Source of the DNA: Eledone cirrhosa
Taxonomy: Eukaryota
Assembly (NCBI GenBank): GCA_964016885.1
Contig: OZ024745.1
Span: 35,092,001-35,156,000 of the forward strand
Direction: 5' to 3'
DNA: 64,000 nt
A program made the position numbers and the translations under genes. The notes below the pieces were generated by a model. The model was given only the letters and a program-made list of their open reading frames with translations. It was not told the origin of the DNA and made no database searches. This document shows positions 1 through 64,000 of this stretch, piece by piece. Numbering within the stretch: position 1 is the stretch's first letter; every line of letters begins with the position of its first letter.

Positions 1-486
1 AATCTGGATAACATTTTCATCTGTCGATTACGCGCGATTCGTTGCGGAAGTTATTACTTCGTCAGCTCGACAGTTCGACATATTTGTTGTGAATGTTAAC
101 TCATTGTCTGTCCGCATAAAGACAAGTAGTTCGTAGCTATTGTGCATAACAATTCAGCCATAACTAATTTGGTCTGTCAACTTTCATAAAAATACAATCG
201 GTGGCGATGTGAATTGGTAAATTGATTAATACCACACTACACTGCGTTTTTTACCCTTCCTTAATCAATTTTGTAATAAAATAGACCATATTTAAATTAT
301 TTAATGTAGAATTTGAAGGGATTTATTAAAATTATTTTATTATTTAGATGATATTTGCAACATAACATGTATTTCCTATAGTAAATTATGTTGGAAGATT
401 TTAATATACAGAGGAACACTTTAAAATTAGTGGATTTGTTGTATAGAAACAGAGGCATTTTGAGCGGGTTGGCATCAAAAGGGTTA
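1..486. mobile_element. possible right end of a piggyBac-like non-autonomous element
   Basis: Ends ...GCGGGTTGGCATCAAAAGGG|TTAA, the CCC/GGG terminus plus TTAA target typical of piggyBac. The left end is not visible in the window. Confidence 0.35.
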
Positions 487-3400
487 AAGAATATTTAGAA
501 ATGTAAGATAATTTATCAACTCATTCACGTTCGCTACGTTTTTCATAAGAACATCTTTGTAAATTCAAGTAGTTGATTGTGGTCAAGTACTGAAGTTATA
601 GTACTGAAGCTTCTTTGGTTTCCTTTTCTATTATTCACACCGTAGTGTGTCGGTATGGTTTTAGTAAACAATATCCTGCAGTTTTATTCAACATTTTAAT
701 TAAAACCATATAGAGATGAATGAACATCACATCACAACTTAACAAATGTTTTCTGCTGAAAGCCTTTGTTGCGTTATTCATGTCCGTTTGAGAAATTTAT
801 ATAGGTTTGTGAAGCTGGTCACATTTATTGGAAGAGAAACGCACGATTTAATAGTTTGAAATCAGGCAATTAATAGGTATTGAAATCTTAACGAGATATA
901 TCGAACTAATTAGAAAAGTAGTCAGTGGTCTTTATATGCATATATGTACCCAATAAGAATCTAGAGCAAGCTCTATAGCGCATATATGAATTGGAGAATA
1001 ATAAAGGTAACCGTTGAATAATCACTACGTTCACACAGTGAAATTTATTGTATAAGCTTCCGCTGCAATTTGGTGTATTTTCTCGGTATTATAACCATGA
1101 AAGACTAATATGTTGGCAGTATTCCCGAAGAGTTGTGTTTGAAAAAGAAATACGAATTCTAAAGTTTTTATGCTTCTCTGCTTTCGGAATACCTTGTCAG
1201 AATGAAGAATTTGGCAAATAATTGCTTCTCTATTTTATCAATACATGTTTTCAAATCTATACCTTTATGTCAATCTACTTGGGACCTTTAATCTCTATAT
1301 GAAAATAAACTATTTGTTGCTGCGTTCTGCATAATCCTCACCCTATAGAGTGAAGTGGAGTTACAGCCAACTAAATCGACCCGAGCATCTCATTGGTTGC
1401 TATTTTATCAACACTAAAAGTTAAAATAATAGGGAAGCCTGTACGTGATTCCTTGATCTACAGGTTCGAAGGTCAGTAACTAAAATGACCCCGAATTCAC
1501 ACATTACAATCTTTAAAAACATGGAATAGCAAGATAGTCACCGATAAAAAGCCTTTGATCATAGACCCGTTCGACCAGGGCTGATCTCGGCCTATACAAC
1601 AATAAACACACAGGAAACTATCGGGAAATTTCAATTCAGAATATCAAGGCAATTTTGGAACACCTTACACACAATAACATATACCATAAAAAACATTTAG
1701 TTTACATATATTAATGTATATTTTATATACAGTACACATATCTTTCACAAGAAGATTTTCTTCAGTTAATCCTATTAATATTCGAATCATATTCTGGCAT
1801 ATCTACGGAAAATATTTAGCTCTAAGAGGATAGTGCAAATTAAATAAATAGCGATATTGCCATTCCACGAAATTTGCATCCATTTTCATTTCTTTCATTT
1901 GGATATAACATCAGCTCTAAATATATGGGATCGATGCACACGACAGGTACTCATATTGTTGACTCTGAGAAAATACGTTAAAATCAAAGCCAGCGAAATT
2001 GGAACTGAGAAAATAAACATATGGAACTAAATACTACCGTTGTCATGGAACTGTGATGACTATAAAGATTCATTACACTGTATATATTACTTAGTCTATG
2101 GGAAAAGTCACCACGACTGATGAGATGGATTTAGTGAGGGACATTACTGGAGACCTGGCCCAAATGCCTGCGACAAACTGGACTCCACTGAAAGCACCGA
2201 AATGCCCTGCAGTGGTGTTAAAGCGACCGATGAATTAAATATACCACCCATGGTCTCTAAGGACACATAGGCCTATAATTACATTGAAATAGGGATGAGC
2301 AATACGAACCCTATGACTGTTCCTTTAAATACAAGCCTGAACTTAATAAAAAGTAAAACTAAATTATGACAAAATTATTTAGAGTCATTAGCAATAAGTT
2401 ACTACTAATCAATAAATGAAACTACACGCCAAATAGGTGTTAAATCGTTGGATTAAATGCCTTGGTATTTGTTCCAACTTTCTGCTCTTAGTTCAAATCC
2501 CACTGAGGTCAACTTGCTTTACATTTTTTCGGCATCGATAAATAAAGTGCCAGTCCAGGGGTATTATATTTGCGGTAAAGTTGAAGCGTTGGATGGGAAG
2601 CCATGCGATATCTGTGCCGGTTCTCTGCGATGAGTCGAAATTCCGTCTCTTATCTCCGCAAACATATGGACGCTTTACCATCGTTTGCTCCCTAGCTCTA
2701 TACAAACAGTGTCTTTTTCCATAGTCTTGGATCGACTTAAGCTGGAAACTGCGGAGAAGCCTATCAACGCGCTGTGCCATGCGCATTCTATGCACGAACG
2801 TCTAAATACTATTTATCGAAAGCGATGGATATCCATTTACTGAAAAGGTGATGTTACCTTAAAAAAGAAATTGGTACACACACAAACATTTCTGTTCGAT
2901 TCGTTCCACTCATTCATTTTGTTTACTACTGTAACAAAAAAAAAAAACAACAAAAAAACACAACAACAAAAAACAAAAAAAAACAAGAAGACAAAAAAAA
3001 AACAGGACATAACTCCGGTGTTCATCCCATTATTTCTTCTCAAAATTCTTAAAATATGTATTCTAATAATCAGTCGGTGGTTGCATGTGTCTACAAAATA
3101 GTTGGCTATTAAAGCTAGCCAATGAAATAACTTGCATTTTCGATTTGCGGAAAATCAATCATGTCCTGGAACACGTATATATGTATATATATAGCCAAGT
3201 TAACCCTCTTTATTAATTTATATCAAATTTATTTCCCTAATTTATCCAGATTTTTGTAAGCCCCTAGACTCTAACCTTTAAGCCACTTAATTACCCCCCC
3301 CCCCCGCTTTGAAAGATATTCCTGAAGTAATCAAACCGATAAATCGGCATATTTCAATACGCTAACGAAACGCACGTGTTTTTGTCATACGATTAAATTA

Positions 3401-3940
3401 ATGTACTACAACAGCAAATTTCGATACTATTTACTAAATTTTAACTACAGTAAGGACATACACAGGCATACACAGTGACGGATTGGCCAGGTTGCTAGCT
3501 TGCCCAGGGGGCCCACGAAAGCATTGCAAGAGCTCACAGTAGTATTTTAGGGGCCAATGCTTTGCTTTCAAAAACATACCTGAAATTTAAGAGAAAGAAT
3601 AAAATAAAAAACAAAACAAAAAAAACAAAACAATTAAGCAAAGCATTTGGTCAACCAATTCCCCAGGGAATTACTAGAAACCAAAATATCGGATAGTGCA
3701 AATAGCTGGAATCAGTGGTTGTACATTCTACTAAATCTAAAGCTTAGTGTATTAATTCATGCAGGCAAACATACATATATAGACACATACATATATATAT
3801 TTATATATACTTACACACGAACTACTGACCAAATGATATTTGGTACCAATGGGTTAAAGACATCTCTCAAATCAATTAGTGGTGAAGGTGGTGTGTATAT
3901 ATTATATATATATATATATACCTAGGTAGCAGCAATAATA

Positions 3941-4325
3941 TTAAGAAAGACATGAACGACACCACAACACTTTGTTTTGAACATTTTGAAAGTAGGTTTA
4001 TACATATGAATTTTCATAAGCATTTCGTATTTGTCTCTGTGGCCTAGCGGTAAGTGCTAGAAACGATGGAGATCCTGACCCTGGGTTCATTTCTGGTCAA
4101 GAAGTACATGTAACCTCTTTCAGTTTTTTTTTACAACCCATAGAAAAAAACTGAAAAGGTTCACTGGGAAACCTACTACCAACAAGGATCGAACTTCAGA
4201 CCAGGATCTCCAGCGTCTATGATTCCTCCAACTAGGCCACCGAGACAACTATGAAAGTATACTGAAAATTGATATTTATAAACCTAAATTCAAAATCCAA
4301 GTGGTGTCGATTATGGCTTTCCTTA
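3941..4325. repeat. old palindromic element with two inward-facing tRNA-like heads
   Basis: Arms ~3941-4131 and ~4142-4325 are diverged reverse complements. Each has an A-box-like TGGCCTAG(C/T)GG, a B-box-like GTTC(A/G)..., and a T-run at the centre. Confidence 0.7.
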
Positions 4326-4589
4326 GAGCTATTAATAATATTTAGGGTCAACTTCTGATCATTATTGAAAGTCTCTGGATTTCGCAAAATACATAATATT
4401 TTTTATTGGAGAAGGTAAGATATTTTACCACAAAATTTGATTGCACAATTTTGTTTCGCCTTATGTATTTTTCGAAAATGTTATTTATTCATTATAAAAA
4501 TTAAATGATAGCATTCAATATGTAGGTGGGCCCCTTTCATCTGGCAACCAATGTTTTTAGACCCAATCCGCCACTGCACACAGATATAT

Positions 4590-4820
4590 AAACTGGCACG
4601 ACGACTAGTGTTCCAGTTGATACGATAAACGGAAGAGCCTATACGTGAAATTAACAGGCAAGTAGCTGAGTATTCCACAAATGCGTGTATCCTAAATTCA
4701 GCGCGACACAGAATGTAACAAAACCGGCCACTCGAATTACTGGTAAAACGCATTTTTCCTGAAAACCAGGAATCGAACTCACGACTGTACTATCGGGAGC
4801 CGCATTGGCACCTACTAACA
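4590..4820 (-). mobile_element. tRNA-derived SINE, family 2 (related copies ~28385-28640 and ~45700-45790)
   Basis: B-box GAGTTCGATTCC on the minus strand. The body GATACACG..TGTGGAAT.CTCAGC.ACTTGC.TGTTAATTTCA.G is shared with the 28.4 kb copy. Confidence 0.65.
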
Positions 4821-4864
4821 TTATATATATATGTACATATGCGTATCTGGAAATGTGTATATAT

Positions 4865-4970
<106 letters not shown>

Positions 4971-5117
4971 TATAATATAATATATATATAATATAATATA
5001 TATATAATATAATATATTATATAATATAATATATATATAATATATATATATAATATATATATATATATAATATATATATATATATAATATATATATTTTA
5101 TAATATATATATATATA

Positions 5118-5732
5118 TTAAGAGAGTAAAACAAAGAAGCCTTCAATACATCAAAAGTCTTTATTAGCCGACAATGTTTCGTCCTATTAAGGACTCATCA
5201 GGGCAATTAAAACAACAAGAAGTAATATCGGCAGATACAAGCCGGAAGCTCCGGCTTGTATCTGCCGTATATAATGTATATTATATTATATTATATTATA
5301 TTATATTACATTGTATTATATATAATTCCTGCTCTATATAACCACCTTTGTTTAGCTCTAGGTTTTTTTTTGCTTTGGACTATATTTGTAATATGGTTCT
5401 TAATGTTATATACATCCTTAGTAATTTTTATTATATATTTTTATTATTTTTATTATATATTTTTGCAATACTTTAGTGTATGTACACTCCATATTCTTCG
5501 GAGCTTCCGGCTTGTATCTGCCGATATTACTTCTTGTTGTTTTAATTGCCCTGATGAGTCCTTAATAGGACGAAACATTGTCGGCTAATAAAGACTTTTG
5601 ATGTATTGAAGGCTTCTTTGTTTTACTCTCTTAATTTTTCGGCTCTGTTTAACTACATTGAGCTATACCTTTTACTGTCATTTCTATAATACGAAGAGGG
5701 TGTTTAACTCCAACACGCTCCAGTATTTTAAC

Positions 5733-5735
<3 letters not shown>
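5118..5735 (+). mobile_element. PLE pseudo-LTR-type insert: inverted arm 5118-5253, sense arm 5499-5634, ~100-nt tail
   Basis: 5118-5253 is the reverse complement of 5499-5634. Both contain a hammerhead, and both ends abut (TA)n. Confidence 0.85.
5548..5585 (+). ncRNA. minimal type I hammerhead ribozyme (mirror copy on - strand ~5167-5204)
   Basis: GCC-CTGATGA-GTCCT taat AGGAC-GAAA-CattG-TC-GGC: full core, stems I and II, GUC cleavage triplet. Confidence 0.9.
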
Positions 5736-5785
<50 letters not shown>

Positions 5786-5911
5786 ATGCGTATCTGGAAA
5801 TATGTATATATGTATATATATATACATAATGCGTTGAAATGTCCAAAACTTCCAGCAGACAACTGATGAAGGAAAATTTTCTCCCGTTCTTTCTTTCCTC
5901 TTTTTATAAAT

Positions 5912-5958
<47 letters not shown>

Positions 5959-6201
5959 GGAGGTGAGTTTTATTGTAGTACAATAAAGCAATCTCTCTAT
6001 CACCCATCTCTCCTCCTATCTCATCCTTCCTCATTATACTCCTCCCCCTCCACTTTTTACTCTCATCTCCTCCTCTTTTTCACCCCCCCCCCCTCAACTT
6101 TTTTTCCCCAATATCACACATCAATCTAAAACTACTTTTCATATGTTGATTTAAAACTGCACTATTCACAAGTGTGTTTTAACCTTCATATCATGTCTCC
6201 C

Positions 6202-6272
6202 TATTTTATCTGACGAAAACGCAAATGTTATTGCATGATGATATTTGTTTTTGAAATGCGCATAATAAAATA
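6202..6272 (+). ncRNA. type I hammerhead ribozyme in 5' pseudo-LTR
   Basis: TATTTTAT-CTGACGA-long stem II-GAAA-TGCGCA (palindromic stem III)-TA-ATAAAATA. Confidence 0.85.
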
Positions 6273-6478
6273 CATGGAACTCTTTTAACCATCTTTTGAT
6301 CTTATATATTATTTATACTCCAGTCCAACAAACTGTAGAGTGCTTCTTATCCGATATCTGCATTGCTTTATTGTACTACAATAAAACTCACCTCCTACAT
6401 TAACTTGCTCCTTAACGGTTGAGCGCTAACTCTCATATTGGATACCTTTTGATGGTCCTTTACCTTTTCTTCTACAGC

Positions 6479-7964
6479 ATGGATTATTACAACATAACCA
6501 ATTCAACTAAAGACATTCCTATACCTGGTAAATCTGAATTCACCAAACTTCTAATTGAAAAAACTGACTCCTTTGTAAGAAGGAACTCTTTGAGTCGGAA
6601 AATTCCTCAACTTCGCGGTGAAATTTATCGTGACGATGGACTCTTTACTATCTTAAATTGCAACATAGTTAACCTTAATATTATTAAGAACAATATACGT
6701 AATCTCTTTAACCAACATAGCTTAAAAATTGAATTTGATAACAGCATCAAACTAGCTAATTTCTTGGATGTATCTCTTAATCTTGACACTGGCCTATATT
6801 ACCCTTACCATAAAAACAATGAGAACCTAAATTATGTTAATTTTAAATCTAACTACCCCACTAATATTAAGAATGCTATAGTTAGTAATATTGGAAAAAG
6901 AATATCTAACCTATCTTCTAATAAAAACATCTTTGATGCTAACGCCAATTACTATAATAACGCGCTTTCTAAAGCCGGTTATCCTGATAAAATCAAATAT
7001 AGTAAAGAAACAAATTCTAGAAGATCTTACAGTAGAATAATTAATCAAGATCATTCCAATAACTTTAATAAAAGACCTAGATACAAAAACATAATCTGGT
7101 ATAATGCTCCTTTCTCCATCTCTATTAATAATAATATTCCTAAATTATTCTTTAGTGCCTTAAATAAATGCTTCCCTCCCTCACATATCTATAGTAAAAT
7201 ATTTAACAAACACACTATAAAATTTTCCTATTCGACCTCCTCCAACATCTCCAACATTATCTCTAAACACAACAATAAAATACTGAATACTAAATCTCTT
7301 CCTTCCAACATTGAATATCATAATAATAGTAATAGTACTCCCGACGTCATTGTAAACTCTAGGCTAATTTCTGCAAACCCAAATACAATGTCAAACGCAA
7401 CTTCGCTAAATGTTCTTAATCCCATTCTAAATCAAGAAACTAGTATTCCTATCGTAAATAACTTCTCCAATCCAATTCCTTCTATAGATAACACTAGGTC
7501 ACTTGTTAATAACTCTGCTAATCTCTAATCGCAATTGCAATTGCCCTGTTAAAAATAAATGTCCTCTCAACAACCATTGTCTTGAAAAAAACTTAATCTA
7601 CGAATGTAAAGTTATAACTGACACCAATTCCTTCACCTATTTTGGCTCCACTTCCACCTCCTTTAAAGCTCGTCTTTATAATCATCATTCGTCTTTTAAA
7701 TACCAACTTAAAAGAACCAACACGGCACTCTCAGAATTCATATGGTCCTTGAAAGACAAAAATATTAACTATAACATCTCTTGGAAAAAGGTTTCTTCTG
7801 CTTCTCCATACTTGAACAGTTCTCTATCCAAGACATGCAATCTCTGTTTAAGTGAAAAATTTACCATTACATCTAATTTAGATTCTATAATAAATAGACG
7901 CACTGACTTGTTTTCTCTCTGCTTGCATAAATTCCACAGAACATTCTATAAAGTATACAGCTAA
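6479..7964 (+). pseudogene. PLE reverse transcriptase/GIY-YIG polyprotein, deleted and frameshifted
   Basis: N-terminal STKDIPIP..LIEKTDSFVRR, then YRDDGL, NFLDVSLNL, WYNAPFS, KIFNKHTIKFSYS. After a frameshift near 7520: CNCPVKNKCPL, LIY..YFG..FKARLYNH (GIY-YIG), CNLCLSEK, CLH. Confidence 0.9.
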
Positions 7965-8466
7965 TATCTAATACTTTATCAATTTAAAATCCTTTTCTCA
8001 AAGGCACACATATATATATACATATATATTTCTTTAAAAATATACCCATCTTTCTACCTTATTTCAAAGTTATTTATTATACATTATATAATACTAGTTA
8101 CTCATTCTATATCACTCCTATTTATCACTTCCCTTTCTTTCTTTTTTCCTTTCCTTTTCTTTTTTTCTTTTTCTTTTTCTTTTAATTTCTAACCCGTAAT
8201 CTGTACATTTTCCTCCTTGATACTTCTCAATTATCATTGTGCCTAACGTAGAAACAATTATTACACAACACAATATATTCTTACTTTATATCACCTCGAA
8301 AAAATCCTTCGTAAACATAAACATTTTTTTGACGTTAGATTATTCATCCTCAATTCATTATTTTTTCTCCCTTTCATGCTCATCTAACCTATTCATCCAA
8401 TCTTCTACTTCTTTCACAATATATCCTTACTTACATTACTATTGCTATATTTTTATATTTTTTTAA

Positions 8467-8582
8467 TAATACACATCAACAATTTCTTTCCATCGCACAT
8501 ATTATTAAACCATTAAATATTATTCTTAATACATATTAACAATTTCTTTTCATCGCATATATTATTAAACCCTTCAATATAC
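8467..8582. repeat. ~60-bp tandem duplication in the PLE 3' UTR
   Basis: AATA(C)ACAT.AACAATTTCTTT.CATCGCA.ATATTATTAAACC occurs twice in tandem. Confidence 0.75.
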
Positions 8583-8909
8583 AAACCTTAACTTAACATT
8601 ATTTTTCTCTTCGTTAATTTTCAAATTCTTTTAATTTATATATTATCTTCCAACGGTAAAACAATATATTTTTTCTCAGTTATAAAAGCTATCTCTCTCT
8701 CTCTATCACCCATCTCTCCTCCTATCTCATCCTTCCTCATTATACTCCTCCCCCTCCTCTTTTTACTCTCATCTCCTCCTCTTTTTCATACCCCCCCCCT
8801 CAATTTTTTTTTTCCCAAATATCACACATCAATCTAAAACTACTTTTCATATGTTGATTTAAAACTGCACTATTCACAAGTGTGTTTTAACCTTCATATC
8901 ATGTCTCCC

Positions 8910-8980
8910 TATTTTATCTGACGAAAGCGCAAATGTTATTGCATGATGATATTTGTTTTTGAAATGCGCATAATAAAATA
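8910..8980 (+). ncRNA. type I hammerhead ribozyme in 3' pseudo-LTR
   Basis: Near-identical to 6202-6272, with one substitution in stem II. Confidence 0.85.
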
Positions 8981-9008
8981 CATGGAACTCTTTTAACCAT
9001 CTTTTGAT

Positions 9009-9080
<72 letters not shown>

Positions 9081-9083
<3 letters not shown>

Positions 9084-9379
9084 GGTGCGGACGATATCTG
9101 TTCGCAAGATTACTGTCTAGGAAAAAATAACAGTAGTTTTATTTTTTAAGATTTATTTATCAAACTTGGGTCAGTTTGTCTTCATGACTTGTTCTTTCGA
9201 TCTCACTCGATAAATCCGCCATTGGGTTTGATGACGGCTTCAAGGCGGCCTCGGAACTGGCTACAGGCCTTCGTCACTGTCCCCCGACTTAGGCCCCTAA
9301 AGGCACTTGTGATCCTGGCCTTCAGATCGTCTTTCGTATTGCAACTAGATCTGTTGGTGTCTCATTCCACTGCGCCCCG
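9081..9379 (-). mobile_element. Tc1/mariner (maT/DD37D-like) 3' fragment with TIR
   Basis: TA|CAGGGTGCGG terminus. Minus-strand translation GAVE*DTNRSSCNTKDDLKARITSAFRGLSRGTVTKACSQFRGRLEAVIKPNGGFIE* (stop 9203-9205) is a transposase C-terminus. Confidence 0.8.
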
Positions 9380-9398
9380 TATATATATATATATATAT

Positions 9399-9518
9399 GG
9401 AAACGGCTTGAGCTCCGCCGTCGGGGTCATACATTTGCCTATTACCCACTCTACTACCCTAAGTATTGAGTACTCTGGTGCGTTATAGTCCATCTGGTTC
9501 CTTACCACAAATCCTTCG

Positions 9519-9520
<2 letters not shown>
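9399..9520 (+). mobile_element. (TA)n-insert family A, single arm (other copies 19561-19680, 23354-23417, 42922-43152, variant 43979-44061)
   Basis: Shared GAAACGGCTTGAGCT...CATTTTCCTA|TTACCCACTCTACTACCC...CCTTCGTT, always flanked by (TA)n. Confidence 0.85.
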
Positions 9521-9586
<66 letters not shown>

Positions 9587-9591
<5 letters not shown>

Positions 9592-10311
9592 GAGGTAAAT
9601 ATCTCTTTGAGTACTAAGTACCCATAGAGATATATAGTGTGTCTATAATATAATTGGTGTGCAATGGTACTAATTCGAGATACCAGAACTATAAAAATTA
9701 AGAAGAGCAGAACAAACAAACATTAAACAATTCTTTAAAAACATTTAAAAAATGATTTAAATATTTACCGGTGGTTTCGCTTTACAAAAGGTTAGAGATT
9801 CGGAGAATTTCTAACGGAAAAGTAAAGTTCATCAGATAACTATTTCCATACAGTAGGAAACTAGTCCCACAATCTGCAAATATATTGCCAACTACCAGGT
9901 AATGTGAGTAAGGCCGTTAGAATGACCCACACGTGAACTGGCCACTAGAAAAAGCGGGAAATATTACAGACTTGTTAATGGCTATTCTGCTAAAAAAAAA
10001 AAAAAAAAAAAAAAAAATACCAGTAAGCAGCAACGAATTTTTTTCTCAACATAGATAGGAGAATTCATAAACTGAGGTAAATATCTCTCTGATTACTAAG
10101 TACCCATAGAGATATATAGTGTGTCTATAATATAATTGGTGTTCAATGGTGCTAATTCGAGATACCAGAACTATAAAAATTAAGAAGAGCAGAACAAACA
10201 AAAATTTTAAAGCGAAACCGCCGGTCATAGAATTATGAACGGGTAAATAATTAAATCATTTTTTAAATTTTTTAAAGAATTGTTTAATGTTTGTTTTTTC
10301 TGCTCTTCTTA

Positions 10312-10317
<6 letters not shown>
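9587..10317 (-). mobile_element. retrozyme-like ~483-nt unit with terminal redundancy and inverted arm
   Basis: Direct repeat ~9592-9720 / ~10074-10202. Inverted copy 10205-10317 of ~9690-9785. Hammerhead-like motif on the minus strand; no ORF. Confidence 0.75.
9760..9842 (-). ncRNA. hammerhead-like motif, long stem II
   Basis: Minus strand AGTTAT-CTGATGA-aCTTTAC...GTAAAGc-GAAA-CCaccGG-TA-. Stem I is imperfect. Confidence 0.65.
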
Positions 10318-10383
<66 letters not shown>

Positions 10384-10384
10384 T

Positions 10385-10415
<31 letters not shown>

Positions 10416-10555
10416 ATGTACATATATATAAACGTTTGAATATGTGTAATAAAGCCAAAACAATGCAGGTATGGACATAGAAAAAAGAATGCAATTGTAA
10501 AAGATATTGTTGACAATTCGTCCTTTACCTTGAATTTATTTAAATGTCCACATAT

Positions 10556-10601
<46 letters not shown>

Positions 10602-10858
10602 GCATATATATATATATCATTTCACCCAAATTTTAGGAATCCTATATTGAAACGAGACGTCCGTCTGGGAAGAGATATATTCGATTGGTCTCATATGAAA
10701 TAATACAGCCAATTTTCCACGCAATACTTTTAGTTAGCACCCCGAACGCTTAATTAGGAATATAATCACTTATTTCCTAATGTTTGTTGAGTGAGTTTGA
10801 ATTTGGCCGGAGTATCGCTAAAAAGCTTTCTCCGATATTGTATTTATTTATGTATATA

Positions 10859-10994
<136 letters not shown>

Positions 10995-11003
10995 GATATA
11001 TAT

Positions 11004-11086
11004 ATGGTGGCTGCCAACTCGTTTTCGAGTACGGCCACTACTTTATATCCATGTAGGAGAACCCCCACCGATGCGGTGAACGAGTT
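11004..11086. repeat. ~80-bp structured dispersed repeat in microsatellite (second copy 31016-31094, opposite strand)
   Basis: ATGGTGGCTGCCAACTCGTTTTCGAGTACGGCCACTAC...GAACGAGT is nearly identical in both copies. Confidence 0.8.
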
Positions 11087-11152
11087 ATATATATATACAC
11101 ACGCACACACATATATATATATATACATACCTTTATATATATATACATTTAT

Positions 11153-11188
<36 letters not shown>

Positions 11189-11189
11189 G

Positions 11190-11259
<70 letters not shown>

Positions 11260-11494
11260 TGTGTGTGTGCGGGTATGTATTTATGAAAGTATGTATATAC
11301 ACATATTTCCTTAAACGCACATATACAAATAACATAGTTCATAACTTGCTTAGCTCAACCAAACCGGATTATTGAACTGATTGAGTATATAAATATATAT
11401 ACATACATATATATATATATATACATACATATATATATATATATACATACATACATATGTATATAAGCACATATAGACATATACATACATATAT

Positions 11495-11525
<31 letters not shown>

Positions 11526-11777
11526 TACATATATATGTACACACACATATATGTTCTGTATGTATGTGTGTTAACGTCACAGTTTTTGAAAGCATGGTCA
11601 ATTGGTAGAGGAATGAATACAAAGGAAAAAATTTCCGAGCAAATGTTTTTGAAGAGGAATATATCAAAAGATTGACTTACAAATTACATGCTGTGAATAT
11701 TGAACCAGACACATACGTTGGTCTATATTTATAGTAACAACAAACATAGAAACATACTACTACAACTACTACTCCTC

Positions 11778-11818
<41 letters not shown>

Positions 11819-11867
11819 GATGATGATGACAAGAACAAATAATTGTAACAACTACAATAATAATTGT

Positions 11868-12461
11868 TTCTACTTTTGGCACAAGGCCAGCAATTATCCC
11901 AGTACATTACTGGTACTTTATTTTATCGACCCCGTAAGGATGAAAGGCAAAGTTAACCTCGGCGGGATTTGAACTCAAAATGGCAAGGGCCGTAACTCTA
12001 TGCGTCAAAGCATGGCGTCTGACCCTCTATATATGTACGCTTATATATGTATATATATATGTACGTTTATATATGTACGTTTATATGTGTATATATTTTT
12101 TGTATACAACTACAATAATAATGATATAGGCACAAGGCCAGCAATTTGGGGCGAGGGGGAAGTCGATTAAATCGACCCCAGTGCGTGACTGGTACTTTAT
12201 TTTATCGACCTCGTGAAGATGAAAGGCAAAGTTAACCTCGGCGGGATTTGAACTCAGATCATAAAGGGCCGTAACTCTATGCTGCAAAGCATGGCGTCCG
12301 ACCCTCTACCGATACTGCCAATCCACCGCCTTTTATTTGGCCACAAGGTCCCTAAACACTGGAGACAATATATTGACGTGTTCCATCGAGTAAAGGGAAG
12401 TATATATATACAGAATTTCCTAAAATATGTATACATTTTTTGGGGACACCCTGTGTATATG

Positions 12462-12492
<31 letters not shown>

Positions 12493-12672
12493 ATGTACGT
12501 TTATATATGTATATATATGTACGTTTATATATGTACGTTTATATGTGTATACATTTTAGGGGGACACCCTGTGTATATGTATATATATATATACACAGGG
12601 TGTCCCCCTAAAATGTATACACATATAAACGTACATATATAAACGTACATATATATATACATATATAAGCGT

Positions 12673-12724
<52 letters not shown>

Positions 12725-14155
12725 ACTTACATATAAATATATATATGTGTGTGTGTATGTTTATAGATATATAGATATTTTAGGCACAAAGCCAGCAATT
12801 TTGAGAGATGGGTATCATTTGATTGTATCGACGCTTGTACTTGACTGGTACTTTTACCGGAAGGATGAAAGGTAAAGCTGACCTCGTTGGAACTTGAAAA
12901 GAGAATGTAAGAGGTTCGTAACGAAATACTGTAATGTATTTGTTCGGACGTACTAAATATTTTGCTAATAATAATTGTTTCTACTTTTGGCACAAGGCCA
13001 GCAAATTACCCAGTGCATTACTGGTACTTTATTTTATCGACCCCGTAAGGATGAAAGGCAAAGTTAACCTCGGCGGGATTTGAACTCAGATCATAAAGGG
13101 CCGTAACTCTTTGCTGCAAAGCATGGCGTCCGACCCTCTACAGATACTGCCAATAATAATGGATACTTATTTAGTCACAAGGCCAACACATTTGTGGAGG
13201 GAAAATCAATTAAATCGACCTCAGTGCTTTATATTATCGACTCCGTAAGGATGAAAAGCAAAACTAACCTCGGTCGGATTTAAACTCAGAACGTAAAGGG
13301 ACGTAACTGAACGCCGCAAAGCTTCTTATCTGACGCTTTACTGATACTGCCTTTATACCGCCTTACCACTTTAATAATATTAAAAAGAAGAACAACAATA
13401 ATTATTGCTTTTACATTTGGCAAAAAGCCAGCAATTTGAATGGAAGGAGATAATTGACTAATTCAACCCCAGTACTTGACTGGTACTTTATTTTGACGAC
13501 TCGGGAAATACAAAAGGCCCAACTTATACAGTTAGAATTTGAAATATCAGCAAAGGATATTATGTTTGTTGGATGCTCATCTAAGCCTCCTTCTCCAGTA
13601 TATGTAATTATAATAAATCATATCTTTTCTGTTATTGACTACAAAAGACTAAGCTTTTAGGGACAGTACATGTATTTGATAAAAGATATTGGTGGCAGAG
13701 TGATTACATCGTTTAGTGAATTCCAATGAAGACACAGCACAGGGCTTTACATTTCATGGTTGGTTGAAACACTTAATCATATCTACCCCAGTACAAAACA
13801 GGTATTTAGTCTATGGAACAAGAAAGAAGAGAAGGTGAAGTGGAAACTAGCGAAATTTGTCCTCAGAACAGAAAAGAACATAATAAATTCACATTGCATG
13901 GTATTAATTCTGATGCTACACTCCTTGGTTTTGCTAATCCACCAACGCCCTTAACAATAATAATGTTTTCTGCTTCAAGCACAAGGATGATCTGTGAAGA
14001 GGAAAGTCGATTATATTAACCACAGTACTTGACTGTAACATTATTTTATCAACAATATGAGAAGAAAAAGCAAAATTGATCTCGGTGAGATTTGAAAACC
14101 GAGTGCAGAGGCATTTTAATCTGACGCCCTAATGATTCTGCCATTTTCTCGCCTC
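11868..14155 (-). mobile_element. array of ~8 co-oriented tRNA-derived SINEs (family 1)
   Basis: Repeated GGCACAAGGCCAGCAA...ACTGGTACT..ATTTTATCGACCCC..AAGGATGAAAGGCAAAG..ACCTCGGCGG.ATTTGAACTCAG starting ~11868, 12128, 12782, 12978, 13172, 13418, 13690 (decayed), 13978. B-box GAGTTCAAATCC on the minus strand. Confidence 0.85.
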
Positions 14156-14169
14156 ATAATATTATTTTT

Positions 14170-14640
14170 TCTGTTTATTTTTTAAAGGTTTCTCCGTTGC
14201 TAGGCGAAGCATATTAATTGGCCTCAGCTCAATATCTGATCTCAGATGTTCAATATATCAGTGCCAGTGATGGTAGAAATTTTGGCACTGTCTATTAAGT
14301 CAGGAATCTCAAGGCTTTTGATGAAAGACGTAAGATGTTTAGGGACCGTGTTTAGTGCCCCAATGACGATTAGCAAGACTCTAGTCTCTACATGGTGCTC
14401 ACGTCTAATAGTGCCTGTATAATCTGCATACTCATTGATCTTTTCCATTTCCTTTTCAGCCACATTGTGGTCTTGAGGGATCGCAACATCAATTTGAGTT
14501 CACCGTTTGTTGGGGAGGAGGTTGTTTGTTTTTACAACAACGTCAGTGCGATTGTGTTGGACTTTGTTTGTGGTCTCGATATCAAGGTCCCCAAATAACT
14601 TTACTCCCTCACTTGATAGGCAGGATTCAAGAGGAGTACC
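14170..14640 (-). pseudogene. R4/Dong-like LINE restriction-like endonuclease remnant
   Basis: KLFGDLDIETTNKVQHNRTDVVV...IDVAIPQDHNVAEKEMEKINEY...IVIGALNTVPKHL matches the WD/RPD/D/KxxKY/GALG layout of the 63.5 kb copy. Confidence 0.8.
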
Positions 14641-15798
14641 TTCGTAACACAAAATAAAAATAACAACAACAAAATAAGAATAAGAAATTCATACGAAGAA
14701 AACATTAAGGATGGCACATGATAAAACATTGAGTGTGTGTGTCGGTGTGTGTAAACAGGAGAGATAACGAAAAGAAAACAGAAATTAAAGATAAAATTAT
14801 AACAGAAAATTCCTCAAAAAGGAGGAGAGTTACGACGGCTACTCGCAGAAAACCTCCACAAAAGCCATGGTTACCTTGACTGCAAGGGCCCTTTCATAGT
14901 TCTTGTGCTCCGATTTACAGAGCAGGTTCGTTCACTTAGGATCGTGTTCACGACTCTCGTTCACCTTTCAACAAAATGGCTGCAAAGCAGCACACTCTCA
15001 TTGTGATTTTCACTTCAAGTGAAACTTGAAAAGGTTAATGAGTTGTTGACCTAAGAGGAAACAACTTCAGTATTTACAACAACAATAATGATTTCGATAT
15101 TGGTTGCAATAGTATTTGAAGTAGTAGGAGTATTAATAACAACAATTGTAATAATGGCGACAACACCAATAATAATATTAAAAAAAAAAACTGATGACAA
15201 AGAAGTTAAAAAAATGACGCAAATATCGAGCCCAGTACTAAATATTTTATTGGAAATAAAAGATGAAAAGAGCATACATAAACCATAAGAGTAATATTCC
15301 GAAGTCTGATGCTACGTCATTCATTTAGGAACAGAGAGTTTTGTATGGTGGCATTCATGCGTGACAATTGATACAGACACACGCACTGACACACACTCAT
15401 ATATATACGCACATATATACACACACGTACACAGTCACCACTTTCAAAAACTCCTTTCCCTAAATGTTATTATTGCCAAGTGTGTCGTCTTTTACATTTT
15501 TATGTAGATTAAATTTTTTCGAATCGATAATAGTAATAAAAAATAATTATAGTAACAACGATAATGATAATGTCAATAATAATGATAATAATAATCATAA
15601 TAATAACATTCATTTGAATTCTTCTTTTAGGTATTGTTCAGTGCTGCCAAGCCATTTTTGGGAATTCATATACATAAACATATGTATATATGTCCATATA
15701 TATATTATTGGTTTGGTCTTCAGTAAAGGGTTGCGCCCAAGGCCTTTACAGGCCTTCTGAGACAAAAGACAGTCAGAGGAGGAGGAGGAGGAGGAGGA

Positions 15799-15835
15799 GG
15801 GGTGAGGTCAATGACCCTTATAAGGTCGACCTTAT
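15799..15835. promoter_or_regulatory. candidate nuclear-receptor response element cluster
   Basis: AGGTCA-A-TGACCC (IR1) at 15805-15817, followed by the perfect 16-bp palindrome ATAAGGTCGACCTTAT at 15820-15835. Confidence 0.3.
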
Positions 15836-16155
15836 CTTCTAAACATTGGTTTTGCAATCGCTTTTTATGCCAAGAGAGATGGTTACATGAAGATTAAAAA
15901 AGATTAAAGAAGGCACAAGCTGGAAACTGTAACAGACTTATGAACAAAGTAATTGTATATACGCATACATACATACATTTATAATAATTGCATGCATCCA
16001 TCCATTCGTACGTACATGATTAAATAAATTTCAAAATACATCTACATAATTGTACATCTATACATATAAACCCACGCACGCGCACACACACACACACGCA
16101 CACACACACATATATATTTATATACAAACATATACCTATGTTTATATATGTATTC

Positions 16156-16195
<40 letters not shown>

Positions 16196-16489
16196 TATGT
16201 GTGTGTGTGTATACACACCGTTATAGATATATATGTGAGTGCGCATGAGTGCTTGTGTACTCATACACATATAAATTGCCTGCAGCCAAATTTGAAATAA
16301 ATTACATTCAGTTTAATAAATATGACAGCTCTGTAACTGGAATTAAATCATTTCTTTGGTTAACGTTTTGTTGTTTTTGAAAGAAATCATGCAAAATATA
16401 CGACAAAAATATCAACTTCATAATAACCAATGACGTTTAACAGAGATACTGGCTCTTAACTGAATGAGGGTGAAGTGTGTAGTAGGTTC

Positions 16490-16845
16490 AGTGGACCACA
16501 TAGTTGAGTGGTACATACTTTATCAACATCGAAAGGATGAAAGTTGACCTTAGCTAGATTTGAACTGGGTATTGAAAGGGACGTAATTACATACAGCATT
16601 TTGTCAGTGGCTTTAACGATTCAATCACCATCCTTAATAGTGAATTCCAATTTAGGCACAAGTCCAGGGAATTTGTGGTAGGGCAAAGTTGATTAAATCA
16701 ACCCAGTACTTGACAGGTATTTTATAAACTCCAGAAGGATGAAAGACAAAGTTGACCTTGGTGGGATTTGAACTGAGCATATAAGGAGCCAGAACAAATA
16801 ACGTAAAAGCCTTTTATCCAACGCTCCATCATTTTCCATCTTCTA
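16490..16845 (-). mobile_element. two family-1 SINE copies
   Basis: GAAAGGATGAAAG..GTTGACCT..GATTTGAACT motif twice. Confidence 0.7.
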
Positions 16846-17770
16846 TAATAATACTTGTTGCTGTTTTTATTGCTGTTTAGCCACAGGTCAACTTTGGTCA
16901 TACAGTCACAACACTTACCAGTGTTCAGTCGTGATGATCCCGCCGTTATGTACACCTTATTGTTCAAAGAATCCTTTAAAACTGCAGTGAAGGATCTGAA
17001 GGATATTCAAGTGCTATTCCTAGCAGGTCAATTGGCTATGTTGATGCTTTCTTGTTTCATTAACATTAATATTGTTGTTGTTTTGTAGCCATTGGTCATC
17101 TCTTGATCCACCAGGCAAATGATTAAAAGCATAAAAGCTAGGACCTTCATTTTCTTCATTAGATAGTTCATCACATTCAATTTGTCTTTCCCTCTTTTCA
17201 TTGACGGTAGATTATGAGATGTCAGTGATCTGGCTGCTATTTCCAGTAGGTCGAGCAGCAAGAGAGATGGTCTCTTGTTGGCTCCTGAGCATTAATAGTA
17301 ATAGGGATAATAGTAGAGCGGGAAAAAAACAAAACAAAACAAAAAACAACGCCCTTCCTCCCCAAAACCCAACAAACAAAAGGAAAACTATTAAGTGATA
17401 GAAGCAAGAAATTTGTAACAAACATTTTCTTTCGCATTCTGCGAGATTTTATACGAACTGTGTTGCTTGTATGCTTATTTGCATCATTTTTCATTACTCC
17501 GATCCACTTTTATTAAATGACGATAATATATTAATAAGGCCCCTAAAAGGGTAAACAAATAAATAAACAAACCAGCTATCGAAGCAGCCGTAATAGATGT
17601 TATCCTGTTTTACAATTTAATAAAAGAGCTGGTTTTAAAGAAAGCCTCTCATTCACATATACACAGAAATGCTTTGTACGTATAATAGAACAATTCAAAT
17701 ATATCAGAATGTATAACAAAGTGTGCATACATATTCTAATATATATGCATATGTATATATATATATATAT

Positions 17771-17950
17771 ATATTGTTATGCTTTGGAAGGGTCATGTTG
17801 CCAATAAGAAACACACGCACCAGTTGCTTTCACTCCAATTTATTATATATGCGTGTGTTTCTTATTGGCAACATGACCCTCCCAAAGCATAACAATATCG
17901 GTTTCAACACACGTTTTCAGATAAAGAATCTTGCTAAACAAATTCAGAAA

Positions 17951-17953
<3 letters not shown>
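17771..17953 (+). mobile_element. (TA)n-insert family D, short asymmetric palindrome
   Basis: Arms 17771-17819 / 17850-17898 plus a 55-nt tail; homologous to the ends of 38013-39051. Confidence 0.8.
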
Positions 17954-18015
<62 letters not shown>

Positions 18016-18035
18016 TATATATATATAATATATAT

Positions 18036-18127
<92 letters not shown>

Positions 18128-18192
18128 TATATATATTTATATATATATATACATATATATATACATATATATATACATATATATATATATAC

Positions 18193-18271
<79 letters not shown>

Positions 18272-18390
18272 AATTATGATATATTTAGGTATATATAAAA
18301 ATATATGAAACCTAAGAAATAATCAATTCGACTTATTTTCCAGTTTATTTTCCATCTCTCTGTATAATATATATATATATATATATATAT

Positions 18391-19047
18391 TTAAAAGAAT
18401 AGAGGTGTAACACACGAGTTATGATATATTGGTAAAAGGAAAAGAAAATGCTGACAAATTGTTCCCAGTGAAAAATAGTTTAATTAGGAATAAGTAAAAA
18501 TTAGTAGTAGTATTGGTTAGTATTCAGTTTTGGTTTTAAGTTTTACCGATTGCGCATTTCTAATGCTTTTCAAAAATAATTTTGAGATAGAGCGCCCGTG
18601 ATGTTTGCTCTAATCTGATTAGTTTTGGAAATTCTACCTGTTTTATGAAAAAAAAGGTGGCTCCAGATGTATGAAAAAATTCTTGTGGTCAAAACAATTT
18701 TGATTGGTCGGTAGAGGTCATGTGAATGTTAAAAATTGATTTTGCGCCAAATGTAGGTTTGTCTCGGCTGATTGAGAAGTCACTGAAAAATAAGTCTTTC
18801 AAGACAAATATGTGTGTGTGTAGTAGTAGTAAAGAGGTTCGTTGTTGTGATAATGGTCAGCAGGGATGTGTGTGCGAACGGCAGCCTGCTGACAGTTCAA
18901 ATGCCTATTAAGACTAGTGTGTGTGTGTGTGTGTGTGTAGCAGAGCACACACACACACACACTTGTCTTAATAGGCATTTGAACTGTCAGCAGGCTGCGG
19001 TTCGCCCACACAACCCTGCTGACCATTATCACAACAACGAACCTCTT

Positions 19048-19101
<54 letters not shown>

Positions 19102-19501
19102 ACACACACACATACGCACACACATATTTGTCTTGAAAGACTTATTTTTCAGTGACTTCTCAATCAGCCGAGACAAACCTACATTTGGCGCAAAATCAAT
19201 TTTTAACATTCACATGACCTCTACCGACCAATCAAAATTGTTTTGACCACAAGAATTTTTTCATACATCTGGAGCCACCTTTTTTTTCATAAAACAGGTA
19301 GAATTTCCAAAACTAATCAGATTAGAGCAAACATCACGGGCGCTCTATCTCAAAATTATTTTTGAAAAGCATTAGAAATGCGCAACCGGTAAAACTTAAA
19401 ACCAAAACTGAATACTAACCAATACTATTACTAATTTTTACTTATTCCTAATTAAACTATTTTTCACTGGGAACAATTTGTCAGCATTTTCTTTTTTTTT
19501 A

Positions 19502-19510
<9 letters not shown>
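18391..19510. mobile_element. 1.1-kb asymmetric palindrome in (TA)n with decayed hammerhead
   Basis: Arms ~18424-18937 / ~18946-19510, tail 18391-18423. Decayed core ttt-TTGAAAA-GCAT tagaa ATGC-GCAA-CCGG-TA-aaac at 19358-19395. Confidence 0.85.
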
Positions 19511-19560
<50 letters not shown>

Positions 19561-19562
<2 letters not shown>

Positions 19563-19680
19563 CGAAGGAAGTGTAGTAAAGAACCAGATGGACCATAATG
19601 CACCAGAGTACTCAATACTTAGGGTAGTAGAGTGGGTAATAGGAAAATGTTTAACCCCCATGGGGTTAAACATTTTCCTA
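19561..19680 (-). mobile_element. family A asymmetric palindrome
   Basis: 79-nt tail plus 19-bp arms TAGGAAAATGTTTAACCCC / GGGGTTAAACATTTTCCTA. Confidence 0.85.
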
Positions 19681-19702
19681 TATATATATATATATATATA
19701 TA

Positions 19703-20609
19703 CGAGGGCAATCCCAAAAGTAAGGTCTCCAAAGCGATGGGGACGCAGAGAAACTGTTCGGACGGCTGTTGGCAACACTGTTGTGATTGGTGCTTCCTTC
19801 ACTCCCAAACAAGCATGCGCGCGCTTCGCTGGGATGCTCAATCTTGGCTTGGCAGCCGTTGAGAATAGAGCGCCTGTTGACCCCTACCGCCAAGTGCGAA
19901 GTTCGCGCAGTTATTCGGTTTTTGAACGCAAAAGGCGTTGAACCGATTGAAATTCATCGCCAATTGACGGAAGTGTATGGACAGTCGTGCATGGATACCA
20001 AAAACGTTCGCAAGTGGTGTAGAGAGTTTACAGCCGGTCGTACTGAAATTCACGACGAACAATGGAGCGGGAGACTGTTAATTTCCGACGAGACAGTCGC
20101 AAATGTTGAAGAAAACATGCGTAAAGATCGGCGGATCACTTTGGATGCTCTCTGCATTTTGGTTCCTGAAGTTTCTCGAAGCACCATCCACAGGGTTTTA
20201 ACGGAAAAATTGCGACTGTCTCGTCGGAAATTAACAGTCTCCCGCTCCATTGTTCGTCGTGAATTTCAGTACGACCGGCTGTAAACTCTCTACACCACTT
20301 GCGAACGTTTTTGGCATACATACACGACTGTCCATACACTTCCGTCAATTGGCGATGAATTTCAATCGGTTCAGCGCCTTTTGCGTTCAAAAACCGAATA
20401 ACTGCGCGAACTTCGCACTTGGCGGTAGGGGTCAACAGGCGCTCTATTCTCAACGGCTGCCAAGCCAAGATTGAGCATCCCAACGAAGCGCACGCATGCT
20501 TGTTTGGGAGTGAAGGAAGCACCAATCACAACAGTGTTGCCAACAGCTGTACGAACAGTTTCTCTGCGTCCCCATCGCTTTGGAGACCTTAGTTTTGGGA
20601 TTGCCCTCG
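19703..20609. mobile_element. palindromic mariner derivative (two 5' halves head-to-head)
   Basis: TA|CGAGGGCAATCCCAAAA terminus at both ends. Arms 19703-20102 / 20210-20609 encode the mariner N-terminal HTH EVRAVIRFLNAKG..EIHRQLTEVYG..VRKWCREF..GRT..DE..SGR; no DDD domain. Confidence 0.92.
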
Positions 20610-20696
20610 TATATATATATATTTGCATATATATATATACATGCACACACATGTAAGCACACGTACACACACGCGCACATACATATATATCTTTAT

Positions 20697-20906
20697 TATA
20701 TATAGAAGTGACTTCTGCAGGACTATAACTGTTTAATTCCTACATAACCATCAGGATGTTCCCGATGATTTCCTACAAATGAAACAGTTCTACTCTTGTA
20801 GAACATTATTTATAAATATAATATAGATGCTTACAATCTACCAATATATTGAGTAATTTCTTTAATTGTGGTTACCCTCCGACACTACTCGGGTACCCCC
20901 CCCCCC
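20697..20906 (+). mobile_element. family C asymmetric palindrome, old copy
   Basis: Diverged homologue of 42699-42890 with the same fold-back point and a tail containing TATTGAGTA...TGTGGTTACCC. Confidence 0.65.
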
Positions 20907-20933
20907 ATATATATATATATATATATATATATA

Positions 20934-21036
20934 TGGGGTGTCTTCAAAAAATGTATACATACTTCAACAGCATTCTAATAAAGATTGCCTGTACAGGTAA
21001 TCAAAGTGTATATATACATGTTTTTGGGACACCCTG
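20934..21036. mobile_element. ~100-bp Tc1/mariner MITE
   Basis: Homologous to 58932-59032; right TIR TTTTTGGGACACCCTG|TA. Confidence 0.8.
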
Positions 21037-21334
21037 TATATACGCATAAATGTTCCTGTGCCTTTCGTTTCAATCAGTACCATGTACAATGTTTACAGAT
21101 AAGAACTCAATATTCGCAATAGGTTTACAAATTTCCTTTTCAGAAACTGACAACATTTTCAAAGGTTTGCCTGAAACAAGCTTCTCAAACTATATTGTGA
21201 CGGCTGTGAGACTGCATTTATATAGATCGATGAAAGAAATGCTGCTATAGATATAGGGGAAACATGTTTGTTTGGTGTAACACGAAGGGAGGGGGATTCA
21301 AATAGGGAGAGTGCCAATATTATGGTTTTTAATT

Positions 21335-21525
21335 TCCACACAATGCCAGCAATTTATGGGGCAGGCAGGAACAGTAAATTACATTGACGTATGTACTTGA
21401 CTGGTCCTTTATTCTACTGACTCTCAGAAGGATGAAAGGCAAAGTAAACCTCAGTGGCGCATCAATTCAGAATATAAAGCGCTAGAACAAATACCGCAAA
21501 TAATTTGTTCAACGTTCTAACGATT
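21335..21525 (-). mobile_element. family-1 SINE
   Basis: TACTTGACTGGT...AAGGATGAAAGGCAAAGTAAACCTC core. Confidence 0.7.
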
Positions 21526-21987
21526 CAACAGAAAGAGATAGATACCGAATATATGTTTGTGGGCGCCATTACTTGAAATAAGTAGGGAAAGGAAGATGTT
21601 ATAATGTGGATATACTAGGAGGGATTTAAATTATTTGATCAACTTTAATCGTTAAAATAAACTTTAACATCAACAAAGTCCTTGTTCGAATTATGATCAG
21701 TATTTACATGCGCACATTTGGCACCTTTTGCATTAGTTTTTCTCATTTAACATCGTTCCGTTCGTTTCTGTCACACTATACAGCCATGTTCCTTGTATAT
21801 CAATTAGATTTTCTTCTTCATCAATCGCATAAATCTCACAACCTTCCGATACAGTTTGAGAAACCTGATTCTGGCAAAAGTATTTTAGACACACAAACAC
21901 ATACGCGCGCACACACATACACATACATATCTGAAATATGAATAACATATATAATTATATAAATACATATAAATATACATTCAGGTT

Positions 21988-22086
<99 letters not shown>

Positions 22087-22088
22087 GT

Positions 22089-22143
<55 letters not shown>

Positions 22144-22166
22144 CAAAAATATATATATACATACAC

Positions 22167-22200
<34 letters not shown>

Positions 22201-22359
22201 GCATATATAATATACATATGCATATATATATATATATATATATGTACTCGTATATATATATATATATATACATATATATATGCATATATATACATGCATA
22301 TATATATATGTACTCGTATATATATATATATATGCATATGTATATATGTATATATATAT

Positions 22360-22616
22360 ACGAATAGATGTCCTCATCTTGTTTTGTTTTTAACACAACG
22401 TTTCGGCTGATGTACTCTCCAGCCTTCATCAGGTGTCCCAATGATGTTATTATTAACGTTTGTTCAGGTCACTGGGACACCTGATGAAGGCTGGAGAGTA
22501 CATCAGCCGAAACGTTGTGTTAACAACAAAACAAGATGAGGACATCTATCCGTCCAATGTATATAAAGTAAATAATTCCTCAAAAATATAGAACAGTCTC
22601 AAAAATATAGAACAGT
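22360..22616 (+). mobile_element. hammerhead-bearing asymmetric palindrome in (TA)n
   Basis: Arms 22360-22440 / 22473-22553, tail 22554-22616. Confidence 0.85.
22477..22520 (+). ncRNA. minimal type I hammerhead ribozyme (mirror copy on - strand ~22396-22436)
   Basis: ACAC-CTGATGA-a-GGCTG gagagtacat CAGCC-GAAA-CG-TT-GTGT. Confidence 0.8.
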
Positions 22617-22682
22617 ATGTATAGATATATATATATACATATATATGCATATATACATATATATGTATATATATGTATATAC

Positions 22683-22792
<110 letters not shown>

Positions 22793-22893
22793 GCATATAT
22801 ACATATATATGTATATATATATGTATATACATATATAAACATATATATATACTTTGGGACATATATATATAAACGACATATATATATATATAT

Positions 22894-23040
<147 letters not shown>

Positions 23041-23353
23041 TAACCGTTCTTCACGCACTATGATACTTACACAGTAACAGAAAGAATGACCTCTCTTCAA
23101 TCGAAACTCATCTTCGTTTAAAACTGTTTTATATTCAATGCAAAGGTACAAAGTAAAATACTTTCTTTTTCTAAACATATACCGATTGAGAGAATGGTGG
23201 AAAGATGCAGAGATGTAGAAATGTCAGCATAAATTAACGAGTAACAATTTTGCCGATCCTTATGAAAGAAAGGTTTTTATTTAATCGAAGAATTGCAAAG
23301 ACTGCTGTGCACCTGCCTAAAGACTTGGTGCAACAGCAGCAATATATATATAT

Positions 23354-23574
23354 AACGAAGGAAGTGTGGTAAGGAGATGGACCATAACGCACCAGAGTAC
23401 TCAAGACTTAGGGTAGTGACTACCTTGATTAAATCTTAACCATTTAACATCTCAGGGTATGTCATGTATCATTATATTTTGTCTGATGAGGACGTACTGT
23501 TGTACATCCGAATTATGTATAATAAAATGTAATTGATCAAAAGAACATCTATTTTATTAATATTTATATTCTTA
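23354..23574. mobile_element. chimeric insert: family A tail (-) fused to family B arm (+)
   Basis: 23354-23417 matches 19561-19628 (small deletion). 23421-23574 matches 36383-36535, including a hammerhead (CTGATGA at 23483; GAAA mutated to GAAT). Confidence 0.85.
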
Positions 23575-23725
23575 TATATATATATATATATATATTGTAA
23601 TTTCTTAACACTCTTGAATGATCTATATTGAGAAATTATTTTTTATTATAACATACTTAATATAGAACGCTCCTTTTCCTTTATCTCTTCTACAGAATCT
23701 CTTGACACACTACACCCACACACAG

Positions 23726-23854
<129 letters not shown>

Positions 23855-24961
23855 GTGTGTGTACAAACAACATGCGTGCGTATGTATGCACCCACACATA
23901 CAATGTATATATATATGAAATATATGTTGATTATAAGTAGAATGAGGGATAGTACTAAATACATACTTTAGTATGTAAATATAATTATTCAGCTGACGCC
24001 TCCTACCGTTTACTTCATATTTCACGAACCTTCGATCATTTAGACATCAATGTTTGACTGTAATACGAAGCATGCTATTGCTTATTATGGCGTCTGAATC
24101 TTATTTTTTCTATGGTTAACTTAGACCACGTAAGTCGCACGTGAAGGACATGATTCCCAACCGAAAAAATAAAGTTTCAAAAAACGTTCAAAGAGAAAAT
24201 TATGTTTGATTTAATAGCAATATACGACATTTGGCTTTAAACCATAGCTTCACTTCCCGTATGAATTTTTAGATGAACTTTGTGTCAAATAGTGCACGTA
24301 AGAACTTGTCTTTCATAAGGAAGGAGGAGTGTAACCGTATAAGGTCAGCGAGAAGAAATGAACATTTTTCGTAGATTTCAGTGTGGTTATATGAATCGTC
24401 AGAGCGTTGGATTATATTTGACAACTCCTCACCTCTCTGAAGTCAAATGCAGCCGAGGTCACTTTTGCCTTTCATCCATTCGGGGTCGATAAGTATCAGT
24501 TTAAAGGTGGTGAGCTGGCGGAATTGTTGAAAAGTCGGACGAAATGCTGTTCCAGCTCTGCGTTCCAAGTTCGTATTCTACCTCTTCTCACCAGAAAAGC
24601 GATGGTGCTTCTGATAGGAGTTGTGACCGACAGATAGTTTCAGCAATAGAAAGAACAATGGAAATATAGCTTATTTGGTCTGATCTGACGATCGGCTCTT
24701 TTCTTCTCTTCTACCTATACGCGTCGAAGCGCTTATGGTTTATATTGAGTAGGTTATATTTTTTACATGTTTGCCTTTTGATAAGCACTGTTAGAAATAA
24801 TAAATTTGAAAGCTTGAATCTTGTATTTGCCTGTATTTCACGTGGTCTTTGTTATCAAATAGAACAATGAGCCCATAAATAGCCATCTGTTAAGGACATA
24901 GTTGCATTACAGCCCGACATGGTGGTCTGATATATCTCTGGTTAGTGTAGAAGGCATCAGC

Positions 24962-25007
<46 letters not shown>

Positions 25008-25112
25008 TACATGAGTGAGCATATATATGAGTATACATGTATTTTCGTATCTTTATATTTATTTTTATTTTTTAATCAATTATTTGTTATTTTAAAATTA
25101 ATTGTTTGTGAC

Positions 25113-25237
25113 AGAAAATATTTAACTTTTGACGAATAGAAAATATTTAACTTTTAACGAATAGAAAATATTTTACTTTTAACGAATAGAAAATATTTAA
25201 CTTTTAACGAATAGAAAATATTTAACTTTTGACGAAT
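25113..25237. repeat. minisatellite, 5 x 25 bp
   Basis: AGAAAATATTTAACTTTT(G/A)ACGAAT five times with no spacers. Confidence 0.95.
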
Positions 25238-25969
25238 GGCGAATGTACGGACAATATTGATGCGACAATCTTCATTAAACTCTTAATGTTTTGAATTTGA
25301 AAGAAAATTAAACAACATTAGTTTTGTAATTAGATTTGACTTTAGAAAAACGAATACCTAGTTTGAATAACAAGAACAAAAGGGGCAACAACAACCCGAA
25401 AACAGTGACAACAACAACGCCAACAATAATAACTATATCAACAAGAATAACGATAAAAAACATCAACGATTATAATAAGAAAAACAGCAACAACAGCGCT
25501 AACAAGAAAACAAAAAATTATTGAAGGCATATAAAAATATAGGTTTGAAAGAAAATATCAAGCAAAAATATAAATCAATCAACCGGTAAAATAATATATA
25601 ATTAAAACAATATTATAAGATGGTATGAAGTAAATAATAATAAAAAGATTCCTAATATTTTTGGCCTTTGTATCCCCATAAATATTGCCATATTTAGAAA
25701 TGAGATTAATAAACCAAAATTTGAAGAAATATCACGTGGTAAAACAATCACACACACACACATATATATATATAAATACATACACACACATATAAATACA
25801 TACATGCATACACACACATACACATATATAAATATATACATATATAGATACATATATATATATACATATATATATACACTCACGCATACATATGTACATA
25901 TTTATACAGATATATATATATATATACATATATATATATCTATATACATGTATATATATGTATATACAT

Positions 25970-26008
<39 letters not shown>

Positions 26009-26159
26009 GAGAGAGAGATGTATATATTTGTATATATATAAATATGTATATATGTGTGCGCCTGTGTTTTTGCAGTAAAATATTGGTGGAAGTGTAAAAG
26101 GAAAAAGAAAAATAGTGCTCAATCAGGTAAGAGTGTTCATATATTATTTATTTATATTC

Positions 26160-26242
26160 ATATGAAACATACTAGATCAAAGATCGCACCAAGGCTGGAG
26201 TTTTCCCCAGTAACAGAACTGTGTATATTGTGTAACCTCAGG
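26160..26242. repeat. unclassified dispersed repeat (second copy ~27427-27506)
   Basis: TATGAAACATACTAGATCAA...CCCAGT.ACAGAAC.GTG is shared. Confidence 0.6.
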
Positions 26243-26419
26243 ACTAGGTCACAAATTGGATGGCTTCCCCACTCTGCACCACCGTGTACAATCTGGACAG
26301 ATTGCCATAATTGCACTTTGAAACCATATATATATTGCTTTTTGTTCCGTTTCTGTATCATGTATTATAATTATATAAATACATATATATATATATAGTA
26401 CAATTATATGTGTATATAT

Positions 26420-26505
<86 letters not shown>

Positions 26506-26563
26506 TAATTATATATCTATCTCTCTACATATAACCATACAAGTGTCAGCTGGAAAGTTCATA

Positions 26564-26768
26564 CAAGGGTCGGCTAAAAAGTGCATTGGCTGCCTATGAA
26601 GGAGTGATGCTAGCGCTGTGAAATCTTGCTTACATTAATTTCAACTCCTCTTATTAATTACTGCATTGTATCTTTCCAGGGACTCTGTTGAAAAATAAAC
26701 CTTATTTAGCCATTCCACGAGAGTATCTTGGTCAGCTTTTTATCTTGTTACTTTTCAGCCGACCCTCA
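26564..26768. mobile_element. mariner-type MITE
   Basis: TA|CAAGGGTCGGCTAAAAAGT ... ACTTTTCAGCCGACCCTCA|TA inverted termini; an extra decayed TIR at 26538-26561. Confidence 0.8.
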
Positions 26769-27149
26769 TATATATATGTATATTTCGAATAAATCTCTCT
26801 CTTTCTCTCTATGGTTCTTATATATTTGATATATATTTATCCTTATCGAGCCCTCTTTGGATTTATTATTCAAATTTATTATTATTACTATATATATATA
26901 TATATATATATTCGACTATCTGAGATTTTGATATATAGCGAAATGTTTGTGGATTTACTTCCAATGCAATATGATTTTCTTTTGATAATCATTTTTCTTT
27001 ATTTAACTGTAAAGATTAATTCTCAGTTTAGTTTTTAATATTCGATTAGACATTTAACAGAAATGCATTCGTCTTTACTAAGTGTCGTTTTTCTCGGTAT
27101 TTTTTCGTTTTTTCTGTAAAAGTTAATGTATATACAGTTATACATACGT

Positions 27150-27184
<35 letters not shown>

Positions 27185-27343
27185 TACACATACACTCTCA
27201 CACACACATAAGCATACATATGCATAGAAAACCTTCACACCGACACAATCATCAGGCATAGTGATATCACTCAAATACAAACTACAACATACATATGTAT
27301 ATGCTTACACATTTTTACATATACACAAACAATCATAGTCATA

Positions 27344-27384
<41 letters not shown>

Positions 27385-28282
27385 CCCACACATATTTATA
27401 TCCATGGGTGTGGGCTTATTTATGTATATGAAACATACTAGATCAACGAACGCATCAAGGCCTGTGTCTTACCCAGTGACAGAACAGTGAATGTTGTGTA
27501 GCCAGGTTTGAATTCTCGGCTTTATAGGCAGTAATCCAGAACAACCCAACTACCTAACAACATACCTTTTCTTTTACTCTGCAGATGTCTTCTTATTACT
27601 GTTTCGTGTATATATATTAGATGGTTTAATGTCTTAGAATTTGTTTTTTGTTTTCTTTACCACTTATTTATATTCAACTGTCTTCTAAGAAAACAAAAAC
27701 AATTTTTATATATTTAATGTAAAATGGAGAGTGAACTGAAAAGATATTACGAACGCAGAAAATTGTGGCTATCCCAGTGATGACAATTTGCGTTTGTTAT
27801 TTAACATTTTTTATAATTTTTCTCTATCTATTGTTCATATTTAGTCAGACTAATCATGACAAAAACTTTGTGCTTGATTTAACCAAATATACTTATAGTT
27901 TGGCTGGCAGGCATTATATGCCACTCAGTTTAACACCAACATCTATGCCTTAGTCTAAATTGTGAGACACTTTCGATTAGATCTCCAGTCTCTTTTCCTC
28001 TCTAACTGGCCCAGCAAAATATAATGTAGCTCTTGCTAAACTTCTTTGTTTCAGTAGACAAGAAACAAATATTGTAATCAAGAAATATTGAGGAATCAAC
28101 AGTACGCATTATTTAATAAGAAATTGATTAATTAGGAATGATTAGCTTCTAATTTCATAGTTATTAGAAATATTGAAATATATATAATAATATATATATT
28201 ATATAGGTAAAAATATGCTATGGGTACTATATACGTGAGTGCGTTTTTATATATATATAAATAAATAAATAAATATATATAT

Positions 28283-28367
<85 letters not shown>

Positions 28368-28697
28368 TGTATGAATGTATGCTAACTGACACTCCGTCTG
28401 TTACGACGATCAGTGTTTCAGGTGATTCGATCAATAGAACAGCCTGCTCATGAAATTAACAAGCAAGTGGCTGAGCATTTCACAGATACGTGTATCTTTA
28501 TTTAGCATGACACAGTTCAGAGAGGACTAATTCAACGTGAAATTCAGACTTGATCAAGGTCACAACGCACTATTGGAATCTAACTTGACCTTATACCGAA
28601 CACGACCTTGAGCCGAATACGCTAACCACTAAGCCACATGAATATATATAATATATATCTGTGTGTGCGTGAGAATGTATGAATAGGTATAATATAA

Positions 28698-28778
<81 letters not shown>

Positions 28779-29146
28779 GTAGATGTACATATGCAGTTTT
28801 TAAAAATGAAACCCTTGATGGGCACTGTTGATGAAAGAGAGCCCCAGAAGAGGTAGTCGGCGTAAGACATGAGAGACAAGTTACGTTTTTTACCTATTCG
28901 TCAGCGAAAGTATATTGGTGCGAAATACCCCTTTCATGACCTCGGAAACGGGGTTGAGAAATGGAGGAAGGTATATTCAAACCGGAAATCTCTGTGAGAT
29001 TCGAATGCAGAGAACCATTTTTTCAATACTTTATCTGCTCTGCCAAGTGAGCCGGTTGCTTTGATGCGTGTGATAAAAGGAAATGGTGGCAGTAGTTTCA
29101 AGTTTTGTTTACGCACACACACACACACACACACACGCACACACAC

Positions 29147-29258
<112 letters not shown>

Positions 29259-29274
29259 TTATATATATATATAT

Positions 29275-29515
29275 GCAAAAGACAAACAGATATAACAAAG
29301 CAAACGACACAGTATAGTGAATATATTAGTCTTATGTTTGACATAGAAGGAAAAGAGTCAGAACGTTTCGGACGCAAGTCATTCGCCAGAAAATAGAATG
29401 AGAAATTAAAGAAGAAATACAAAGATTGAGGTGACTGGGTAGTGGCAGAAACAAAGGAAATTTTTTCCACAGAAAAATCAGGTCTATCCACCTCATCATC
29501 CCTTGGAAAACTGAT
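29275..29515 (-). mobile_element. old hammerhead-bearing repeat, family J (relatives ~32740-32910 +, ~37680-37880 +)
   Basis: Decayed cores: CTGGCGA-ATGAC ttgc GTCC-GAAA-CG-TT (29358-29393, -), ctt-CAGATAA-AAGAC taga GCAC-GAAA-CG-TA-aag (32785-32818), CGGATAA-AGGAC taac GTCT-GACA-CG-TT (37764-37791), each in a similar CATTCT/TTTT context. Confidence 0.55.
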
Positions 29516-29553
29516 ATATATATATATATATAAATATATCAGTATATATATAA

Positions 29554-29589
<36 letters not shown>

Positions 29590-29705
29590 TGATATATTTA
29601 TATATATATATCAGTTTTCCAAGGGATGGTGACGTGGATAGACCTGATATATATATGTAATAATAATAAATTTGAAGACTAAAATATATATATATATATA
29701 TATAC

Positions 29706-29812
<107 letters not shown>

Positions 29813-30290
29813 TATACACATATATATATATATGTATATATATATGTGTATATAACTGCTTTCTTTTGTGTGAGTTTATTTGAAGGCGCGTTGCCTAGTG
29901 GTGACGGTTTTGGGGTTCATGATCACAGATTTGTGGGTCTTTTTTTTGGACTGATTGGCACCTTGTGTTCTGGAACAAAACACTTAAATTTAGGTTGCTA
30001 CTGTGTACTTAGCTGAAAACAAATAGTAACAACTGGGGATTAAGCTTGCAATGGAGAGAGGTTTATAATCTCAGTCGCTTGATGTGCAATATGTATATAT
30101 AAACAAACTATACATGTTACTTAAACAAACTCTCGACACTTTGTTTTTTTTTTACTTGATTCTTGCCACTAATTAAATGGAATAGTTTCCTTATAGTAGT
30201 AGGACATGGTCATCCTCACCGGTCTCTCTATGATTGCATGACGTCGTATATATACTGAACTATACGTACATACGCATATATACAAAAGCA

Positions 30291-30360
<70 letters not shown>

Positions 30361-30381
30361 TATTCTTCAGCTTGTAGTATG

Positions 30382-30413
<32 letters not shown>

Positions 30414-30455
30414 TGTATGTATGTATGTATGTATGTATGTATGTATGTATGTATG

Positions 30456-30915
30456 TTCTTCTGGTTTTATAATTTCCCAAAGTTTTACAAATAGAGAGAG
30501 AGTCGGTTTCTAACATAGACACAATACTCTCTCATTGGAATTTACACAACATCAACTAGGTAGATATGTATGTATGTCTGCATGCATGCATGTGTAGATA
30601 TGGATGTGTATGTTTTGAGTTGTATGTGTGCATGTGTATATGCTTTGTATCTGTACATGTGTATATGCAGTTATTAGATGCAAAATGTTTGGAATGTTTT
30701 ACATATTTTTACTGTTCCATTAATGGATTGTACTTGTAATTTCCTAACTAGTTGTGTTCTTTCTGTTCCTGTGAAGCCTAGCTTCTCAAGATTTGTATTG
30801 AGGCAGTTACTAACATATCCCAGTGCCCCAATAATCACAGGTATAAATCTGAAGGTGTAATCAGGGTGGAGTATCTGCAGATTTCACATCAGTTCTGCAT
30901 AAATATTCTCCTTTT
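30456..30915 (-). mobile_element. 5'-truncated RLE-type LINE in (CATA)n
   Basis: ENIYAELM*NLQILHPDYTFRFIPVIIGALGYVSNCLNTNLEKLG...KICKTFQTFCI* (stop ~30674) plus 3' UTR; (TATG)n on both sides. Confidence 0.8.
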
Positions 30916-31115
30916 ATGTATGTATGTATGTATGTATGTATGTATGTATGTATGTATGTATGTATGTATGTATGTATGTATGTATGTATGTATGTATGTA
31001 TGTATGTATTAACACACTCGTTCAGCGCATTGGTAGTTCTCCTACATGGATATAAAGTAGTGGCCGTACTCGAAAACGAGTTGGCAGCCACCATGTATGT
31101 ATGTATGTATGTATG

Positions 31116-31147
<32 letters not shown>

Positions 31148-31151
<4 letters not shown>

Positions 31152-31440
31152 AAGTTGAAGAATATAATTATATATATAATTCCTATAATTTTCTGTGGAA
31201 TTTGAGACATTCGGTGAAGCTGACAACAAGGTTCTTGTCAGTGTTGGCAGCTCAGTTTATCGACTTTAAAGGTGATGCGCTTGAGCGTGCTTAGATATTT
31301 CAACACATTATCTACCCTATAACCCGTGGCAAGGGTTTCTTCAAACATTACAAGAGGGTATCTCCAGCGCTCACTTTTGTGGTAATTACTTAAGTATACA
31401 CGTCGCCCCTCGGCTTTATTTTCCTGCTTATTGTTTTCGT
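31148..31440 (+). pseudogene. CRE-like non-LTR retrotransposon endonuclease C-terminal remnant
   Basis: With frameshifts: YNF..ETFG..LTTRFLSVLAAQFIDFKGDALERA*IFQHIIYPITRGKG. This resembles the F.P.A.ET.G...F...GD.RE...FQR.S....RGN motif as I recall it. Confidence 0.55.
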
Positions 31441-31678
31441 TCTTTTCTTTTTATCAATTTTCTACAGGAATTTATGTAAGTATAGATTATTTACTTCCTT
31501 GACAATGTCACTACCACTAATGGACACAATAGAAACTAACAAATAAGCCAATTATTCAATTATTCAAGTATTATATTAACACGTAGTATCTTACAAACAT
31601 CCAGTCTCTCTATCTCCCCCTCTCTCCACAGGCTATACACACACACACACACAGACACACACACACACATATATATAT

Positions 31679-31792
31679 ATATTCATTTTATGAAGGTTAA
31701 ATTGCATCTCAATTTAGCCTTCATAAAATGAATATTTAAATTCTGCTTTAGTATTGACTACTCTTTTTTCTCAGCCGCCAACCACAAACGGA
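31679..31792 (+). mobile_element. miniature asymmetric palindrome
   Basis: 26-bp arms 31679-31704 / 31710-31735 plus a ~57-nt tail, between (TA)n and (CA)n. Confidence 0.6.
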
Positions 31793-31806
31793 TACACACA
31801 CACACG

Positions 31807-31936
<130 letters not shown>

Positions 31937-31972
31937 CACACACACACACACAAATACACATATATATGTATA

Positions 31973-32205
<233 letters not shown>

Positions 32206-32986
32206 CATTATTTACCTTGGTCTCTATATATATTATATAAAGTGTTTTAAAGAGTGGACACACACTTAAGTATTATATAAAAAATAATTCCATCGCATAA
32301 TCACCTTTGGGAATCTACTTATCTTTGATAAATCCTTCGACACATTGTGAAAATCTAAATAAAGGTAAAACATCTAAATAGCATCTAAATAGCGGCAAAA
32401 AAATCCTTTCTGCTCCAATACACAGCAACATTAGAAATGTGTAAACGTTTTTATTATTGTATCAAGGCAAAGCAGATAACTTCATTGTACCTATACTTTT
32501 CGTGCAATTGAATTTTCCGACCACACTTCTCGAGCTAGATTTATTGTTTTAAGACCGTGAATAGATTTAGTTGTCTGATGCCAGTAACATGTAATAATCC
32601 GGTTTCAAATGCACAATTATATATATATATATAAATATATACATGTGTGTTCAGTCAGCGATATATATTTATATATATATATGGCTGAAGGAACACACTA
32701 AAATGTGTTAGAATCTAAAAAATAAAATTCCGTTACTTCCTTTTCTCACTCATTTCATCTTTTATTTCTCATTTCATCTTTTATCTTCAGATAAAAGACT
32801 AGAGCACGAAACGTAAAGCTTCTTTTCCTTGTAAATCAAGCTTTAAATTAATATATTTCTTCATTGTACAGTGTTGTTTGTTTAGATGGTTCCGTTTACG
32901 TTTTGCCTATTTATAAATATCATAGGAATACATTATTATTCAAAATAGATAGTAATTACGCTCACACACACACGCACGCAGGCACG

Positions 32987-33094
<108 letters not shown>

Positions 33095-33678
33095 ATTGCT
33101 TTCTTTTAATATAATAATATATTCCTCTTCTATTGACTCTGCAATAGAATTCATGATAAGATTCTAAGTAATTGAAAATGTTTGCAGAAAAATATTTACC
33201 TATTGAGAATAAGAAAAAAAATACTCCTTTCCCACTGAATCGAATCTTCAATTCTTTTCCGCGCTAATTCTACTCGTCCTACACAGATATACTAGTCAAT
33301 AATTCCTTTTACATTTGGCAGGTATTTAAGTGAAATCGATGTGAAATTTCATAACGTTGCTACAGATTAAAGAAATCGTTGAAATACAAACAGAACATAA
33401 AACAAAATATTAATTTATACGTAATGTGCATACGCAATACGCACCCTAATTCTCTTTTTTTAGCTTCATGTACACACATACATACAGACAATATATATAT
33501 ATATATATAAATAAAAATATTTGTATATATATATATATAAATAAAAAATATTTGTATATATATATATATATATATATAAGTAATATATATATATATATAT
33601 ACATATAAGTTTATATATACATATAAGTATATATATATATAAGTATATATATATATATAAGTATATATATATATATAA

Positions 33679-33737
<59 letters not shown>

Positions 33738-34013
33738 AATATAAATTTAGCGAGAATCGCATTTCGGCATATATATATATAAATATATATATATATACAT
33801 ACATATATATATATACATACATATTTATATATACACATACATATATATATACATGCATATATATATATATATACATATATATTATATATATGCATACATA
33901 TATATGTATATATATACACTTATATATATATATACATATGTATACATATATATATGTATATACATATATATATATACACACATACATATATATATATGTA
34001 CATATATATATAT

Positions 34014-34072
<59 letters not shown>

Positions 34073-34190
34073 CATAGACACATATATATATATACACACA
34101 CATACATATATATATACATATGTATACATATATATATATATATGTATATACACACACACATATATATATATGTATATATATATATATATG

Positions 34191-34314
<124 letters not shown>

Positions 34315-34894
34315 AATATATATATATTTATATATATATATATATATTATTTATTTTGTTTAATCCTTTTTAAAAGAATTCAAGTTTGCGAGATAGAAAA
34401 TTAAAGAGAGAAAGAAAGAGAGTAAAAAAATCAACGAAGTTTTTTACAAAATATATTTTATTTAAATAGCAATAAATTATGTGGATTATACTTTTCTTTA
34501 ATATTATAAATTTTTAATAATTTTAATCCTTTATTTATTCATTTCACTCATGACTTTCAAAATGATATGACAGTCAGGAGAATACATCTTTAATAATCTC
34601 TTTATATGACATCTATTTTTTTTTGTTTTAAATGTTTTGATCTGTTAGCTAAGTTATTTGGGCTTTCTGTCAACACCGCCAAAATTCAAATTTTCTCTCG
34701 CCTAATTTTGTCAACATACCTTAAGAAAATGTGTAACGAAGCCGGTTTAATTCAATGCCTAACCAAATACTTTCTATATCTGTTATCGTAATACATTTCT
34801 ACCTCTCCCCTCTCTCTCTATCTCTCTATCTCATATATATATGTATGTAAATATATATATATATATATATTTCAATAATCTGTGTTGGTTGATC

Positions 34895-35215
<321 letters not shown>

Positions 35216-35285
35216 GTGAGGTTTTTTTTACAAAATCAAAATTAACCGAGGTGTCCTACACGAGTGAAAGTATAAAGAAAAAAAG

Positions 35286-35319
35286 ATGAAAAGCAGAAGA
35301 ACTGCGAAACCGGTAGAGG
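35286..35319 (+). ncRNA. 3' part of a hammerhead (5' core lost)
   Basis: TGAAAA-GCAG aagaa CTGC-GAAA-CCGG-TA-GAGG. Confidence 0.45.
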
Positions 35320-35390
35320 AACGAAATAAATATATATATTTTTAAAAAAATAAGACTTCAGTTGCATTTTCGATTTCATCTTTTTTTCTT

Positions 35391-35475
<85 letters not shown>

Positions 35476-35562
35476 CCCACTCGCAAGCGTGAAACTAATA
35501 TTAACATTTTGTACTGCCTCTTCGCTTCAACGTTGTATTTTTGTTTTTTGTTTACTGTCTCA

Positions 35563-35600
<38 letters not shown>

Positions 35601-36120
35601 ACACACTTACGCATACATATATATATATAATGTGTGTGTGATTTATTTCTGTATTAACCGTGGTTTCGTTCAGCGTAAACACATATAACATTTATATTCG
35701 AACCGAATAAATCTTTTTAACACTTACTTCTTCTCCCTCACCCACTCTCCCCTCTCACTATGCACATATACATATATACATATATGCATACATATACATA
35801 TGATATATATACACACAGATATATATATAGGTATATACATATGTAATATGCGTAATACCTTATGGTACCCATGACGTGGTCGATGTCATCAAACACTGAT
35901 TATTGAAATATATATATATATAATATATACAAATATAAATTAGCGACAATCGTATTTCGGCTTAGGAATTAACGAAAAACAACTCCCGAGATGTGTGGCA
36001 AGCGCTCAATGATTCAGATGAACCAGAGCTTCACGTTAAAGGCCAAACACACTGAGACGATGGTTAAACAATCATCCGCAAAGCCATAGAAACGACCAAG
36101 TAATTCGGGTTAAACAAAAA

Positions 36121-36706
<586 letters not shown>

Positions 36707-38012
36707 CATCACTTATGGGTACGGAGTGGTGTTGAGTTGTATTAATGTGTATGTGCGTTATATATTTGCAAATATGTGTCTGTGTATATATATATATGAA
36801 TATAAATATATACATATGTATGTAAATATACCTGCGTACACATTTGTGCATGTATGTACGTATATGTGTGTAAGGTTGTGTATACTTCACATAGTTTGAT
36901 AGTTTGATAGTGCATAATCGATATATTAATTTAAACAATTTTTAATATTCAATTTTAAGTTTCTAGCCTCTAAACGTTAATCCACAAATTTATTTACTTA
37001 TTCAGATATTTATTTATTTTATCAATATATGCAGGTGATGTCAGTCGAGTGACTTGAGCTGGACGCCAGTCGTAGTGTTATGTGGGAAGTATGGTGCCAC
37101 TAGAATCCTACTAGACTGGCACTAGCGAAATCATGGCGTCCACTAGGCCATAAGATTCCTGTACATAAGATAATTTTTCTACCAAACAATACTCAAAGGC
37201 GAAATATTTCACCAATGGTGAAGGTTCAAGAACTATGATTTATGACTGGGTGGGTTGTCTCGAGAACTTTTACAAGTTTTAATCTAAATACAGAGGGTAG
37301 GTGTGCAGCAGGTAGTTAATCAATCCCCCACTTCCACGCCTGTGAGCAAGTGCTAAGGGGAACACGTATTCGTTAGGGGAAAGATTGCGAAAGAATAAAT
37401 ATCGTAGCCGCTTGATCTCCGTTTTCAATTAGGAATGTTGCATTTTAACCTTATTACTTAAGATATTGATTCATGAAGTCGTGTTGGTGGTTGCGTGATG
37501 ACTACATTACGTAATCATGAACGCCACAGGAATATGTATTACGCAGATTATGAAGAAAATGAAGTATGAATATCTACATCGGATTTTCGCAATTATAATT
37601 ATCGTAAGTATACATTTATCCCGTTATAGCGAGCGTAAAACTAATAAAATACTTCTTTGTACTGGTGAAATGAACAGACCTGCTTTTTCTCGATGTTTTT
37701 CCTTTATGCACTTCTCACTTTCCTCTATGTTTATATTTCTTCTCTAATTTCTCATTCTATTTTCGGATAAAGGACTAACGTCTGACACGTTATGGCCCTT
37801 CCTAATATATTAAGTGGGAAACACAAATAAATCTTCATAGAACTTCATCGTCTCTTGTGCTTTCTCCGTTTATTTTTCACAGACAGACATATATATATAT
37901 ATATACATATATACATACATATATATATATATACATACAATATTATATATATACCCATGTTATTAAATGTTTGCTTTGTCCACCATATATTTCTGCATAT
38001 ATATATATATAT

Positions 38013-39048
38013 ATATTGTTATATTTGGGGAGGGTCATATTTGCGTAATATTGCCAGAATTAATAACAGAACACACTCACTGTTTGGTTGGTTTTCGCTT
38101 CTCGCTGTCTTTTATATATATATATCTGCGATCTAACTTATTCGGTCCTCAATGTTGCCATTGACTGACCGGCGGTCAAAAATAATACAGATACAATATA
38201 GACAAACACATATATATATAGTTTACATAAATCTTTCGTTGCACATCTGCAACATCGTCAGTGGTGTTATATTCATTGTTCCTCCTGTTGTGTTGTATGT
38301 CTACGCCATTTTTTTTTTTGTTCAGTCTGTCTATATATTTATTTATTTATTTGCTTGTTTGTTTATCTTATTTTATTTTGTCTTCTTTGCGCATGCGTTT
38401 GCGTGTGTGTATAGTGTTATGTGTGATGTGTGACTAGTGTGTATAGTGTTGTGTCTGCTGGGTGACTAGTGTGTGTTTATGTGCTTGTGTATGTATTTAT
38501 TTATCTTATTTTATTTAATTTAATTTACTTATTTATTTATACTTCTCTTAGGTCAGTGTTGTTTGTTTGGGTGTTGTTGTTGTTCCACTCATTCTTTCTG
38601 TTTAACACTATACACACACGCAAACGCATGCGCAAAGAAGACAAAATAAAATAAGATAAACAAACAAGCAAATAAATAAATAAATATATAGACAGACTGA
38701 ACAAAAAAAAAAAATGGCGTAGACATACAACACAACAGGAGGAACAATGAATATAACACCACTGACGATGTTGCAGATGTGCAACGAAAGATTTATGTAA
38801 ACTATATATATATGTGTTTGTCTATATTGTATCTGTATTATTTTTGACCGCCGGTCAGTCAATGGCAACATTGAGGACCGAATAAGTTAGATCGCAGATA
38901 TATATATATAAAAGACAGCGAGAAGCGAAAACCAACCAAACAGTGAGTGTGTTCTGTTATTAATTCTGGCAATATTACGCAAATATGACCCTCCCCAAAT
39001 ATAACAATATCTGTTTCGACACACGATTTCATATAAAAAACCTCGCAA

Positions 39049-39051
<3 letters not shown>
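38013..39051 (+). mobile_element. family D 1-kb asymmetric palindrome (partial copies ~41020-41100, ~41810-42001)
   Basis: Arms 38013-38419 / 38603-39009, tail 39011-39051; (TA)n on both sides. Confidence 0.9.
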
Positions 39052-39133
<82 letters not shown>

Positions 39134-39612
39134 AATACTATGAAATTTGGTTTCATCTATGAAGCAAGATATAGCAACGCAGATACACACATCCTTGCGT
39201 GCGCACACATTGACTTTTCGTTAATGAAAAACAAGTTTTCTTAATTTCCAAAGGTATGTTGCATTATGGCAATGGTTAAATTTTAAGAAATATCATCTCA
39301 CTATGTTGAAATATATTATTCATTCATTGGCAGTGTTGTTTAACATTAAGTTCAATGTATAATTATTTATTAATTCGTGTTTCGATTATGGGTTAAAAGC
39401 ACATCAGTTCTATTAACATTGCTCTTCGAACTAAAATGGATAAATGAAATAATTTTTGAATTCGATGCTGTTAAAAATTTCACTTGATGCCCATCTAGGC
39501 ATGACTGTGTGGTTAAAGAGTTCGCATGGTACCATATGTAAAATGTCTAATATCCTGGGCTTATCCAGTGCTTTATAAGTGAAAGTTAGAAGCCGGAAAC
39601 TGTAGAAACTCG

Positions 39613-39665
<53 letters not shown>

Positions 39666-39734
39666 CACTCTCAAGCGCGAACCTAATATCTAACACCTTT
39701 CGTAACTGTACTCTTTGTTGTTGTTATTACTTTT

Positions 39735-39884
<150 letters not shown>

Positions 39885-39887
39885 TAT

Positions 39888-39956
<69 letters not shown>

Positions 39957-39965
39957 CATATATAT

Positions 39966-40112
<147 letters not shown>

Positions 40113-40119
40113 TATATAC

Positions 40120-40178
<59 letters not shown>

Positions 40179-40191
40179 TATATACATATAC

Positions 40192-40231
<40 letters not shown>

Positions 40232-41708
40232 TTGTTCGTATCTGTATCTATGTTTACGTTTGTGTCTGAGTTTATGTTCCGTAATTAAGCGATTCGATAC
40301 GATCAAGTAAATCACTTCATGATGAAGCTTCAGTATGGTTGTAGTGTAATGACTGAAACCAGAGCAAAAGAAAAGAATTGAAAAAAAAACTTTAGAAACT
40401 ACTCTTTTACTGACTTCAATCATTGGACTGCAGTTAGGCGCACCGCCTGCACTATTGTATACGTGAAATTTACATTAGCAAATTACAGATTGGTTTGAAG
40501 TTTTCCTTTGACTCAATGTCTTAAGATTTAAAAGTGAAGCTTAATCACACACGGAAGGATAGAACAAAATCTCATAAAATATTTGTATTGACTGAGAGTT
40601 CGAGTAATACAGATGTGTGCTGAGGAAATAAAAATAACTATTGCATAAACTGTCTCTTTGCAACTACGCGGTTCCGGTTTCGATTCCACTGGTCTTAGTA
40701 CAGATGCTATTGTAGTAGCTACGAATTAATCAATACCTTATGAAGGATATTTGGTAGATAGAAGCCCATTCTCTCTTTCTTCCTCTCTCTACCTCCCTAC
40801 CCCTATATATTTCTCTCTCGCTGTGACTCTGTCTGTCAGTATCTCTCTCTCTCTCACTCTCTCTCTATATATGGGTATAATGGGGATGGTAATGTTGCTG
40901 TTATTGCCAATAAAATCACACGCACTAATTGATTTTCACTTTAGCATTATTATTAGTTATTAGCTCGACAAAGTTCTTTGAATTAAAAACCAAGTAGTAC
41001 ATGTGATTTTATTACCAATATTGGCAACATGACGATGCCCAATTATAACAATATATGTCTCAACACACGATTTCACATCAAAGATCTTACAAAACAAATA
41101 TATATATATATATGATTAGATTAATATTCCTATACACTAGTAATAATTATTTGAGTGTTGAAAGCAAGTAATTCCTTATAAATATCGACATATTTAACAT
41201 TGATTTGAATTAGCTGACGACAATAGGATGAAATATCAATCACATTGTACAAATAACATGTCATACATTTTATTTTTCATAGACTTAGTAGTAGGACTAA
41301 ACATATTGAACAAGATGTATGTTTAAATGTAGCACGATTAGGAGAATCACGGATGGATGCTAGAATGTTTGTTGGACTCGGATAAACGAATTAGATTATA
41401 TGAATGTGTTTGAAGTGAATGGATCTTGGTTTGTTAATTTTGGACTTATATAAATTTGACTAAACTTTTCTTAAGGTGATATTGACAAACGTTGACATCG
41501 TATCACAAATACTTCCTATGTATTCTACGTACATACAAAAACACAAACAACGAAGGAGAAAAGAGATATTATATACAATTCTAGATATCAGCAAGCCAGT
41601 AAATGAAATTATTGTTTCAAATTAGTACGAACAAGATATCTGGTCATCAAGTTCGTGATCTGTGGCAATCTGCGAATCTCAGAGTAGAAACAGAGGTTAA
41701 TCTCAGTA

Positions 41709-41816
<108 letters not shown>

Positions 41817-41999
41817 TTGTGTCTATATTGTATCTGTATTTTTGACCGTTGGTCAGTCAATGGTAACATTGAGGACCGAATAAATTAAATTAACCGATAT
41901 AAAGGACACAGAAGCGAAAATCAACCAAACAGTGAGTGTGTTCTGTTATTAATTCTGGCAATATTATTTACACAAATATGACCCTCCCCAAATATAACA

Positions 42000-42050
<51 letters not shown>

Positions 42051-42053
<3 letters not shown>

Positions 42054-42214
42054 ATAATAATAAATTTGAAGACTAAAATCCAAAGAGGGCTCGATAAGTA
42101 TATTTTAGTTTCAGAAGATCCCGTTAAGATCCCGTTAAGGGTGAAAGCAACGATTCTTTGCTTAAACTTTAATCTGTTATTTTAATAAATATATATATAT
42201 ATATATATATATAT

Positions 42215-42268
<54 letters not shown>

Positions 42269-42405
42269 ATAATAATAAATTTGAAGACTAAAATCCAAAG
42301 AGGGCTCGATAAGTATATTTTAGTTTCAGAAGATCCCGTTAAGATCCCGTTAAGGGTGAAAGCAACGATTCTTTGCTTAAACTTTAATCTGTTATTTTAA
42401 TAAAT
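42051..42405. mobile_element. two tandem family F inserts (period 215 bp); other F pieces 26812-26890, 29658-29683, 43844-43916, 52569-52870, 63185-63342
   Basis: Each copy is an inverted tail (GTAATAATAATAAATTTGAAGACT...) joined to a sense arm CAGAAGATCCCGTTAAGGGTGAAAGC...TTTTAATAAA. The uninterrupted order is seen at 63185-63342. Confidence 0.85.
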
Positions 42406-42429
42406 ATATATATATATATATATATATAT

Positions 42430-42492
<63 letters not shown>

Positions 42493-42493
42493 T

Positions 42494-42539
<46 letters not shown>

Positions 42540-42616
42540 CTTTAAATATATATATATATATATATATATATCTTTAAATATATATTTATATTTACACATA
42601 TATATATATCTATATC

Positions 42617-42698
<82 letters not shown>

Positions 42699-42699
<1 letters not shown>

Positions 42700-42889
42700 T
42701 TAATGTAGAAAGGCTTCTACAGGACAAAACTGTTTCATTCCGGAGAAATCACCAGGAGGCCTCTGATGATTTCTCCGGAATGAAACAGTTCTAGTCCTGT
42801 AGAAGCCTTTCTACATTAAATATTTATACTCTGATTTGTATTGAGTACCTTACTTACTGTGGTTACCCCCGATTTGACGTGGCATAAAC

Positions 42890-42890
<1 letters not shown>
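42699..42890 (+). mobile_element. family C asymmetric palindrome with hammerhead core
   Basis: Arms 42699-42755 / 42763-42820 plus a 70-nt tail; CTGATGA-tTTC tccg GAAt-GAAA-CAG-TT. Confidence 0.8.
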
Positions 42891-42921
<31 letters not shown>

Positions 42922-42923
<2 letters not shown>

Positions 42924-43148
42924 CGAAGGAGGTGTGGTAAGGAACCAGATGGACCATAACGCCTCAGAGTATTCAATACTTAGGGTAGTAGAGTGGGTAA
43001 TAGAAAAATGTTTGATCGCGACGGCAGAGCTCAAGCCCTTTCGTTTCGACGGCTATTTCTGGACTAAATTAGAATTTTCAAAATTTTAATTTAGTTCAGA
43101 AATAGCCGCCGAAACGGCTTGAGCTTTGCCGTCGGGGTCAAACATTTT

Positions 43149-43152
<4 letters not shown>
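42922..43152 (-). mobile_element. family A asymmetric palindrome
   Basis: 79-nt tail 42922-43000, arms ~43001-43070 / ~43087-43152. Confidence 0.85.
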
Positions 43153-43231
<79 letters not shown>

Positions 43232-43704
43232 AGCACGGAAGTATAAAGGAGAAAACATTATTTTGAAAAAAAAGGGCTTTTATAAAATATATATGTATGT
43301 ACCTATATATACACAAACAAACACACTAATTATATTACACGCACATATAGAAATATATGTGTGTATGTGTTTCCTCTTTAATAAGCAGTGTAGTAACTTG
43401 TGTCACTTATGATTCGATAAATAAATAAAACTGCCACAATAGTTTTAAAATATATTTTATTTGTAGCGGTATAAATAAGCTCTTAATTTAGTCTAATATA
43501 TTCTGCTCGAAAAGAAATATGAAAGATAAAAATAAATGCCTGGATTATAATAAATAAGAAATAAACGTATGCAAACTTTTATATTTAGATTAATATGGTA
43601 TTCTGAAACCTTTCAATGAGAAAAAAATTAGCTTAAAATGTGACTGAAATCCAAATATACTGAATATATATATTTAAATAGGAAATTTATATATCGCTCT
43701 CTTC

Positions 43705-43745
<41 letters not shown>

Positions 43746-43808
43746 TATATATAAATATATACATATATATATATATATAAAAATATATACATATATATAT
43801 AAATATAT

Positions 43809-43848
<40 letters not shown>

Positions 43849-43912
43849 TAAAATAACAGATTACAGTTTAAGCAAAGAATCTTTGGATTTTAGTCTTCAA
43901 ATTTATTATTAT

Positions 43913-43980
<68 letters not shown>

Positions 43981-44083
43981 TGTTTCGACAGCTCGATCGA
44001 ATTCGGATCTAGCTGTCGAAACGGCCGGAGCTCAGCCGTTAGGGTCCTGACTCTTTTCCTATATATAAATACGCCCCCCCCCC

Positions 44084-44186
<103 letters not shown>

Positions 44187-44639
44187 TATATATATATTTG
44201 TATATATATATATATAATTAAATTATGGGTTAAATGAAATTGAAGATATTAAAGAACGGTCACACACGCATGCACGCACACACAAGTATATATTTCATAC
44301 ATAAATATATGTAGTCCTCCAAACGCAAATGACAATAACAATAGTAAATCACTATAAGTAGTAGTTGGAAAAAATAAGGTAAAGTACTACTGGAGACTGA
44401 AATATCTCGATCAGGTGCCCCTACTGTTCAATTCATTCCGTTTGACTCAACTATTATCTATTGTGATCAACTATTATTATAGTCATTTACATTGGGGCAA
44501 GTACATTTAAAATTCTCCCAATGTTTCTTAAGTTAGCCGGATGTTCGTATTTCCAGCCACAGGCTTAACATTTCCTAGAATACTGAAAATCAGTGACCTT
44601 TAACCTCTTAGAATAAAGGTTAACTGCCTCGTGTGGCAT

Positions 44640-44940
44640 ACTGGTGATGATGTTAAATACACTGGTGATTGTGATAATTATAATAATAATGATGAGTGTG
44701 ATAATAGTGATGAAAATGATATTAGAGATGAGGATGATGGTGGTGGTAGGTGTGATGATGGTGCTGTTGGTGATGCTGCAGTATGTGATGCTAATGATGG
44801 TGTTGTTGGTATAGCGATATGATCTTGATGATGATTATGGTGCTGTGGGCATAGTGATGATAATGATGATGGGTCGATAATGGTGCTATTGGTATAGCGA
44901 TGATAATTATGATGATAATGACGCTGATGGTGATGATTAA
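44640..44940. repeat. degenerate (GAT/GGT)n low-complexity tract
   Basis: Trinucleotide periodicity with many in-frame stops. Confidence 0.8.
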
Positions 44941-46908
44941 GTATCATAGCAATAAATAAGAGTACCACAAAAAAGGTATAAACAGAAGAGTGAACATACA
45001 AGATTGGATATCTACATACACTGATTGTGCATAATATAAATGATAAAACACTGCTGATATCACTTGGTTGCTATAACTGTTAGCTTCCGCCTGACATAAT
45101 AATCACTGATCTAGAACCATGCGTTCATAGCTCTGATGCCAATATAATCTCTTCAAAGCCTCACTTTATCTGTCGATAAATTATATATCTGTATTGCGAG
45201 CAGATTTACAATTGATAAATGAGTACCATTTAATCGAAGTTAAAGCTTATCTCAGAGGTGGCGAACTGGTGGCAGAGTTGGACGAACTGAATATCTCAGT
45301 ATTTGTTCCAGCTATCTGTACTCTTTACTCAAATCTCGCTGAAGTTAATTTGCATTCCATTCTTTTGGGATCGATAGACACGATACTTATCCAGAAATGG
45401 GGGTGGATTGGTGAAATTGTTAAAAAGTCGAATACTTTGCAGCATCTGATATGGGTCTATACATTCTGAGTTTATATCTCACCTACGCCTATCAGGAGTT
45501 TTGACTGGCATACGATGTTTATATATAAACAGTTTTAAGTAGTTTAGTTCTAAAAGGGATGAGTGACTCATGTTGAAAATATGTTGTATCAATTCTAATA
45601 ATCTTAACAAATGCATAATCTTAACAAATCACTGTCTGGTGTATAAGCTGTGCATATCCACTGTAGTATAGGTACACTGTCATAGAATGTGACTAAAAGG
45701 TTGATGAATGCTCCAGTTGTTTGATCAACGGAGCAACATGTTCATTGACATTTAAGTGGATTAAGATTTCTCAGGCATCTCTACCTTTAAGTTAATTCTG
45801 GTGGGAATTAAGCATGACAGTGTGCTACCAGGTTGGCATTTTGTATAACAGGTACAGTCAATCTAACGTGCTACTAAATATGTTCTGTCTACTCAATTTC
45901 ACTCACAAGTCTTTGTTCGAGCCGAGGCTATGGTAATTAATACTTGTCAAAGAGACATGAAATGAATATAATGCATTTAAAACGCTTGTTGTTTATTGAT
46001 GCATATTAGTATACCAAGTTGTGTAAAAAAATAATAATATACGTTTTGCTTTAACTGAAAATTGGCTGTACAATGTAATATTCCATAGTGTAATATCCAT
46101 CGATTTTATACCAACAAGTAACGGAATGGGAAACTTGTCTGTAAAACATTATTCCCGCCAACAATCTCTTTCCTTTTCTTGTATTCTGCTTTTAGAATAG
46201 TTGAAAATGGGAATAGTTCTGAATATTCAATTGAGGACATGGATATCTCGAATCGTGTGAAAAACCATTATCGAGGAAATAAATGTTATGCAAATAATCA
46301 ATTTATTAACTATAATGGTTTGTTTGGTTTTAGAAATTTGGTAGTCGCTTTTGCTGTCACGTAACTAATAAATTGTGTATATATGATGTCCAATGTGAAG
46401 CTATTTATTAAAATAATTAATTAATGCATTCATCTAAGGAGGTGAAGCTCTTTCCATCGATAGTATTTATTGGCTCTTTCACCATACTGGTGAAAGTTGA
46501 TGCAGTTAATTATAAGCTGGAATTTATAATATTTGATGCTTTTAAACGAACAAAGGAGCCCCTTTCCGGTATCTCAACTTACTAGAAATATCAGGAAAAA
46601 TCCCACTAATATCACACGCTATTATCTTAATTGACGAAACATATTCTAGATAATGTAGCCCAAGATTGGCCTTGGGCTAAACAACAACAATACTAACATT
46701 TTGATAAATGTATGGAAAATCTGTGCTTGAAAGTTTGTAGCTATGAAGGAAGACTGGGTAAAGCGTTTAATACGGATTTCATGAATGAGAGGTACTATGA
46801 ATGGTGAAATATAGAAAATATGAAGTGAGTTTGAGAAGAATATTAGATTCATATGACGGCTTTGTGGACATACATACACATACATACATACATATACATG
46901 CACACACG

Positions 46909-46951
<43 letters not shown>

Positions 46952-46974
46952 ACCCACACACACACACACGCACG

Positions 46975-47031
<57 letters not shown>

Positions 47032-49016
47032 ACACACACACACGCACGCACACACGCACGTATGCACACACACGCACACACACACATACATACACACAAC
47101 GGATGAGAGACGCGAGTACATACATATCATTAAAAAATTATATGCAGACAACACACACATTTCTACGAACACACACACAGGCACACACTTTTAAACATAT
47201 GCAGATGCACATGCATACGCACAGTTAACGAGACAACTGAAAGCACTAGTGTATGAGCGTACCTATATTTTAACAAAGTTTTTTATTTTCTCTGATTTCC
47301 GAAACATTTGAAAGTCGGCGTCTCACTGTATAAGGTTTTAATTGACAATTGCACCCACAAACAAACTAACTTCATTCAATCTACGCTTGTCACACCAGAA
47401 AATTAGCTTCTAGTGATTATTTTAAATGAACAGAAATCAAAGGCTAACGTCAGAGCAAGAAGCAATCCATAGTAAAGTGAGCAGTATCAATTGTGAAAGG
47501 TTATTCATCGATACCTAATTATAGTTTACTGCCTTATTAACATTATTGAATTTTGTTTTAAGACTCTCATTAACTCTGCTGTGTGACTGATGCTATCGAC
47601 GATATCAAAGAGTAAGATACCAAATCAACTAACAATTGACAGACGCCACTAAAATTAAGAGGGGGAGATCTGTATTACGCCTGCTTGAATGGTGTCGCTG
47701 GCCAAAATGAAACACTGTTCGTTGGTGTAGGTGTATTGTATGTATATGTGTGTTTGTGTACATGCATATGCTGTATGTGTATATTTGTATGAATATGGGT
47801 ATGTGTACGCAGTTATTTGCGATGGGATATATGTGACATGGTGCAGAATTTTATTAAGTCATTTTCTTTTAGCAGTGATGATTAAAATAATTAATTAAAA
47901 AACAACAACAAAATAGCAGCGGTTGATCTTGGAGGCAATGTAGTATTAGCAATGGCAACTTTTAGTTTGATCTTGCAATTTATTTCAGTAATTTGCATGT
48001 GCAAAATCAACAGGGAAAAAATCAACAAAGTGAAATTAAAAATATATAAATAAAACTAAAACTAGAACAATTACATCAGAAAATATATCTCATTTAGATT
48101 GGCAATTATTTCAATCCTTAATTTTACAACATGGTTTCTCAATGCTATTACTAAACTAACCTATTATATTCAAACTTTATACAACTAATGCGTCGAGTTT
48201 AATGAGACTTATCCTCTCGTAAAATTAAGAAATATATAATCTTTAAAATAAAGTTATGCAGTGCTGGTAAGAGTAGTATATGTCAGGAACCCCAATTCCC
48301 CAGCTAAATGATTTATACTGTAGTAATGTAATGCTTTGAACCTTTATAGATGACTGAATGATTAACGTTTATCCAATATTTTAACGGGTTATACAGAGTC
48401 AGGTGTTCAAAATAAAATTCCCCCACCCTGTTTTATTCAGTAATTTGAATTTATAGCTTTAGCATAATACAGCACCCGACAAAGAAAATAATTACAAATA
48501 ATGTATATGACTGACGAGCGTCCAGTCATGTTGATGCTTTCTTCCAAATTTTGTCTTTTCTTTCATTTCTTGAAAGAGTTAGTTTCTTCTGAATTAGACT
48601 ATTATATTATAACACAGTAATTAAAAAGTGTAAAATACAGATCGTTAACTCCAATATGATGAAAAGGAAACAAATTAGTATTTTAGTATACAAAATTGCC
48701 TTACATTAAATGTTTTTCTCAACTTTTGGCTGTTTTAAATTACAGTTGAAAACAAATGTACACATTAAGTATCACCAAATACCCCACCCCTCCCACTGGG
48801 AGTAATTTTAGTCCAGACTGTGAACCCTCACAATATTATGAATACTTCTGAGCTTCAATCAACTTTAAATTAAGCGAATTGTTTTTATGTTCGGTTTAAA
48901 GTGAATTCTTAATCTATAGAATGAGTATCCGCTCTTTCAAACTCCTCTCATAATTATATGTCTGAAATAGCCAGTTGATAAATATCAAGTTTTAGGTAAT
49001 ATAATTATTTCTAACA

Positions 49017-49213
49017 TGGCAAAAATCTAGCAATTTAGGGAAAATCGATTATATCAGCCTCAGTACTTAACTGCTAATTTATTTTATCGACACCGGAGGG
49101 ATGAAAGACAACCTTGACCTCAGGTGGATTTGAACTCAGGATGTAGTAAGTCATAACTAGATATAACAAAGCACGTTCTTCGATACTCTATCCACACTGT
49201 CAATCTACCCCGC
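49017..49213 (-). mobile_element. family-1 SINE (further copies ~2425-2570, 24455-24580, 45255-45480, 51385-51472, 55420-55560, 60560-60645, 61570-61680)
   Basis: TTTTATCGAC..GG.GGGATGAAAG.CAA..TTGACCTC.GG.GGATTTGAACTCAG core. Confidence 0.7.
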
Positions 49214-52171
49214 TAGACTTAGGATAATAAATAGAAAAACGTTTCTTTTATTTTCAGATATATATAGTTTGCTCCTTCAAATATGTTGTTGGATCCATGA
49301 AAATGATAATAATTCGAGAAACGTACGTAACATATTTTATAAATGTAGGGGTCCCTTTATAGCATATGCTGCAGGCCCCCGCATTAACCTAATCCTTCAG
49401 AAATGTGAAGTGGCGGTATTCTTCACTATTTGTGATATAGTGATGTGATTTATAAAATTTATTGGTTTAGTCTAACGAATTTGATATGTTTTTAAGATGA
49501 AGTCCATATCTGTTTCGAGTTTCGACTTGCTAAGAACAGCATTTGATGTCTTTGCAATTAAATACTTTTTAATTGTCATATTTGTGGCATATATCGGTAT
49601 GTAACTGAAACATAAATTTGATGATTTTATAAAAGAAATTAGATATGTAATGGTGTGGAATGTTTGCAATAGAGTTTATTCAGTCTGAACGGAATTTAGT
49701 GTAAAGCAAACATGAACATCTGAAAACTACTACACATATATCTATTACAAACTTGGACTGCTTAACCCTTACTCTACACCAAAGGCAGCTATCTCAACGC
49801 CTTGCATACATACAAATACAGTGAATCCATTTATGTACTAGCCACATAGCTTTTAGAGACCAGATATTGAAATTCCGATTCGGTTTATAATTCTGTAGTA
49901 GCAACCCATGATTATGAAGATTTATGGCAAACATTATCATAGGAATGTTGATTGAATATATGTTGAATAATCAGAAGTATCTCAGTAAAGCTTTCAGGGG
50001 AGAATATATTTCATACACATGTACAAATGAAAATCAATTCACTGGAAAGACACAATTTAGTTTCTTGTAAAAAAAAATCTTTAGTTTTCTAGTCATTGTG
50101 GTTCCTAACTCGCTCATTTTTCTTTTTATGGACATTTGTTTAGCTGTAGTAATTTCAGGTTTCATAATATTCACCTGCACAATAAAGCTTGCCAAAATCA
50201 AATATCGATCATAGTCATTCAATTAAAACCCATCATGCACTGCGCTGTCTGAATATTTTACAAGAATCCTATAGAACAGTCAATAATAATAAAAATAAAC
50301 AAACAACATCGCATTCTTTTCAGTCCAAAGCATATTTCAAACTTTGTGTTTATGTCATCGAATGTGTCAAATGATAATCATAGGGAATTATAGAAGATTA
50401 TTTGCATCCTCAAAGATATTATACCATTGTTGAATCGTTGAATATTTATTAACCTTTATGAGTCAATTTTCATCCTACGTAAATTGGGATGTTGGTGTAG
50501 CACGATGATAAAATGTATTTCAACAATGAAGTAACAGTTTCGGTTACAGTTAATATTTAATATTTCAAATTTGTGATGGAATTGTTTTCAGTATTAACAT
50601 CTGTTTTATTTTATACTATTGACCTCTAAAATAAATATTAATTCAACGTTTCTCACCTCAGCTATAAAAGTATAAAGGGCATTCATGAAATAATCGTAGA
50701 GGGACCAGAATATGGTTATAGAAGAATAGCAGAAATCAATACCTATTATTATCGTTGTAATTAATAAAATAATTGGGATTGCTTTTATTATATACAGGTC
50801 TATATAACACAATTATTCATATTAGTAATTAGCATAATAGCATTCTTATAATTAAATTGTAATCTATATTCTGAAATTGTAATTAATATAAATATTGGTT
50901 TGTTACAAAAACTTTGCTTTATGTAGTTAATGTTATACTTTTGTAATTTGGAGAAAACAAATTGAGATTGATGTGGAAAATATTATTCTGTAGATATGTT
51001 TGTAAGAATGAATTTAATGATATTTCTTTTCACACAATAACTATTTACATTCTCCAATAACCACAACGCGTAACAAAAAACAAACAAACAAAAACAAAAT
51101 AAAAATTGGCACAAAGATATCTCGAATTAAGAAAAACAAACTGTATTGTATTATTCACTGAATATTTTCCATAGAGACCTTTGTCTCAGAACGCCACCAT
51201 AATTTAGTGGAACAATGCTACTCACTAACTGTCATGCCCTAAGTTGGTTCCATAAAAATAAACGGCAATAATTGATAGTTCGAAATTAAAGAATATAAAT
51301 AGATAGATAGAGAGAAGACACAGAAGAAAAGAGAAAGAAAGAAGTAGAAATAAAGGTTTATTACATGCTATATCAAAACATAATTGTTTCTACTTTAGGC
51401 ACAAGGCCAGAATTACCCAGTGCATTACTGGTACTTTATTTTATCGACCCCGTAAGGATGAAAGGCAAAGTAACATAATGCTGGAATATACTACACATAT
51501 GTTCATTATTCAAGAATGGTGTGAGTATAGAAGGTAAACAATATTAAACTAAACCTTGGAAACTTCATTAAAGTATTGAACAGATATATGTAAAATTACA
51601 TATACATTGGACCTGATGCGATTTTTTTTAAAATTAAAAGAAATATCTATATTGTAAAACGGATTTATAAATTATAATAATACAGAAATATCTAGCATAT
51701 TTTCTCAGTCGTATCATTGTACACAACCAACAAGTTAACAGAATATATATATATCTTACAATAATGTAGAACATTTATTTTTTCTTAGTCCTTGACACAC
51801 AAGAATATCTTCTATATTTCTCTATTTTTAAGAACTATAAGATCTCAGTTAGTTTACTTGCTGGATTTAATCACCAATCTAGATATTTAAACAAATATTT
51901 AAACTAGCAAAGACAACGTTCTCAGGTTCAGCTAAAGATTTACGAATATCAAAATAGATAAATAATAATTATTGTGTTAGGAAACTTTCATACGGTAAAT
52001 TCTCGATATAAAAGTGTTGATGATGATATAACTGTGCGAAATGGTCGCTTCGTGTTAACTTCCGTTAAAGTATTATTATTTTAATAATGTAAAAGAAAAT
52101 ACGAATGCTTATAAAGACAGTTAATTGCAGCATTGTAAAGAGCTATTTCGTAATAGAAACGGGAACCTCCT

Positions 52172-52311
<140 letters not shown>

Positions 52312-52498
52312 GCGTATGTGTGTGTATATATTCACGACAGGGTAGCATAGGTTAGCAGTAATTGAAATAAAAATAAAAGGAATTATGTGCTTATTGAAAC
52401 GCTCTTATTTTTCCCCAATCATTTCTGAAGTCTAAAAGACAAATCTGACTAGACAACATTCTAAGTTCATACTTATTATTTAAGACATACTGTTCGTT

Positions 52499-52573
<75 letters not shown>

Positions 52574-53068
52574 TAAAATAACAGATTAAAGTTTAAGCTA
52601 AGAATCGCTGCTTTCACCCTTAACGGGATCTTCTGAAACTAACAAAGTCAATCTGTAAACGCAGAAGTGGATAGTTCAAAAAACGTTGCAACCGGAGGAA
52701 GACTGGAAGACGATACGTGGAAACGTTCCTTGGCAAAGAACGGGAAAAAACGAATATAATACGTCATATGTGGAGCGTGGAGAACAATTGCACGCAAAGA
52801 CAAAACCACGTAAATTGTATAGCTGAAGTCGTAGACTAAAATTCTAACAATACAGAGGTAATAGAAATTAAATAAATACATACACGCATGCAAATACGTA
52901 CATACACAAGCATACGCGAAAACACTTGCCATAAGTATACAAAACCACGCACATATAAATATGTGTGTGTGTGTGTGCGTGTATACAAATAAATAAATAA
53001 TTAAATAAACGTATATAAATAAATAAATACGTATATAACAAGCGCACACACATACACACATATATATA

Positions 53069-53725
53069 TATAAGTATGTACACGTACATACATATATGTA
53101 TACAGACGTACAGTAGTATGTATATATATATATACATACATGCACATATATATATAAATGCGTACATATATATATGTGTGCATGTATGTATATATATATA
53201 AATACTACTGTACGTCTGTATACATATATGTATGTACGTGTACATACTTATATTTAAGTAACAGCCGTACTAAGAGTGGGAAATGAAATTTTGTTTCATT
53301 TTTTCCATTCATCGTTTTCGGTGCACCGGCCGATTAACCCACTCGATATGCAAATTGGGCTACTCAGCCGTTAATATGCATAAGGTAAGTATATACGTTC
53401 AACAATCTGGCAGGAAGGTATACGTTGCTGACGATAGCTAATAAGCTTGAAACTAGTACAGCGTTCCTTTGTCAGTGTTGAACAAACGAGCAACGATGGT
53501 TGCTGGACACTACGGCTTAATACGGGATGTTTGTTTACAAACACACCGAGCATTATAATAAATTTTCGGTGAATCCATACGTACATATATATATGTGTGC
53601 ATGTATGTATATATACATACTACTGTACGTCTGTATACATATATGTATGTACGTGTACATACTTATATTTAAGTAACAGCCGTACTAAAAGTGGGAAATG
53701 AAATTTTGTTTCATTTTTTCCGTTT
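53069..53725 (+). mobile_element. retrozyme-like ~418-nt unit with terminal redundancy and inverted arm
   Basis: Direct repeat 53161-53306 / 53580-53721; inverted copy 53069-53156; internal hammerhead; (TA)n on both sides; no credible ORF. Confidence 0.85.
53423..53463 (+). ncRNA. type I hammerhead ribozyme
   Basis: CGTTG-CTGACGA-tAGC taataa GCTt-GAAA-CTAG-TA-CAGCG: palindromic stem III, GUA site. Confidence 0.85.
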
Positions 53726-53855
53726 ATATATATATATATATACACACATATACATATATATACATATATATATATATATATACATACATACATATATATA
53801 TATACATACATACATATACATACATATATATACATATATATATACATACATATAT

Positions 53856-53900
<45 letters not shown>

Positions 53901-54370
53901 AATGTGTGTATCCCTCTCTCTCTATATAGATATGTATGTATGCATGTATATGTGTGTGTTTCCTGCAGAATAAGGCCTATTTAAAAGTAGTTAAAACAAC
54001 ACAGACTTCGCTCCCCAAAATAACCAATTGATTTCTTTTGTATAAATAAATAAATAGATAGATAGATAGACTGACAGATGTAATATATTGAAGTAATGCT
54101 CCATTTATAGCATTATGCACTACCCTATGACATAATGTGTTTTTAAAATCATTTTATCATCTCCATGTTTTTTGTCATCTTTTCTCAAGATTCTTTGTAG
54201 GAAGCCACACATGTTAAGGCATTAGGCCTTTCGTGCTTTTCAAGGTGACGCTCATCTTACGCAAATAGATGGCTTGCTTATATCAATACAGTCTATCCTC
54301 CGTTACTATGTTAACCAGTCATACATTCTTTCTCTATTTTGGAGAGTGTTTCATTCCACTCTTAAATTTT

Positions 54371-54407
<37 letters not shown>

Positions 54408-54408
54408 C

Positions 54409-54439
<31 letters not shown>

Positions 54440-54629
54440 CAGCAGCAGCAGTAGTAGTTGTAGTTCTAGTTCTAGTGGTAGTTAGTAGAAGACGTAATAG
54501 TAGTATTAGTATTAGTAGTAGTAATTGTAGCTGTTGTGGTAATAGTAGAAGTAATAGTTGTAGTAGCAGCAACAACATTAGTATTAATAGCAGCAGCAGC
54601 AGAAGAAGAAGAAGAAGAAGAAGAAGAAG

Positions 54630-54661
<32 letters not shown>

Positions 54662-54680
54662 GTAGTAGTAGTAGTAGTAG
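54371..54680. repeat. compound (TAG)n/(CAG)n/(GAA)n microsatellite
   Basis: Direct reading. Confidence 0.95.
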
Positions 54681-55117
54681 CCTTTGTTGTTTTAGTATTT
54701 ATCATTATGTCTGCTCTTTTGTTCAGATCTTCGATTATGAGAAACTCTTTCATTTATTGTTATTGCCATTATTAGTATTTTTTTATCTTCGTCGTCATAC
54801 TCATGATCTTCATGGTTATTATTATCACCATCATCATGATCATCCTCTTCATTATCATTAAAAACAACACCATACCAACACAATCCTCTACCACCATCTT
54901 CCTCCTCATCTTCTTCATCAGCATCTTAATCATCATCCTCATTACCATCAATAATTATATTGTTAAAAAATTAACGTTTGTAGAAATCTTCTTTTTCATT
55001 TAATTTTGTATTTCAAATTTCATTGCTAAAACATTACATTTATTTAGGCTCATTCCACTGAAATATATAACAGGAAAATACGGATGTTGATTTGATCGAT
55101 TACGTTCTATAATTTTA

Positions 55118-55330
55118 TCACGCCAAGTGTAGTGTTTTCACTTTCATCTCCCATATCCTGCTGATTATAGTTTCAAGATCTTTATACTTTGATGGTTTCT
55201 CCATCTTCTGGGCGATGATTTGATCAGAATGAACCGATATGTCTATCAGAGTACATATACCTTTGTTCCAGCAATTGATAATTATATCTGCACGGTTTAC
55301 ATTGATTTCTTTGTCAGCCTTGGCAAACAT
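55118..55330 (-). pseudogene. R4/Dong-like RLE remnant
   Basis: NRADIII...CTLIDISVHSDQ...KYKDLE...IWEMK, homologous to 63517-63963. Confidence 0.8.
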
Positions 55331-55734
55331 GTACCAGATAGACTTGTGAATTGGCAGAATAGTTAGAACGTTGGATGAATTGCTTTGCGGTATTTGTCCC
55401 AACAGTTTATGTTCTAGGAAGAAATATCGCCTTGGTCAACTTTGCTTTTCATTCTTCTGGAGTCGATAAAATGAGGTACCAATCAAGTACTGAGGTCGAT
55501 TTACACCACTAAGGTCCGCCTCTTCGTAAATTGATGGCTTTGAGACTAAATTAGAAGTTATTCTTGATCGTCTACTAGAATATGAAAACATTGCTTCTTT
55601 CTGAACATTTAAGAAAATATCTTATTTAGTATATTTTCAAATTAAATAAAAACAAAATAAGATTTCAGATGTTGATAATCTATTCAGTTTATAAATTAAT
55701 CAATGTAAAACAGAAGCTCGTAAAGAATAAACTT

Positions 55735-56620
55735 AGGACAGCAACTAAAAATGGTAAAATGGCATCACACTTGATTTCCTTATCTGAAATATTGTCAACT
55801 CTAGTTTGAAGTTTGAATAGTAGCAGTGTTTTCAGAACTCTTCATGTGAAGTATTATGATCACCAGGTATGGTAAAATCAATTATAAACTTTCATTAGCT
55901 TCGTTATCGACAACGTTTGATGCTTAATCCGATCCATTTAGGCGTGAACATAATTCTTTGTAAAGATTTTAAAGCATTTGAAGTACCATGTTATTTGGAA
56001 AATAATATTGTAGCCACTAATCGTGTTACATATACCATCTTCCCATTGCAAATGGGTTATTTGCTAGATAATGTATTTTCTTTATATGTTATCTGCTACA
56101 TAATTAAGTCTAATGTATGGTTACAAGAGAGCTATACTATAATTCCCAGCATTGCAGACACCATTTTTCAACGAAATAAATTTCGAGAATTTATCATATC
56201 ATATGGGTTGAATGTTTCAGTAAAGTACACGAAGGTGGAGAGACTTTGTTTTTTGTTAATCTTTTTATTTTCAATATTTCCAAGTCAAAGTTAGGGTACA
56301 TCTTCGAAATTAGTATATCGACGTCGGGTAAAACGGTGTATTATATATTCAACGATCCAAGATGCACTTTTGTTTTGATAGATTTGACAGTCAGTCGTTG
56401 CCAAATGTTTTTGATTCAGACTTGTATGGAATATTTCACCCGATGATATATTTCTAGGCTAGTCATCTTTGTGAGTATTTTGTAGTATTCAATTCTGATC
56501 TTATATTTCTGAAGTATTTTAATTTTTGTCTCATTCAAATCATTTCTTCCACGAAGTGACAGAGATTGTTTTTTTATTTTTTCATTGTTCAATCTTTCTC
56601 GGATTAAGTCACTGGCTCCA
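55735..56620 (-). pseudogene. highly decayed RLE-type LINE
   Basis: Minus-strand KVIIDFTIPGDHNTSHEEF*K...KLEL near 55800-55895 matches the IDxxIPxDxN motif; the rest is barely readable. Confidence 0.45.
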
Positions 56621-56642
56621 CGTTATTATTAATTATTATTAC

Positions 56643-56907
56643 CGGTGGATTGGCAGTGTCGGTAGAGGGTCGGATGCAATGCTTTCCAACATAGTTACGT
56701 CCCTTTACGATCTGAGTTCAAATCCCGCCGAGGCTGACTTTTCCTTTCATCCTTACGGGGTCGATAAAATATAGTACCAGTAATGCACTGAGTATTTGCT
56801 GGCCTTGTGCCTAAAGTAGAAACAATTATTAATTATTATTACCGTTTGGGGTTGATTTAATCGACTTTCCCCTCTCCCCAAATTGCTGGCCGTGTGCCTA
56901 TAGTAGA
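56643..56907 (+). mobile_element. family-1 SINE plus a second 3' fragment
   Basis: GGTGGATTGGCAG...GAGTTCAAATCCCGCCGAGG...CCTTTCATCCTTACGGGGTCGATAAAAT...GCCTTGTGCCTAAAGTAGAAAC followed by (ATT)n. Confidence 0.85.
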
Positions 56908-56915
56908 AACCATCA

Positions 56916-56952
<37 letters not shown>

Positions 56953-57144
56953 AGCTGCATTTATCTTGCTTTATGTTCATACGAGTTATCACCAAGTCAC
57001 AACCAGTGACCTCAAGAGACAACAAGGTCCGCCATGTTCAAGAAAGAACATACATACTCATACATGCATCTTTAGGTGTTTAGACTTGTGATGTACTTAT
57101 ATTGACAGAATCTTCCTTAGTATATGGGCAGTTCCCATTAGTAC

Positions 57145-57147
<3 letters not shown>
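56953..57147 (-). mobile_element. 5'-truncated Dong/R4-like LINE in (TAA)n
   Basis: Near-identical to 63373-63567; (ATT)n on both sides. Confidence 0.9.
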
Positions 57148-57208
<61 letters not shown>

Positions 57209-58155
57209 GCAATGTAAGATTCGATTATATGCTTTTTATATCACAGAAATATAGGAAATTTCATTTATAACTTCCGACCATATAATTTTCATACACTCAC
57301 ACTTCCGTCTCAAACGTTTTATTTTGTCGCAATGTAAATCTATTTGACCATACATGCCTCATTGTCATGTTGTGGTATAGCAAACTTGTATCATATAAAT
57401 AGTATCATAAAAGCCAATCTACTTGTGTTTTCAGAAGAATCTCATATTAACGTAGAAAATATTTTGAGAGCAATGAAAAAAAAAAACACACACACAACAA
57501 CAACATTGATATTTCCATTTGCTATAGTATTGGAAATTTGGCAAAACTAATGGCATCTTGTTTCATGTGATTTCATCATATAAAATGTATGTTTTCAATT
57601 TACTTTAGTTTTGTAGAGAAAATTCGCAAAGGAAATGAGAAAAAATCACACAATGAAAATGTTTACAACTGATTTCTGAATACGCAACTAAAGTTGCTAA
57701 AATTATGGAAACAAAGCAAACAACATAACAGATAACAAACAAGCAATCAAACAAACACCCAAAACAATGAAATATAGAGTAAGAGGAGCTAGTTACTAGC
57801 TTCCTCTGTCACGTATTTAAGAAACAGAATATAAAAAAGGGAATTAATATAAGACTTTTCGAAATAAATAAACATTAAAATAAAGCGAGCCCAATTTCGT
57901 TTACGTATTTCTATATCTGATATATCTTGATCACCTTTACACCTCACATCTTGTATATAATATAAAATGATATATGATATAAGATGATATAAAGTAATGT
58001 AATATAATATAATATAACATAATGAAGAAATTGTAACAAAACCACGTATAAGTAAATAATGATAAGAATACAGCTGAGAGGTTGTTATTTATGATGTGTG
58101 ATGGATATTAAAAATATCACCAGAGATATAGTTTTCCAACACTATCTGTTGTATT

Positions 58156-58198
<43 letters not shown>

Positions 58199-58244
58199 GT
58201 ATATACACATAGATATATAAGCTTGCACACATATAAAGATATAA

Positions 58245-58331
<87 letters not shown>

Positions 58332-58650
58332 CATGTATAGATATGCACATATACAGACATATATGCATGCACAAACGTAGACACAAAAGTGTATATACGC
58401 ACAGATACACAAACACGGGCGCGCAAAAACATATACAGTACGTAATTGGGTGTGTAATATATGTATGTGTTCCTGTGTGGGGGAAATAAATTATGCAAAA
58501 TGAAAGAAAGAGAAGAAAATAGGACTGACATGTTTTAAATATTATTTTCATAAATATTGAAGATATATATTTTGGACTGGTGACTTCTTCTAACTCAGAG
58601 AAAGGGTTTTAAATTAAAAACAATCAAAAAGTTCACTTCTTCCATATCAA

Positions 58651-58728
<78 letters not shown>

Positions 58729-58819
58729 CATGTGGAGCATGTATGTGTGCGTGTGTTTATTTAAATGAATATGAAAATATACATATATGTATATAAGTTC
58801 GTATATATATATATATATG

Positions 58820-58871
<52 letters not shown>

Positions 58872-58882
58872 CATGCACACAA

Positions 58883-58925
<43 letters not shown>

Positions 58926-58931
58926 CATATA

Positions 58932-59032
58932 CAGGGTGTCCCCAGAAAATGTATACACACTTCAACAGCATTCTAATAAATATTGCCTGTACAGGTAATC
59001 AAAGTGTATATTCATTTTTGGGGGACACCCTG
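58932..59032. mobile_element. 101-bp Tc1/mariner MITE (TIR pieces also at 12411-12453, 12545-12571, 12596-12622)
   Basis: TA|CAGGGTGTCCCCAGAAAATGTATACAC ... GTGTATATTCATTTTTGGGGGACACCCTG|TA. Confidence 0.9.
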
Positions 59033-59392
59033 TATATATATATAAACGTAATCCACAATTATACCCACTCACAGATCCTGTATGGTCAAGGATATATTCG
59101 TAAATGATATTATTTCGCTCACATATCTTAGCATTTCAGATCGGCATCATATGATATTTGTATTGAATCTTATTTTTTAGAGAAATATTTCTATTTGTAT
59201 TTATTTAGAAATATCTTAGTATTTGATTGCTTGTATGAATATATGATTATTCCTTGTTTATGAAATTTAAATAGGATGCATTTCTACATGTCTACACATC
59301 AGTATATGTTTATAAGATAAGCTTTCTCAAACACCTCGTTAGATGCATTGATACATATAGATACATTACATGCGCTAGCACATTTATATATA

Positions 59393-59443
<51 letters not shown>

Positions 59444-59575
59444 GCACACATATGCATAAAAACAAATTTATATTCACATACATACATGAACGTAAAATAT
59501 ATAAACGTATATACACATATATATGTATATATATATACATATATATATATAATATATATATATGCACACACACAC

Positions 59576-59667
<92 letters not shown>

Positions 59668-62600
59668 ACATGTATTTACATTATATATTTATAAAAATGC
59701 TATACTCCATATACAGAATAAAAGATCACATGCTGCCAGGTTTACAACGGCGCAATAAATTTGAAAACCACCTTTCAACAAAATAGAAACGTTTTCGACT
59801 GGCGTTATAAAGCAAAGCATACAAAAACGACTCTGGATTTTCTTGCCTCGATTTGAAAAATATGAAATGAAATCATTAGTATATAGGGCACGATTTACTT
59901 GGCGATTGAGCGTTGTAGTTGTCTTTCCCTTTTATCACTTCCTTTTTATTTACCGGGTAGTAACACGGCGATTGAAAGGCGCGAAAAGGAGGCAAAAGGA
60001 ATTGAAGAAAGCAGAAGAGATGGGTGGCTGAAAGCAGGATATTACAATGTCTTTGTAAAATTATAAATTCTTAACTAGTCCAAATCTCGATATAGCACCT
60101 TTTGGTCTAATATGTTTTTGTTCTTTCTTTTAAATTTTTTTTGTAACGTCAGATCATCAGGTGTTCTCAGGGAAGACTAGATCTTGTACATAAAATAGCA
60201 GGATCTGTAACAATGGATAATAATTTTATGTCAATGTTAGTTAGGAAAATATTTCAGCAACATGTTTGAGCTACTCATTGAATATCATTATAAATATTTA
60301 ACAATACGTATGTTAAATATCTACAATACTTTATATAATAATATATTTTAATTTAATTATCTAATAAAAAAATATATAAAAGGAATCGATTGTTAAATCA
60401 GACTAAAGAACTATATTTCTATTGATATTTTCCCTGCAGATATCTATCATTCACAACGTAAGGTCGAAGGAAGCGGGATTTATACAGATGCATAACAGAT
60501 ACCACAAACCACTTCAACTCCTTAAAAATTCCGCCAACCCACCGCCCCTAGACGGGTACTTTATTTACCAACCCCCGGGATTCAAACACGGATCTCAGAA
60601 AGCCGGAAGAAATATCAAGCTATTTAATCCGACGCTCTAACGATTAAGTCAATTAAGTCAAATAACTATTTTTTAAATTGTTAATAAAAACAAACGGAAA
60701 ACTCAAACGCTGACGTTCACAAAAACCTGAGTGACATTTCTTTTTATAAATACATTATCTATGTTAGATATTAATAATGCTTCATTATGAAAAATATTTA
60801 CAAATACAAATATTTATTATTTAAATTAAAACATTAGGCATTGCATAATTAGAAATGGAAAGTGGAGACACTTTTCACGTTCAGTGACCTTATTCAAAAT
60901 GTCAAGTGTATATCTTTACAAAATTTCTCTTTTTTACTAGAATACGAAAAAGATTTGATTAGATATGACACTTTAATATATATATATCTTCTGTCTATAG
61001 TCATTTTAACATTTTTCGTTGAATAAATTCATTTTCATTTTAAGTTTAAACTGAATAAAGCTAGTCTCTATTTAGTAAGAATCAGTATGTTGTTATAAAT
61101 AGAAAGGGAGTACTATATCATATCACTGTGTATATAAATTGGGATAACTGACCAAATTAGAAACTGTCAGAATATTTAATGTAACGGTTCTTACATTTGA
61201 AACCAAAAGAAAACGGTCACATTTATTGTTTTTGTAGACTAGTGTGATAAATAGAGTTATTTCTTTAATATTTCATGATATTAATTCCAGGAAGATGTTA
61301 AGAAAAACCAGACTACTGTGTCCTCTAACCAAAGATTATTTCAGAAACTATTACCTGCTACGTAAATAAGAATAACTGAGTAAAGTCGATTCTATATAAT
61401 TTATCTAGTGTGGGTATTGAGGCTATTTGTTGTATTGGGAATCGTAAGTCATGTTCAATAAATGTAAATATTGTAATTCCGTCTTTATTGTTTACTATAC
61501 TTATTTAAAATATAAAGTACATTGTTATGCAATTCAGTTTAATTCATTTTTTCTTATATTATATTTTAACTGAAAGGCAAATTTCACCTGGGTGGTACTT
61601 GAAATGAGAACGCAAAAATATTGCACACATATCAAATCATTTAATTGGACGTGGTAATCACTGTACCAATTTACCACCTTTCAGTGAATTTGCAGAATTG
61701 TTAAATCGTTTGGTGGTGTACTTTAAGGTATCTGATCGAGCTCCTTGCGTTCATTTTTCAAATGTTACCTCCTCTCATTTGAAAAGGAATGGCGCTTCTT
61801 AAAGACTTGCAATGGTTTGACAATATCAGCAATTTAAAGACTAATAGAAACATAGTATCCTTGGTCCGATTTGACGATCCGATTCTTTTCATGAAAAAAA
61901 TTATGTTGATAAATTTCTTAAGATATAATTTCTACCAAAGAGAAATTTACTTTGCTCTTTTGTTCGATTAATTAAAACGAAGAATAACTTACGTACATTC
62001 ACCTAACAAAATATTATTTATTAGGCAAGTATATATTAAAATAATCGTAGTTCTTACCATTTACATCCATTTGATTCCACCCATCCTCGCTAAAACATTC
62101 TTAGTGTTTTCGATGAAAGCCATTATTCTCTGAAAAAGATTAAAAAATCTCTTAGGAATGCAAATACGCTTAACATAAGCAATGCCATACTGATAGCAAA
62201 GAAGTGAAAGAGAAAAATGAATATAAAATGCATTTAATGAAATATTAAAACCAATAAAGAAAGTATGTGAAAAGGAAAAATAAGAGCACAAAAAAGAACA
62301 ATAAGCTAAACGAAAGCAAGAGTAGAAGCATAAGAGAAGGTATATTTCATGGGAATATCCTTATCAATATATTCATTGGAAAACAATGAGGCAGTATTAT
62401 ATTTATGCTATAATCAGATTAGTTGTCATGAATTGTTTCATGTTTCTGTTAAGACATTAGAAGCACACAAGAAAAATTTACATGAATGCAATACAAAAGA
62501 AATTACAAAAAACACACAATCTTAATGAAGACAAAGAAAAGGCAAATTTCAAGAATACAATGCAGAGTAAGACAATGTTGGATAACAGATGATAGGATGA

Positions 62601-62702
62601 CCATAAACGATATTTAGAAGTCATTGGCAGGAGACAAGATCCATAAACAAAACTGAGACAACATTCGCATTGAACAATGGACAACAAAGGAAAGATATTT
62701 AC

Positions 62703-62917
62703 ATTTTCCCCTCCATATTTTCCTCTTTATCAGCGTCTGTCTCCGAAATACTGTCAACACTTTCTTTATTTGCATCCTCTTCAGTGGGTACCTTGGTTTT
62801 CTTTGTCGACAGTCCTTGATATTTCTCCCCAACTGAACAGAATAGAGCAACAACATGATACAATAACAACATGAACATCTGAACGTGACACAGTTCACTA
62901 GACATGAAGAAAGGATG
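62703..62917 (-). other. candidate host exon (unverified)
   Basis: Acceptor-like TTTATATTTCAG, an open frame with a hydrophobic then acidic/lysine-rich segment, and a weak donor AT|GTAAAT. No recognisable homology. Confidence 0.25.
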
Positions 62918-63372
62918 CTGAAATATAAATTTACATATCCACACCACATTCATCTATTGAAAATAAATTTGAACAAAGTTAAAATCATATAAGTTTAACA
63001 AATGATATTTGAAATATTTTCGTTATTAAATATAAATTTGTTTGTTATTTTTAATCTAATGTCGAATCTAACATTCGCATTAACGCACATATGTATGAGG
63101 ACCTGCTTCAGATTATCCATCCTTGCGTCTAAAAACTTGCACCTGTTTTATCATACAGTAAGTGATTTGTTATATATATATATCTTCAGAAGATCCCGTT
63201 AAGGGTGAAAGCAGCGATTCTTTGCTTAAATTTTAATCTGTTATTTTAATAAATATTTGCTCTAGGGTTCTTATATATTTGATATATATTTATCCTTATC
63301 GAACCCTCTTTGGATTTTAGTCTTCAAATTTATTATTATTATTATTGTTATTATTATTATTGTTATTATTAT

Positions 63373-64000
63373 AGTTGCATTTATCTTGCTTTATGTTCAT
63401 ACGAGTTATCACCAAGTCACAATCAGTGACCTCAACAGACAACAAGGTCCGCCATGTGCAAGAAAGAACATACATTCACACACATGCATCTTTAGGTGTT
63501 TAGACTTGTGATGTACTTATAATGACAGAATCTTCCTTAGTATATGGGCAGTTCCCATTCGTACTATCTTTTGTATTTCCCCTATACGGGGGTTTCCTGG
63601 GATTTGCGATAAGTAATCATTAGACCCCTTAGGTATCATTCCTAGAGCGCCTACAACCACTGGTATTGTTTTAGTTCTCAATTTCCACATTTTTCCAATT
63701 TCTATCTCCAGGTCCTTATACTTGCTCAATTTTTCAAATGTTTTTATAGATACATTCTTGTCTATTGGAACAGACATATCAATTAGCAGGCATATTCTCT
63801 TTTTAAAGTCCTTCAGTATTATATCAGGTCTATTTGCATCTATTTGTCGGTCTGTTTGGATGCTAAAGTCCCACAAGATTGAGATGTGATCTTTTTCAAG
63901 TACAGAAAGTGGTTGATGCTCCCACCAATTCTTTTGATGGGGCAGGTCAAAATGCTTACACATTATCCAATGTATGTATTGTGCAGCTCTGTCGTGCCTG
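63373..64000 (-). mobile_element. Dong/R4-like non-LTR retrotransposon, 3' end (continues beyond window)
   Basis: Coding end plus 3' UTR running into (TAA)n, the target known for Dong elements. Confidence 0.9.
63517..64000 (-). CDS. restriction-like endonuclease domain of LINE ORF (partial, open)
   Basis: RHD...HW..C...ILWDFSIQTD...NRPDII...LIDMSVP.D...KLSKYKDL...PVVVGALG; no stops within the window. Confidence 0.9.
   Translation of the reverse strand, partial: RHDRAAQYIHWIMCKHFDLPHQKNWWEHQPLSVLEKDHISILWDFSIQTDRQIDANRPDIILKDFKKRICLLIDMSVPIDKNVSIKTFEKLSKYKDLEIEIGKMWKLRTKTIPVVVGALGMIPKGSNDYLSQIPGNPRIGEIQKIVRMGTAHILRKILSL

What the first reader, a model, noticed from the sequence alone, without database searches (positions are those of the whole stretch)
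23354..23574. One insertion whose two arms come from different families (A tail + B hammerhead arm)
Seen: the left end is family A's E2 terminus, inverted. The right end is family B's E1 terminus. There is no (TA)n between them, and the junction GGTAGT-G-ACTACC is self-complementary. The E1+E2 rule holds even though the arms are unrelated. The B arm starts at the same TACCTTGA...TCAGGGTA stem as the copy at 36383. Inference: two different RNAs were copied in one integration event by shared machinery, with RT stopping or jumping at the hairpin base.
Basis: partly seen in the sequence, partly recalled or inferred. Interest (0 to 1): 0.75.

Follow-up and report, generated by a model that had tools for sequence, protein, structure and literature searches.

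The report
Two Penelope stubs fused by microhomology
This 218-base insert really joins one arm from each of two different Penelope-type jumping genes, but similar mixed joins elsewhere in the genome mostly break the pairing rule of normal insertions and often keep a piece of a third arm, so it is likely the scar of two separate insertions fused by a DNA repair event rather than one insertion copied from two RNAs.

Summary
Between two (TA)n runs, a 63-nt inverted end of family A is joined to a 154-nt sense end of family B that carries a minimal hammerhead. The junction occurs once in the 3.0-Gb genome. A and B are ends of two Penelope-like elements whose ORF ends have Hydra-clade motifs. The inference is weak. 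Same-family insertions pair E1 with E2 in 143 of 147 cases and their arms share subfamily variants (86 of 87), which points to one RNA source. Mixed direct joins pair E1 with E2 in only 3 of 8; 4 of 8 keep part of a third arm and 2 form a reciprocal arm swap (inversion). GGTAGT is shared by A and by B's own fold-back centre, which also occurs in pure B insertions, so it reads as a 6-nt microhomology. B arms pile up at ACTACC, often with an extra G: a likely capped RNA start, not a hairpin stall (the scan noted this before on other DNA of this genome). Best reading: two insertions fused (0.7); co-integration of two RNAs 0.2. Public contigs did not span the junction.

The parts
23343..23354 (.). 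left (TA)6 target run
   Evidence: sequence
23355..23417 (-). family A arm: last 67 nt of the element's tail up to the E2 end, inverted, with a private 4-nt deletion after 23375 and one substitution; lies wholly in the tail between E1 and E2
   Evidence: 1 mismatch in 61 aligned nt to nearest copies L154, L216
23412..23417 (.). GGTAGT: 6 nt that fit both the A arm and the inverted 5' tip of B (microhomology)
   Evidence: shared words of A and B antisense; same centre in pure B insertions; 0 of 118 other A arms leave the consensus at this base
23418..23418 (+). G that is not in the B consensus at this place (consensus C); likely copy of the RNA cap, or the next base of an inverted B tip
23419..23572 (+). 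family B arm from the likely transcription start (A of TC-ACT) to the E1 end
   Evidence: 1 mismatch in 153 nt to nearest copies L006, L008
23421..23459 (+). predicted hairpin TACCTTGA...TCAGGGTA at the 5' end of the B RNA
   Evidence: whole arm z -1.56, so the fold alone is not above chance
23468..23537 (+). type I minimal hammerhead: stem I 23468-23482 with 23522-23537, core CTGATGA 23483-23489, stem II 23490-23509, GAA(T) 23510-23513, 2-bp stem III; predicted cut after 23521; A15.1 changed to U in this copy
   Evidence: pairing read from the sequence; Rfam listed no hammerhead among the 150 best of 298 matches shown
23573..23594 (.). right (TA)11 target run
   Evidence: sequence
36180..36541 (.). 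comparison copy: normal B/B insertion (E2 arm inverted, E1 arm sense)
42923..43150 (.). comparison copy: normal A/A insertion (E2 arm inverted, E1 arm sense); others at 19562-19678 and a single A arm at 9400-9519

Best explanation
The insert joins the ends of two different Penelope-like retrotransposons and is likely the scar of two separate insertions into the same or neighbouring (TA)n runs that were fused by a microhomology join at GGTAGT. Steps: (1, shown in pattern) a normal insertion has two head-to-head arms ending at E1 and E2 that share subfamily variants; (2, inferred) both ends of a cut in (TA)n prime copying of one RNA, which often runs to the capped start; (3, shown) A and B insertions often sit side by side with only (TA)n between; (4, inferred) A was there first, B came next to it, and either during repair of B's break or at a later break in the B palindrome the inner part of A, the spacer and B's second arm were lost, the A stump annealing to B's inverted tip through GGTAGT; (5) E1+E2 at this locus is then a coin toss. 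The order A then B is a weak preference only.
For: Same-family pairs with both ends called: E1+E2 in 98 of 101 (A) and 45 of 46 (B); 29 further pairs had an end not called. Arms of one insertion agree in A subfamily in 86 of 87 and differ by 6.7% against 12.4% between insertions in A, 3.2% against 7.1% in B. Six genome-wide patterns gave 35 distinct A-B neighbours; 30 have a TA-type spacer or other sequence between, 5 are direct: window (E2+E1), L144 (E2+E2), L148 (E2+E2, 97 nt of a third, inverted B arm), L153 (E2+E2, 5-nt inverted B tip), L321 (E1+E2, 25 nt of a third A arm). With other families, picked by eye: L193 (third arm kept) and L189, where F4(E2)|A(E2) and F4(E1)|A(E1) lie 2 kb apart, the two A arms share a variant seen in 2 of 135 arms, and the layout is what an inversion between two insertion centres gives. 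The centre GGTAGTGACTAC occurs in 5 pure B loci and in 4 of 92 listed B arms that stop at this base (by eye), while 0 of 118 other A arms leave the consensus at this base. Palindrome centres are known break and exchange sites (PMC7999016, passages) and microhomology-mediated deletions disable many Penelope copies (PMC3846280, passages).
Against: No trace of the lost parts can be shown at this locus and no allele with both complete insertions was found. The B arm looks like a fresh full-length cDNA end, and the 6-nt match could also be made by snap-back synthesis on a nascent B cDNA and then anneal to a nascent A cDNA. L144 has no third-arm trace. Ages do not separate the arms (2 changes in 64 nt against 1 in 153, p 0.21; subfamily means 3.9% and 1.6% from small, search-biased sets). 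In sample S1 the flanks are identical to the window yet neither the junction nor the A arm's private deletion was seen, which would fit the whole insert being gained as one unit, but contigs are filtered. The mixed set is 8 cases from 7 loci, exact-motif searches keep only about 77% and 74% of arms, and arm agreement could be raised by gene conversion.
Confidence: 0.7

Rival explanations
1. One integration event: the two ends of one cut in (TA)n were extended on two different RNAs (A from its E2 site, B from its E1 site), by one dimeric enzyme or two neighbouring complexes, and the two cDNA ends were then joined.
For: Clean layout between two TA runs, E2+E1, both arms young. L144 is a clean A|B join. 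For LINE-1, opposite-orientation inserts from two transcripts are reported and read this way (PMC11702581, section 7). A Penelope protein cuts and extends both strands from two RNA sites and is predicted to be a dimer (PMC11167929, parts 1-2 of 4). L190 and L192 show foreign pieces at insertion centres, so jumps between templates happen. The L189 arm swap could also come from two concurrent insertions.
Against: Mixing within a family, which should be far easier, is at most rare (1 of 87 discordant, upper 95% limit 6%). Mixed joins do not keep the E1+E2 rule (3 of 8) and half keep a third arm. A and B proteins are only about 40% alike in the aligned C-terminal part to a third A-linked ORF (A and B were not compared directly over a full ORF). 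A blunt join would put the break at the one GGTAGT match by chance (about 1 in 130 positions).
Confidence: 0.2
2. One enzyme began on A RNA at E2, switched template to the 5' end of B RNA through the GGTAGT/ACUACC match, and was joined to an E1-primed B cDNA.
For: The 6-nt match is of the right polarity for pairing of an A cDNA end with the B RNA start. Short inverted tips after an internal skip occur in B (L007, L022).
Against: Copying to a capped end would add C on the top strand, and G is seen. It needs the same cross-family use of RNA that the subfamily test finds rare.
Confidence: 0.05
3. The junction is an assembly error.
For: No listed contig from runs X1, X2, X3 or X5, and no read of X8, crosses it; the left-flank contig of S1 goes on with 8 letters unlike the window after 23354.
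Against: Four other direct A-B joins and three with other families lie on chromosome-sized contigs; the join has a 6-nt microhomology and a known B centre; S1 may be another individual and its contigs are filtered.
Confidence: 0.05

Closest known systems
Insertion units of endonuclease-bearing Penelope-like elements, Hydra clade (Craig et al. 2021, PMC8557442: passages and section 11; Arkhipova et al. 2013, PMC3846280: passages; Frangieh et al. 2024, PMC11167929: parts 1-2 of 4)
   Same: Inverted 5'-truncated arm next to a sense arm, tail at one end only, (TA)n target, palindrome at the inverted junction, hammerhead in the repeat (B), Inr-like TCACT at the start (also named for Adineta Pen2a), two RT start sites that define the tail.
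   Different: The two arms come from two families. Tails here are about 80 nt (A) and 100 nt (B), not 30-40 nt. No canonical hammerhead core was found in the A end. PMC3846280 reports no cross-mobilisation between the two PLE types it compared.
Palindrome-mediated exchange (PATRR type; review PMC7999016, passages) and microhomology-mediated deletion between neighbouring repeats
   Same: Break at or near the centre of an AT-rich palindrome, join to another sequence, product no longer palindromic; L189 shows the reciprocal form.
   Different: The palindromes here are short (60-250 nt arms) and are made by the retrotransposon itself; breakage was not observed, only inferred from products.
LINE-1 insertions with two opposite cDNAs from two transcripts, and extra G at full-length 5' junctions (PMC11702581: passages and section 7)
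   Same: Same geometry as this insert; extra G read as the copied cap; microhomology joins and target-site deletions.
   Different: In LINE-1 one enzyme is known to use many RNAs in trans and the events were de novo. Here the genome-wide pattern favours one RNA per event, and no de novo event is available.

Membership tests
Penelope-like element, C-terminal endonuclease type (families A and B) | ORF ending in a GIY-YIG endonuclease upstream of the terminal repeat | tested here: met
   Translations upstream of A (L054/L095, L052/L096) and B (L093, L094) end in VY(Q/K)C...YIG and the downstream conserved motifs. Pfam gave GIY-YIG only for a neighbouring related ORF (E 4e-4, below cut-off) and nothing for the A and B pieces, so this rests on motifs and alignment.
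Penelope-like element, C-terminal endonuclease type (families A and B) | Reverse transcriptase in the same ORF | tested here: inconclusive
   A related 463-aa ORF in L095 (41-45% to the B and A pieces) has a YRDDGL motif and thumb region; no intact A or B ORF with RT was recovered.
Penelope-like element, C-terminal endonuclease type (families A and B) | Inverted truncated copy plus tail at one end; (TA)n target | tested here: met
   143 of 147 same-family pairs; 161 of 169 pairs with both ends called over all named families (families were defined from such pairs, so this figure is partly circular).
Hydra clade | CxCX5C linker before the endonuclease; no CCHH; CxxC and CxH near the end (PMC8557442 section 11) | tested here: met
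   CNCRNKTDC (B), CNCPDRSTC-type (A, one base change in the copies read), CALC/CNLC and CLH/CKH; one Cys only between VY and YIG.
Hydra clade | RWK and DKT motifs; placement in the RT tree | not tested
   No N-terminal half of the A or B ORF was obtained and no reference set was on hand.
Type I minimal hammerhead (PMC4209133, passages) | CUGANGA and GAAA cores, stems I and II, short palindromic stem III | tested here: met
   Met for family B (105 listed copies with both cores). This copy has GAAT, so it is predicted inactive. Not met for the A end (no CUGANGA in the 220 nt folded).
Type I minimal hammerhead (PMC4209133, passages) | Self-cleavage | not testable with these tools
   Needs an in vitro assay.
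Single-event insertion from two RNAs (LINE-1 type) | Both arms arise at one target cut: empty-site allele or target duplication, no third arm | tested here: inconclusive
   The (TA)n target hides any duplication; no spanning allele was obtained; a third-arm tip cannot be told from A's own last 6 nt.
Single-event insertion from two RNAs (LINE-1 type) | Mixed joins as a class follow the rule of single events (E1+E2) | tested here: not met
   3 of 8 against 143 of 147.

The most novel reading that the evidence does not exclude
Complexes of different Penelope families act together at one place: two RNAs are copied from the ends of one break, or of two breaks a few kilobases apart, and the cDNA ends are cross-joined, giving mixed inserts like this one and arm-swap inversions like L189. 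Penelope insertions would then be a direct source of small inversions and deletions, and mixed joins would reveal how the E1 and E2 start sites are chosen.
Probability: 0.2. Interest if true: 0.7.

Novelty: new member of a known kind. Interest (0 to 1): 0.4.

Why it matters
How Penelope-like elements make their two-armed insertions is open. Mixed-family joins are a natural test of whether the two arms come from one RNA or two. The test here points to one RNA per event (E1+E2 and shared variants hold within a family and fail across families), and it shows that the palindrome centres these elements leave, tens of thousands per genome (about 73,000 A and roughly 10,000 B insertions by sampling), are points where neighbouring DNA is deleted or inverted. 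The locus itself is most likely an inert scar.

Tried and rejected
Rfam scan of the window: only microsatellite-driven miRNA matches among the rows shown, no hammerhead. Pfam on four ORF pieces: one weak GIY-YIG hit. Runs: no RNA holder listed. Contigs and RAD reads did not span the junction; holes prove nothing. 'A-B junction is a consensus': rejected. 'RT stalls at the hairpin base': rejected as the main cause because a stall would fall at the 3' foot of the stem (about +41), while ends pile up 2 nt past its 5' foot with an extra G. 'A cDNAs stop naturally at this base': rejected. 'Fold-back of one cDNA makes the second arm': rejected for the family because second arms can consist of tail sequence absent from the first arm (for example L124, L291, L294). 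A reciprocal partner (A E1 joined cleanly to B E2) was sought genome-wide and in 3.5 kb further on each side of L144, L148, L153 and 10 kb on each side of the window: none found; L321 has these outer ends but keeps an A centre. Dating of the two arms: not significant. Same-orientation A-B joins without TA: none among 15 hits, although L148 has that form. Literature: five searches gave no paper on Penelope insertions with arms from two families or on a copied cap G in these elements; subscription journals are largely outside the library and no supplements were read.

Full report
What is there. The window is G000:C5:35092001-35156000 of a 3.0-Gb genome rich in (TA)n. At 23355-23417 lies the inverted outer end of family A, at 23418 a G, at 23419-23572 the sense end of family B, with (TA)6 before and (TA)11 after. 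The 19 bases across the junction occur once exactly in the genome; one hit with a mismatch is unrelated. A pattern of the A tail followed within 170 nt by the B end also gives only this locus.

What A and B are. Long copies lead upstream into ORF ends with a CxCX5C linker, a GIY-YIG-type endonuclease without CCHH, and CxxC and CxH motifs. These are the features given for the Hydra clade of Penelope-like elements (PMC8557442, section 11); the lead to that clade came from earlier scan notes. Pfam did not score the A and B pieces and I recovered no intact RT, so clade membership rests on motifs. B carries a type I minimal hammerhead (type described in PMC4209133, passages); this copy has GAAT for GAAA. 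No canonical core was found in the A end. Sampling of 123 fixed-step 10-kb stretches gave 30 A and 4 B insertions, about 73,000 and roughly 10,000 genome-wide.

The normal insertion. Among pairs of same-family arms with both outer ends called, 98 of 101 in A and 45 of 46 in B combine E1 with E2; 29 more pairs had an end not called. Many of these loci were fetched by targeted searches, but 40 of 43 bystander A pairs give the same result. The two arms of one insertion agree in subfamily in 86 of 87 A pairs, the exception resting on one site, and are about half as far apart as arms of different insertions. Two RT start sites on one RNA that define the tail, and extension of both target strands, are shown in vitro for another Penelope element (PMC11167929). 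I infer that both ends of one cut are primed on one RNA source; gene conversion between arms could add to the agreement.

Where arms begin. Of 1,729 B arms that cover the first 22 bases, 26 of the first 100 listed leave the consensus within 4 nt past GGTAG (by eye), so the start is a hot spot but not the rule. Of the first 100 rows of 650 arms that stop at ACTACC, 8 were continuing variants; 34 of the other 92 have an extra G in front (by eye; p 0.002 against the non-G background). A shows the same at AGTCC: 59 of 100 rows of 4,444 (by eye; p 1e-11). Both starts sit in Inr-like words (TCACT is named as such for an Adineta element, PMC3846280), and an extra G is read as the copied cap in LINE-1 (PMC11702581). 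RT meets the 3' foot of the TACCTTGA hairpin first, yet arms end past its 5' foot. A capped RNA start is the likely cause; no RNA data were available. Earlier scan notes reached the same reading on other DNA of this genome; I had noted it before looking.

The junction. GGTAGT is both the end of the A arm and the inverted tip of B. The centre GGTAGTGACTAC occurs in five pure B loci. Of 119 A arms passing this point, only the window copy leaves the consensus at this base, and it is the only place where the A antisense matches B's tip. The simplest reading is a 6-nt microhomology join between an A stump and an inverted B tip. The tip may be what is left of a full second B arm or a short snap-back product, as in L007 and L022.

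The class test. Six genome-wide patterns gave 35 distinct A-B neighbours. Thirty have (TA)n, a TA-like spacer or another repeat between them, among them single arms facing each other across four TA units (L147, L152, both E2+E2). Five are direct: the window (E2+E1), L144, L148 and L153 (all E2+E2) and L321 (E1+E2). L148 keeps 97 nt and L153 5 nt of an inverted third B arm; L321 keeps 25 nt of a third A arm. From 100 rows I picked joins of A with other families: L193 keeps a third arm, and L189 holds F4(E2)|A(E2) and F4(E1)|A(E1) 2 kb apart in the same orientation. Its two A arms share a variant found in 2 of 135 arms and differ at 2 of 56 positions, its two F4 arms at 7 of 100: two twin-armed insertions that swapped arms, as an inversion between their centres would do. 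In all, 3 of 8 mixed joins have E1+E2 against 143 of 147 (p 9e-6; A-B only 2 of 5, p 6e-4; no different from one half, p 0.73). The set is small, the two L189 joins are not independent, and exact motifs keep only about three quarters of arms.

Against my reading. Nothing at this locus proves a lost third arm. The arms cannot be told apart in age (p 0.21). L144 is a clean mixed join. LINE-1 makes opposite-orientation inserts from two transcripts in single events (PMC11702581, section 7). L190 and L192 carry foreign pieces at insertion centres. In sample S1 both flanks match the window without a difference, but no listed contig crosses the junction or holds the A arm's deletion, and the left contig goes on with 8 unlike letters: this fits a polymorphic insert, a longer TA run with filtered contigs, or an assembly error, and decides nothing.

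Verdict. Most likely (0.7) two separate insertions fused at a microhomology, during repair of the second insertion or at a later break in the palindrome (palindrome centres as break sites: PMC7999016, passages; microhomology deletions in Penelope copies: PMC3846280). A first and B second is a weak preference from subfamily divergence (3.9% against 1.6%). One event with two RNAs keeps 0.2, a template switch 0.05, an assembly error 0.05. Five literature searches found no report of mixed-family Penelope arms; papers seen only in part: 10.64898/2026.07.22.740005 (part 1 of 5), PMC13282606 and PMC9977147 (passages), none bearing on the junction. A scan look-up for such hybrids gave no matching note. 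The locus is an ordinary product of known processes; the value lies in the class test and in the L189 arm swap.

Noticed in passing
L189:2904-3348 and about 5035-5269 (G000:C1:55901501-55911500): Two mixed joins of family F4 and family A, E2|E2 and E1|E1, 2 kb apart: a reciprocal arm swap, likely an inversion with breakpoints at the centres of two insertions.
   Followed up: partly
L192:4570-5050: A twin-armed insertion of another hammerhead family has a 16-nt piece of the A start mirrored at its centre, with the same join on both arms and a threefold repeat on one side: possibly a chimeric RNA that starts at A's promoter.
   Followed up: no
L190:4740-5030: A/A insertion with about 150 nt of filler at the centre; by eye the filler reads antisense to a Penelope-type ORF start (recalled motif, not searched).
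   Followed up: no
L191:4800-5060: A hammerhead-bearing arm of another family cut short, then a 10-nt inverted A tip and an A E2 arm: another fusion that keeps a palindrome tip.
   Followed up: partly
L168:955-1357, L185:4660-5600, L187:4990-5700: Single arms complete to the start (two with the extra base) joined directly to a truncated LINE-like end, a tandem repeat or unique DNA, with no TA: one-ended insertions with target deletion.
   Followed up: partly
window 9400-9519 and loci: Unpaired A arms are more often E2 than E1 (26 against 9 among bystanders), which may mean that E2 is primed first; some have undetected partners.
   Followed up: partly
window 5119-5633, 22361-22552, 38017-39006, 42700-42819: Further inverted-arm inserts of other families, the first three with a CTGA(T/C)GA...GAAA hammerhead-like core.
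   Followed up: no
window 19703-20609: Element with 400-nt near-perfect terminal inverted repeats in a TA run directly beside an A/A insertion; looks like a deleted DNA transposon (not tested).
   Followed up: no
window 42003-42480: Exact 215-nt tandem duplication of a (TA)n run plus a short twin-arm insert.
   Followed up: no
L058:1499-1720 (-): The A end has a GAAAC-stem-GTC arrangement like the 3' half of a hammerhead but no CUGANGA upstream of it.
   Followed up: partly
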